Shown here in pieces: positions 1-64,000 of a DNA stretch of 64,000 bases (positions within the stretch are counted from its first letter, which is position 1; every line of letters starts with the position of its first letter). The notes beneath the pieces are model-generated. The model worked only from the letters and a program-made list of their open reading frames with translations. It made no database searches and had not been told where the DNA came from. The stretch is taken from assembly GCA_951406725.2 (NCBI GenBank), contig OX597816.1, positions 38,688,001-38,752,000 of the forward strand, in the 5' to 3' direction. The DNA comes from Octopus vulgaris (Eukaryota). The position numbers and the translations under genes are program-made.

Positions 1-412
1 ATCATCATTTCATCATTGTTTTAACGTCCACTTTTCCATGCTTGCATGGGTCGGATGGAATTTGCTAAGACGGATTTTCTGTGGGAAGATGCCCTTCCCA
101 TCACCAAATCCCCCACCTGCCTCCAAGTAAAGGTAATATTTTATCCTGACAAAGCAAGTTGTCACGAAAGATTGGAAACGAAGGACCCTACTTGTATGAC
201 GGTGACACTTGTTTACAACTACCATGCAATGTCAGAGCAAGGGGACAGTAACACACAGATAAGGGTTTCTTTCAGTTTCCCTCAACCAAATCCACTCTAA
301 AGGCTTTGGTTGGCCCAGGGCTAAAGTTGAAGACACTGCCCAAGGTGCCACGCAAGGGGACTGAACCTGAAACTGTACAGCTGGGAAGCAAACTTCTTAC
401 CACACAGCCATG
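1..412 (-). mobile_element. tRNA-derived SINE with RTE-like 3' tail
   Basis: Reverse complement starts with a tRNA-like head (tggctgtgtggtaagaag...ggttcagtcccc) and ends in catggaaaagtggacgttaaaac(gat)n, the terminus shared with the RTE LINE copies; related copies near 12110-12540, 19740-20140 and 42590-42900. Confidence 0.8.
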
Positions 413-646
413 ACCGCTCTCCAGTATCAGTCAAGCACTGGGTTTGTTTAATTGATTGTTATTTCCATCATGAAGGGTCTAGTACCTAACAAATCAATAA
501 TGATAAATTCAAGATGTGAAGGGTTATGGCATATTAAATATAATGCAAACTAAGGAAAATAACTCAATCAGGTCAATGGTATGAATTTGAAGAGATAACA
601 AAGGATTTTTAAAAATGCCATATGAAAAAAAAAATTTTTTATTTAC

Positions 647-674
647 CTCTTAGTTGGAGAAAGAAAACTAAAAC
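647..674 (-). CDS. Candidate 28-nt internal micro-exon of an unidentified minus-strand gene
   Basis: Minus strand reads cactaac (branch point) cattatttctAG|GTTTTAGTTTTCTTTCTCCAACTAAGAG|GTaaat; two open frames, (G)FSFLSPTK or VLVFFLQLR. Confidence 0.55.
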
Positions 675-1149
675 CTAGAAATAATGGTTAGTGAATCTGA
701 AAGAAGTGGTGATAATTTCAAGAAATAAAGAATTAAAATATCAAAGTAAATTTACATATTTGAAGGTTGGTAACTGATTTTGGGATACAGGTAAGAGGGA
801 CAACTATGGACCTTTTTGAGTCTACTAAGCCATCATTAGTTGAATATAGTATATTGGTAAGAACATACAAGGCAGTCTACCAATTCTGCTTTCATTTAAT
901 CAATAATATAATAATGTTTAATAATAATTAGCACAAGACTACTCATTTACAGAGGAAAGGTATAATCAATGAATCATCCCCCTCTCCAATATATAACTGG
1001 TACTTATTTTTTATCAACCTCAGAAAGACAAATCAATGAGGAAACCTCTACATCAATCATGGGCAGTTTATGGCTCACAAGACTTTCTAAATGGCATGCT
1101 TAATGATGAGCTATGTCTTATGCAACATGCTTCTGAAAAAAGCTTGCCC

Positions 1150-1352
1150 TATTCTTCATGGTCACTCGATCTGCTAGAAATAGCTGCTAAATTTTCTTCA
1201 TATCACACTCTACAGCCTTAAAAAGTGAAGAACAAAATGAATAATGTAGTCCTAGATATACTGTGTTTATAAAACCAGAGGGGTAAGATTACAATTGGAA
1301 TGACTTTGATCATAGGTTTGTTCAGTCAGGGCTAATCTAAAGCTAAACAATA
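1150..1352 (+). repeat. Unclassified interspersed repeat (about 200 bp family)
   Basis: Motifs ctgctagaaatagc and ggaatg...tttgatcatagg...cagggct...ctaaacaa recur near 9750, 16690, 22150, 36720, 51020 and 56850. Confidence 0.6.
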
Positions 1353-1709
1353 ATACTCACAAAAGGCTCAATGAATAAAACTGATTCCAGGAAACCAACC
1401 CTATTGTATGCTTGGTACTAAATTTTTCGAGCCTAAAATGATGAACATTAAAATAAGTAGCAGAATGATTTGAACTCAAAACAGGAATTTAATCCATCAC
1501 ATAAATAATTTCTACAATTCCATGATTCTTTTAATAAACATTTTTCACATTGGCGCAAAGCCACATACTTTGGCAAGAGCTGCAAGTACCTGGCTAATGT
1601 TTAGTTTATCAACTCCTGAGATATGAAAAGTAAAGCCAATCCTAGTGGGATTTGAACTCAAAGAAGACCTGAAGTTGACAAAAAGTAAAGTGCTGTATGT
1701 GCCATATAC

Positions 1710-1950
1710 ATCATCATCATCATCATCGTTTAAACGTCCGTTTTCCATGCTAGCATGGGTTGGACGGTTCGACCGGGGTCTGGGAAGCCAGGGGCTGCAC
1801 CAGGCTCCAGTCTGATCTGGCAGAGTTTCTACAGCTGGATGCCCTTCCTAACGCCAACCACTCCGCGAGTGTAGTGGGTGCTTTTAACGTGCCACCTGCA
1901 CAGGTGCCAGAGGGGTCTGGCATCGGCCACGATCGGTTGGAGCTTTTAAC
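1710..1950 (-). mobile_element. 5'-truncated RTE LINE 3' end
   Basis: (atc)n tail followed by cgtttaaacgtccgttttccatgctagcatggg, the same terminus as the ORF-bearing RTE copies at 38.7-39.9 kb and 59.3-60.15 kb; further copies near 8620, 37850 and 40790. Confidence 0.85.
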
Positions 1951-2780
1951 ATAAATAAATATAGTAAACAATTTTGCTTGTACCCAATACAATCTATCTC
2001 ACTCCTTTTTTTGCACCGCCAGTCATCATTCCACCTCTCCAGGCCACTGTTTATTGAAAGCTACCCTTTATTCTCTCATCATGGATCACCTCATTTATTA
2101 TACATCACTCCATCCACCCTCAAATCACCTATTCCTAACACTCTGTTTCTATCATCATACTCTTGCGCTTTTCATTCACTAATCTTGCTTGATTTTTGTT
2201 GCTGTTGTTTTTTTTTTGGGGGGGGCAGGGGGTCTTTTTCCAGTCACCACTATCTTATCACCCTGTTGGTGATGTTGCCTGAATCTTCTTAAGAGCATGA
2301 CAACTACAGTGCTGGTAACACTATAAGATGTACCTAGTACATTGTAAAATGATTACTGTTAGAAAGAGCATCCAGCCATAGAAATCAAGTCAAAAATAAA
2401 ACTTGATTCGTTTAGGAGGGCAGTAACTCCAAATAAAAACTAACTCAGGCCACAATGAACCATTTAACCAAAGCACAGCAGGCAGGTGTAAAACAATGAT
2501 GCTAGCGATGTTGATGAATTCAAGTAAATAATTGTGCAAATTTTGTAAGAAATCAAAGTACAATAATAATTAGCACCAGTTATATTCGAACATAGATTTA
2601 GTCTATGCATGCAAGCATAGCTATGGGGTTAACAAGTTCGTTTCATGACTACATGGTTTCAAGTACTGCATTACACACCCAGCAAGTAAGTGCCAACTAT
2701 AAAACTGACCAAAGCTTTTAGCCCGATGGAAAGACTATTGCTGTTCTTGAATGATAGACATACTACAACACAAGGTTTAA

Positions 2781-3001
2781 CCCTTTAGCATTTAAACTGG
2801 CCATATCCGGCCAAAAGTATTCTGCCTGTTTTATGTTCAAGCTGGCCAGATCTGGTCTCTCGTACCAACCCTACAATATCATTTTAAAAATTAACAGCTA
2901 CCTCATCAAAATCTCATAGCTACAAGATAATGCATGATTAGTTCAAAACAATGTGGATAAAAAAGGATTAATTTTGGCAGAATAATGTGAACACTAAAGG
3001 G
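2781..3001. mobile_element. piggyBac-type MITE
   Basis: TTAA target sites at 2777-2780 and 3002-3005; termini ccctttag/ctaaaggg; same family near 18370, 21550, 27595, 54476 and 57695. Confidence 0.85.
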
Positions 3002-3176
3002 TTAACTGAACACCAGTCTTTTGATGTCTTTAGGGAAGTTCACTCCATTGCAAGTGTTTGGGCAAATCTGAGAATAACTTCCGCCCTGCAATTTCAGAGG
3101 CTGTAAATGCACATCATGGCTTCTAACCTTACTCACCTTAGTAACATAAAAAAAAAATAAATAAATACCAGTTTAA

Positions 3177-3400
3177 CCCTTTGCTTGACCAAAGCATTTT
3201 CATCTAATTGTCCTCAATATCCATGGTAGTTTTCGAACTTGTTTTACATGTTCTAAGTCATATAAAGCATTCCTTTTATTATAAGTCCCAAGTCGCTCTA
3301 GCGGTTAAAGAAAAAACTTGGGAATGTGTATCACATATGATGCATGGATACCAGAAAAATGCCCCATGTATCACATGTGATACCTAAGACAGGCGAAGGG
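3177..3400. mobile_element. piggyBac-type MITE (second family)
   Basis: TTAA-ccctttgcttg ... aggcgaaggg-TTAA; internal repeated tgtatcacatrtgat palindromes. Confidence 0.75.
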
Positions 3401-3964
3401 TTAAGTGTCAACCATATGTACATCCTTATTAGTCAAACCTTTTCAGAGTAATTAAAATATACTATGTAATATGTAATAGTTTCAACAGAATCACTTCTTC
3501 TATCCATCCATTTTCCTACCCCTTCTATCTCTCTAATGCATTTACTCTGGCATCTTTTGTCTCAACTACTTTTAAAACTCTAAACACACACACCTGAATT
3601 GATTAACAGATACCAATCAAGTACTGAGTCGGTTTAAGCTCTCTCCCTCCCACAAAATGTGTCATGTACTAATATTTTAAAAAATCAATACTACACAGGC
3701 ACACATTCACAAACATTTATACGCACACAGAAAGAGAAAAAAAAAAAACAAAACAAAGAGAGCAAATGAAATTAAATAAACATATGACATAAGACACAAC
3801 TAAAAGGGCAAGCACTGAGGAGAGCATCTGATCATGAAGCACCGCCTCAAACTGTCTAACATGCTGGCATGGAAACATGGACATAAAAATTTCAATGAGG
3901 ACGGTGGCCACAGTGATCACTGTTCAAGTTCAACAAGGAGAAAGCAGAACAGTTTACTCATTAA

Positions 3965-4613
3965 CCCTTTCGTTACCAACTCGGCCAAAACCAGCTCCGG
4001 CTCTGTAGTACAAATGTCTTTTCATAAGTTTTCATAAGTTTCATAAAATCTTTCATCAAACCTTAGTCACAATTTATGTTCCTAACACTAGTTTAATGAT
4101 AACTTAATTATTTTACTAAATTCTTTGTTATATTTATAAATGATTGAAAGAAACTGAATATCTATTATAGGCGCAGGAGTGGCTGTGTGGTAAGTAGCTT
4201 GCTAACCAACCACATGGTTCCGGGTTCAGTCCCACTGCGTGGCATGTTGGGCAAGTGTCTTCTGCTATAGCCCCGGGCCGACCAATGCCTTGTGAGTGGA
4301 TTTGGTAGACGGAAACTGAAAGAAGCCTGTCGTATATATGTATATATATATATATGTATGTGTGTGTTTGTGTGTCTGTGTTTGTCCCCCTAGCATTGCT
4401 TGACAACCGATGCTGGTGTGTTTACGTCCCCGTCACTTAGCAGTTCAGCAAAAGAGACCGATAGAATAAGTACTGGGCTTACAAAGAATAAGTCCCGGGG
4501 TCGATTTGCTCGACTAAAGGCGGTGCTCCAGCATGCCCGCAGTCAAATGACTGAAACAAGTAAAAAGAGTAAAAAAGAGAGAGTATCTCAAAATAAATAC
4601 AGTAACTAAAGGG
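3965..4613. mobile_element. piggyBac-type MITE interrupted by a SINE
   Basis: TTAA-ccctttcgttac ... gtaactaaaggg-TTAA; an uninterrupted inverted copy lies at 31745-31965. Confidence 0.85.
4170..4580 (+). mobile_element. Full-length tRNA-derived SINE (family A)
   Basis: Head ggcgcaggagtggctgtgtggtaag...gggttcagtccc (A/B-box-like), central (TA)n(TG)n, tail gactgaaacaagtaaaaagag; near-identical to 25205-25600. Confidence 0.9.
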
Positions 4614-5753
4614 TTAATGATGGATTCAGTAGATGAGAGCTACAGATCCTCATGTACAGGGAGTTAGTCTTTTGCACTTTCCATTTCTTAGTTTTGTTTT
4701 ATTTTTGCTCTTTTTCTACTTGTAGCCTGCATGTTGATTTGTCAATATATCTGAGATTGTTTTTGAGCTGTTACAGATCTCTTTCCCAAAGCTACAACCC
4801 TTGACATGAGGGTTCTGCAATTAATTTTATACTGTGCAGTGACCATAGGTGGGAGCAGTAAGCTTAAGTGGCTATAGTGTACACTCAAGTGAAATTCCTC
4901 ACCCATTTATCATAAATATGGGCACTCAAACATAGCAGATAACAGCTAGCCTTTGGCTGCTATTTGGACCCCGTTGTGTCCACTACTCTGATTGGTTGGC
5001 ACAATTTGTCTCTTACTCTGTCATGCTAATATGTAGCATATAACCAATTGGAGCCCCTAAATAAGATCATGTGAGACAGCCTGTTCTTAACTCAATTTGA
5101 GCCTACTGCTCCTCATAAAAACCCAGCTACTCCTCATCTCGAAGTCTTTGGTTCCAGACCTTTTAAAGTCTAGCCACTGACCACAGAGGACAGCCAGTTA
5201 CAGTGACAACACCAGACGACAACACCCGTCCAACAGCATTATGGCAATCTCTTTCTTCATCACCAACATCTCTATGTACACAGCTCAACCAGCAACACTG
5301 CACAAGTTCCAGTATAGCACTGTTCATGAATTACTTCACCATGGTTAACAGCAAATACAACCTGTGAGAACTCTTGTACAAGAGACCCAGGCAGCAGCAT
5401 TACAGCCACAACTTTGTATGATACATACCGCAACCGGCTCTGCTTCAGCACCACAACTTCTTGATACAGTATTTCAATCACTGTATACAATTGACAACAA
5501 ACTGGTATTTCTCATTCTTGTGTCTATGAACATTCATCTAACTTCTTATTATAGACTTCCTGCCTTCTTCGTCGTTATTCTTATATGTACTTAACACACA
5601 CGCATGCATTCATTCCTATACACACATACACTTTGTTCTCAAGATGGCCTGTCTATTATTCTGTATACATGATACACACACAGACACACATGTCAACATA
5701 TTAATAAATCATTATTTACATTTGACGGATATTTGTCCTCATCTTTGTTGTTA

Positions 5754-5797
5754 ACACAACATTTCGGCTGATATACCCTCCAACCTTCATCAGGTGT
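5754..5797 (-). ncRNA. Minimal type I hammerhead ribozyme motif
   Basis: acac CTGATGA a ggttg gagggtatat cagcc GAAA tg TT gtgt: stem I acac/gtgt, stem II ggttg/cagcc, minimal stem III. Confidence 0.7.
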
Positions 5798-6025
5798 CTT
5801 GGGGAAATTTCAAACCTGGGTTCTCATTCCTAAGGTATTTTTTGATGGTGTTGTTGTTATTATCATTATTATTCAGATCACTGCTTGGAATCGAACTCGG
5901 AATCTTGGAGTTAGTAGCCTGAGCTCTTAACTCCAAGATTCCAAGTAGTGACCTGAATAATAGTAATAACAATAATATCGAAAAATACCTTAGGAATGAG
6001 AACCCAGGCTCAAAATTTCCCCAAG

Positions 6026-6069
6026 ACACCTGAAGAAGGCTGGAGGGTATATCAGCCGAAATGTTGTGT
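6026..6069 (+). ncRNA. Minimal type I hammerhead ribozyme motif
   Basis: acac CTGAAGA a ggctg gagggtatat cagcc GAAA tg TT gtgt. Confidence 0.7.
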
Positions 6070-6303
6070 TAACAACAAACAAGATGAGGACAAATATCCT
6101 ATTAATAATCATCTCTCAAACATTCTACTTGGTTGTGTCTCTCTTTTTCCAACTGGTACATCAAATGTATTATTACAGCCTTCGGAACAGAGTCATTATT
6201 AGATGGTTTTACCACACTTCAACATGCACAACTATCTATAATTGGTGACCCGACATAGAACACACACCACACACTTCCACGACCATCTATACATCCTCTA
6301 CAT

Positions 6304-6572
6304 CAGTGCTCCTCAAACTATCTGATGTGGTGTACCAGCAGTTTTTTTTCCAATGTCCCAGGGACCAGTAATGTTTCTTAGTACTATTAATTTATACTGG
6401 AAACAATATATATAATGAATATAATAAAAGTTGACAATTTTTTTTATATCTTATATTTATTTTGTAAACAAATAATACAATATTACATAAGCATTTTAAA
6501 ATGTTTCTTTCTTTTCCGGAAACTTGCCACATACAGGCACCGGTCTGTGGACCACCACTTTGAGTAGCACTG
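6304..6572. mobile_element. hAT (Charlie-like) MITE
   Basis: TIRs cagtgctcctcaaa / tttgagtagcactg; degenerate 8-bp TSD ctctacat/ctctagag. Confidence 0.7.
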
Positions 6573-7519
6573 CTCTAGAGGACCATCATTGTTTCCTAAT
6601 CTCTAGTTCTAAAAGTTCAGAGGATCTAACCAGCCAGCTGTCTACATTTTATTGCCAAATTAGTAATATGCACCAGGACGACCTGTTCTGCTGTTTGTGC
6701 AACTTTCAATGCCAAAGTTTGGTACAAGTCCTTCCAGAATCATGCGTATCTTTCACACCTTTCTGCAAGGAGTAGTGTCATAACTTTATCAGACTTTTCC
6801 AGTAAATGACACATTGCATTGAAATGGTCTTCTCTGTGTAGCTTTACTAGATTGCTTTGAGTTTTGCTGTCAATCTTATACTGTGTGGTGGCCATAGGTT
6901 GGAGCAGTAGGCCTAAGTGGCAGAGGACATATTTCCTCTAGAGGACCATCATTGTTTCCTATTCTCTTGTTTTAGAAGTTTAGAGGATCTATCTGGCCGG
7001 CCATCTGCATTTTATTGCCAAATTACTAATATGCACCAAGAAAGATGCATCATTATTCATGTCAAGGGTTGACTAAAAGATAATATCCATAGTCTCAGTT
7101 TGTCATGCTTGAGAATCAAGATGGAAAGTGTAATGACAGTTGCTTCTGATAGGATCCTATGGAGGAGGTACCTGAAAACGCTACCTCCACAAGCCTCCCA
7201 GTAATGGTATGTGGAGAAAATGGATGGATGGGTAGACGTATGCCATAGTTGAATAAAGTTCTTTACTTATTGAAGCCATTCTCAACTGCATAACCAATCA
7301 TCTACATTGAACTGATAACCATTTTAAACAACACAGCTGGCTCCATACTGTTTCTTGAGTCAAGTAACAGTAATCACAACGATCTTGTAACACTATAACA
7401 TGTTATACCCCTTTCTTCTTTTTATGGTACATTTGATTTCTGGTATATTTATGTTTTTCAGACAGAGATTCCATCCCTCTCCTCTGCCCACTATTCTTGA
7501 GAGGGTTGTTGGGGTAGAG

Positions 7520-7850
7520 TCCTCATAGGATCCTACCAATATCAACCATCATTAGATTTCTCCAGCTTGGTTCCAAGGTGTGTCCGACTGAGACTATGGA
7601 TATTATTCAACCATCTCATTCATGGTCTATCCCCAAGTCTCCAGCTAGCTGGGTTAGCTTCAGGAAACCATCTTCTCTGTGACATTCTAATTACATGTCT
7701 GTAGTTCCAGAGTTGTGTCTTCTCAATGCAGCTAAGTAGTGGCTTGACCTGGAGAGGGTTCCTGATCTTCAAGGTACAAATCCTGTCAAGTAGTGTTACT
7801 CCAGAGATCCCAAGATGGATCAGACAGTGATTAATTATCAAATTTTTATT
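7520..7850 (-). mobile_element. Decayed RTE-type LINE 3' fragment
   Basis: Translates to remnants of the IE..QL.W..HV.RM...G.RP.GRP region; homologous plus-strand fragments at about 7040-7240, 17640-17980 and 26290-26730. Confidence 0.65.
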
Positions 7851-8714
7851 GTCTAGACATGCATAAGTTTTCAAACTCTTTATGCTTAGGCATGGACTAA
7901 TGTTGAAGCCGGTTACACTTATAATCCATTGCTTAGCCTCTCACAGACAGCCTTCAAAATCTTACAAAAGGAATGATGGCAAATTTCTCAAAGAATGATA
8001 TGCTCAATTTGCATATGTTTGCAAAGTGCCTGATTTTTCTTTAAAAAGCTCTGGATACTAAAATCTGCCAAGCACAAAAAATACCTTCAACCTCAAAAAG
8101 TACCAAAATACCTTTAAACATAACCCAGAAAGAACAATAAAGAAAAGATAGTTTGACTCAGAATTCCTGAGAGCATATGCCTTACACACCATACATACAA
8201 TGTATATATAGATATATATGTTCGTCAGGACAAATGTTTGTACCAAACATATACCAAACAAAATAAAAACAAATATCTTAACTCTTTATCCCTTTTGTTT
8301 CTCTTAAGCCAACAAAACTATAGAATATCTTTGACTAGATGTATATGAACCAGCGATTACAGAATGTGACTGGGTGTATATAGCGCAATAAGGTTATAGA
8401 AATATTCTATCTTCTTTCATAATTATTTTCAAGTTCTCAAAGTCAATAACAAAATAAAGTATGAAAGAAATATATAAACAATACAGAAAATATATCTTCA
8501 TTGAAGACAAAATCCTGGCAAGCTCGCCAAAAGTGTTATTCTTGTCCCTCTTCTAATAGAAACATTTCCAGAAGCTTTAAAATAACTTTAAATCATACTT
8601 GTTCTCTCTCTCTCTCTCTATCATCATCATCATCGTTTAACGTCCGCTTTCCATGCTAGCATGGGTTGGACGGTTCAACTGGGGTCTGGGGAGCCCGAAG
8701 GCTGCACCAGGCCA

Positions 8715-8756
<42 letters not shown>

Positions 8757-10146
8757 AGAGAGAGAGAGAGAGAGCAATTATATTCAATTTTTGTAACATG
8801 CTAACAGATTTGTAGGATTCAAAGCCAAGGTTGTAGAAATATCTGAAAATAGTCATTTGTGAAAGGTACAAGTTTTTCTCTGCAGCAGTTTACCAACTAG
8901 GTTTGTATTCTTGGAATATTTATCACAATGTTATTCTATGGGTCAGCTTCACATTACTCTGGGTCCAGATTCCAGATAGTCACATTACAACAATGTATAT
9001 ATCAAACATTACAACAATGAAAAAATTATACTAGCCAGTAAGAAAGAGATTTGCCCAGAATGTTTTCTACCACAGCCTCAGGTTGGGGTGTTGTAGCCTT
9101 AAGTAAGCCCACTTCATTTCATGAAGCACTTTACTCCAGGACACAACACACCACCTGGACTGAGAATTGAATCCACAACCTAACAATCATGAATCCAATG
9201 AGGGTGCGTGTAGGCCTCACATGCTCACATGTAAGTGCATAGGTGTGCTAAAAACACGTCCATTTAATCAGACCTTGCATTCTTATTTATTCATATCTTT
9301 TCTTATAACCTGGTGGCCTAATTTGATATTTGTTGGTTAAAGAAAAACTGAAAAAAATCTAATTATATGCTCACACACACACACACACACAAATGTACAC
9401 ATATCAACAGATAACTAATGAACGTGTAGAAAGAAGGTATCTATTTACATATGCATATTTATGAATGTTTACAACATGATTGTTCAAGAATGGATATTGT
9501 TTGACTGGCAGCAAGGCGTATAAAACTGTAAAGTTAGGTTAATATTTAGAATAAACCAGTGTACTGTTATTATTGTAGATGTATGTATATCTAGTGAAAG
9601 ATACGTAGGTGGAGAAGTTCTTGGAATTACTGGACAAAGTACCTACTGAAATATAGTGTGGGCAGCTAGAAGAAAGAGAGGTAGCAGATAACTTTCAAGT
9701 GGAGAGAGTTAATTATAGCAGCAACTTTAATTCTTTAAGCAACATGAGCCAACTTAATAGAAATAGCAGCCAGATTGACTTCAAATTATATGTATCTTAA
9801 AGAAAAGGAATTCATTGAACAATGTTGCCTAAAGTATAAAAAACAAAATGTGGTGGTTATAGCAGTAACATGTTTGATAATGGGTCTGCTTTACTTGGAT
9901 GGACCTGGGGTTAAGCAATACATAGATTATAAATAGTATGAATTGAGCAATAGAAGTTTTAAAATACTGCAAACATGTATTAATGAAACCACTACAAATC
10001 ACATTGACTTAAAAAAAAAATAAGTACTATGGTCAATTTGTTTGTTTAACTAAAACTTCAAAGAGGTACTCCAGCATGGCTGTAGTCCAATGATTGAAAC
10101 AAGTAAAAGAATAAAAGAATACATATACATACACAAGCACCTACAT

Positions 10147-10177
<31 letters not shown>

Positions 10178-10178
<1 letters not shown>

Positions 10179-10395
10179 CTGGCAGAACTGTTAGCACGCC
10201 GGGCGAAATACGTAGCCGTATTTCGTCTGCCGTTACGTTCTGAGTTCAAATTCCGCCGAGGTCAACTTTGCCTTTCATCTTTTCGGGGTGGATAAATTAA
10301 GTACCAGTTAAGCACTGGGGTCAATGTAATTGTCTTAATCCATTTGTCTGTCCTTGTCCCCTCTATGTTTAGCCCCTTGTGGGTAATAAAGAAAC
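10178..10395 (+). mobile_element. tRNA-like SINE (family B)
   Basis: ctggcagaa...gagttcaaattccgccgaggtc...gcctttcatc...aagtaccag; near-identical to 41648-41870 and 57143-57300 (minus). Confidence 0.85.
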
Positions 10396-10433
10396 ATATA
10401 TATATAATACACACACACATATATATTTATAAT

Positions 10434-10477
<44 letters not shown>

Positions 10478-12816
10478 GTATAGAAAAAAGTTACTCATAT
10501 GAACAGGGAAATTCAAAGGCTTGTTTTGGTTCAATGGTAAAACACCTTTCTTGTTTACAAATGTGGGTTTGAGTTCCATGGGTAGCCTACAACTATTCCT
10601 ATCCAAAGGATGTTTTAAACCCAATATTTATGTGCTATTATTTATAACTTCATTTCCTTTGAAGTCTACCATTCCCAAAAATAAAATAAAAACTGAAGGT
10701 TAGAAAGATCTAAGTATATTAAATAGAGGAAGTTCATCTTTCAAATGAGACACTGAAAGAGCTATAAAGATGGCCAGCCAAAAATTTGGTTGGATACTAA
10801 GCATCTTTTGGTCAAGAAACCAAATGATAATTTTGACCTTGTACCAAAGGATGGCTGTCCCATTTTTGAATACAACTCAATATTTATATTCCCCAACCTG
10901 TGTGTGTGTGGGTGTGAGAGAGAGAGATAGCAATTCTTGGAAATGTGAAAAGATTACTAACATTTAAAAGCTATTCCTTTGAAGGCAAAGATTATAGGAA
11001 GCAATTGAAAGAACTGAAGATCTGATAGATAGAATTAAGAAGAAATATGTACAGAGAATATGTACAGAGAATCCTGTAAAACTTGGAACAAAATATGAAG
11101 CAAAAACAGAAAACCCATGATTTCCTACAATGATGAGTGAAAAGGGAAACTTAGCAGGATTTCCCTACTGAACAACAGTTGTTCAAAAATTACAAAGACC
11201 CCCTGCAAGAGAAATATTCATCCAAATCAGAGATCCCAAACTCTTTAACATTTTGCCAAAAGAAATCAGAAATCTTGAGAACATTCATTTAATACATTAC
11301 TGAAAGTGAGATTTGACAAATAATTCAAAATTATTCCACATTTACCCACTGCTGCTGATTGATTTTGCACAATTCCAATCTAAAAACTTTGAAAATTACA
11401 AAGAGATGTACAAAATCAAAGCTTTCAAAGATTCAACTAGAAATTAACCTTTGTGAAATTAAATTTCATGGTTATTCTTGTAATGATGTTTAATATCTTC
11501 CAAAAAAAATAGAACTGGTATTTTCTGCAAGTCACGTTGCCTCAATAAACTTGACATACCTGAACAAAATTAGTTTCAAACATAACATTCCTCAACAAAA
11601 GAGGCTGGTGTATAAAACTCCTTTCTATAGCTAAGAGTAATGAATTTTTAAGTGGATATATCTGAATTCTGCAGTAAAATGGTTAAAAAGTCCAAAGTTA
11701 AAAAAAAAAAATTCTGATCTGACTACTTCGTGTGAAGTACATCCATTACCTTTGAATATTTCCCACAAGCAACTCAATTTTTTTTTTATTTTCACCAGCA
11801 TAGTCATTTATGATTTATGCATTATAGTGAAGTTAGCTCTCATATTTGTAGGAAGACAGTAGGTAGACACTAAATAATGAGCAGTATTATCATTAATGGC
11901 AGTACATTTTTTTTTCTTCCACTGGTTTCAAATTGGTTCACTGTTTACAAGGGTATTTGTACCACTTTGTTCATTTTCACATCCATTTTTCAATGGTGGT
12001 ATGAGATACACGAGTATATTACAGTTAGATGCTCTCCCTGTTGCTAACCCTTACCTGTTGTTTCTAAACACACAACATACATACTCTATCAATATATTTA
12101 GAGAGATAAATCATCACCATTATTTATCTACTTTCCATGCTTGCATGAATCAGATAGAATTTTGTTGAGGCGGATTTTGTATAGGCAGGATGCCCTTCCT
12201 GTTGCCAATCTCATCTGTTTCCAGGTAAGGTAATATTCCCCATTTTATAATGAACTCTTTGTATGACCACCCTCCCTGTCCCCCTACATGGCCTTGCTTA
12301 CTTGTATTGCTTGTATGACGGTGATGGTTGTTTGCAACCATCACATGATGTCAAGACAAGACACACTCACACACACGTATGTGACAGGCTTCTTCTAGAT
12401 TCCATCTACCAAATCCACCCTCAAGGCTTTGGTCAGCTCAAAGCTAGAGTAGCAGATACTTGTCCGAGATGCTACACAGTGGCCTGACCTGAGACCACAT
12501 AGCTAGGAAGTAAAGCTTCTGAACTATATAGCCATACATGCACCTGTATATAAAAATGACAGGCTTTTTAAAAAAATTTCTGACAACCAAATCCACTCAA
12601 AAGGTTTTGGCCACCCAAGCCTACAATAAAAAGCACATGACCAAGCTAGCATTCAATTGTACTGAAACCAGAATATGGCCTGAACTCTTTGTATGACCAC
12701 CCTCCCTGTACATAACTCGCTGTCCCCCTACATGACCTTGCTTTTGCTTTTTGAGCCAATAAAAATTGAATTGAATTGAAAAACTCAACTCTTCTCAACT
12801 GAACAGAGTCTTATGT

Positions 12817-12860
12817 TGATTAAGCTGATGAGGTTTTAATATGACTGAAATATGCCCATA
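12817..12860 (+). ncRNA. Degenerate minimal hammerhead motif in a probable Penelope-like tail
   Basis: taag CTGATGA ggtt ttaatat gact GAAA tatg cc cata; cleavage triplet and stem I carry substitutions. Confidence 0.4.
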
Positions 12861-13299
12861 CTGGTTTCTTTGTTGATAAAAAGAAATTGGATTTTCCTCT
12901 AAGCATGTAAATAAATTTTGTGAAATTATTAATTCCTTGAAATTATCTCTCGCTGATTTTTTTTTTAGTGTCAATAATAATTACCGTTAGGTTTTTGTTT
13001 TCTTTCTCCACTTAAGAGGGAAATTTCAGTCATTTAGTACAACTCTCTTTCAGTTAATGCTATTTATTAACTAGAGCTACACATACAATGCACGCACATT
13101 CTCTCTTCCTCTAATGCACGTTTGTATACACATACATCCTGATACACACACACTCACACTTGTATGCACATATACATGCACATACGCATACCAAAAGTGG
13201 TACTCCAGCTTGGTCTTAGCAACGATATCAAAAACGTTAAAATGAACCGAAGAACATATTCACCTATGCAAACATAATACACACACATACACACACACA

Positions 13300-14525
13300 C
13301 ACACATAAATGTATGCACTCTCTCTCTCTCTCTCACACACACACACGATAGATAGATAGAGAGAGAGAGAGAGAAAGAGAGAGAGTGAGAGAAAGCCTTA
13401 TGATTAGGCATGAACGGTGGAGTTTCATCAGTCATGCTAAACAGTCAGAAGGTAAGATACAGTTACTAGTAGACTTTTACCTCTCTCAAACCAACAACTC
13501 TAGTATCGTACTAATACTAACCAAAAAGTGAAAGAAAAAAAAAGCAGCTAGTGGCAAGCTAGTGACTGTGCAGAAACCACTAAATTGATAAGATTGTGCA
13601 ACATATATACATTCATATGCACATACATACACACTGTGCATGCACGCAAACGTGCACACGCTGGGCAAATAGGCTTGGTGGAGCTGGTAGTTAATGGTCG
13701 TGGTGTGTAATAGAATATAGAAGAAGAAGAAGAGGGGAATTAAGAGGCAGGAGAGGATGAGTGGGACAGATAGGAGAAACAGAGGAGGTGGTGCAGATAG
13801 AAAGAGGGTAGAGAGTGAGATAGATTGTGAAGAAGGGTAGGACAGATGGAAAAGAGAAGAAAAGGGTGTACACGAGAAACGGAGATAGAGAGGATGGGTT
13901 AGAATAGGCCGAAGTGAAAGAGGAAGTTGGAGGGAAAGAGAAGATAGGAGAGGGTAGGAGAGAGAGAGAGAGACATGCATGAAAAAGGGTGAGAGATGGA
14001 AGATAGGAGAGAGAGATAATTAGAGAATGAGGAATAAAAGAAAAAGAAACTAAATATAGAGGGGGTAAAATAATTAACGAGAGAGAACGAGAGTGAATGT
14101 GTATAAAGTGGAATATGTTTAGGGAGAGATAGACAGATAGATAGATAGAGAGAGAGAGGGGGTAGTGAGGGGAGAGAGAACGAGTAAGGAGAGAGAGAGA
14201 GAAAGGAGAGAAGGTTTAAAGAGGGGGAAGAAAGAACGTGCAGAGAAAAGATGTAGGAAGAGAAGAAAGAGGTGTTAAGAGACAACGATGAGAGATAGAG
14301 AGAGAGAGAGAGTGTGTGTGTGTGTGTGTGTAAACGCGCGTATGTATGTGGGGGATGTTTAGTTTGTTTTTAGATATCACGACTAGGCCATGCTGGAGTG
14401 TTAAATAGGGAGGAAAAAAAACATGAAAAATGAGAGAAAAAGGAGAATGAATGTGTGAAGAAGGAGAGACAGATCATGTAGCGATGAGTTTAGAGTGTAA
14501 AGAAAAAAGGAGCTGTAGGAAGGAC

Positions 14526-14567
<42 letters not shown>

Positions 14568-14640
14568 GTGGGGGAAGAAAGACGGTGATAAGAGAATAGG
14601 GTACATGATATAATAGAGAGAACAAGTGTGTGTGTGTGTG

Positions 14641-14707
<67 letters not shown>

Positions 14708-14822
14708 GGAGAGCAGTGGACAGAATGAAGGTGTGTGAAAAGGAAAAAGTGAGAGAGAGCGTGGGTATATAGAGTATGAAGGAATGCATGAATAGAACGG
14801 GAGAGAAAAAAGTGATTGTGGT

Positions 14823-14856
<34 letters not shown>

Positions 14857-15241
14857 CAGACAGATAGATAGAGACAGAGAGATAGAGACAGAGAGAAATA
14901 CGTAGCGAAAGAATGAGTGGAGAGAAAGGGGGGAGGGGGGAACCGAGCTCAATTGCAAGAAACATACATGAAAGAGACATGAGAAAAGAGAAGAGAGAGA
15001 GAGAGAGCGAGAGTGGAAGTGGCAGAGAAAGAGAGAGAAAGATAAGATACAAAAGTAAAAAGAAAAACCAAAACAAACGAAAAGAGAGTTGAGGAAAAGG
15101 AAAAGAAGCAAGAAGCAAGTAATGCTTTAGTGTGATCATGGTATCACGTAAGATTGGGCGTGTATGGTTATGAGAGCGTGTGTGTGCGTGCGTGCGTACG
15201 TGTGTTTGTGTTTATATAAAAGAGGCTTAGAAATGACGTAG

Positions 15242-15272
<31 letters not shown>

Positions 15273-15533
15273 GACTGGTTTTTGCTTGAATGTTTGTGTG
15301 TGTGTACGTGTCTGTGTGTACGTGCGGCAGAGAATGCAAACAGTTTGAAGTGTTTGTGTGCATGAGTGTACATGTCTATTGGCGTGCATGTACATGTTTG
15401 TGTAGGGGAATGTTTGAGAACAAGAACTCGTTTGGGTGTGTGTGTGAGTGAGAGAGAGAGAGCGAGTACGTGCATGTACATGCTAGTATGCGCGTGTGCG
15501 TCAGAGCGAAAAAGAACTCGTTTTGTGTGCGTA

Positions 15534-15564
<31 letters not shown>

Positions 15565-15650
15565 TTATATATACGTGTGTGTGTGTAATCGTCTTTGTGT
15601 TTGTCAGCATGTGTGTGTATGTAAACGTGGTGAAGGGACGTGTGTAGTAG
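13300..15650. repeat. Purine-skewed low-complexity region with (GA)n, (GT)n and (TA)n
   Basis: Long GA and GT runs; the many L/S/F-rich and H/T-rich ORFs here are repeat translations. Confidence 0.9.
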
Positions 15651-16500
15651 TGGCGGGTAACTGGGGCCCAGTTTAACCTTAGCACTTCATGCTACGTGCT
15701 TAAAGAGCAAATTAAAATGACACGCTGAAAATAGCAAGGGGAAAAAGAATGAAAGAAATGAGGAGAAAGGAAAAAAAAACACACACACACACACACAAGA
15801 AAAAAAAAAGAAAAAGAAAGAAAAGAAAGGTATATGATCAGGAGAGAGAGAGAGAGCTTCGTGAGAACATTTCTATATTGAATCGGTCGAGGATTTTTTT
15901 TTTCCCTCTCGCCGAAACGGCTGTTTGGCATGGAGGACAGCGGTGAAGAAAAGCTAACGAAAGCAACAAACAATAAAACTAATGGCAATAATAATAACAA
16001 CAACGACGATGATGATGCTGATGAAGAAAAGAACAGGGAATGTTGAAAAAGAAGGGCAGGAAAGAAGGAAGGCAGTCCGTGTAGTGCCGTGTATTGTAAG
16101 AATCATTGGAGGAGTCACGATTGAAGTGTGGCCAAGCCGAGAGAATTGTCACGAATCTATAAGACTGGAACGACATTAGAGTCGGTAAAAATACACACAA
16201 ATAAAATCTGAAATGCTGACGGTATTTTATAGTCGTTGTTGTTGTTGTGATAGAGGGTAGTGGTTGTGGTGACGATAATAAAGTAGAGAGAGAGGCAGAA
16301 GTACATTTCAACATCAAGATGTTTAACAATTCCCATGTGAGAAGGAGAATCCTTCCTCGTTACAAATCCAGTTCTCCTCTCCACACAGACACATATATAC
16401 ACATACTGCGTCTGTCTAATGCAACAATATTGGTAACTAGCGATGAGGTTCACTAGAAGAAATGATAATTTTTTCTTTTTCAATAGCAAAATAAACTGTG
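15650..16500. promoter_or_regulatory. Transposon-free, CpG-retaining unique block; possible promoter or 5' UTR
   Basis: CpG density visibly higher than the flanks and no recognisable transposon; strand not determinable. Confidence 0.35.
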
Positions 16501-18629
16501 GACCATTAGGATTTAATAAGCATTCAGGTGGTTGGCTGGTTGGTGATGCATAAACTGAACCTAAAAGGTTATAAAGCCAAGAATGGACAGTACTCGCAAG
16601 TAATACTTACCCAATACAAGATTAACTTGCCTTCCTGTCCAAGCAACACCACTTATTTGTTTTACTGGGTTAATAAGGGAATCTCCACATTGTTTGCCAA
16701 AAAATCAGCCAAATTTTTCTTTAAAATCACACCTCATTTTGAAAAAGATCATACTAATGATGTAATCATAGATACATGAGTTCTTAAGGTGGAATAGTCA
16801 CAGCTAAAATGCGTTTGACCACAGAAGTGCTTGTATAAGACTGAGTTGTGGGGGAATAAAAACTATGATTTATTTTAGACATTATTTTAGACATTCTCTT
16901 CCACAGCAAATGACAACACTTCAAATATTAGATTCTACAATAACCCCTTCATTTCAAATGAAACATTAAACCAACAAGCTCTTCCTCTATCACTACCAGC
17001 ACTGCATTCAGGGTTAAATTCTGGCATTATAGACACCCAAGCAAAGCAATACACTAGGGTCCCTATATAACCACAGCATATACAAATTAAAAATGGGCCC
17101 CTAGATCCATGGGAACCATGTACAACTGGTCAGTCTGTCCATGCCTTAAGGTGAGACTGACTGCATTGAGTCTGTGACCAAGAACAATAAGCTCTCAATG
17201 GCTGAAATTTCTTCAAATCAAACCATCGCTTTCTAGTTCTGTGTCAGCCCAGATAGAGCAGACCTATGATGAGAAAGAAAAAAAAAGGTTCCACCTGTGA
17301 TCATCCTGTCTTATATTTAGGTAAAGTGTATCTCAGAGTATCATGCCAAGAAAAATCATGGAAGTTGAAAACATTCCTTATCAATGCATTCAAAATCCAG
17401 GACTTGACAAATACCTCAAAATGATTCCTGATTTACCTATGGTCGATAATTATGCACAATTTTGAACTGAACAATCTAATTCATTGTTACAGATGATTCC
17501 AAACTTTAGAGAAGATAGACTAAGTCTGAGCTTTGGAAAATTCTAATAACTATTGCAAATTCCAGAGAAATGAAGCAAAAGAAATTATTCAATGTATCTA
17601 TCTTACTTTTTTTTAAAGCGGGAGCAGGTAATTTAAGAACTGGAATAATGTTACTCAATATGGTGCATAACCCAGAGATCAGAGAGTCTCTCCAGGTAGA
17701 GCCACTGCTTCTCTGCATTGAGAAGACACAGCACTGGTAGTAGAAATATGATTCAAATGACACAGGAAAGAATCACAAGATGGATTCTTCAAGCCAAGCC
17801 AACCAGCAGAAGACCTGAGGGTAGCCCAAGAATTAGATGGTTGGATAATATCCATAGTCTCAGTTGGTCATGCTTGGAATCAGCTGAAAGTGTAATGATG
17901 GTTGTTTCTGATAGGACCCTATGGAGAGCACTCTACCTCCATGACTCTCCCAGGAATAGTGAGTGGAGATGGAAGGGCAGATGTAGCTATTTCTAGCAGG
18001 TCAAGTAACCACAAAGGGGCTTTCTCTTCAACTTGCCTCATTCAAAGTAGTAAATGTGGTGAGCGATATAGTTTCCCATTATAAGCAGAAATAGTATTTA
18101 TCACTCACTTTATTTAACACTTCAAAAACCAAAAGAAAATTTAAAAAACACCAATCCCATGGAATTTTGGCAATTTACAAACAGAATAGTGGCTTTCTCT
18201 TTCTCAGAGGAGGGGGTGGAAGAGAAGTTAGTAGGGAGACAGGAATGGGAAGAGAGGGAGAGGAAAGAAGGAAGTAGGTAGAGAGAGAGAGAGTATGTGT
18301 ATGTGTGTGGATGCATGCAGGCATGTGCATGACTTTACATTTTGCATGTCTTTGCTTGATACTGCTTCACCCTTTAGCATTCGGATTACTCTGTCAAATG
18401 TAATGCTTATTCATTCACATTGTTCTGAATTAATCATGTATTATCTTGTAGCCTCAAGATTTCAATGTTGCAGTTATTTACTATTAGAATGACATTGTAG
18501 GGTAGATGTGAGAGACTAGATCTGACCAGTTTTGACACAAAACAGGCAGAATATTTAGGTCACACATGGCCAATTTAAATGCTTAAGAGTTAAACAAAAA
18601 ACAATGTGGTCATATTAAAGTTTCCAAAA

Positions 18630-19035
18630 AGCATACCCTCCATCAGACACCTACCATATTCTGAGCGCCTTGTTTCACTGAAGCTCCGGCGTCTGGCGAC
18701 GGACTTGGTAAACACCCACAAAGTTATCAACCACCTCACCAACAATAACACTGAACACCTTTTTGATCTCCATGTGTCTAACACACGTGGACATGCCTAC
18801 AAAGTCAGAAAACAGCACAGCTCCCATGACTTTCGGAAACATTTTTTCACGCTCAGAGTTGCTGAAGCATGGAATAAACTGCCTGCGTCAGTTGTTGACT
18901 GCCATGACACTGCATCCTTTAAGGCCCTCATGCTTTCCGAAATCCGCCGAAACTACACCTGATTATATATACACTTTAGATGAGTTGTAGTGCACCTGAG
19001 CACTGTACACAATTATTATTATTATTATTATTATT
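18630..19035 (+). mobile_element. CR1/L2-group LINE 3' fragment
   Basis: ORF2 C-terminus LPYSERL...NTRGHAYK...RKHFFTLRVAEAWNKLP followed by an (ATT)n tail. Confidence 0.85.
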
Positions 19036-22000
19036 ATCCTGTTGGAACTGCTTCTTGTGAGGACATGGAATAAAAAATCCCTTTAATAAACAGATAACAA
19101 TTGATGTCAAGAAGAGCATCTGGTCATAAAATATTAAAAAAAAGACACCCCCCCCCCTTCAGTCATGAATGGCCAGGGGATTGTACCAAGAATGTTCCCC
19201 TCTGTGGTATAAGTAAGTCCAGGCAAATGATTGTTTGTGGAAGACCAGCAGTCACCTATGCATACTAGTTTGCTCTCTCAATGCCACTGATATTGTTTAA
19301 GGGAAAGAGAAAGCCAGTACAGTTTGGCACCAATGACATCAGAACTCATTACTGTAGCTGAGTGAAATGGAAAAATGTGAAATAAAGTGTCTTGCCCAAG
19401 GACACAACACACAGCCCAGTCCAGGAATTGAACTCACAACTTGACAATTGTAAGCCCACTCCATCCAAACCCATGATAGCAGGAAAAAGTGAATGCAAAA
19501 CAAAATGAATGGATGAAATCTTTATTAATTTTATTCTTCCTTTTTCGTAAGTTAAATTACAAGATAAAACAATTGGCTAAATACATCAGGTGCCATGGCA
19601 AATTTTTTTTTTAAATCTCATCATAACCAAGACCTTTTTGAGACTATATTCAACAACTCTCAAATTTTTTCCCATAGGACCCCCCCCCCCCCACTGTCAA
19701 CAAATACTAACATTTCCCTATTCAGGGAATATGTTGCACATCATCAACATCACTATTTAATAACTGCTTTTCCATGCTTGCATGGATCTGGATAGAATTT
19801 GCTGGAGCAAATTTTCTACAGCCAGATACCCTTCCTGTTGCCAACCCTCACGTGTTTCAAAGGTAATTATTCTCCATAACTGCATGTTTCCTTGGAAGAT
19901 TGGAAATGAAGAATACTGTTTGCATGATAGTGACATTTGTTTACAAATATTACAAGAAGTCAAGAAAACAACCCACACATATTTACGAAGGACTTCTTTC
20001 AAATTTCATCTACCAAATCCACTCACAAGGGTTTGGTTGGCCTGGGGCCACAGTAGAACACACTTACCCAAGGTGCCATAAAGTGAGACTGAACCCAGAC
20101 CATGTGGTTGGGAAGCAAACCTGTTACCACACAGCCACACCTGCACTTATAAACTATAAATATAGAGTAGTGAATAGGCAGAAATGTAAAAATTGTGAGA
20201 CCAAGTGTTTTATGGTATTTGTAGTCTGAGGTCAAATCTCATTATGGCCTACTTGGATGGTAGACTTAATTCACTGCCTGATTTAAAACCGACACCTAAG
20301 GTACTTTGGGTACCTTAAGTGGAGTCCACTATGCTGAAAGCATTTGGGCCAAATCTCCAGTTTGAGAATACCTTGGATAAAACAGAATCCAAGAACCGGT
20401 AATGGTCAGTATTGACAAGATTTGTATTGGAAAAAAAAAGTGAACAAAAGATCCACTCTCTTCCTCTCACCCACAAGTTTTGGAGGCTCTGTAAAAAGGT
20501 CATGAGCACTGCCTTCTCTCTCGATGATAAGAAAAAAATGCTAAAAATTAACTTGGAAACACATATGTATAAAATGGGCCAATTTATCACTATTTCTAGT
20601 GGAGCCTATAGCAACTTTTCAAGTAACCCTAGTTGGAAATGCTGGTTTAGAATACAAAAGGTTCTTGCATAAAATGCAATAACCTTTTTATAAGAACTTA
20701 TATTCAAATTTAAATATAAGTTCCATTATAGGCATTGACATGGCTGTGTAGTCATCTCAGATTCAGTCCCATTTCACAGCACCTTGGGTAGGTATTTTCT
20801 GTTATTGCTCTGGACCAACCAAAGCTTTGTGAGTGAATTTGATAGACAGAAACTAGTGGAAGAAGCCCGTTGTGTATGTGTGTGTGTGTATACCCGTCTT
20901 AACATCACATGATAGTTGTAAAGATACATCACTATTATACTAGCAATGTTGTTCGCTTCAAGCCATCTGCGGAAAACACGTGTCTGGCTATGAGAAATAT
21001 TACTTGGAAAACAGGTGAGGGTTGGTGACAGGAAGGGTATCTAGCCATGGAAAAATTGGCATCAACAGATTCCACCTGACCCATGCAAGCATGACAAAGT
21101 GGATGTTAAATGATGGTGATAATACTTTGAAACAGTTTTGTATCAAAGAAGCACCAATATCAAAAGAGTTAAGCAATGGTTGAACCACACCTAAAATGTC
21201 ATAAATTTTCATCTCTGAAACACTTTTTTAGCTTTTAGAACTTTCAGAAATTTATTATTTTATTACTTCATTATATTAAACTTCCACAAGGCCATAAATC
21301 TATGTTACAGCAGCACTTACCTTGAGAGTACTTTAAACAGTACCCCAGTCACCTCAATATGTCATAGCACTCTAGCTTAATACTGGTCTCATTTAATCTG
21401 AGATTACAATCAACTGTAAAGACCGGAATACTACAACTTTCACACAGAAAATTCATTTGGAAACAATACAGAATACAAGATTACTCATACACACAGAGTG
21501 AGACCAATACTTTTTCCATCAAATGTAAAATACTTGCAGTTTTCTAAAACCCTTTTGCATTTAAACCAACCATATTCAGCCCAAATATCTTATCTGTTTT
21601 ATGTTCAAACCAACCAGATCTGACCTCTCACACTTACCCTACAATGTCATTTTAAAAATGAAACAGTCACATTATTGATCTCTCAAAGCTACATGATAAT
21701 GCATGATTAATTTAAAATAATGAATAAATAAGCTTTACATTTGACAGAAAAATCTGAATGCTAAAGGTTTAAATTACACAGAAAAATATAAACACAAGCT
21801 GTTGGAAGACAAATATGAGTGCACACCACACCTTTAAGAAAATCTAAATCCAAGAAATTAACAATAATTAACAGACCATAAAATATTTCTACTATAACTA
21901 AGATATTTTTGTGTTCCCTACTGCACAATTTTCACCCCCAAATACTAACCTGCAGAATTTAAAACTTAACCGTCCAACCCATGCTAGCATGGAAAACGGA

Positions 22001-22819
22001 CGCTAAACGACGATGATGATGATGATGAAACAAACAGAACAGTAAGGGTATTAAGCTAATCAGTTTTGGAGGTCCTGGAAATGTCACAGGTATTCTTCTT
22101 CTTCATTTAACAAACTAAAAAAAAAAAAAAAAAAAAAAAGAGCTTCTACCCAGTCGCTTGACCTACAAGATATAGTAACCAAATCTTTTAAATCACACAC
22201 TAGGATCTTAAAACAAGAAGGATTCATTCAACAATGGATATACAAAAAGACAGGATGGTCTAAGTTGGAATGCTTTTAATCACAGACCTATTCAGTCAGG
22301 TCTGATCTGAGGTTAAACAACAATCACTCTAGGGTCATGACTGAAATTAAATGTTATATCAATCAAACAGGATAAAATCACATTAAAACTAGAACCATTT
22401 GCTTGCATTTCTGTAATATTATATATGACAATAGTATTTTTTTCATTTGTTTCAGTCATTGAACAGTAGTTGTGCAGGGCCACCACCTTAAAAGGTTTAG
22501 CCAATCAAATCTTCCCAAAATACTTTATTTTTAAGTCTCATAATAATTCTATTAATCTCATTTTACCAACCACAAAGTCACAGGGATACAAACAAACCAC
22601 CAACTGCTAAGCATTGAGAAACCAACACATATGCCCATGCACACACACACACGTTTCCATGGATTTTCTATCAGCTGAATCTATTCACAAGGCATTGGTA
22701 GGCCTGAGTCAATAGTAGATGACACTTATCCAAGATGCTATGCAATGGAACTGAACTCAGAACTACATGATTGTGATACAAACTTGTTAACCACACAGCT
22801 ATACCCATGCCCATATGTA

Positions 22820-24102
22820 TTGGGTCATCCCATAAATAATGTGATTTTTTTCAATTGCATGTACTAAAAGTCAGAGGGGGACAGGATAAACTACTTGCAT
22901 CAACTTGCTATAAAAGCAGGTAGTAATTTTACTTTGTCCTTATTCTTAGTACCAGTTGTGAAGAGTGCAGTTCGATTTTAATAGTTATTTTTTCAAAGCT
23001 ATAATGGAAGTGACAAAGGAGCATATTCAGCATATTTTGCTTTATGAGTTCAGTAAAGACAACAACATAAAAGAAAGTGTGAGGAATGTTAATGCAGTAT
23101 ATGGGGATTGGACAATAAGCATAAGCCAGTGTCAATGGAGGTTCCAAAAATTCCGAGCCAGCAACTACAGCCTAGAAGATGAGATCCATCCTGGAAGATC
23201 TATAGAGCTCAACAAGGACATCCTGCAAACCCTGGTGGAACAAAGTCCCATCATAACTGTTGAGGAACTAGCAGAAAAGCTTGGATTTGGTCATTCAACT
23301 ATTCATCAACACCTGCATGCCATTGAAAAAGTCAGCAAATTGGGTCAATGGGTTCCTCACAAACTTTCCAAGTCTAATTGTGCACAGAGTGAATGCGTGC
23401 TTTTCTATGCTGTCACGTCTCATGAACGTATCTTTTTTTAACTGAATAGTGACTGGTAATGAGAAATGGATTGTCTATAAAAATGCCAAGTACCAAAGAG
23501 AGTGGGTAGGGAAAAGAGAAACACTAGCACCCCAGGTTAAAGAGAGTCTTCACCCACATGAGGCATTGTTATCTGTTTGGTGAGATATGACAGGTTTAGT
23601 TGACTTTGAACTTTTAAATCAAACAATAACAAAGGAGATTTACTGTGAACAGCTTGACCGGCTTAAGTCAGCATTAGAAGAAAAACGACTATCTTTGGTT
23701 TCAAATGTAAGATGTTCTTTCATCAGGATAATGCTCAACCACATACAGCAAGGATGACATTCCAAAGGCTGGAGCAGTTTGAATGGGAAATGATGCCCCA
23801 CCCACCATATTTGCTGGACATTGCCCCATCTGATTATCATTTATTCCGCAATCTTCAAAATCATTTGGACGGGAAAAATATAAATTCTGTAAACAATGAC
23901 AGAACAGTACTGGAGGAGGATTTTTCGTCACGGACAAGTGAATTTTGGAAGAGGGGCCTTGCAAGTCTAATAGATAGATGGCAGAACATTGTAGAAAATG
24001 AAGGAGAGTATACTTTAGACTAAAAAAGAACTCTGTTTATCTTAATTTTGAAAAATAAAAGAAGTATAAAAAATAAAACGCATTATTTATGGGATGACTC
24101 AA
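22820..24102 (+). mobile_element. Full-length mariner transposon (about 1283 bp)
   Basis: TIRs ttgggtcatcccataaataatg / cattatttatgggatgactcaa with TA target duplication on both sides. Confidence 0.95.
23004..24023 (+). pseudogene. Mariner DD34D transposase, disrupted
   Basis: MEVTKEHIQH...WVPHKL, VTGNEKW (first catalytic D changed to N), HQDNAQPH, HPPYLLDIAPSDYHLF; frameshifts and stops between the two ORF pieces. Confidence 0.93.
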
Positions 24103-25204
24103 TATAATTAATACTTTCATCTCTGAAACTCTCTTTCTAGGTCTTTGTTTATTACTAGATTTCAGATAACAGTTGTTTGGTACACCAAAACTTCCCAGAG
24201 TGAGTCATATTGATTTACATAGTTTACTTTCCATCACCAGCCTGAAGCCTACGCTACCCCAATCCAATTATTTGCAATAATGGACCATTCTCATGTAAGT
24301 TAAAAACAAAAACAAGTTTACAAACATTTTGAGTCTGCCCCCAAAGTATTGTTTTATACCATGCTAAGTATGGAAAAAATGGAAGTAAAACAATCAAATT
24401 CAATTTCTTTTTGCCAACTTATTAATATATGTTAAGATAAAATAAATCTGGAGTTTAGATTTAAAGTAATATTTTATTGCTTTTTTTGGCTTGGCAAAGC
24501 ACTTAAACTGTACATGTCTCATTTCGTTTGTCAATAAGGAAGATGTACAATGTTTTTAAAGAAGTGATGAAGAAGTAGAGTGGCATTTTATCTAAAAGGG
24601 CAGTTCAGTTTTCATTTGCTAAACAACAAAGATATGAATAGTGGCCATATATGTTACAGGAAAGAGAAGAACGTACTTACAATCTGCTACAGTAGTAATA
24701 ATGCCTCCAATTCCAACAGTTTATTACTCTGAACTGAGCTTTTTATAAAATATCAAGTTATTTTTATAAAATAACAAGTTGAAGAAAATCCTTAATAATT
24801 TATGCCTCGTTATATATGTCAAGGAACCTGTGACTGTGTGATAAAGAAGTTTGCTGCAAAACTATGCAGTTTCAGGTTCAGTTCTAGTGCACAAGATCTC
24901 AGGCAAATGTCTTCTACCATAGACTCAAGCTGACCAATGCCTTGTGAGTAAATTTATGAAGAAATGGAAACTGCACAGAAACCTGTTGTGTGTGTTTGTG
25001 TATATCTTAATGCTTGGCAATTAGTATTGGTTTGTAAACATTGGCAACACTTAGTAGTTCAGTATAAAGAGACCAATAAAGTACCAGGCTTAAGTACTGA
25101 GGTTGATTTCTTTGATTACACCAAGTATGGGCAACTTTTTTCAAGAAGTGAGCTACATGAGACATGACTCATCATCAGAGAGTTGCATTACTAAAAAAAG
25201 TTCA

Positions 25205-25600
25205 AAGGAGTGGCTGTGTGGTAAGTAGCTTGCTAACCAACTACATGGTTCCGGGTTCAGTCCCACTGCGTGGCAACTTGGGCAAGTGTCTTCTGCTATA
25301 GCCCCGGGCCGACCAATGCCTTGTGAGTGGATTTGGTAGACGGAAACTGAAAGAAGCCTGTCGTATATATGTATATATATATGTATGTGTGCGTGTGTTT
25401 GTCCCCCTAGCATTGCTTGATAACCGATGGTGTGTTTACGTCCCTGTCACTTAGCGGTTCGGCAAAAGAGATCGATAGAATAAGTACTGGGCTTACAGAA
25501 AATAAGTCCCGGGGTCGATTTGCTCGACTAAAGGCGGTGCTCCAGCATGGCCGCAGTCAAATGACTGAAACAAGTAAAAGAGTAAAAGAGAGTAAAGAGT
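25205..25600 (+). mobile_element. tRNA-derived SINE (family A)
   Basis: Near-identical to 4170-4580. Confidence 0.9.
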
Positions 25601-26128
25601 AATTTTTCAAAGGGCATGCCTTTCAGAAAGTGCTACAGGTTACAGTTTGCCCATGACTGGACTAAACCTAAAGCAATACCCTTGCATGGCCATAGTCTAA
25701 TGATTGAAACAAGTAAAAAAAAAAAACCTTGTGTTAAAACTGGTGCTCAGAAGCAGTAAGTATCAAATATAATATGAAACCTAACGTTTTCCTTATTTCT
25801 TTTCTCTGTATCAACTTCATCACCATCATTAGATTTGCCATCATTTTGCTAGCAACCATTTTTAAACATACACTATGACAAGTTTGCCTGGATGAATGGA
25901 AAAAAAAAGACATTATGCACAAAATAGGTCAACTTGATTACATACTGGGTGTGGTAGCATCATTTTTTATGGTTTTTTTTTTGGGTTTTTTTTTGTGCAC
26001 TGATTTATATAGTATAGGCAAAGAGAATGATTTTACAGTTCACTGGTGAAAGGAAATGTTTATTTTTGTTTTAATTCAACATAAGCAGCATATGTGTGTG
26101 TATTTAGTGACATTTATCAAACACTATC

Positions 26129-26159
<31 letters not shown>

Positions 26160-26834
26160 ATTAAAAGTAAAGTTTACAACTGTTGTTACTATTCATTCCA
26201 TAAGTTCTATGGCAACCGTTGTTAAACATGGTGGCTAGTGCAGCAGGGTGGCAATAGGATCTTGGTAGTTAGAGTCCACAACAGGATTTGCATTAATTAG
26301 AGTACCACAATGACCAAAAGAGTACAACCACAATTACAAGCAGCCAAAATGGGGCTCCACTGAAGGATCTATGGAACAACATTACTTGACAAGGTGCACA
26401 GCTCGGAGATCAGGGAGTCTCTCCAGGTCAGGTTACTACTTCCCCACATTGAGAGGTCACAGCTCTGATACTACAGAAATGTGACTAGAATGTCAGAGGA
26501 AAGAATCGCAAGACAAATTCTTCAAGCCAATCCATCCAAAAGGAAATGCAGAGGTAGACCAAGAATGAGATGGGTGGATAATATCCATACTCTAAGTTGG
26601 TTGCACTTGGGAATCCAGCCAAAAAGTGTAATGACAGTTGCTTTTGATAGGAACCTATGGAGGAGGTACCTGAGGACTCTACCCCTAGAACCCTCCCGTG
26701 AATAGTGGTGGAGTAGCTGGATGGATGCCATTGCAAAAAACATTAATAATGGTTCAGACCTGCACAAACTGACAAAGTAAAGTAAATAACTAAGGCAGTA
26801 ATTAAGGGGGAGTACTCCAAAAAGTTTTTGAACT

Positions 26835-27305
26835 ACGAAGACCTGTTGGGGCAAGTGAAATCGGAATCGAAATTGAACCAATCCTATGACTGGCACCCGG
26901 CAGATGCTAGGACCCCTGGACTGGAGATATGTAAAAAGCACTATCCGAATCGTGGCCGATGCCAGCGCCACCTCAACTGGCTTCCGTGTCAGTGGCACGT
27001 AAAAAGCACCATCCGAATCATGGCCGAAGCCAGTGCCGCCTCGACTGGCTTCCGTGCAGGTGGTACGTAAAATGCACCAATCCGACCGTGGCCGATGCCA
27101 GCCTCGCCTGGCACCAGTGCAGGTGGCACGTAAAAAGCACCCACTACACTCATGGAGTGGTTGGCGTTAGGAAGGGCATCCAGCTGTAGAAACATTGCCA
27201 GATAAGACCGGAGCCTGGTGCAGCCTTCTGGCTTCCCAGATCCCCGGTCGAACCGTCCAACCCATGCTAGCATGGAGAACGGACGTTAAACGATGATGAT
27301 GATGA
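26835..27305 (+). mobile_element. RTE LINE 3' UTR fragment with tandem 63-68 nt units
   Basis: Three units marked by taaaaagcac, then the conserved terminus and (gat)n tail. Confidence 0.85.
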
Positions 27306-27939
27306 ACAGTGCTGGGACACGACCTTCTATTACATGAATTCCAGTAAATATTTTCTCAATCTTGGAAGGATGAAGAGTCAAGTGAGCCTGAACAGAATTG
27401 GAATTTGGATCATGACGAAACTTAAAATACTACAAATCACTGTCTGATCCTCTGCCAATTCTGTTATTGAAGCAGATAACCGCAACACAGACACAATTTG
27501 AACTGTCTGCACTTCATTACTAGTAATCCACATGTTAATGCGGATATTTCAATCTCAATTGAAATATCAGCAAGAGAAAAATATTACTTTTAAACCCGTA
27601 AGCATTTAAACCAGCCATATCAGGCCCAAAATATTGTACTATACTTGTTTCATGTTCAAACCAACCAGATCTGGCCTCTTACACCTACCCTACAATGTCC
27701 TTCTAAAAATAAACAACCACACTATTGAAAATTCTAAGCATGATTCAGAACAATGTGAAAAAATAAGCATTACATTTGACAGAGTAAACTGAATGCTAAA
27801 GGGTTAAAGGATGACATCTCATATATCTGCAAAGTAGGGGGTTGAAAATTACTGATACAAATTATTGTGGGTGTAACATGATTATTAAAAAAAAAATAAA
27901 AAACACAAAACTACAAACTGAAAAAGATCTCTTACAATA

Positions 27940-28082
27940 AGGCACAGGAGTGGCTGTGTGGTAAGTAGTTTGCTTACCAACCACATGGTTCCAAGTTCAG
28001 TCCTACTGCATGGTACCTTGGGCAAGTGTTTTCTATTATCTCCTCATACTGATTTGGTAGATGGAACTGAAAGAAGCCTGTC

Positions 28083-28120
<38 letters not shown>

Positions 28121-28340
28121 GTATGTATATGTTTGTGTGTCTGTGTTTGTCCCCCGTTCCATTGCTTGACATCTGATGTTGGCGTGTTTATGTCCCCGTA
28201 ACTTAGTGGTTTGGTAAAAGAGACTGATAGAATAAGTACAAGGCTTACAAAGAATAAGTCCTGGGGTCAAGTTGTTTGACTAAAGGCAGTGCTCCAGCAT
28301 GACCACAGTCAAATGACAAACAAATAAAAGAATAAAGGAG
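27940..28340 (+). mobile_element. tRNA-derived SINE (family A)
   Basis: Same head, microsatellite core and tail as 4170-4580. Confidence 0.85.
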
Positions 28341-28596
28341 TAAAGCGAAAACAAATCACAATTTAAAGGCTGCTGTCAGTTAGTGCTGTGAATGGCTTAA
28401 CTGAAACAGGATGGTTGTGAACAGGCCTGTTAGGATATAAGACAACCTGATGAAGTGTTGCTCAGGGTCCATACTTCTGTTATGCCCAACATCAGACTTC
28501 CACTGGGGAACCTCTTCAACATATATCCCACTCATAAACAATGACCCTATTCGTGCAAGTATGCAATAGGAAGTAAATATTGTGAGTATAGACAAA

Positions 28597-28640
<44 letters not shown>

Positions 28641-29369
28641 AAAAAATACAAACTGGGACAAGAACGCAAAACATTTAGAAGACGATACAAAAAACACGGA
28701 CGGGACATTCGAAGCCTTCAATCTTCAGTCAAGAACTGGATCATCCTCACAATTTTGGCTGATTAATCTTGAGATTGCTCCAATCTGGCCAGCCCCAAAA
28801 GAAAATCTAAGCCAAGCGCATTAGATTCCTTGGAAGAAAGCCTCGAATGTATACAAAACCAGGACGGAACCCTTTTGGACTTATATGTAAGTACATATAT
28901 ATATATTATATATAATGCAAACATATATATATACATGTAAATATATATATATAATATATATATATATACACACACACACATATACACATGCATATATACA
29001 TGTGCATGCATGTATACATGTATGTGCATCTATCCATACATGCATGCATATATATACACACATTCATACATCTATACATAAATGGCCAATGGAAACTGAA
29101 AGAAGACTATTGTATATTCTTATATCTATGTGTACAGATAAAGACATTGTAGATAGTTCCTTTCAATTAACTGTCCACCATTTCTTCCTTTTCAAAGATG
29201 AAGAGAGAAACTCCCTTATTTGAAAAAAAACCCCCAAAAAAAACAGCAGCTAGTAACAGGAAGTGTATCTAGTAAAACAATGTGTCAGTAACATGTAGTC
29301 ATCTACCCCATGCTAGCAAGGAAAAACTGATGCAAAACAAATGAGAATGAATGAACAGAGACCTCAACT

Positions 29370-30200
29370 AAGCATTTTACAGGTACTTTATTTTATCAAT
29401 TCTGAAAGAAAGAAAGCCAAAGTTGACCTGGGCAGGATTTGAACTATGTGTAAAGAGCCAGAAGAAATATCAAAGCATTTTGTCCAACTCCAACAATTCT
29501 ACCAATTTGCCACTTTAATAATAATAGTCCTTTCTACTATAGGCACAAGGCTTGAAATTTTGGGGAATAGGTTTGTCGATTACATCGACTCAGTGTTCAA
29601 CTGGTACTTATTTCATTGATCCCAAAAGGATGAAAGGTAAAGTCGACCTCAGTGGAATTTGAACTCAGAACATAAAGATGGACAAAATGCAGCAAAGCAT
29701 TTTCCTAGTGTGCTAACAATTCTGCCAGCTTGCTGCCTTAATAATAATAATGGTTTCAAATTTTGGCACAAGGCCAGCAAGTTCAGGGGGGGGGGGTAAG
29801 TTGATTACATCGATCCCCAGTGTTCAACTGGTACTTATTTTATCAACCCTGAAAGGATGAAAGGTAAAGTTGACCTTGGTAGAATTTGAACTCAGAATGT
29901 GATGATGATGAAATGCCACAAAGCATTTTTCCAGGCATGCTAGCGATTCTGCCAGTTTGCCACCTTAAGAATAATAATAATAATCCTTTCTACTGAAATT
30001 TTTGGGGAGGGGAATAGTTGATTACATTGACACCAGTGTTTGACTGGTACTTATTTTTATTGACCCCAAAAAGATGAAAGGCAAAGTCAACCTTGGTGGA
30101 ATTTGAACTCAGAACAGTTACATCAACTCCAGTACTTGGCTGGTGTTTTAATTTATGAATGAAAGCCACTGTTGACCTCACTGTGATTTGAACCCATAAT
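29370..30200 (-). mobile_element. Cluster of tandem family-B SINE copies
   Basis: Repeated ggtacttatt...aaggatgaaaggtaaagt(c/t)gacc...gaatttgaactcagaa blocks separated by (aat)n. Confidence 0.8.
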
Positions 30201-30599
30201 GCAGATAATCAGAACAAATATGGCTCAACAACAGAGATGTAAGTAGTGACTATATGCTACAGGAGAGAGAAAAAGACACTAAAACTCTGCTACAACAATA
30301 ATGATGTCCCTAATTCCAACAGTAATATTCTGAAACTGAGCTTTTTATAAAATATCAAGATAAAGGAAATCTTTAATAATTTATGCCTCGTTAAATATTA
30401 TCAAGAAACCTATGATTGTAATTAAGTTTGTTGCAAAACTATGTAGTTTCAGTTTCAGTCCCAGTGCACAAGACCTTAGGCAAATGTCTTCTACCATAGA
30501 CTCAGGCTGACCAGTGCCTCATGACTGAATTTATTAAGAAATGGAAACTGCACAGAAACCTGTTGTGTGTGCCTTACTGCTTGGTAACTGTTACAGGTT

Positions 30600-30947
30600 T
30601 GTTGTGGTCGTTGCCAGCCTACCCTGGCACCTGTGCCGGTAGCATGTAAAAAGCACCATCCGTATGTGGCCGATACCAGTGCCGCTTTGACTGGCTTCCG
30701 TGTTGGTGGCACGTAAAAAGCACCAACCGATCGTGGCCGTTGCCAGCTTCTCCTGGCACCGGTGCCGGTGGCACGTAAAAAGCACCCACTACACGCACGG
30801 AGTGGTTGGCGTTAGGAAGGGCATCCAGCTGTAGAAACACTGCCAGATCAGACTGGAGCCGGGTGCAGCCTCCTGGCTTCCCAGACCCCGGTCGAAACGT
30901 CCAACCCATGCTAGCATGGAAAACGGATGTTAAACGATGATGATGAA
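30600..30947 (+). mobile_element. RTE LINE 3' UTR fragment inserted into a decayed SINE
   Basis: Tandem ggtggcacgtaaaaagcacc units plus conserved terminus and (gat)n. Confidence 0.85.
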
Positions 30948-31744
30948 GACTTAGCAGTTCAGCAAAGTTGGTGTTTTGGGAGAAAATATTGCAGTATTTG
31001 ATCAAGCTCTTTGTGTTCTGTGTTAAAGTCCATCCTACCACTTAGCATGAAGTAGAAACACCTGTTTGTCAATCAGATACATTGAGTTGAGTAGTGTTAC
31101 ATGCTGTTCTCAAGATTATAATAACATAATAAAAAATAATAATACTATGAAACAAATTTAAATTGATACTGGGACACCTCCTGCAATGATACTACTCCCT
31201 CAGTTGAAGAGATAGTCTTGCAAGTTATTTGGTGACCTCACTGGTGCTGGTGCCATGTAAAAAGCATGCAGAACACTCTGTAAAGTGGTTGGTGTTAAGA
31301 AAGGAATGCAGCTATAGAAACCATGCCAAAGCAGATGTTGGTACTCAGTGCAGTCCTCTGGCTTGCCATCTCCCGATGAACCATCCCACCCATACAAGCA
31401 TGAAAAACAGACATTAAATGATGATTGTCATAAATTTATGGGGGAGGGGCAAAGTCAATGAAACTGACCCCCATCCACTATATGATATCACTATATGACC
31501 AGTACCATTTTAACAACCTCCATGGAATGAAACACAAAGTCAGTCTTTGGAATTTGAATTCAGATGCTCTAGCAATATCATAATTCTATCACATTTAGCC
31601 ATAATGATATTACAATCTTTAACAACAGTAGTAGTAGCAAAAGATAACATTCACTGAAATCCCAAGCAGCCTATCCTGATAAAAAGGGGTTAAAGTTAGG
31701 AACTATTTTCTAACACCAACTTACACAGGTGTCACATTAGTTAA

Positions 31745-31965
31745 CCCTTTTGTTACTGTATTTATTTTGAGATGCTCTGTGTTTCTTTCAATTACTTTAA
31801 ATATAACAAAGAATTTAGTAAATTAACTTAGTTATCATTCACTTAGTGTCAGGAACATAAATTGTGACTAAGGTTCGGTGGAAGATTTTAATTCAACACT
31901 TATGAAAACAAGACATTTGTACTACAGAGCCAGAGCCGGTTTCAGCCGGGTTGGTAATGAAAGGG
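31745..31965. mobile_element. piggyBac-type MITE
   Basis: TTAA-cccttt ... aaaggg-TTAA; inverted homologue of 3965-4613. Confidence 0.85.
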
Positions 31966-31969
31966 TTAA

Positions 31970-33043
31970 TGGATACAGCTAAACGGATGCAGTTGGATAG
32001 ACAGAGGTAAATGAGTGTATAGGCAAGAGATATGGAGAGAAAAAAAATAGATGGACAGAAAGATGGATAAATAGGTAGACGGAGAGACAGACAGATGGAT
32101 GGATGAACAGATACACAGACTGACCAACAGACAGACAGATGGATGAGTAGACAGGTGGATAGATGGACAGACAGACAGACAGTTGGACAGATGGATGAAT
32201 GGTTAACTGGACGGTTGGAGAGACAGACTGATGGACTAAAGGACAGACAAACAGAGGGATTGACAGACAAATGGATGGACAGATGAAGAGGCAGATGGAC
32301 AGACAGGCAAATAGATGGATGGATAGACTGATAGATGGTCAGATATATGAATGGATGGATAGATAGACAAATGGACAAATAAAGACGGATGGACAGACAG
32401 ATAGAGACAGGTGGCTGGATAGACAGACAGACTAAATGATGGAGGGACAGACAGATGAAAGGACTGATGGAAAGATGGACAGATAGACAGACAGACGAAC
32501 AGATGAAAAGATGGATAGACAGATAGTCAGACAGATGAACAAATGAAAAAATGGATGGACAGACAAATAGATGAACAGATGGAAAGACGGACAGATAGAT
32601 AGATGGACGGACAGATAGATAGATGGACAGACAAACAGATGAATGAATGGATGGACAGACAGATAGACAGATAGATGGACAGTCAGACGAAAGGACAGAT
32701 AAGCAGCCAGATGGATGGACAGATGGAGGGATAGATAGATGGATGGAAAGAGAGATGAATAGAGAATAGATTGACAAATAAACAAACAGATGGATGGATA
32801 GATGGAGGTATGACTAGACAGACTGTCAGATGGCTGAATGAACAAATGGGTGGATGGACAGATAGGCGGACAGACAGACAGATAAGTGGGCATAGAAATG
32901 AAAGGACAGACGGATGGATGGAGAGAAAATCAATAGATAGCTGGATGGACAGATAGATGCATAGATAGATAGATAAATGCATGGATGAACATATAGGTGA
33001 ATGGATGGATAGACAGACAGAAAAACAAATAGATCAGTGCATG

Positions 33044-33106
<63 letters not shown>

Positions 33107-33780
33107 GGATGGATAGACATGGGTGAATGGATAAATGGAAAGACTTAACATACAGATAGATATGAACAGAGAGATAGATGTATGAATAGACAGACAGGTA
33201 GATGCATGTAGAAAGATATATATAAATGAAGAGATAGACAGATGAACGTATAGACAGACAATCAAACAGAAAAATAGACAAGCAGAAAGATAGATGGATG
33301 GATAAGTGTAGAAACATACTGATTGACAGATAGTCATATAGATAGATAGATAGATAGCTGCTCAGACAAATGGAAGGATGAATCGACTTAGAGATAAATG
33401 AACAGATAGACATAGATAGATGAATGTACAGACAGATATAGACAGGTAGATATGCAGGATGGATGGATGGATGAATGATCCAATGATTGGACAGACAGGC
33501 AGGTGGATAAATGAATGGATTGGATGGGTAGACAGATGGATGGCAAAACAGACAAGGTATATTGATAGGCAGAGATGGATGGAGAGACAAGAAGACAGAA
33601 GCATGGATGGTGGGACAGGTAGACAGACTGATGAATAGCTGGATGGATGGTTGGACAGACAGATAGGCAATTCGATGGATAGACAGGCAGAGAGGAAGTA
33701 GAAAGAAAGATGGATAGATATACAGATGATGAAAAAAAAAAATGGGATGGCTGGATAGTCAGATGATTAATGAATAAAGC
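31970..33780. repeat. Degenerate GATA/GACA/GGAT tetranucleotide satellite (about 1.8 kb)
   Basis: Continuous gata/gaca/gatg mosaic with a pure (GATA)n core near 33045-33105. Confidence 0.95.
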
Positions 33781-34944
33781 ATACAGATAGATTGATACTT
33801 AGTAAGAGAGCAGCACTCATAACAATGCAAATCCTCCAAGAGTGATGAAACCAATGCTGTTGATGTTTAGCTTGGTCTTGTGTAAAGCCAAGTTCTGAAG
33901 GAAAAGCATGCATGAGGAGGTGATTTTTGTAGTTCTGGAGAGGGCTTCTTGTATAAAATGTTTAATTTGGAATCTAATATAGGTGATAAGATACACTAGG
34001 GGTGATATGTTGATAGGTGGGTATACTGGGTAGGATTGGGGGCAATTGGTGAGCAGTTTGGTTGTCCAGAAGTGGAGATCATTGTAATGGTGAAACATGA
34101 GGCAAAGAGAAATAACAGAAAACCTGAAAGCCAGTGGTTGTGATGGATTGATGGATGGGCAGATAGACAAAAGGATGGCAACATAGATGGAAAAATAGTA
34201 GTGCCCTTGACCAGCTCAAGGCCACTTTCCTTCGCTGCCCCATTGACCCAAATACCTGTGAGACAAATGCCAAGAACTGTCCAATGGGGCAGCATGTCAT
34301 CACTGAGGGAATGGACCAGATGGAAAAAAAGCTGTCAAGAGGAAGAGTCACAAAGAGTGACTTGCACTTCCTTGCCCCACTCCTTCCCCCATCTCTTCTA
34401 TACCACCCTTTGCCTGAACAGCCACCTTAGATACCAGCACCCTTCACACCCATCAGGATGAAGAGGCTCAATCACTCGCTACAGATTAACTACTCAGATA
34501 TGAGTTGATGCTGATGTGATAGATTAGATGTATGGTTAGACATAGAGAGAAAATTACTGAACTATGGATGGATAGATAGACAGAATCATTATATTAGTAT
34601 GAAGTAGAGGAAGAAAAAGCACCATCCAAGAGTTATAAGCCTTTGCCAATCAGCCAAATAGTAGGTAATATATTTATAGAGGTTATACTAAGTTTGTAAA
34701 CAGTCAGCAACAGATCAGAACTAAAATATTTCCTTATCCTGAAAAGAAAGCAGTTTCAGGAACAACTGTATACATGAAGTTACCATGAAATATGATCAGG
34801 ATTTGATTGTCTATGACCATAGGTTCTGCTTAAATAGGCCTGCCCTGAGGTTAAACAAAAAGCAGAAATTCTGGAGTCTAGCACTTGTAATGAATCTAAG
34901 GTGCTGAGTTATGTGTTGTTCATGTCTAAGGAGAGTATAATGTA

Positions 34945-35260
34945 AGGGTAAAGACCCCTTTGGTGATGAATGCCCATGGGATTGCACCTAGAAAGTTACT
35001 CTCTGAGGCACAAGTCTGGGCAAAGTTGTTTGTGGAAGACCAGCATTCACTCAAGCATACCAGCCTCCCCTCTCTATACCACCAATGTTATCTAAGGGAA
35101 AGGCAAAGGCTGATACAGCATGGCAAAGCTCATTCTACAGCTGAGTGAACTGGAGCAATGTGAAATAAAGTGTCTTGCTCAAGAACACAACACACAGCCC
35201 GGTCCAGGAATTGAACACACTACCTCATGATCATGAACCCAATGCTCTAACCACTAGCCA
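34945..35260 (-). mobile_element. tRNA-derived SINE (family C)
   Basis: Minus strand has a tRNA-like head then gtgttcttgagcaagacacttta; related copy near 19145-19455. Confidence 0.7.
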
Positions 35261-38143
35261 GGAACCTTTGCAACCTTGCTCAGATTTGTGCTTTGAAAGG
35301 AAACTTTCTAGTCCCATAGTCATTCATGACTGAAAGGGGTCTTTAGCCATAGTGCACGAGTTGTTTTATTGATATATATAGTAATTGTGTCACTATATGT
35401 ATAGTGATTTTAATGTCTCTGACCATGAAGAATCATACATACAGGGATGTATGCAGTTACAAATGATTACAAGCAAATTATTAAATGCACAGCAAGACTA
35501 ATATGAGAAGCATAGCAAATCTTGGTCTACTATAACGAGTAGAGTAGTTTTAATAGGCAGACAGATATACATATAGATGGCTGGATATATAAATATAAAC
35601 AGACAAACAGATAGATAGGCAGACATATTGATGGATAGACAGATACAAATAGCAATGAGACAGATAGTCAGCTAAGGCAGACAGTCATAAAGACATGCAG
35701 TTGGAAAGACAGAGAATTTGAGAGAAAGAGAGCAGGAACAGAAATATATATAGACACCTACACAAGATCCCACAAGTCCTCATCAGAAGCTATTAGTTTT
35801 GGAAGTGAATGTTACATGTCTGAGAACATGCATAGATTCAGATCATGTATCAAATTACCCCTACCAAATGTGTGAGTAAAAAACAGCTACACATGCACAG
35901 TGTACTTGTTATACTTGCACAGAGCAACAGATTGATGGAGGTGAGAAAATTAGATTTTCTAGTGTTCATGTCTACCTCAGGTGCATTAGAAACAAATGTA
36001 GAGTTGCTTTTTTTTTAATCTTTTAATCAGAAGAGAAGGGCACCCAATGACCTTTTTTCACAAGGCTTCTGTGATTGTTGGGGGGAAAAAAAGAAAGGGA
36101 TACTCGACATGAATAAAAAATATTTAAGTGTAAATATCAAAACATGCAAGCTTCCTAGGCACACCCAACAATTTTGTGAGTCACTCTGAATTTGCTATGG
36201 CAGTATGATGAGAGGGAGAAAAGTGAGATCTGGCCAGAATGCCAGCAAGAAAGGGGATTCTACTAAAGCATGTAAGTGCCAAATGGATTAAATCAAGATG
36301 GATTAAATCTACCATTCAAATTGGTCACAGCAAGATTTGAATAAAAGATGCAAAGAGCTGGATAAAATACAGCAAAGCAACCAGTTTGACATTTTTACAG
36401 ATCTGCCAGTCCACCGTCCAGGGATGGTACCTATTTTTTTTTAGCAAGCTGAAAGGATGAAAGGCGAAGATCACCTCAGCAGGTTTTGAGCAGAGTGCAG
36501 AGAATCAGAACAAATGCTGCAAGGTATTCTGTCTGATGCCCTAATGACTATGCCAACTCACAGGGACTCAGAATTAGCTCTCATTTTTTCCCTCTCTCTC
36601 CCCCGTTCACTTACACACACACACACAGCTAACCAGATGGTTACAATAGTTAATCAAAAACCATCAACCATAGCAAGGCTGGATATATAAAACATTTAGG
36701 CATGGCTTTCAGATACTAGATGCTGTTTAGCCCCCAGATAAGTTCTGATCAAGCAGACTTATGACCAAACATGTTCCAGTCTTTCCCATCTCATTTTATC
36801 CACTAAGAACAACATTCTTTCATTCTTTTCCCACTGTGTCCCTCTTTCCCAAAGATGTTAAGATGTGGTTTTAGAGAAATTTGGTTGCCATTTCTAGCAG
36901 GTTGGACAACCACATGGAGCTCCCTCATTGCTTCATTGTAATAATCTTAGTCATATGCAGACATACATTAAATTTCACACGCTTCTACCATAAATATCTA
37001 CAGCTATCTCATGCTTTTATACTAGAAAACATCAATACACATACAATCACTCATATACATGTGCACATAATCACTCATATACACACACATACACAAACAT
37101 GCACACAAATCCAATTGATGAACCATCAGCACGAAATGGTGGAAAGGCAGACTCAACTTTGGCAATATTTTCAATTCAAAACAGTGAAGCAGTGAACCAG
37201 ATAATGCAAAGTATTTCCATTGCCAAGAAAACAAAAACAAAAAAAAAACATTAATGGACTCTGCTTTTGTTCATAAAATAATTTTGATTATTTTAGCTGA
37301 GGCTTTTGTATTTTGTTTTTTTTTTCCCCCCTCATTTACAATTTACACCACCAATACCTTTATAAAAGGTATGATTGCCACAACATCCATTTCTACAAAG
37401 GCTAAAATTACATTATACATTTTGTCATATTTATAAAAGTAATAAATGCAGAGACAGAGAGAGAGAGAGAGAGAGAGTCAGGCAGGCAGAATGAGAGAGA
37501 ACAGGAGATAATCAGTTACTGAATGTAAGAGCCAAAAGTAGCCGAGGGGAAGAGAAAGAGTGAGTGAGAAAGAAAGAGACAGACAGAAAATGGAAGGAAG
37601 AAAAGACAAAAGGGAAAGATTTACTATGTGTAATAGTCCATCATCATGACTTAGTAAATGGTAAAAGAGAGGCAGTTAGTGTTAGAGAAGGGTTGAAAAA
37701 TCAGAGGTGTCGTTATTGTCATTTTAAACATGCTAGCATAGATAAACCAGCTCAGCAACACAACATATATATATATATGTGTATATATATATATATATAT
37801 ACATAAATGTGTGTATTTTTCCCTTGTTAACAATATATCAATATATACATATCATCATCATCATCATCATCATCGTTTAGCGTCCGTTTTCCATGCTAGC
37901 ATGGGTTGGACGGGTCAACTGGGGTCTGTGAAGCTGGAAGGCTTCGTCAGGCCCAGTCAGATCTGGCAGTGTTTCTACGGCTGGATGCCCTTCCTAACGC
38001 CAACCACTCCGCGAGTGTAGTGGGTGTTTTTTACGTGCCACCTGCACAGGTGCATGGCTGTATGATTAAGAAGCTCAGCTTTGCAACCATGTGGCTTTGA
38101 GTTTAGTCTCACTGCACAGCACTTTGAGTAAGTATATCTATAC

Positions 38144-38362
38144 CAGTGATTTTCAACCAGGGTTTCGCGGAACCTTAGGGTTCCGCCAGTACAGTCCAGG
38201 GGTTCCGCAAGAAGTTACAAAACTGCTAAAATCGACAGAAATTTTTTAAAATCCTGTGCAGATATGTGTGCATAAGACTATTAAATTATTGCACAGGGGT
38301 TCCCCGAGCCAGTGGAATGTTTCCTTGGGGTTCCGCTCCAGCAAAAAGTTTGAAAACCACTG
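38144..38362. mobile_element. hAT MITE nested in a SINE
   Basis: TIRs cagtgattttcaa / ttgaaaaccactg; perfect 8-bp TSD ATCTATAC. Confidence 0.92.
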
Positions 38363-38696
38363 ATCTATACTATAAGCACCAGGGTGACCAATGACTTGAG
38401 AGTGAATTTGGTAGATGGAATCAGTGTGGAAGCCTGTTGTGTGTATGTGCGTGTGTGATTGTCCCACTTGACAACCAATGTTGGTCTGTTTTAAGTTTTA
38501 GTAACTTGGCAGTTCAGATAAAGAGATTCATAAAATAAGTACCAGGCTTAAAATAATATGTACTAGGGGTCAATTTGCAACTAAACCCTTCAAAGCAGTG
38601 CCCCAGCATGGCCACCGTCAAATGACAGATACAAGTAAAAGATAGAAAATATAGTTATATATCTTTTATGCATTGTGTGTGTGTGTATATATATAT

Positions 38697-39900
38697 ATCA
38701 TCATCGTCGTTTAACGTCCGCTTTCCGCGCTAGCACGGGTTGGACGGTTTGACCGGGTCTGGGAAGCCAGGGGCCGCTCCAGGCTCCAGTCTGAATCTGG
38801 CAGAGTTTCTACGGCTGGATGCCCTTCCTAACGCCAACCACTCCGTGAGTGGATTGGGTGCTTTTTACGTGCCACCTGCACAGGGGCCGGAGGGTCCGGC
38901 ATCGTCACGATCGGATTCGAGCATTTTAACGTGTCAGCGGCACGGGGGCAACGAGGTCCGGGGTACTTTGGGGATCGGGGTATTTTGGGGATCCAGGGTA
39001 CTTTGGGGATCCTTGGGATCCGGGGTACTTAGAATGGGTAGGGGGGTACTTAGAATGGGTAGGGGGTATGTGGAATTGCTGCAGAAAGCAGCCCGGGTCT
39101 TTGTAGTCACAGCATATCTCCAGAGATCTCGGTCCTTCGCCATTGCCTCAGTGAGGCCCAATGCTCTGAGGTCATGCTTGACCACCTCATCCCATGTCTT
39201 CCTGGGTCTACCTCTCCCCCTGATACCTTCAACTGTTTGGGAGTGGCACTTCTTCACACATCTCTCTTCATCCATCCGCAGCACATGACCATACCATCGC
39301 AAGCGTCGCTCTTGCACACCACATCTGATGCTTCTTATATCCAGCATTTCTCTCAGGATACTTACACTCTGTTTTGCGTGCACACTGACACTACACATCC
39401 AGCGGATCATGCTAGCTTCATTTCTTTCAAGTCTACGCATGTCTTCTGCAGTCACAGCCCATGTTTCATTACCGTGAAGCATGGCAGTTCGCACACATGC
39501 ATCATATAATCTACCTTTTGCTCTGAGGGAGAGGCCTTTTGTTGCCAGTAGGGGTAGGAGCTTTCTGAACTTTGCCCAGGCTATTCGTATTCTAGTGGTG
39601 ATACTCTCTGTGCATCCACCTCCGCTACTAACTTGGTCTCCCAGGTAGCGGAAACTATCAACTACTTCTAGTTTCTCTCCCTGGAGTGTGATGGAATCTG
39701 TTTTCTGAGTGTCTGTTGTGTCTATTGTCCCTGTGCATCTGCCGCACATGAAAGCTATCTTATCTGTTAATTTCCCTTTAATGTTGCTGCACCTCTTATG
39801 TGTCCATAACTTACATTGGGTGCATCTTATGGAGTTTCTACCTGTACCTTTCCTACAGGTTGAGCAGGGCCACCTACCCGAGGGGATGTGTGTTGAGTAC
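38697..39900 (-). mobile_element. 5'-truncated RTE LINE with an open C-terminal ORF segment
   Basis: Translation EKLEVVDSFRYLG...RRLRWYGHVLRM...GRGRPRKTW plus the conserved 3' terminus; 5' end truncated in a (TA)n tract. Confidence 0.95.
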
Positions 39901-41647
39901 CATATATATATATATATATATATATCCATGTTCTTTTCTTTCTGTCTTAGTGTCGCTGAGATGGGAATTAATTTTGGAGGTGGGATTTTTACAGTCAAGA
40001 AGCCTTCCTCTCACAAATACTCACTTGCTTTTCAGGTAAGCATTTTTATTTATATTCCACAGGTGTTAAGTGCAGAGCAAGCTATTATGTCAGTGTGTCG
40101 ACATCAGTACTGCTTTGCTCCAAAAGTGACAAGCAAATTATCAACATTCATGCACTTTTCCCACCAGTATGCATGCATGCATGCATGTATGTATGTATTT
40201 ATGTATGTATGTATGTATTTATGTATGTATGTGTGTGTGTGTGTGCATATGTATGCATATATATATATATATCTACACATCAGATACATACACAATAGGC
40301 TTAACAGAGTTTCCATCAAATTCATTCACTGGGCATTGGTCAACAAGGGACAATAGTAGAAAACACTTGCCCAAGATGTGTGCCGTACAATAGGACTGAC
40401 CTCAAAACCACATGGTTGCAAAGTGAACTTCGAATGCACACAGATTTGCCTGTGCTGATATATATGATATAGGTGTACATATGTATATTACTGTGTGGGT
40501 GTGTATATATAACATCATCATCATCATCATTATTATTATTTAACATCCACTTTCTGAGCTGACATGGTTTGGATGGTTTAACAGGGAAATGGCAAGCTGC
40601 AGGGGCATGTCAAGTACCACTGTCATCTCTGGCATGGTTTCTAAGGCTGGATGCCATTCCTGATAACAACTACTTCACAGTGTGTACTGGGTGCTATTTT
40701 TGTACCATTGGCACTCGTAAAATTGTCATGTAATGTACAAGACAGAAAAGAATAATGAAAAAAAGGAGGGGCAAAAAAGGGTCACACTCATCATCATCAT
40801 CGTTTAGCGTCCGCTTTCCATGCTAGCATGGGTTGGACGGTTCAACTGGAGTCTGGGAAGCCAGAAGGCTGCACCAGGCCCAGTCTGATCTGGCAATGTT
40901 TCTACGGCTGGATGCCCTTCCTAATGCCAACCACTCTGTGAGTGTAGTGGGCGCTTTTTACGTGCCAGACGAGGCTGGCAAATGGCCACGATTGGATGGT
41001 GCTTTTTACGTGCCACTGGCACGGCGTGCCAAAAATATTTAAGAGTGGATGGTGGAGGTGGGTGGCTTTATGCCAGGTATAGAAAGACTAAAAGTTGGAC
41101 AGAGGGACAAGCAAAGGTGTCTTGCTATAGAGAAGATACATGGCTGAAGGAGAAAAAGGATTGTAGTGGTAGGATGCTGGAGCAAACTCTCAGTATATAT
41201 GCATATGCATGGACTGGATTGGACTGCCTATGTTCAGTCCACTGCCGGACGAAGGCCTCAGCATGTTCTCTCCAATCACGGTTTGATGTGGAAGCCATGA
41301 ATTTGAACTAGATATCATACTGGTTTGAGTTCATTCTGCCACACAGCTTCACATGGGTTGGCAGAGGGGTACCAATGGACATCTAGTTTTATAGATTTCG
41401 ACCCTGTTGACTTCATCCTGAGTTCAGTTACCATTTGAAGCTATTGCTAATGCTTTTCATGAGAACTAATGTCACACAGTTCCAATTCTCCATTCTGCCC
41501 ATCTTTATCTTGTGCCTATGTAAGAACTTGCTTCAATTTCATTTTCTTTCTCAATATCTTTGAAGAAATATGCTCCTTTTCTGGATAAATATTAAGATGG
41601 CCACTTGACCACTTTGTTAACATCAGAGATAATATATATACATCACT

Positions 41648-41870
41648 GCGAGCTGGCAGAAACGTTAGCACGCCGGGCGAAATGCGTAGCCGTATTTCAT
41701 CTGCCGTTACGTTCTGTGTTCAAATGCCGCCAAGGTCGACTTTGCCTTTCATCCTTTCGGGGTCGATTAAATAAGTACCAGTTACACACTGGGGTCGATG
41801 TAATCGACTTTCTCTTTGTCTGACCTTGTTTGTCCCCTCTATGTTTAGCCCCTTGTGGGTAGTAAAGAAA
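41648..41870 (+). mobile_element. tRNA-like SINE (family B)
   Basis: Matches 10178-10395. Confidence 0.85.
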
Positions 41871-42104
41871 TATATATACATCACTTTATGTCCACTAACA
41901 GTTGCAAGAATGGCAATGGCTACACACCGTAAACCAAGTGGTTTCAGGTTCATTCCCACTGCATAGTACTTTTGTGAGTGAAATTGTGTAATAGAAACTG
42001 TATGGAAGCCTGCCATATATATATGTGTATGTGTGTGTTTTTGTCTTTCCTATTTGTCTTGATGCAGTTTATGTACTGCTTAAAAATGATGTCAGTGTAT
42101 AGGC

Positions 42105-42323
42105 CAGTGCTTTTCAAACTTTTTGCTGGAGCGGAACCCCAGGGAAACATTCCACTGGCTCGAGGAACCCCTGTGCAATAATTTAATAGTCTTATGCACA
42201 CATATCTGCACAGAAGAATTAAAAATTACTGCCGATTTTAGCAGTTTTGTAACGTCTTGCGAAACCCATGGACTGTACTGGCGGAAACCTAAGGTTCCGC
42301 GGAACCCTGGCTGAAAACCACTG
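42105..42323. mobile_element. hAT MITE
   Basis: Inverted homologue of 38144-38362; perfect 8-bp TSD GTATAGGC. Confidence 0.92.
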
Positions 42324-42914
42324 GTATAGGCAGTCATTTGTGTCTGCTCTAAAGTTGGCAAGCTAGTAGAACAATAACTATACTGGATAAAATGCTTAGG
42401 AGCATTTCTTTCAGCTGTTTATAATTTGGAGATCAAAGATCAATTAGGTCAAATTTGCTTTTCATATTTTCAAGGTCAATAAAAAAGTACCAGCTGAGCA
42501 CTGGGGTCAATGTAATCAATTTCCCCCTCCCTTCAAAAGTTACTGGCCTTGTGCCAAAATTAGAAAGAATTTATGTTTGCTACAGAAATGTCTTCCTCCT
42601 ACCAACTTCACTAGTTTCCAAGCAAAGTAATATTTCCCCATGCCTCGACATATTTTCATGGAAGATTGGAAACAAACAACACTGCATGTATGACAGTGAC
42701 ATTTGTTTACAACTATCATGTGATGTCAAGACAAATAGACACAGATAATGACAGGCTTCTTTCAGTCTCCATCTGCTAAATTCACTCAGAAGAATTTGGT
42801 CAACCTGAGGAGATAGAAGACAGTTCCCCAAGATGCCATGCAGTCAGACTGGACCCAAAACTACCTGGTTGAGAAGCAGACTTCTTTACACAGCCATACC
42901 ATTATATATATATA

Positions 42915-43396
42915 TTTTTTTCAATGGCGGCCCATTTCCGCGGGGTTCCGCTATATCCCTTCTCTCTCTCTCTCTTTTACGCTGTCTGCCATCCCCCCTC
43001 TTCCTTTGCTAAGAGCATTTTTAAGCCAGCCCGTCATATTCCCGTGTCAGGCTGAAGAACGAAATGTTCCCAAGATAAGAAAGTCTTTCTAATCTAATGT
43101 TGTGGTTGAGCTGTTATTATTTATTTATTATTACTATCATTATTAGTATTGTCCCTTTGATCCTCGGTCGAAAATTTGCTTATTATTATTATTATTGTTG
43201 TTATTATTATTATTATTACTATTTTCAGCTTCGCCTCGTATTGCATATTATTTCTCCATACAGGGTTTTTTTTCAATGGCGGCCCATTTCCGCGGGGTTC
43301 CGCTATATCCCTTCTCTCTCTCTCTCTTTTACGCTGTCTGCCATCCCCCCTCTTCCTTTGCTAAGAGCATTTTTAAGCCAGCCCGTCATATTCCCG
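42915..43396 (+). repeat. About 130-bp direct repeat pair (42915-43044 and 43267-43396)
   Basis: Essentially identical GC-rich blocks tcaatggcggcccatttccgcgggg...catattcccg, about 350 bp apart. Confidence 0.9.
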
Positions 43397-43644
43397 GTGC
43401 ACCCGCCCTTGCCCACCCCCACCACCAATACCGGATATCTCTATATTTTTGCTCCATCTATACCGGATGTCGCTTCTCCCACCACCATTATAGGTGTCTA
43501 CTCTTCGAACCCCCTCTTCAATACGCTATTTCACCATGCATTACCCCTCTCTTGATATCCTACGTTCTACTTGCCTAGAACTTCTCATCATTTCTCTGAA
43601 CCACCCCTCCCCACTGGTGCTCCCCTATATTTCTGCCCCCCTCA

Positions 43645-43879
43645 AACAAAAAGCACCATCCGAACGTGGCCGATGCCAGACCCCTCTGGCACCTGTGCAG
43701 GTGGCACGTAAAAAACACCCACTACACTTGCGGAGTGGTTGGCGTTAGGAAGGGCATCCAGCTGTAGAAACACTGCCAGACTAGACTGGAGCCTGGGGCA
43801 GTCCCTAGCTCCCCAGACCCCGGTCGAAACCGTCCAACCCGTGCTAGCGCGGAAAACGGACGTTAAACGATGATGATGA

Positions 43880-43883
<4 letters not shown>
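43645..43883 (+). mobile_element. RTE LINE 3' end
   Basis: Conserved terminus with (gat)n running into (TA)n. Confidence 0.85.
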
Positions 43884-43922
<39 letters not shown>

Positions 43923-44545
43923 GGGAGTAAATCCAAACTTACAGGGAAAAATTAGATTTAGGATTAAATCTAATTTCACAGTATAAATATAACTAAATAA
44001 AAAAATAAAAAATTTATAAATATAAATTAATAATTTTAATTTTAAATTTAAATAATTAAAATTTTTAAATTTTATATATATTTTGTATATTATATTAATT
44101 ATTTTTATGTTTTGGTTTAAGTTTTTCATTGTTTGATTTGCCTAATAGTGGTTTTATCTCTAATTTAATTTATATATATATATGCACACAAACATAGGCA
44201 ATGCCTAAGTGAAATATATATTTATTGTATAGGTGTCTGTCTGTTAATTTTGTGAGGGCAAAGATCTGTGCCTGGAAACCCTTGTTTTGGTTTTTGGGCA
44301 AGACAGCATCTGCTGTGATTGTAGAGAACCACATATGAGTAACAGTCTTGGTTGCAGTAAATGCACACTTTGTCACTCTTGTCCTAGCTCCTAGTGCTAC
44401 TATGCTACCAAATCTGCTTTTCTCATCTTTTTAAACCTTTGTCTAGTTACAGCCTCCAGCAGGAGCAATCATCAGCAATATTCCCCCCAATTTTCAATGT
44501 TTATATAAAGAGATTTCATATCCCTCAGGCAGACATCTAAATAAA

Positions 44546-44638
<93 letters not shown>

Positions 44639-44745
44639 ATGCATGTACGTTGTCTTGCCTTGACATCACATCATACATATATGCATGTATATATATGTGT
44701 GTGTGTGTTTGTGTCTATATGCATATATATGTACATGTGTGTGTG

Positions 44746-44787
<42 letters not shown>

Positions 44788-45903
44788 TACATATATATAT
44801 ATATTCACACACACAAAAGCCCCCCACCACTCTTCTTAACATGTCCTCATATATCATTTAGTATGGATGTTGATTATGCATTACTCATGGATGCTCAGGA
44901 GTTGCAAGTCATTCTTTAGTGGAGGGGAAGGAGGATGCGCTGAAATTTCCCATCTTCTTCTACTCAGTTTGTCTGCTCCTGACCTACACAAATATAATAC
45001 CATTCTTTACAACACTGTGTCAGGCAGAGTTCTGGATTAATAATGGTGAAGAAATTTAGGAAGGCCTTGAGAATGTCTTAGTTGTGTTTGCACCATCACA
45101 CATCAGCTGAATGTATCCCCAATTATCAATTCGCTGAAGAAGAAGAAGCATTCGAGAAATGTCATTTGTCCTCCATTCTTGCAATGTGACCAGACAAGTG
45201 CAACTTAGCCCAGCACAGGGAAGTATGGCTACCAGGCAACACTACACAACCAAGGACTTGGGCAACTCATGTGGAATTTATTAAGCTTCTTGGCATACCT
45301 ACTATAAACAATGTATATCTCATTGACATACTGCAAAGTTGGCAGAACAACAATTCTGTAGATCTTCAACATGGTTTCAGTTTTGAAGCTGAGGCCTTTT
45401 TCTTACTCAAAGTCTAGTGAAAGCATTTCTAAGTTTGGTAGTTCTACTGCTGACTTTGTTGTCAATGTAGAGGATTCATGAAATGCTGTTGGCAAGGTAT
45501 GTGGACCTGTAAATGGCCAGTATAATCTGATCCCTGACCATGATGGCAGGTATCACATACTCCTTTTGATTGCAGTCAGAAGAGAGCCTGTTCCTTAACT
45601 GCTGCATCTCAAACACTGAATCTAGACTGAGAGAACAGTTATCTGCTAACAGAAATTGGCACTCCACTTCCTTCTTCACCATGGTTTCAGCTTGGAATTT
45701 TTTAAAGCTGAAAAACTTACCATCAATACAACAATGGATGATGAAGGTATCAGTCAATATGATAGAAAACATCATAGTGGAAACATGTGCCGATGCACAA
45801 CTGTTTTGCAAAGCTTGTGATTTGGAATACTGCCACTGGCTCTTTATCCTTGATTACCCCAGCAAGCAAGCCCTTATAGAATGAGCATAACATAGAAAAT
45901 AAA

Positions 45904-46343
45904 TTGTTATCGCCATATTAATATGGCATTCTTATAGATATAAGAATAATCGCTGCCGCTGGTCAGCTCCATGAGGCCACCGCCATCAAGATAGCTATTG
46001 ATACACGATCTGTATCCATTATAACCTTCGAACAAGGGAGGTCAGTGGCGACACCTGCGGGTCTGACTGCGCTACATTTACAAGGGGCAATACCCCGAAA
46101 CGCGTCTGTAGCTGTCGGACTGGCAGTGTGAAGCGGCTGACCTCCCTTGTTCGAAGGTTATAATGGATACAGATCGTGTATCAATAGCTATCTTGATGGT
46201 GGTGGCCTCATGGAGCTGACCAGCGGCAGCGATTATTCTTATATCTATAAGAATGCCATATTAATATGGCGATAACAATTAATTTCCAGTAAACGCTGCC
46301 GTAATCTCTTTTATAGAGACTTAGTAATTTTAATATTTCTATT
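45904..46343 (+). mobile_element. Young fold-back Penelope-like element with variant hammerhead
   Basis: 144-bp inverted arms (45902-46045 / 46137-46280, one mismatch seen); 12-bp TSD ATAGAAAATAAA at 45892-45903 and 46344-46355. Confidence 0.75.
46061..46120 (+). ncRNA. Variant minimal hammerhead fold (core TTTACAA)
   Basis: gctaca TTTACAA gggg caata cccc GAAA cgcg TC tgtagc; stem I extended by gtctgac/gtcggac. Confidence 0.65.
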
Positions 46344-47638
46344 ATAGAAAATAAACTTGACAGGAAATCTGCACAGAGCCACAATGCAATTGACAGTATC
46401 AAAATACCTCTGTAAGTCTGCAAAAAGTTATAGAGAGCTTATGTTGGTGTTTCTAAAACTTCTGAAGTTAGCATAGTCCAAATCACATGTCCACTGTATC
46501 ATGATCTTTTCTAAAGCCATGCAGGCTCACAGAAAGAAGGTTCTATTCATGATAGGCAATCAGGTGGTTGAACCCTAACCCTAACCCAGTGATTGACAGC
46601 AAGAAAAAGCCCTTTTCTTTTCTTGTTGAAGAGTTGGACTAATGAGACATCCTTGAACTCCAGTGAAATGTCCTCCTGGCACCACACTTTGTGGAAGAAT
46701 CCAGTAAGCCTTGAGATAAGGTGAGGACCACACTTCCAGTACATTTCAGCTAAATTGGTTATCACTTCCAGAGAACTTATCAATGGCTAGATCACTCTCA
46801 ACTTCCTTGATCCCATAAGCTAAAATATACTTAAACACATACACACCAAAACATAAAGTAAAAATCAAATGAATGTCCTTTGGTTTCAATGATGAGCATT
46901 GCAGGAATTCAATCAACTGAAGTACCTCATAAATTAATTATAGTGTAAGTGGATGAATATTCCAAAAACATTTATATTCCTAATGTAATCTTCAGGTAGA
47001 ATCAGCCTAAGAGAATGTGACAAGGCTGTTCTTTTGAATTACGAGGTACTCTATTTGATGGGCTTTCACATGTTCCATCAACTCAATTTCACACATATGG
47101 TTTGAATCAGACTGTGAATGTCATAGTACCAAATCGGAGACTTCATGAATGTGAAGTGAGCCTAACCAGGGAGTGATGCCTGAATTCATACATGCACACG
47201 CATATACTAGTAAGATATGTACGAACATAATTTCTTTTATTTTTTCATTTTTTGCTTTTGCAACACAGCTCGCATTGTACCTCACGATTTCGATACCTTC
47301 CAATAATATCGCTCCCTCGAGAGGGAACGAGCAGCATTGATCCTAAAAGGGGATGTCTTGGTTCTTATTGTTTTCTTGTTTCTGTTATCTTTGAAGACAC
47401 ACAGAAAGCTTCTTGAAACTCCGAGTTTCACATCATTAATTATTCAAATGAACTGTTTCGGTAACTAGAGACATTAAACTCGGAGTGTATACTTCAAGAA
47501 GCTTCAACTTCTAAAATATACACTTTTCTTCATGTACTGAGTGCTTTTTTTACTCGTTTGTAAACAAACTTTCACTGACTCTACAAAAATAATATATATT
47601 ATTAATCTTTGAATACTCTTTTTTTTTTTTCTGGCAGT

Positions 47639-47681
<43 letters not shown>

Positions 47682-47684
<3 letters not shown>

Positions 47685-47876
47685 GGTCCCGGGTTGAGTC
47701 GGGGTTAACCACAGTAAATAAGGTACTCAATACATAGCAGAGTAAATTAATTTATTTTATAGAAGGAGATTCTACAGGACTAGAACTGTTTCATTCAAAA
47801 GAAATCATCAGGAAGCCTGATGTTTTCTTTTGAATGAAACAGTTCTAGTCCTGTAGAAGCTCCTTCTATAAAATAA

Positions 47877-47882
<6 letters not shown>
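47682..47882 (-). mobile_element. Fold-back element within (TA)n
   Basis: 64-bp inverted arms 47749-47812 / 47816-47879 with a 3-nt loop and two mismatches. Confidence 0.7.
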
Positions 47883-47919
<37 letters not shown>

Positions 47920-49104
47920 TGTGTTGGAAAACGGTAACGTGAAACTCGGAGTAAACTAATGTTGAAAACTCCCAACATTGACGATATATGCGAGTGATTG
48001 CATACATATACATATATACACATACACACAGATGTGTGCATACGCACACACACGCGTGTGTGTGTGTGTGTGCACCATAACCACAGTTGCTTCCCTTGGA
48101 AGAACTGTCTATAAGAACGAAATCAACTTGAATCCCTTTAGAGTCGCATTTGACTCGGGCAGGTAATAGGGTAGGATTACATAAAATATTTGTTAATCTG
48201 ATGACATGTCATGCAGCTATAATTACACGACTCATCAAAAGCAGGATGACATTATAATGTTGCGATGTTTAAACAGAGATATCCAATTAAAGTTAATAGA
48301 GTATATACATAGAAAGTGACGAAGGTGTAAATGATTGCATCTGTGCGTCAATATATAAATATATTTTTATACATAAATATATATATATATACGTATGTTG
48401 AAGTACTCACTGCTAAAGTGTTGCGGCTTCAGTTGTTTTCTTCTGGACATTTTCTAAAGCTACTGGGACGGTTTTTGCTGTACGTGTCCACAACACTTAA
48501 CTATTTTTAAAATTGTATTCATCAATGTAGCAACAGGCGGCCCGGTGGAGACCCAAAAAACAACACTAAAAACACGAGGAGTGGGCCAATTTGCCTCCTT
48601 CCCTTTCCTTTGTCGTCCATATTGAACACAGTACTATGGGATAGACTCTCTCTTTCTCACTCCTCCTATAACTTCTCTTTTGTTTTCCTTTCTATTTCTC
48701 TTTTTTCCTCCTCTGCCTACTACACACATTATTTCTCTTTATTACTATTACTCTTTCTCTTTTCTTCCTTTCTAATCTCCTTGTCTTACTTTTACTCTTT
48801 CTCTTTTCTTCGTTTCTTCCTCTCTCTCTTTTTCTTTCTACCTTTCTTCTCTCTCTCTTTTCCTATCTATCTTTCCTCTTTTTAATCTCTTTTTTCCCCC
48901 TTAATTTCTGCATATCTCACCTTCACTCTTATTATCGTTCGTTACACTCATATTCTCCAATATTTTTACAATTCATCTTTTGACTTCCTGTTATTTTAAT
49001 TAATATAGTGCTGTTTATATATATATATATATATATAATATATTATAGTGGGGTAGGCCGGTTTACGGGGTTACTCTGGGGTTTCTCGCTCATAAGGAGC
49101 TTAT

Positions 49105-49156
<52 letters not shown>

Positions 49157-49696
49157 CATATCTACACAACTGTGCACTCATCTGATTTTGTTTCCTCATA
49201 ACTTGAAGGAAGATGGCTATTTTTTATGAAATTTTCCACAAATACCTTTCAGATAGTGTAGATTCGATTATATCGGAATTTGTTAAGTAAAAAAAAAAAA
49301 AAAATGGTCGGTGCGTACTTATGTCTCCTGACACATATCACGTAATTTCTTTTTTCTAATTTCAACTTTCATTTTGTAATATATACGTGTGTGTATGTTA
49401 GTAGGTATATGTGCGGTCCCCACCTTTTTTTTTATTATTATTCCAGATTAAATTCCGATCTTACTGCAATGTGCACCACCTAAAAAGCACTTACAGGAAA
49501 TTTCATTAAAAACGCTCATTTTTTCTAAAAGTTATGAGGAAACAAAATCGGGAGAGGACACACTTGAGGAGGCATGCTTATGTACATTGCCGTCTCAAGG
49601 CATGGACGGACCGAGCAGTTGCCCAGTGACTCCATGGGTCAAGGGTCCAAATTTTATGCTGTTGTCTGCTGTCAATAAATGCGGTAGGGCCTAGTG

Positions 49697-49875
49697 CAGT
49701 GGTTTTCAACCAGGGTTCCGCAAGAAGTTACAAAACTGCTAAAATCGGCAGTAATTTTTAATTCTCCTGTGCAGATATGTGTGCATAAGACTATTAAATT
49801 ATTGCACAGGGGTTCCTCGAGCCAGTGTAATGTTGCCTTGGGGTTCCGCTCCAGCAAAAGGTTTGAAAAGCACTG
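49697..49875. mobile_element. hAT MITE (internally deleted copy)
   Basis: Same family as 38144-38362; TSD gcctagtg/gcctaatg. Confidence 0.88.
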
Positions 49876-49926
49876 GCCTAATGCATAAACTTGCTAGGGG
49901 GTCCATAATACAATTAAGAAGGTTTT

Positions 49927-49963
<37 letters not shown>

Positions 49964-50379
49964 GTATATATATGCGTGTGTTTGTGTATTAATATTTAGC
50001 AGAAGCAAGTTTCTCAAGGTCCGAGAATTTCGTGTGTTAGCACTTCGTAACGCACGAAACTCTCGGATCTTGAGTCACTTTGTTGTTTCTGCTAAATATT
50101 AGTAAAAACATGCATATACTCATATTTTGAGTTCTATTTTTCCTATTTGCATCACCATAACTATACTCATACACATACATATATATATGTATTTATGCTT
50201 TTTTTTTCCCCCTATATACATTCATCATTTATTTATTAAATTGGAAATTGTGAGAATTATAAAGTAATTCACAGCAAAAATTGGTTTTCTGAATTTAAAC
50301 CTCCTGGCTAATCTTTACATTTAATTTTATTTACTTTGTCATAACACTGGGAGGAAGAAAACTGTTGATAAGAAAAAGA

Positions 50380-50706
50380 AAGTAGAGACCTTTAGAAAAC
50401 TTAACTTGCGTAATAACAGCGGAAACTGGTTCGAAAGTGTGCTGCAAAACAACAACAAGCCGAAAATTTATAAAATGTATTACTAATTTTTAGTAAAAAT
50501 CCACAACTGTTAATAACTGAACCACCAAAAATGAATTGTAGTGTTTATAAATATAAAATATAGGTATGTTGTAGAATGGTAGTTTTACGATAGCTGAACT
50601 TCATTCTCACTGTTGACATTAATCCAATTTCACGTCATTCCGTTAGGTTTTAGACGGCGAGTTGTTGTCCACACTTAATTGAACTATTATTGCTGCTCGT
50701 GTCATT
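50380..50706 (+). promoter_or_regulatory. Candidate promoter and 5' UTR
   Basis: Transposon-poor, CpG-retaining block with ETS-like gcggaa and CRE-like cacgtca motifs upstream of an ATG and splice donor. Confidence 0.4.
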
Positions 50707-50741
50707 ATGATGTCGACAGGAGATTCAAATTCTATACCCGG
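50707..50741 (+). CDS. Candidate first coding exon MMSTGDSNSIP(G) of an unidentified gene
   Basis: ATGATGTCGACAGGAGATTCAAATTCTATACCCGG|GTAATT followed by T-rich intron-like sequence. Confidence 0.45.
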
Positions 50742-53082
50742 GTAATTATTTCCTACTTAACTTTATGTGTTTTTGTTGATTATCTGCTAAAGTTTATATT
50801 TTGTCGTTACATACACACACTAAATATATATATATATATATTTATGTACACATATACATACATATGGTAATCGTCAGTGGTGCATCCAATTAATGCCATG
50901 AAACTTTAAATATACAACCTGTAGATTTTATTTTACTTAACTAGAGAAGCACATAATTCAAATATGAGAGTATGTGTTAAATCAAAACAGGTCATTTATG
51001 CTTTTACATCGACATCACACCAACGGGGGATCCACGCCGTGGTTATTGACCTGACCTGCCGTGTATAATAGCCAAACGTCCCTCAAATCACTCATCTTGC
51101 CATCACAAAAGTAAGGACGCTTTGGCTTGTGTGATCCTGAGTACACTATGCCCGGTGGAAAAAACAGAAGGGTCACAGCCAGGACGACTTCGATTTTCAG
51201 TTTTGCTAATTGAGGGCTGATCTGAGGATGGTTTATGCAATAACAACTACATTCGACAAGGATAGTCAACAAATTGTTTGTTGTTCTATATCGTTGATCG
51301 AATTACAGTATTTGGGGTTCTTAAGAAACAAAAGTGTCGGTATTTAATTAAATCTTTCCCGGTTTTGTTACTAATAAGTTGCGTGCAGCTAGACTAGCAC
51401 GTGGACTGAAATTTTTTGTTTTATTTTTTACGTATTATTTCACTTACATTCTTTATCAGCTCATATGTTTAGAAGTCGACAGCTTTGTTATATGTAAGCA
51501 TTGTTACGTGTACACGTTGGTTGTATAAAAATAAAATTTACCCTAATAAATATTTTCACTGCATTGAAACTATACCTATTTCATCATCTTTTATCTGATG
51601 CAATACTAGGTTTCTGTGTTTGTATTATTCTGAAAGCATTTTGGACACATACGCCACTCCTTTAACGTAATCTTGTTTGCCATATTATTTGTTGTGGGGA
51701 AGGTGTAGAAAGGTATATTCCTACCTTTGCGGAATTACACTTATATGGAAATTCCTGAAACTATCTCCCCAAGTAGTATGATTGTTTATCCTACCTCAAG
51801 ACAACTCTTGCATTAGAATTTACAGTTTTGAAAGCATTTTTTTAATGAGAATATCCAAGGAATATTCACTAGATTACCAAAAAATTTTAAAACCATAATT
51901 AGGTTTCTTTTTCTCGTTCTTTCGTCTATAAATTTAAATTTTGAAATACTTAAACGATAAGAAAATCCACTTAGATTAAATAAAATAGCTCAAATTTGCT
52001 CGGCGTGGTCGATATCCTTTTGGAAGAACTTCAGATTTCTCTGGCACATTCAAACTGAGAAGACAAGTTTTAAACATTTTCAATAAAAAGTTGGGGCTCG
52101 ATTCTGAGAAACGTTGAAGTTCAAGTACATCATGTAAGACCCTTTGGAAACAACGTTAGCTCAATGTAATCAAAATTTCAGAACATTGAATATAAGAATT
52201 CCCAGGTCACAGGATGTTAGAATCCTTGGAAATTTCAGTATCGTTCAAGAAATGTTTAAGTTTTAACATTTTCTAAGTGAAAATGTAGAACCAAACATTT
52301 TTGAACAACCAAAGACCACACTCTACCTGTTGAACCCATAAGAAATATCTGAATGTCAAAATTTAGATATATATCAGCTGGGTTTCTATTAACTAAGGAG
52401 TATAATGTTGCACAAATTGCATATGATTTTAAATTAGAAAAATGTATTAAATTTTTCAAGTCATTTATATAAATTAGGAAAAGTATTGGTTCAGTAAGGC
52501 CACTTTACAGAACTCTTAGGTGTGACAGCATAGTGAGGGAGCAAGAGCAATTTGGGGTGGGGTTTGCAGCACTTTTGTATAAACCTGTATAGGAGGTAGA
52601 GGTGGGTGTTTGGCACTCTCAAGGGCTACCACTGGTGACACTCACTCCAGCTGCTCTGCTGTCTAGGTGTGACTGAAACTAGAATAGTCTTCTTTTACAG
52701 ATATATTGTTTTCTGTTTCTAAATAGTTTTTTAAGCCACTCTAAAATGTTTACCAGCAGCTGTGAGATCACCGAGTAATTTACCAGACAAGAACCCCTTG
52801 AGTGAGTGGAGTGTAGTGTTGAGGGAGCTGGCTTTTTTTGTCAGGTGATGAGAAGTTAGAGTATGAACAGAGACAGAAATAGGTGTCTGCAGTTGAGGAG
52901 ATACATGGCTACTCCTGTAGGAGAGAGAGAGATAAGATGGTGATGATGCAACAGGGTGGACACCCAAATTACAGGGAGGTGTATATAGTGATTTGATTGG
53001 GTGAGTGGGTGGGTAAGTTCACAAGATTATGAAAGGAGAGTGGAATGTAGAGGGGAATCTTAAAGAATATTATCGATACATA

Positions 53083-53465
53083 GGCACAGGCGTGGCTGTC
53101 CGGTAAGAAGCTTGCTTCCCAACCACATAGTCTGGGTTCAGTTCCACTGCGTGGTACCTTGAGCATCCTTGGGAGTGGATTTGTTAGATGAAAACTGAAA
53201 GAAGCCTATTGTATATGTATATACATATACATACATATATATATATATTTATGTGTGTGTCTTCGTATCTGTGTTTGTTCTCCCACCATCACTTGACAGC
53301 TGTGTATTTACATTCCCGTAACTTAGCGCTTCAGCAAAAGAGACCAATAGAATAAGTACTAGGCTTACAGACAATAAGTCCTGGGTCCGATTTGTTCAAC
53401 TAAAACCCTTTAAGGTGGTGCTCCAGCATGGCCTAAGTCAAGTGGCTGAAACAAGTGAAAGAATA
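53083..53465 (+). mobile_element. tRNA-derived SINE (family A)
   Basis: Head, microsatellite core and tail match 4170-4580. Confidence 0.85.
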
Positions 53466-54475
53466 ATACTAGGAAATTTACAACACAATTTACAAAAGGA
53501 AAGTCACTTATAGTTGTTTCATTGACACAGCTAATAAAATCAACTCCAGAAAGGAAAATAGAAATACCATCATCATCATCATACATCCACTTTTCCATGC
53601 TGGCATGAGTGGGGATGTCATAATGATCTGAGCCAGTTCTTATTCAGAGTTATTGCTCTCATTTGAGGATTAGGTCATTGGCATACAGAAATTCTCGTGA
53701 GCTGCTGGACTTGAAGTTACGTTATAGCATGGAAAACTGGATACTAATTTAAATGCATAACCAACTTTCACCTTACCAATATAATTCTCACAAGCCATTC
53801 ATTTCACCCTACTTAGTGACTACTGCAGAATGTAACTTTATCCAGATCAGCAAATGCTAGATAGAATGGCCTATTTTCGGTTAATTGTTTCTGCATTTGT
53901 TTTTAGAAACAGGGTATCAGTACAATATGCTGTCCTGGCATAAACTTGAACTTCATCTTTTCTAGGTTAGTTCTCATCTTTCAGTAACATTCACAATTTG
54001 GCCCATCAGTTTGATGCTGTTGTACTAACCGACTTCTGAAGCATTTATTTGACCTTGTAACTGTTGATAATGAAACATCCCAATTGTTGAGTATTTCACC
54101 TCTCTGTTCCACATCATTGCCTATATGAGTCTCTAGCATGTAACCTACTTCAATATTATTGCACATATTGTTAGCAGTTGACTGGTAGTAATTATTCCGG
54201 TTTGATAATTTAAAAAGGAAAAGAAAAACATCTTAAGTTGTAACTTCATAACAGTTTGTTGAAGCTTTAAAAATTATGTGCTAAAATGATTAGTCTGCTT
54301 TGAGCCCAAGAGCTCATGAAGTTGGAGCTTATCTAGATTTTCAAGGTATTTAGGTTGAGAATAGAAAATGATTTCTCACTCCTACACAGTAGGATTAACT
54401 TCCTGTCTACCCACTAGTTGCCATGTTTCTCAGTCTCAACTAAATGTATTGGGTCATTGTGAAGTACCTTATTAA

Positions 54476-54689
54476 CCCTTTAGCATTTAAACCGGCCATA
54501 TCCGGCCAAAAGTATTCTGCCTGTTTTATGTTCAAACTGACCAGGTCTGACCTCTCACACCAACCCTACAATATCGTTTTAAAAATTACAATTACCTCAT
54601 CAAACTCTCAAAGCTACAAGATAATACATGATTAGTTCAAAACAATGAAAAAGCATTAATTTTGGTAGAATAATGCAAACACTAAAGGG
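54476..54689. mobile_element. piggyBac-type MITE
   Basis: TTAA on both sides; homologous to 2781-3001. Confidence 0.88.
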
Positions 54690-55136
54690 TTAAAGGACAT
54701 GATATATGGCCCAGTTTGGGATTTGAAACCATAATCTCACAATTATAAGCCCAACACCTTAACCACTTGGCCATATCATCATCATCTAAAATCCATTTAT
54801 CTGTTCTTGCAAAATTCGTTGAAGCAGATTTTCTGTGACTGGATGCCTTTCCTGTCACCAGCCCTCACTTATTTTCAAGCAATGTTTTATTTCCCATGGC
54901 CATACATTTTTCTTGTAGAAGACTGGAAATGAACAACATTGTTTGTATGATGGTGATGCTCATTTACAGCCATCACATAATGTTACAAGGGTACACACAG
55001 TTATGCACATGAATACATACGTACACACACACGCACACACACACATGCATACATACATTACTCAAGATGCACTTTCAGCTTCATATTTATTATTATTAGA
55101 GCAACACAAGGTAGCAAACTGGCAGAATCGCTAGCA

Positions 55137-55525
55137 GATGACTGGTGCGACACCAGTGCAAAATCACCTCCCTCCGACAAGTCATCCTAACGAGACGTCT
55201 GCGTTGGCTGGGTCATGCCCTCCGTCGTCAACCAGGAGAATTCATCTACGAAGCAATTGCCCCAGCTCCCCTTCAGGGTTGGCGAAAGTGATGTGGTGGA
55301 CAACGAAAAACCTGGCTGATGACAGTCAAGGCTGATCTAGAACCCAACCTAGGCTCCCATATCTATGGTGTTCGCCACTGGAATAAGGAGTGGTTGGAGA
55401 TCACGCGGTCGTTAGCCTCAAATTGCCAGGTCTGGTCGGCGTTTGTGAGAGATGCAGCATTGAGGATGAATAAAGCCAGCTCAACCCACCCTGAGTGAAT
55501 GCTGTCTCAAGAGAGAGAAAAGAAG
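55137..55525 (+). mobile_element. RTE-type LINE 3' fragment inserted in a family-B SINE
   Basis: RRLRWLGHALR motif; 13-bp TSD AGAATCGCTAGCA at 55124-55136 and 55526-55538. Confidence 0.8.
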
Positions 55526-56389
55526 AGAATCGCTAGCACACCACACAGAATGCTTATTGGCATTTTGTCCATCTTTACTTTCTGAGTTCAAATTCCGCCT
55601 AGGTCAACTTAACCTTTCATCTTTTCAGGGTTGATAAATTAAGTACCAGTGAAATGCTGGCATCGATGTAATTGGCTAGTCCCCTCCCACAAAATTTCAG
55701 GCCTTCAGCCTTAAATCGAAAGGTTTAGTGGAGCAACAGGCTACATACCAACTTGTCCGGAGGATCATGATATCTGGGACTATAAAAATCTGCAAGGCCT
55801 TCTTAAGATTTAAAGGATGATGAACAGATCAAGATGTTTTCCTTCACAATCTTATTACCAAGTAGGTGGCTGGTCAAAATTTACTCTAAATTAGAAAGAG
55901 AACACACACACACACAACAGACTTCAGTTTCCATCTATCAAATCCACTCACAAGGCTTTGGTCAGCCTGGGGTTATATTTGAAGACACTTGCCCAAAATG
56001 CTGTGCAGCAAGATTGAACCGGAGGCTATATGGTTAGGAAGCTAGCTTCTTAACTACCCAGCCATTTTGCACGTTATACATTCATAGTTTATCTTATTAA
56101 GGATAAAAAATAACTGCTCCACCTTCTCAGTCCATTTCACACCTGTTTCATCACAGAGCATCAGAAACAAATTGAATCATTAATACATTCAGGAGCCCAG
56201 GATTCCATTACAACAATGATTGCATTTAGACTTCTATTGTACTAAAAGATTAAATCTGAAACTTTGCTTATGATGCTTCTAGAATCAAAAAAAAATTAAT
56301 ATCCAACAAACTTTTCGTTTAAAAAAATGTGCTTTCCTGTTATATTGTTTGGGAAACCCCTACTTTTCTGAATATGAATTAACAAGAGT

Positions 56390-56800
56390 ACTAGTTATCA
56401 ACCATCGTACAAACAATAACTCTGAGCACCTTTTCAAACTCCACCCGTCTAACACCTGTGGACATATTTACAAAGTAAGAAAACAGCACAGCTCCCATGA
56501 CTTCAGGAAACATTTTTTCACGCTGAGAGTTGCTGAAGCATGGAACAAACTGCTGGCATCAGTTGTTAGTTGTTGGAGCATTGCATCCTTCAAAACTTCC
56601 ATGCTTCCTGAGATTCGCCAACACTACACTTGATTTTCTCCCCTCCATACACACACAAGCATGTATCTGACTCATACATTGTTCGCTTTCCAGACATTTC
56701 TACATTACTGCATGTACTTTATATGCACTTTCTGACAAGTTGTGGTGCACCTGAGCACTGTATACAATAATTTCATTATTATTATTTTTATTATTATTAT
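56390..56800 (+). mobile_element. CR1/L2-group LINE 3' fragment
   Basis: Same family as 18630-19035 (RKHFFTLRVAEAWNKL), with (ATT)n tail. Confidence 0.85.
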
Positions 56801-59208
56801 GAAGTGAAGATTTAACTGGCTGGTTTGTGATACTGGAAAATCACTATTGTTATTTAGTCCCAGATCAGCCCTGATCAAGCAAATCTAAGCTCAAAGGTAC
56901 TCTGGCCTTTGATCTTAGATCATTGATCCATCCTGTCTTGAGTATTTAGGATTACATAATCTAAATTGTCCTTCTGTACTTTTTAGGACATTTGGTATAA
57001 GACAGGTTGGTAAATCAAAGTTTTCTGGCTTCCCATTAGTTATTTTCTCTTCTTAAGTACCATTCTAGTTTGATGAGGAAAATATCGTGAAGTAATGTTT
57101 ATTGCCATTTAAACATAGCTATTCCATAGGAACTGACGTTACTTATTTCTTTATTGCCCACAAAGGGCTAAACATAGAGGGGACAGACAAAGGGATTAAG
57201 TCGATTACATCGACCCCAGTGCATAACTGGTACTTTATTTATTGACCCCAAAAAGATGAAAGGCAAAGTCGACCTCGGTGGAATTTGAACTCAGAACGTA
57301 ATGTTTCTGCCAGCTCGCTGCCTTAGGAACTGATGTTGCTGCTATTTCTAACCCCTAAGAATTTGCAAAGTTTAGTGTTTGTAAAAGTGGTATTGTTGCT
57401 TTGCTCTTGTTCTGCCCTTATGTAGATTAAAAGCATTCTTGCAATGACCATACTGTCTTTTAATGGAAAAAAATCTATGATTATACCCTTCCTGTATTAA
57501 GACAGTGGATTGTGAGTTGAGGGAAATTTGGGTGCTATTTCTAATTTATCAAGTGAACATGTAGAGATTTTTCCTTGCCTTGTTTGTGAAAATGGTGAAC
57601 GTGCAAGTGAAAGGCACAAAAGACATACAGGTATATTAGGCACACCCTAATTTCAGCAGTGAATATTCAGGATTAAAAGTTTTTAATGCATTATTCCTTT
57701 AGCATTTAAACCAGCCATATCCAGCCAAAATGTTCTATTTGTTTTATGTTCAAACTGACCAAATACAAGATTCTTACACCTACCCTACAATATCATATTA
57801 TAAAAGTAAACAAACCTATAAGTGAAATCTCAAAGCTACAAGATAATGCATGATTAATTCAAAACTATGTGAATAAATAAGCATTACATTTGACAGAATA
57901 ATTTGAATTTTAAAGGGTTAAAACCTATGTGAGGCTTCAGTTTCACATGTAAGACCAGGAGGTTGGGATTGAGACACTTTTGTGAGGGGAAAAAGTGTGC
58001 CTTATATACTGTCAAATATGGTAATAAGCTGTTATATCATCCGTGACAATATTTGATATGTGTGCAACAATATATCATAGTACCAAATATAATCGTATAA
58101 CAATAAGCAATGAGAGTTGGTTAGCTTATAACCATTTGTACAATAACGCTCCAATGCAGAATCAATACCGAGACTAAAGCTCTCACAGTTTGACCTCAGC
58201 TGTCTGCTGGCTCATCTATTTATAAGACTCATCCAGTCACATGTGGGTGGGTGGGTGTCAGTTTACTCCAAAATATAAGCAAATAAAGTTCAGATAAATA
58301 GTTTACTGAAGTCATTTCAATTGACTAAACTACTCTACGTCCCTTAGAAAAATATTACAATTTCAAGGTCAAATAGTTTATTTTTCATTCTAAGAACCAG
58401 TAATACATTGAGGTGAAATTCAGTTAACTATTAACCCTTCCCCTGTTGAAAATGACTTTGTATTTTATCAAAATAAATTGTTTTTTTTTAATTATTTATA
58501 TTGTAAGGTGGGAGATGGTGAAGATGCATAACTTATCAGAGTATTGAGCTCACAATCATTGGATCATGGATTTGATTCTCAGAGCAGGCAGCACATTGGT
58601 CCTTAGACAAGGCACATCATTTCATGTTATCCCAGTCCACTCAAGTGAAATGAACACTGGTAGTAGTCGGGGTTAACTCTGTAATGGACTGGCATCCTGT
58701 TCAGTAGTAATCTTGTGCTCTTGGGTGTCTAACAGCATTGGAAACCCAGGCAAGCTCCAGACTCATGAGCTAATAGGCTTAAGATAAACATTTTCTTTGG
58801 GATGGTGGTTTTACAGAATTGCTAGAATTTCAGAAAAAATACCATGCAATATTTGTTCCTGTTCTTTATCTTCTGAATTCAAATCCCAGGGAAGTCAAAT
58901 TTGGCTCTCGTTCTTTCAAGATTGATAAAGTACCAGTGAAGTATTCGGGTCAATTTAATAAGCTACTGCCAAAGTTTGTAGTCTTATGCCTATGTTAAAA
59001 ATGGTTGTTAAAATAACTGTTATTTGCAACTTGGTTTTGATTCTTAATTAAAACCAAACTCTTTTGCCTGTGTGGTAAGAAGCTTGCTTCCCAACCACAA
59101 GGTTCTGGGTTCAGTCCTATGTTGTGGCATCTTGTGGCTCCTACTATAGATATCTGGGCCAACCAAAGCCTTGTGAGTTAATTTGGTTGACAGAAACTGA
59201 ACAAAGCC

Positions 59209-59251
<43 letters not shown>

Positions 59252-59264
59252 TGTGCATACACAA

Positions 59265-60153
59265 TAGAGTGTAAGCGCCTTGAGAGAAAAGTTGGAACTA
59301 AGCAGCATCAGATGTGGTGTGCAAGAGAGACGACTGTGCTGGTGTGGTCATGTGGTGCGAATGGATGAGGACAGCTGTGTGAAAAAGTGTCACACCCTAG
59401 CATTTGAGGGAATCTGTGGAAGAGGTAGTCCCAGGAAGAGGTGGTGAAGCACAACCTTCGAACATTGGGCCTCACCGAAACAATGATTAGTGACCGAAAC
59501 ATTTGGAAACATGCTGTGCTTGAGAAGATCCGGCAAGCCAAGTGAGACCATAACCTGTGACCTATGCCAGGGGTGTAACCAGCCTACTTATGCGTACCTT
59601 TCTTTTGTTGGACACTAAACTTTGCTTGCGAAGACCTGTTGAGGCAAGTGAAATTAAAATCAAATTCGCTGATGTGGCCAATGACAGCACCGCCTGACTG
59701 GTACCCATGCAGTGAAACGCTAAAGCACCATCTGAGTGTGATCGTTGCCACGGCCACTGACTAGCCCCCATGCCGGTGGCACATAAAAAGCACCATTCGA
59801 GCATGATTGTTACTAGCGTCGCCTTACTGGCACTTGTGTCGGTGGAATGTGAAAAACAACATTCAAGCAAGGTCATTGCCAGTGCCACTGGACTGGCTCC
59901 TGTGCAGGTGGCACATAAAAAGCACCATTTGAACGTGGTCGTCGCCAGTACCGCCTGATTGGCCCTCGTACCGGTGGCACGTAAAAGCACCCACTACACT
60001 CTCGGAGTGGTTGGCATTAGGAAGGGCATCCAGCTGTAGAAACTCTGCCAGATCAGATTGGAGACTGGTGCAGCCTTCTGGCTCACCAGTCCTCAGTCAA
60101 ACCGTCCAACCCATGCCAGCATGGAAAGCGGATGTTAAACGATTATGATGATG
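59265..60153 (+). mobile_element. RTE LINE ORF end plus complete 3' UTR with tandem 66-nt units
   Basis: Decayed CGVQERRL.W.GHV.RMDE region, then 3' UTR, 4-5 tandem units and (gat)n tail. Confidence 0.9.
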
Positions 60154-60319
60154 ACACATACACACATGTATGTGTGTGTCTTTGTGTTTGTTTGACTTCA
60201 CCGTGGTGCCCCTGCATGGTCACAATTCAGTGGATGAAACAAGTAAAAAGATAAAGATTATTATTTTATGTTTATGAATTCGTTTTGCAAGATTCCTGAT
60301 GTGAAATTGTGTGTTGAAG

Positions 60320-61350
60320 CAGATATTATTATATTTCAGGATGGTCGTTTTCCTTTTTTATTGCCAAATAAACACTGTAAATTCGTTCTTCACTTGCTTA
60401 TTGTTGTTCTTATTTTATCTTATGTCCATTATCTGGAAATCTTTCATCACATATCTTGACTTCTTCAGTGACTCTTCCATCCATGTGTTTCCCTTTGTTG
60501 TGTTTAGTCCATTCTGTCTCTCTCTATGATGTATATCCTTATCTGCACTTGTTTGCATCTTATCTGTGTGTGTGTGCGCATGTGTGTACACTAGTGTGTG
60601 TGTGTGTGTGTGTATACAGGTTTGCTTACTATATTATTTGTATCCATGCCTAAATAGGTTTTTTTTCTTCATTTATTGACTTATTTCATCATAAGTATGC
60701 ACATGTGTGACTTTTGTGTGTGTATACATAGGTTTATGTATTATACTGTTTGTATCTGTGTCCTTTTTTCCTTTCTGTCTTTAGTTATGTTGCATGATCT
60801 AGTGGTGGCAGATGTTATTGTTCCATTCGTCTTTTCTATTGAAGCTTGGTTTGTTTATTACTATGTGTGTGGTCACTGTAATCTGTCTAAGTGTCATGTC
60901 TGTTCTATGTGTTGATATATCTTGTCTGACTACATTCCTATTCTGACAGTTAACCTGTGGATTCATCTTACATACTATACAATTGTTCTCTGTACTTCAT
61001 GCTTATGATGAAATACAAGAAATAGAGATAATGAGTAAATAAATGGAAAAAATATCTATATAAAGGATATGGATATAAATAATATACTGAGCAAACCCAC
61101 ATACATACACACGAAACTCATAGACATGCACACACATGCACAGATAAGGATACACATGGATGGATGAAATAGAACAGGAGGAAATACATGGATGGCAGAG
61201 TCACTGAAGAGGTCACAGATGTGTGATGAAAGATTTCCAGACAATAGACATGAGATAAAATAAGAACAATAATAAACAAGTGAAGGACGAATGTATAGTG
61301 TGTATCTTTATTTGGCAAGAACAAAAATGACCACCCAGGAATATAACATT
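60320..61350. repeat. Diverged inverted repeat (about 60320-60690 / 61030-61350) with hammerhead-like cores
   Basis: Arms align in reverse complement, also visible as similar ORF translations on opposite strands (FVLHL.I.VLILS.V..LEIFHH.S). Confidence 0.85.
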
Positions 61351-61369
61351 ATTATTGTTATTGTCAGAG

Positions 61370-63900
61370 CTAAGGCATATTCACTAAGCATGAGGGAATG
61401 AAAGCATCATGATGGGCCTGCATGGCGGAGACAAAAAGTGTCAATAAACCCACCATTCGGTCTTTGGTGGATCAGAGTGGATGTGAGTTGTTCAAACTAA
61501 AACGGATGTGTGCGACTTTTCAGCAGCACTTTGCTTGACTGTTCAGGATGAATGGTAGGACTGATAACAGGGCAGACTTTGGTGTGTACCTGGACAGCCT
61601 GCCACAACTTTCAGCGAGTGAGGCTGAGTGCTGAGAAAGGCCGATAATAGCCATGGAAATACAGGAAATGAAGAGTTGCATGAGAGGTAGATTGCCAGGT
61701 AGGAATGGTCTGCCCTACGAGCTTTATACTTCAATGCCAGACTTGTTTGCAGACGTCTACTGCAACTGGCGGTAGAATGGGAGAATTCCCACTTTTGTCT
61801 GTTGAGGGGCTGTGACACTGTTGAGAAAGGACCCAAACAAGGGGGATGTTATAGAAAATATCAGGCCCATCACTACTCAATGTAGAGCTGAAGATTTTGG
61901 CCAAGGTATTAGCGAAGAGGTTGGCACTTGTGGACAAGCTGGTTGGCGAGGCCCAAACATGTGCCATCCCAACCAGGACTATTCACAATAACCTCCATCA
62001 TTAGAGAGGGTAGGGCTCTGATCAGTTTAGATCAATCTTAAGCCTTTGATAGGGTTGACCATCAATACTTGGCAGCTGTCCTCAAGGCAGCCGGTTTTGG
62101 TCCAGTTTTCTGTGGTTGGGTTGCTGCTTTGTACAGCGGCATCTGCTCGGTTGTTCGGGTGAATGGTCACTTGTTGGAGCCATTCAGCATCTTGCATTCA
62201 GTCTGTCAAGGGTGCCCTCTCTCCTCCCTTCTGTATGTACTGACTCTTGAGCCATTACTGTGGAAGTTGGAGGCTTTGAGGGGTGTCCTGCATAATCTAG
62301 GATGTAGGAGAAGTATGTCTGCTTACGCTGATGATGTCACCATCATAGTGTCAAGCTACAGGCATATAGACCTGATTGGTGACACACTACAAGAATATGA
62401 AGCAGTGATAGGAGCAAAAATTCAATGCGGAAAAGTCAGTGGACTTACAACTCGGCATCTGGAGAGGCAAGTCCATGCTGTCCAGCAGCATCAAGGGGTG
62501 CTGGACAGTCTGGTTTAGTCCGAACCTCTAAATGCAGAAAAACTGGGACGAGGTGACAAGCAGGGTAGTCAATCTCACCCAGAAATGGGCTGAGAGGAAG
62601 CTGTCCCTGAAAGGTCGAGCAGAGGTGGTGAATGCGTATATCGCGTCCATCAGCTATTACCACTTGACTGTCGTCCTTTGCCCTGTTTGCTGGTTGACCA
62701 AGCTGGTGCACGTACTTTTCCACTTTTTGTGAAAGGGGTGCATTCCACTGGTCAGGTGCTCCATCTGCTGTCAACAGCTGCTGAATGGAAGGCTGGGTAT
62801 GCCGTGTTTACTGATGTGCAGACATGCACTGAGGTTGAGCATCTATAGCATTTTCTTGACAGTGAGCAGGTGTAGTCACCATTTGTCAGGCACACTTTTT
62901 CATAGCTCGTCTCTTTGACTGAGCTGCAAACTTGGATTAGGCGTACCAAGGAGGGGTGCTTGGCACCTCGAGTGCCATCAATCACTTACAGCTCTCCGCC
63001 AGGCAGCTAATGCAGTCAGTGGTAGTTCCACTCTAATATTCTATAAAGAACTAGTGGAGGGAAAGTGCAACAATGTTCTCGGGGAAACTCTGGGCATTGA
63101 TGAAGACCAGCTAACTGGTCTGTTTCGGAGAACTTTCAGGCTTGGGCCTATGGATAACTCCAGTGATCCTTTGCCTGGCAGTGCTACCGAGGGGCACTGC
63201 CTATTCAAGATTAACTTTACAGGCATAGAAGTGCCATCAGCCGTTCCTGCCCTAGGTGTCCCCACAATGATGAAACCGTTCTGCACTCCCTAGTCCAGTG
63301 CCTGAGTATTGCTGACCTGTGGTTTTATGTCAAACACTTGCTGTTGCATGTAGGACAGATCTGGCTATCCATTGTGAAGATTGCCTCACTGGCCTCTTTT
63401 AGCTGGGAGGGGGCAGGCAATTTTTATTTCTCCAATGGATGTAGTGAAAGAGGTAGTATGGTGAACTCATTTGAAAGAGCTAAAGACAGACACTTTCCTC
63501 CTTGGCCAAGCCCTCATCAACTTTTTCAAGTTTCACTTGACATGGAAGTTGAGGCCAAAGGAAGTGTTGCCTCGTAGCAAGTTTGTTGGAAGAATGGCCA
63601 GTGTGAAAGGACCGATTCTGAGCATGCACCTGTAAAAAGGGAATTAAAGGAGAAGGGCTCTTGCCCTGTTGATCAAGCACCCGTGGCTTTTCTGGGTTTT
63701 TCCACGAGGACCTTAAAGCATCTCCCCTTTGAAAATTTTAATTTATTCAATTTTCATTGTTATTCATATTGTTTACGCACAGAAAACCCATTGTATCGTC
63801 CCATTTTCGTCTTTTATGTTGTTGCATTTCCTTTAATGTGAGCCCATGTGGCTAATAAAACAATGAATTATTATTATTATCATCATCATCATCATTATTA
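61370..63900 (+). mobile_element. Decayed L1/Tx1-clade LINE (RT and C-terminal region)
   Basis: Motifs RPITLLNVELKILAKVLAKRL, AFDRVDHQYL, QGCPLSSLLY, YADD and LSLKGRAEVVN, with many stops and frameshifts; ends aataaa + (att/atc)n. Confidence 0.9.
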
Positions 63901-64000
63901 TTATTATTATTTACCTTTTCCTACCCAACCACAGTAAATTCTGCTCTCCTAAAAAACATTTTACTTCCTAGTTATTTTACTGCTTACATCTAAATTTTTT

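Follow-up and report, generated by a model that had tools for sequence, protein, structure and literature searches.

A hairpin around a hammerhead motif in Octopus vulgaris is a decayed, head-to-head copy of a likely Penelope-type retrozyme family

The 64,000-nt stretch of the Octopus vulgaris genome analysed here (contig OX597816.1, forward strand; hereafter the window, with positions counted from its first letter) contains two long inverted arms around a hammerhead-like motif, the core of which has T at position 5 (46079) in place of the G5 of type I hammerheads. The locus raises the questions of whether this core is that of an inactivated U3-A8 hammerhead or a new core variant fixed in its family, the two alternatives set out in an earlier note on this DNA, and of how a nearly perfect hairpin came to surround a ribozyme motif.

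The two arms pair over 144 bp (45902-46045 with 46137-46280) with one mismatch (45982/46200), and beyond a mismatch at 45901 four further base pairs extend the pairing; the spacer between the arms, 46046-46136, is 91 nt long. Computation of the pairing therefore reproduced the arms, mismatch and spacer as previously described, and the perfect 12-bp target-site duplication (TSD) claimed for the locus, ATAGAAAATAAA, is present at both flanks (table 1). Among 20,000 random pairs of window positions lying 452 apart, microsatellites included, a 12-nt direct repeat within 6 nt was found at 40. The two palindromes reported for the arms were located at 45912-45947 and 46235-46270, and both are part of the ordinary family monomer; the CpGs, said to be intact, are kept in the right arm at 15 of the 16 family positions. 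Ordinary monomers show only imperfect complementarity between the stretch upstream of the ribozyme and the downstream side. The window copy has, in place of that stretch and up to the GTCAG at 46041-46045, a perfect reverse complement of the right arm. The earlier reading overlooked that both arms derive from the element itself, present in two copies as a Penelope-type inverted insertion.

Table 1. Features of the hairpin locus, in positions of the window.
Feature	Position	Strand	Remark
TSD, left copy, ATAGAAAATAAA	45892-45903	+	6 of the last 7 nt agree with the element end; possible priming microhomology
Inverted arm	45902-46045	-	Covers monomer positions ~31-177 (numbering starts at the predicted cut); fixed site A is the outer end
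GTCAG junction common to both arms	46041-46045	.	Inside the imperfect stem I extension of the family
Direct arm	46041-46345	+	Runs from the end of one monomer over the predicted cut as far as position 239; fixed site B is the outer end
Hammerhead motif of type I, with a U3-A8 pair and a CGCG palindrome as stem III loop	46071-46112	+	Predicted cut after 46106
Copy-specific G5-to-T substitution	46079	+	
C-to-T at a CpG, the single arm mismatch	46200	+	Left arm retains the family base
62-nt 'tail' between end sites A and B	46284-46345	+	On the direct arm only
TSD, right copy, ATAGAAAATAAA	46344-46355	+	First AT common to the element end

The motif is composed of stem I (GCTACA at 46071-46076 and TGTAGC at 46107-46112), the core TTTACAA at 46077-46083, with the U3-A8 pair and the T at position 5 as previously read, a GGGG/CCCC stem II, and GAAA at 46097-46100 followed by CGCG and the GTC triplet. 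The parts and layout of the proposed three-way junction are thus in place, but not its fold in the monomer: the minimum-energy structure of the 91-nt spacer comprises stems I and II only, and stem III, with 2 bp closing a 2-nt loop, is absent from it, so that the junction would form only as a dimer. For the ACGCGU palindrome a two-molecule duplex is predicted at −8.9 kcal/mol. As the window copy contains one hammerhead only, it is without a dimer partner in cis. Rfam searches gave 0 families at the gathering score for the whole window and, for 45800-46450 at E values up to 10, no hammerhead match and two chance matches.

The element belongs to a dispersed family with matches on many contigs of the window's own assembly, which was searched as a whole (2.8 Gb, 227 contigs). 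A similarity search, in which the best 40 of 1,658 first-look candidates were scored, returned 175 matches. Whole-genome pattern counts gave 238 exact G5 cores of the window's subfamily (subfamily 1; control, 0), 1,289 cores with another base at position 7 (control, 1) and 1,045 with other stem III loops (control, 3), for a lower bound of more than 2,500 U3-G5-A8 cores in all. The core consensus, TTGANAA...GAAAC..GTC, contains what a type I hammerhead requires, namely the 3-8 pair, U4, G5, A6, A9, GAAA and an NUH triplet. The monomer delimited by two predicted cut sites (in locus L018) measures 364 nt and has no long ORF, its six frames being full of stops; tandem arrays reach about 5.5 units and cross the predicted cut site.

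Stem covariation, named earlier as a check of the fold, was found for both stems across subfamilies, with paired changes in stem II (GGGG/CCCC, AGGG/CCCT, GAGG/CCTC) and in stem I (GCTACA/TGTAGC, GCTGCA/TGCAGC, TCTGCA/TGCAGA, TCCACA/TGTGGA), G-U forms being also common; the hammerhead reading of the family is therefore sound. The stem III loop was CGCG in 82 of 127 cores, CATG in 35, CTAG in 6, CCGG in 1 and non-palindromic in 3, a tally biased by the patterns used for fetching. With a pattern that allowed 12 dinucleotides, of which 3 are palindromic, a by-eye count of the 100 first-listed of the 1,045 matches gave 98 palindromic loops, and two of the 100 look like chance. Palindromic stem III loops fit the dimer-cleaving hammerheads of Penelope-like elements (PLEs) and retrozymes (PMC6765202; here and below, the cited papers are represented by excerpts), and the family hammerhead is predicted to cleave itself as a dimer. 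In vitro, 8 of 9 predicted Xenopus retrozyme dimers failed to cleave (bioRxiv 10.64898/2026.07.22.740005).

Against this family background, position 5 can be read. One exact T5 core, at the window's own place, stands against the 238 exact G5 cores, and among 49 aligned subfamily 1 cores from 27 distinct loci 43 read TTGACAA, with six other forms found once each, TTTACAA being one of them and TCGACAA, TTAACAA, TTGACAC and TTGACAG being others. The window copy departs from the column majority of its subfamily at two positions only, 46079 and the CpG at 46200 (family mean, 3.3 substitutions per 215 nt; window copy, 2). In five DNA-like runs G accounts for more than 99.9% of the summed contig depth at 46079, a quantity that is not a copy number (232,599.8 of 232,637 in run X3; 239,470.9 of 239,526.1 in X5; all of it in X7, X8 and X2), and the non-G remainder in X3 equals single-copy flank depth. 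Run X2 carries both junctions of the locus, yet it showed no T at 46079 (about 80% of the run read), and the G5-to-T change may therefore not even be fixed.

It follows that G5 is the standard of the family and T5 ordinary decay in one copy, as in the first of the two alternatives. The second, in which a family would have fixed UUUACAA as a new and functional hammerhead core, has in its favour the intact U3-A8 pair and stems of the window copy and one X5 contig that may carry T5 elsewhere (the residual depth of 55.2 is that of record 10, with 4 other letters); it is made extremely improbable by the 1 to 238 ratio of exact matches, by the 1 of 49 aligned cores, by the four other single-copy core changes that are equally frequent, and by the depth of G. 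Changes of G5 are reported to cut hammerhead activity more than 100-fold (PMC4075628), G5A being a standard inactive control (PMC4027429), and U3-A8 is a published variant in the hammerheads of Schistosoma PLEs (PMC4209133). In the excerpts returned by a literature search, no direct assay of G5U in a U3-A8 background was found. From these comparisons, the G5-to-T change appears private to the window copy and likely inactivating.

The origin of the hairpin was approached through the outer ends of 94 distinct loci, 27 chosen by likeness to the window copy (subfamily 1) and 67 by pattern; 27 duplicate loci, L031 (the window again), L124 and L152 (no match) and the PLE loci L095-L123 were dropped before counting. 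Locus L124 had matched the loose pattern and is not a family member. Head-to-head inversions make up 57 of the 94 loci, the other 37 being in one orientation. As many as 120 of the 151 outer ends fall at either of two sites 62 nt apart, namely site A (monomer 167-181; window ~46283) and site B (monomer 232-245; window 46345). Both ends lie at A or B in 35 of the 57 inversions, and 34 of these 35 combine one A with one B (p 1e-9 versus independence; 19 of 20, p 2e-5, among the pattern-picked loci); in the other 22, at least one end lies at neither site. A literature search, limited to excerpts, found no paper giving this A+B pairing as a count in PLEs or terming it twin priming.

TA-rich sequence flanks 97 of the 151 outer ends, the targets being (TA)n or AT-rich. 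Among the 34 loci inspected for flanking repeats, these measure 12, 12, 13, 8 and 13 bp at L001, L002, L074, L084 and L134, respectively, and are masked by (TA)n at most of the others, so that informative sites give about 8-13 bp. The A+B inversion of the window copy lies in a non-microsatellite target, which is rare for the family, and it is for this reason that its duplication is so clear. As a separate observation, identical inversion junctions were found at different places (L003/L011, L004/L005 and L054/L058); duplication, hot spots for junction formation or renewed mobilisation of inverted composites could account for them, and the pairs L004/L005 and L003/L011 perhaps do not count as independent loci.

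With a probability of about 85%, the window copy is a 5'-truncated, head-to-head copy of an ORF-less hammerhead family with a unit of ~364 nt, likely a non-autonomous Penelope-type retroelement (non-LTR retrozyme), with a private and likely inactivating G5-to-T substitution. According to this reading, tandem transcripts would self-cleave by means of hammerhead dimers, and they may form circles. Supplied in trans, a Penelope-like RT/GIY-YIG protein would nick the two target strands at points some 12 bp apart; cDNA synthesis would be primed at site A from one nick and at site B from its counterpart. These cDNAs would then meet and anneal at complementary ends, which in the window copy would be provided by GTCAG in the extended stem I (the cDNA 3' ends, CTGAC and GTCAG, are complementary), so that the ribozyme would be left in the loop of an almost perfect hairpin. 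The G5-to-T change and the decay of one CpG would have arisen after insertion. As the direct arm crosses the predicted cut site, the template would have been circular or else an uncut multimer. Units of the younger subfamily 2 diverge by 0.26% within the same arm (31 pairs), 0.55% between opposite arms (7 pairs) and 2.65% between loci (458 pairs), and such near-identity within a locus is consistent with one template for both arms, which may have been a circle; in subfamily 1, that of the window, the corresponding values are 1.92%, 2.38% and 2.36%, with no gap.

The same hairpin could be imagined to result from a single cDNA that snapped back at stem I and copied itself. The junction indeed sits at a self-complementary stretch of the cDNA, and the 31|282-type junction recurs (in L001, L002, L007, L009 and L012, and close by in L010, L076 and L127). 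However, the junctions of most inversions are elsewhere, and a fold-back gives no reason for a stop 62 nt short at a fixed site. Nor can it give L009, where the inverted arm, which starts at position 31, has a length of 570 nt, more than its 260-nt first, partner arm could have templated, or L012, where sites A and B are swapped between the arms. Fold-back is therefore regarded as unlikely. Two separately primed cDNAs would fit the junction, the fixed stop at A and the layouts of both L009 and L012. Long inverted arms with a flanking direct repeat are also what a foldback or MITE-like DNA transposon with long terminal inverted repeats would display. This origin can be given almost no credence, in that the right arm extends 62 nt beyond the inverted repeat, arm lengths and junctions vary from locus to locus, 37 loci have a single orientation and the tandem arrays run across the predicted cut site.

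By the features that can be tested in the sequence, the family belongs to the animal non-LTR retrozymes and is neither an autonomous PLE nor a MITE. Like metazoan non-LTR retrozymes (PMC7229834; bioRxiv 10.64898/2026.07.22.740005), it consists of ORF-less tandem repeats of a few hundred bp (350-390 bp in mussel, PMC7229834; 364 here), with one type I hammerhead per unit, a GC content below 50% and a long TSD where visible. It differs from them in being U3-A8 throughout and in the 57 of 94 loci with head-to-head inversions and two fixed ends, an arrangement not described for retrozymes in the excerpts at hand (the word 'inverted' is absent from that of PMC7229834). The hammerheads of the Schistosoma Cercyon PLEs (PMC4209133; about 1,300 matches there) have the same U3-A8 covariation and, as here, occur as opposite-strand motif pairs, 100-700 bp apart, with predicted dimer cleavage; unlike Cercyon, the octopus family has a 6-bp stem I with a long extension, a 4-bp stem II, a 4-nt palindromic loop and no attached ORF.

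As to the insertion pattern, the EN+ PLEs Hydra, Neptune and Naiad are described as having partial tandems, an inverted 5'-truncated copy, a tail that is often one-sided and a (TA)n bias (PMC8557442). The octopus family shares the partial tandems, the inverted 5'-truncated copy, the tail at one end and the (TA)n targets; it differs in lacking an RT/EN ORF and in the length of the tail (62 nt versus 30-40; PMC8557442). The purified Poseidon PAc protein nicks and extends both strands, with two internal RNA starts that define the tail (PMC11167929), and these two start sites may be likened to the two fixed end sites found here. The junctions of the octopus family suggest priming at short microhomologies, whereas PAc in vitro started at non-homologous sites (PMC11167929).

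A Hydra-like PLE of the same genome, which shares the one-of-each end rule, is a candidate helper. A PLE-like fragment beside L086 belongs to an abundant family (best 150 of 8,580 first-look candidates scored) with a 778-aa open frame (copy in L116, 2287-4620, plus strand, C1; also in L117-L123). The frame contains RW and DKT motifs as well as, at its C terminus, a GIY-YIG-like part that includes CxxC and CxH but no CCHH, and it has no evident CxCX5C linker; it gave no Pfam family and no meaningful PDB match. Apart from the linker, these motifs match the description of the Hydra clade (PMC8557442) in a by-eye motif comparison, which is not a phylogeny. The pLTR of ~485 nt has its own hammerhead-like motif and two end sites; of 8 loci picked by hand, 6 have one of each site, L123 has one end and L120 is ambiguous. 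The copies of this PLE are abundant, young and head-to-head at (TA)n. Its hammerhead-like motif (L116 ~4830-4915, plus strand; L096-L114) is CTGANGA...GAAAC ATAT/ATGT GTC in older copies and, in the youngest subfamily, CCGAAGA...GAAAC ATAT GTA (C4, GUA triplet), with a long stem II.

The PLE and the retrozyme meet in L086 (1040-1764), where a PLE pLTR with its end at the PLE's site B abuts the retrozyme directly, near the retrozyme's site A, with 1.2 retrozyme units and then (TA)n after the junction; the join could reflect a template switch or chimera, or else separate insertions of the two elements into a single TA tract. In L019 (655-1420) another degraded fragment of this PLE family lies upstream of, and in the same orientation as, a retrozyme copy ~100 nt away. 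The RT plus GIY-YIG ORF of autonomous PLEs is absent from the retrozyme monomer, the tail measures 62 nt in the retrozyme versus about 150 nt in the Hydra-like PLE, and blastn of the retrozyme against one autonomous PLE family found no similarity save a weak 58-nt match in the flank of L123 (E 0.007). The pLTR has no alignable homology to the retrozyme, so that the PLE is a candidate partner. No match to the PLE ORF was found in the window by tblastn. Non-repetitive open frames of 62 aa or more number 135 in the window, a set in which short exons would be missed, and 3 of them have Pfam matches, all transposon-like: a Mariner (Mos1-type HTH_48) transposase fragment at 22962-23438, plus strand (E 1e-15), and LINE-like fragments at 38937-40010, minus strand, and 62042-62515, plus strand, one with a weak PHD match, which we take to be RTE-like, and the other with RVT_1 (E 5e-12).

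The insertion had also been called young. This stands in relative terms, given the 2 differences from the subfamily majority, and does not stand in the sense of a fresh event. Contigs of both junctions are present in runs X3 and X2 (organism label A), X5 (B), X7 (C) and X8 (D), one of which may be the source of the assembly itself, and presence under four organism labels means that the insertion predates the split of those labels. Across X3, X5, X7 and X8 the flanks differ by 0-2 letters per 600-700 nt, and none of the joints listed in the five runs skips the element, contigs being evidence of presence and not of absence. The insertion is recent but not fresh.

That a read-through transcript would be an ADAR or Dicer substrate, as also suggested earlier, is possible in principle. 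In size and microsatellite load the assembly is like cephalopod genomes, a setting in which RNA editing would be plausible. The predicted fold of the read-through RNA is very stable (−336 kcal/mol), and this stability, like the presence of both junctions under four labels, would be expected of a copy kept as a dsRNA substrate in a host transcript. However, the two post-insertion changes match neutral decay (2 versus the family mean of 3.3 per 215 nt), and the inverted form is shared by 57 of the 94 loci, so that nothing singles out the window copy and its retention for this function is very unlikely. In the putative RNA runs X9, X11 and X15 (run type guessed; contigs only), family contigs and patchy, low-depth cover of the flanks were found, with no junction-spanning piece among those listed and no A>G place. 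In X9 and X15 the same contig runs on from the site B end (window 46345) for 255 nt or more of other sequence, and it may stem from an expressed copy elsewhere.

The window copy represents a known kind of element in an ordinary state of decay and, as a ribozyme finding, it is a minor one, the odd letter being decay in one copy and U3-A8 a published variant. The one-sided tail, too, is already described for PLEs, and only the end rule, seen at the level of the family, merits further work. The origin of the tails and inversions of PLEs is considered an open question (PMC8557442), and the A+B pairing, along with arm lengths that argue against fold-back, is a genomic readout of how Penelope-type proteins make both. 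As a tentative proposal, given somewhat less than even odds, one Penelope RT dimer would copy a single circular retrozyme RNA from two fixed starts into both target strands at once, always one start per strand, the extended stem I would join the two cDNAs, and the Hydra-like PLE would be the helper. If true, one mechanism would account for the tails and the inversions of PLEs, and the small 364-nt RNA would offer a convenient substrate for testing it.
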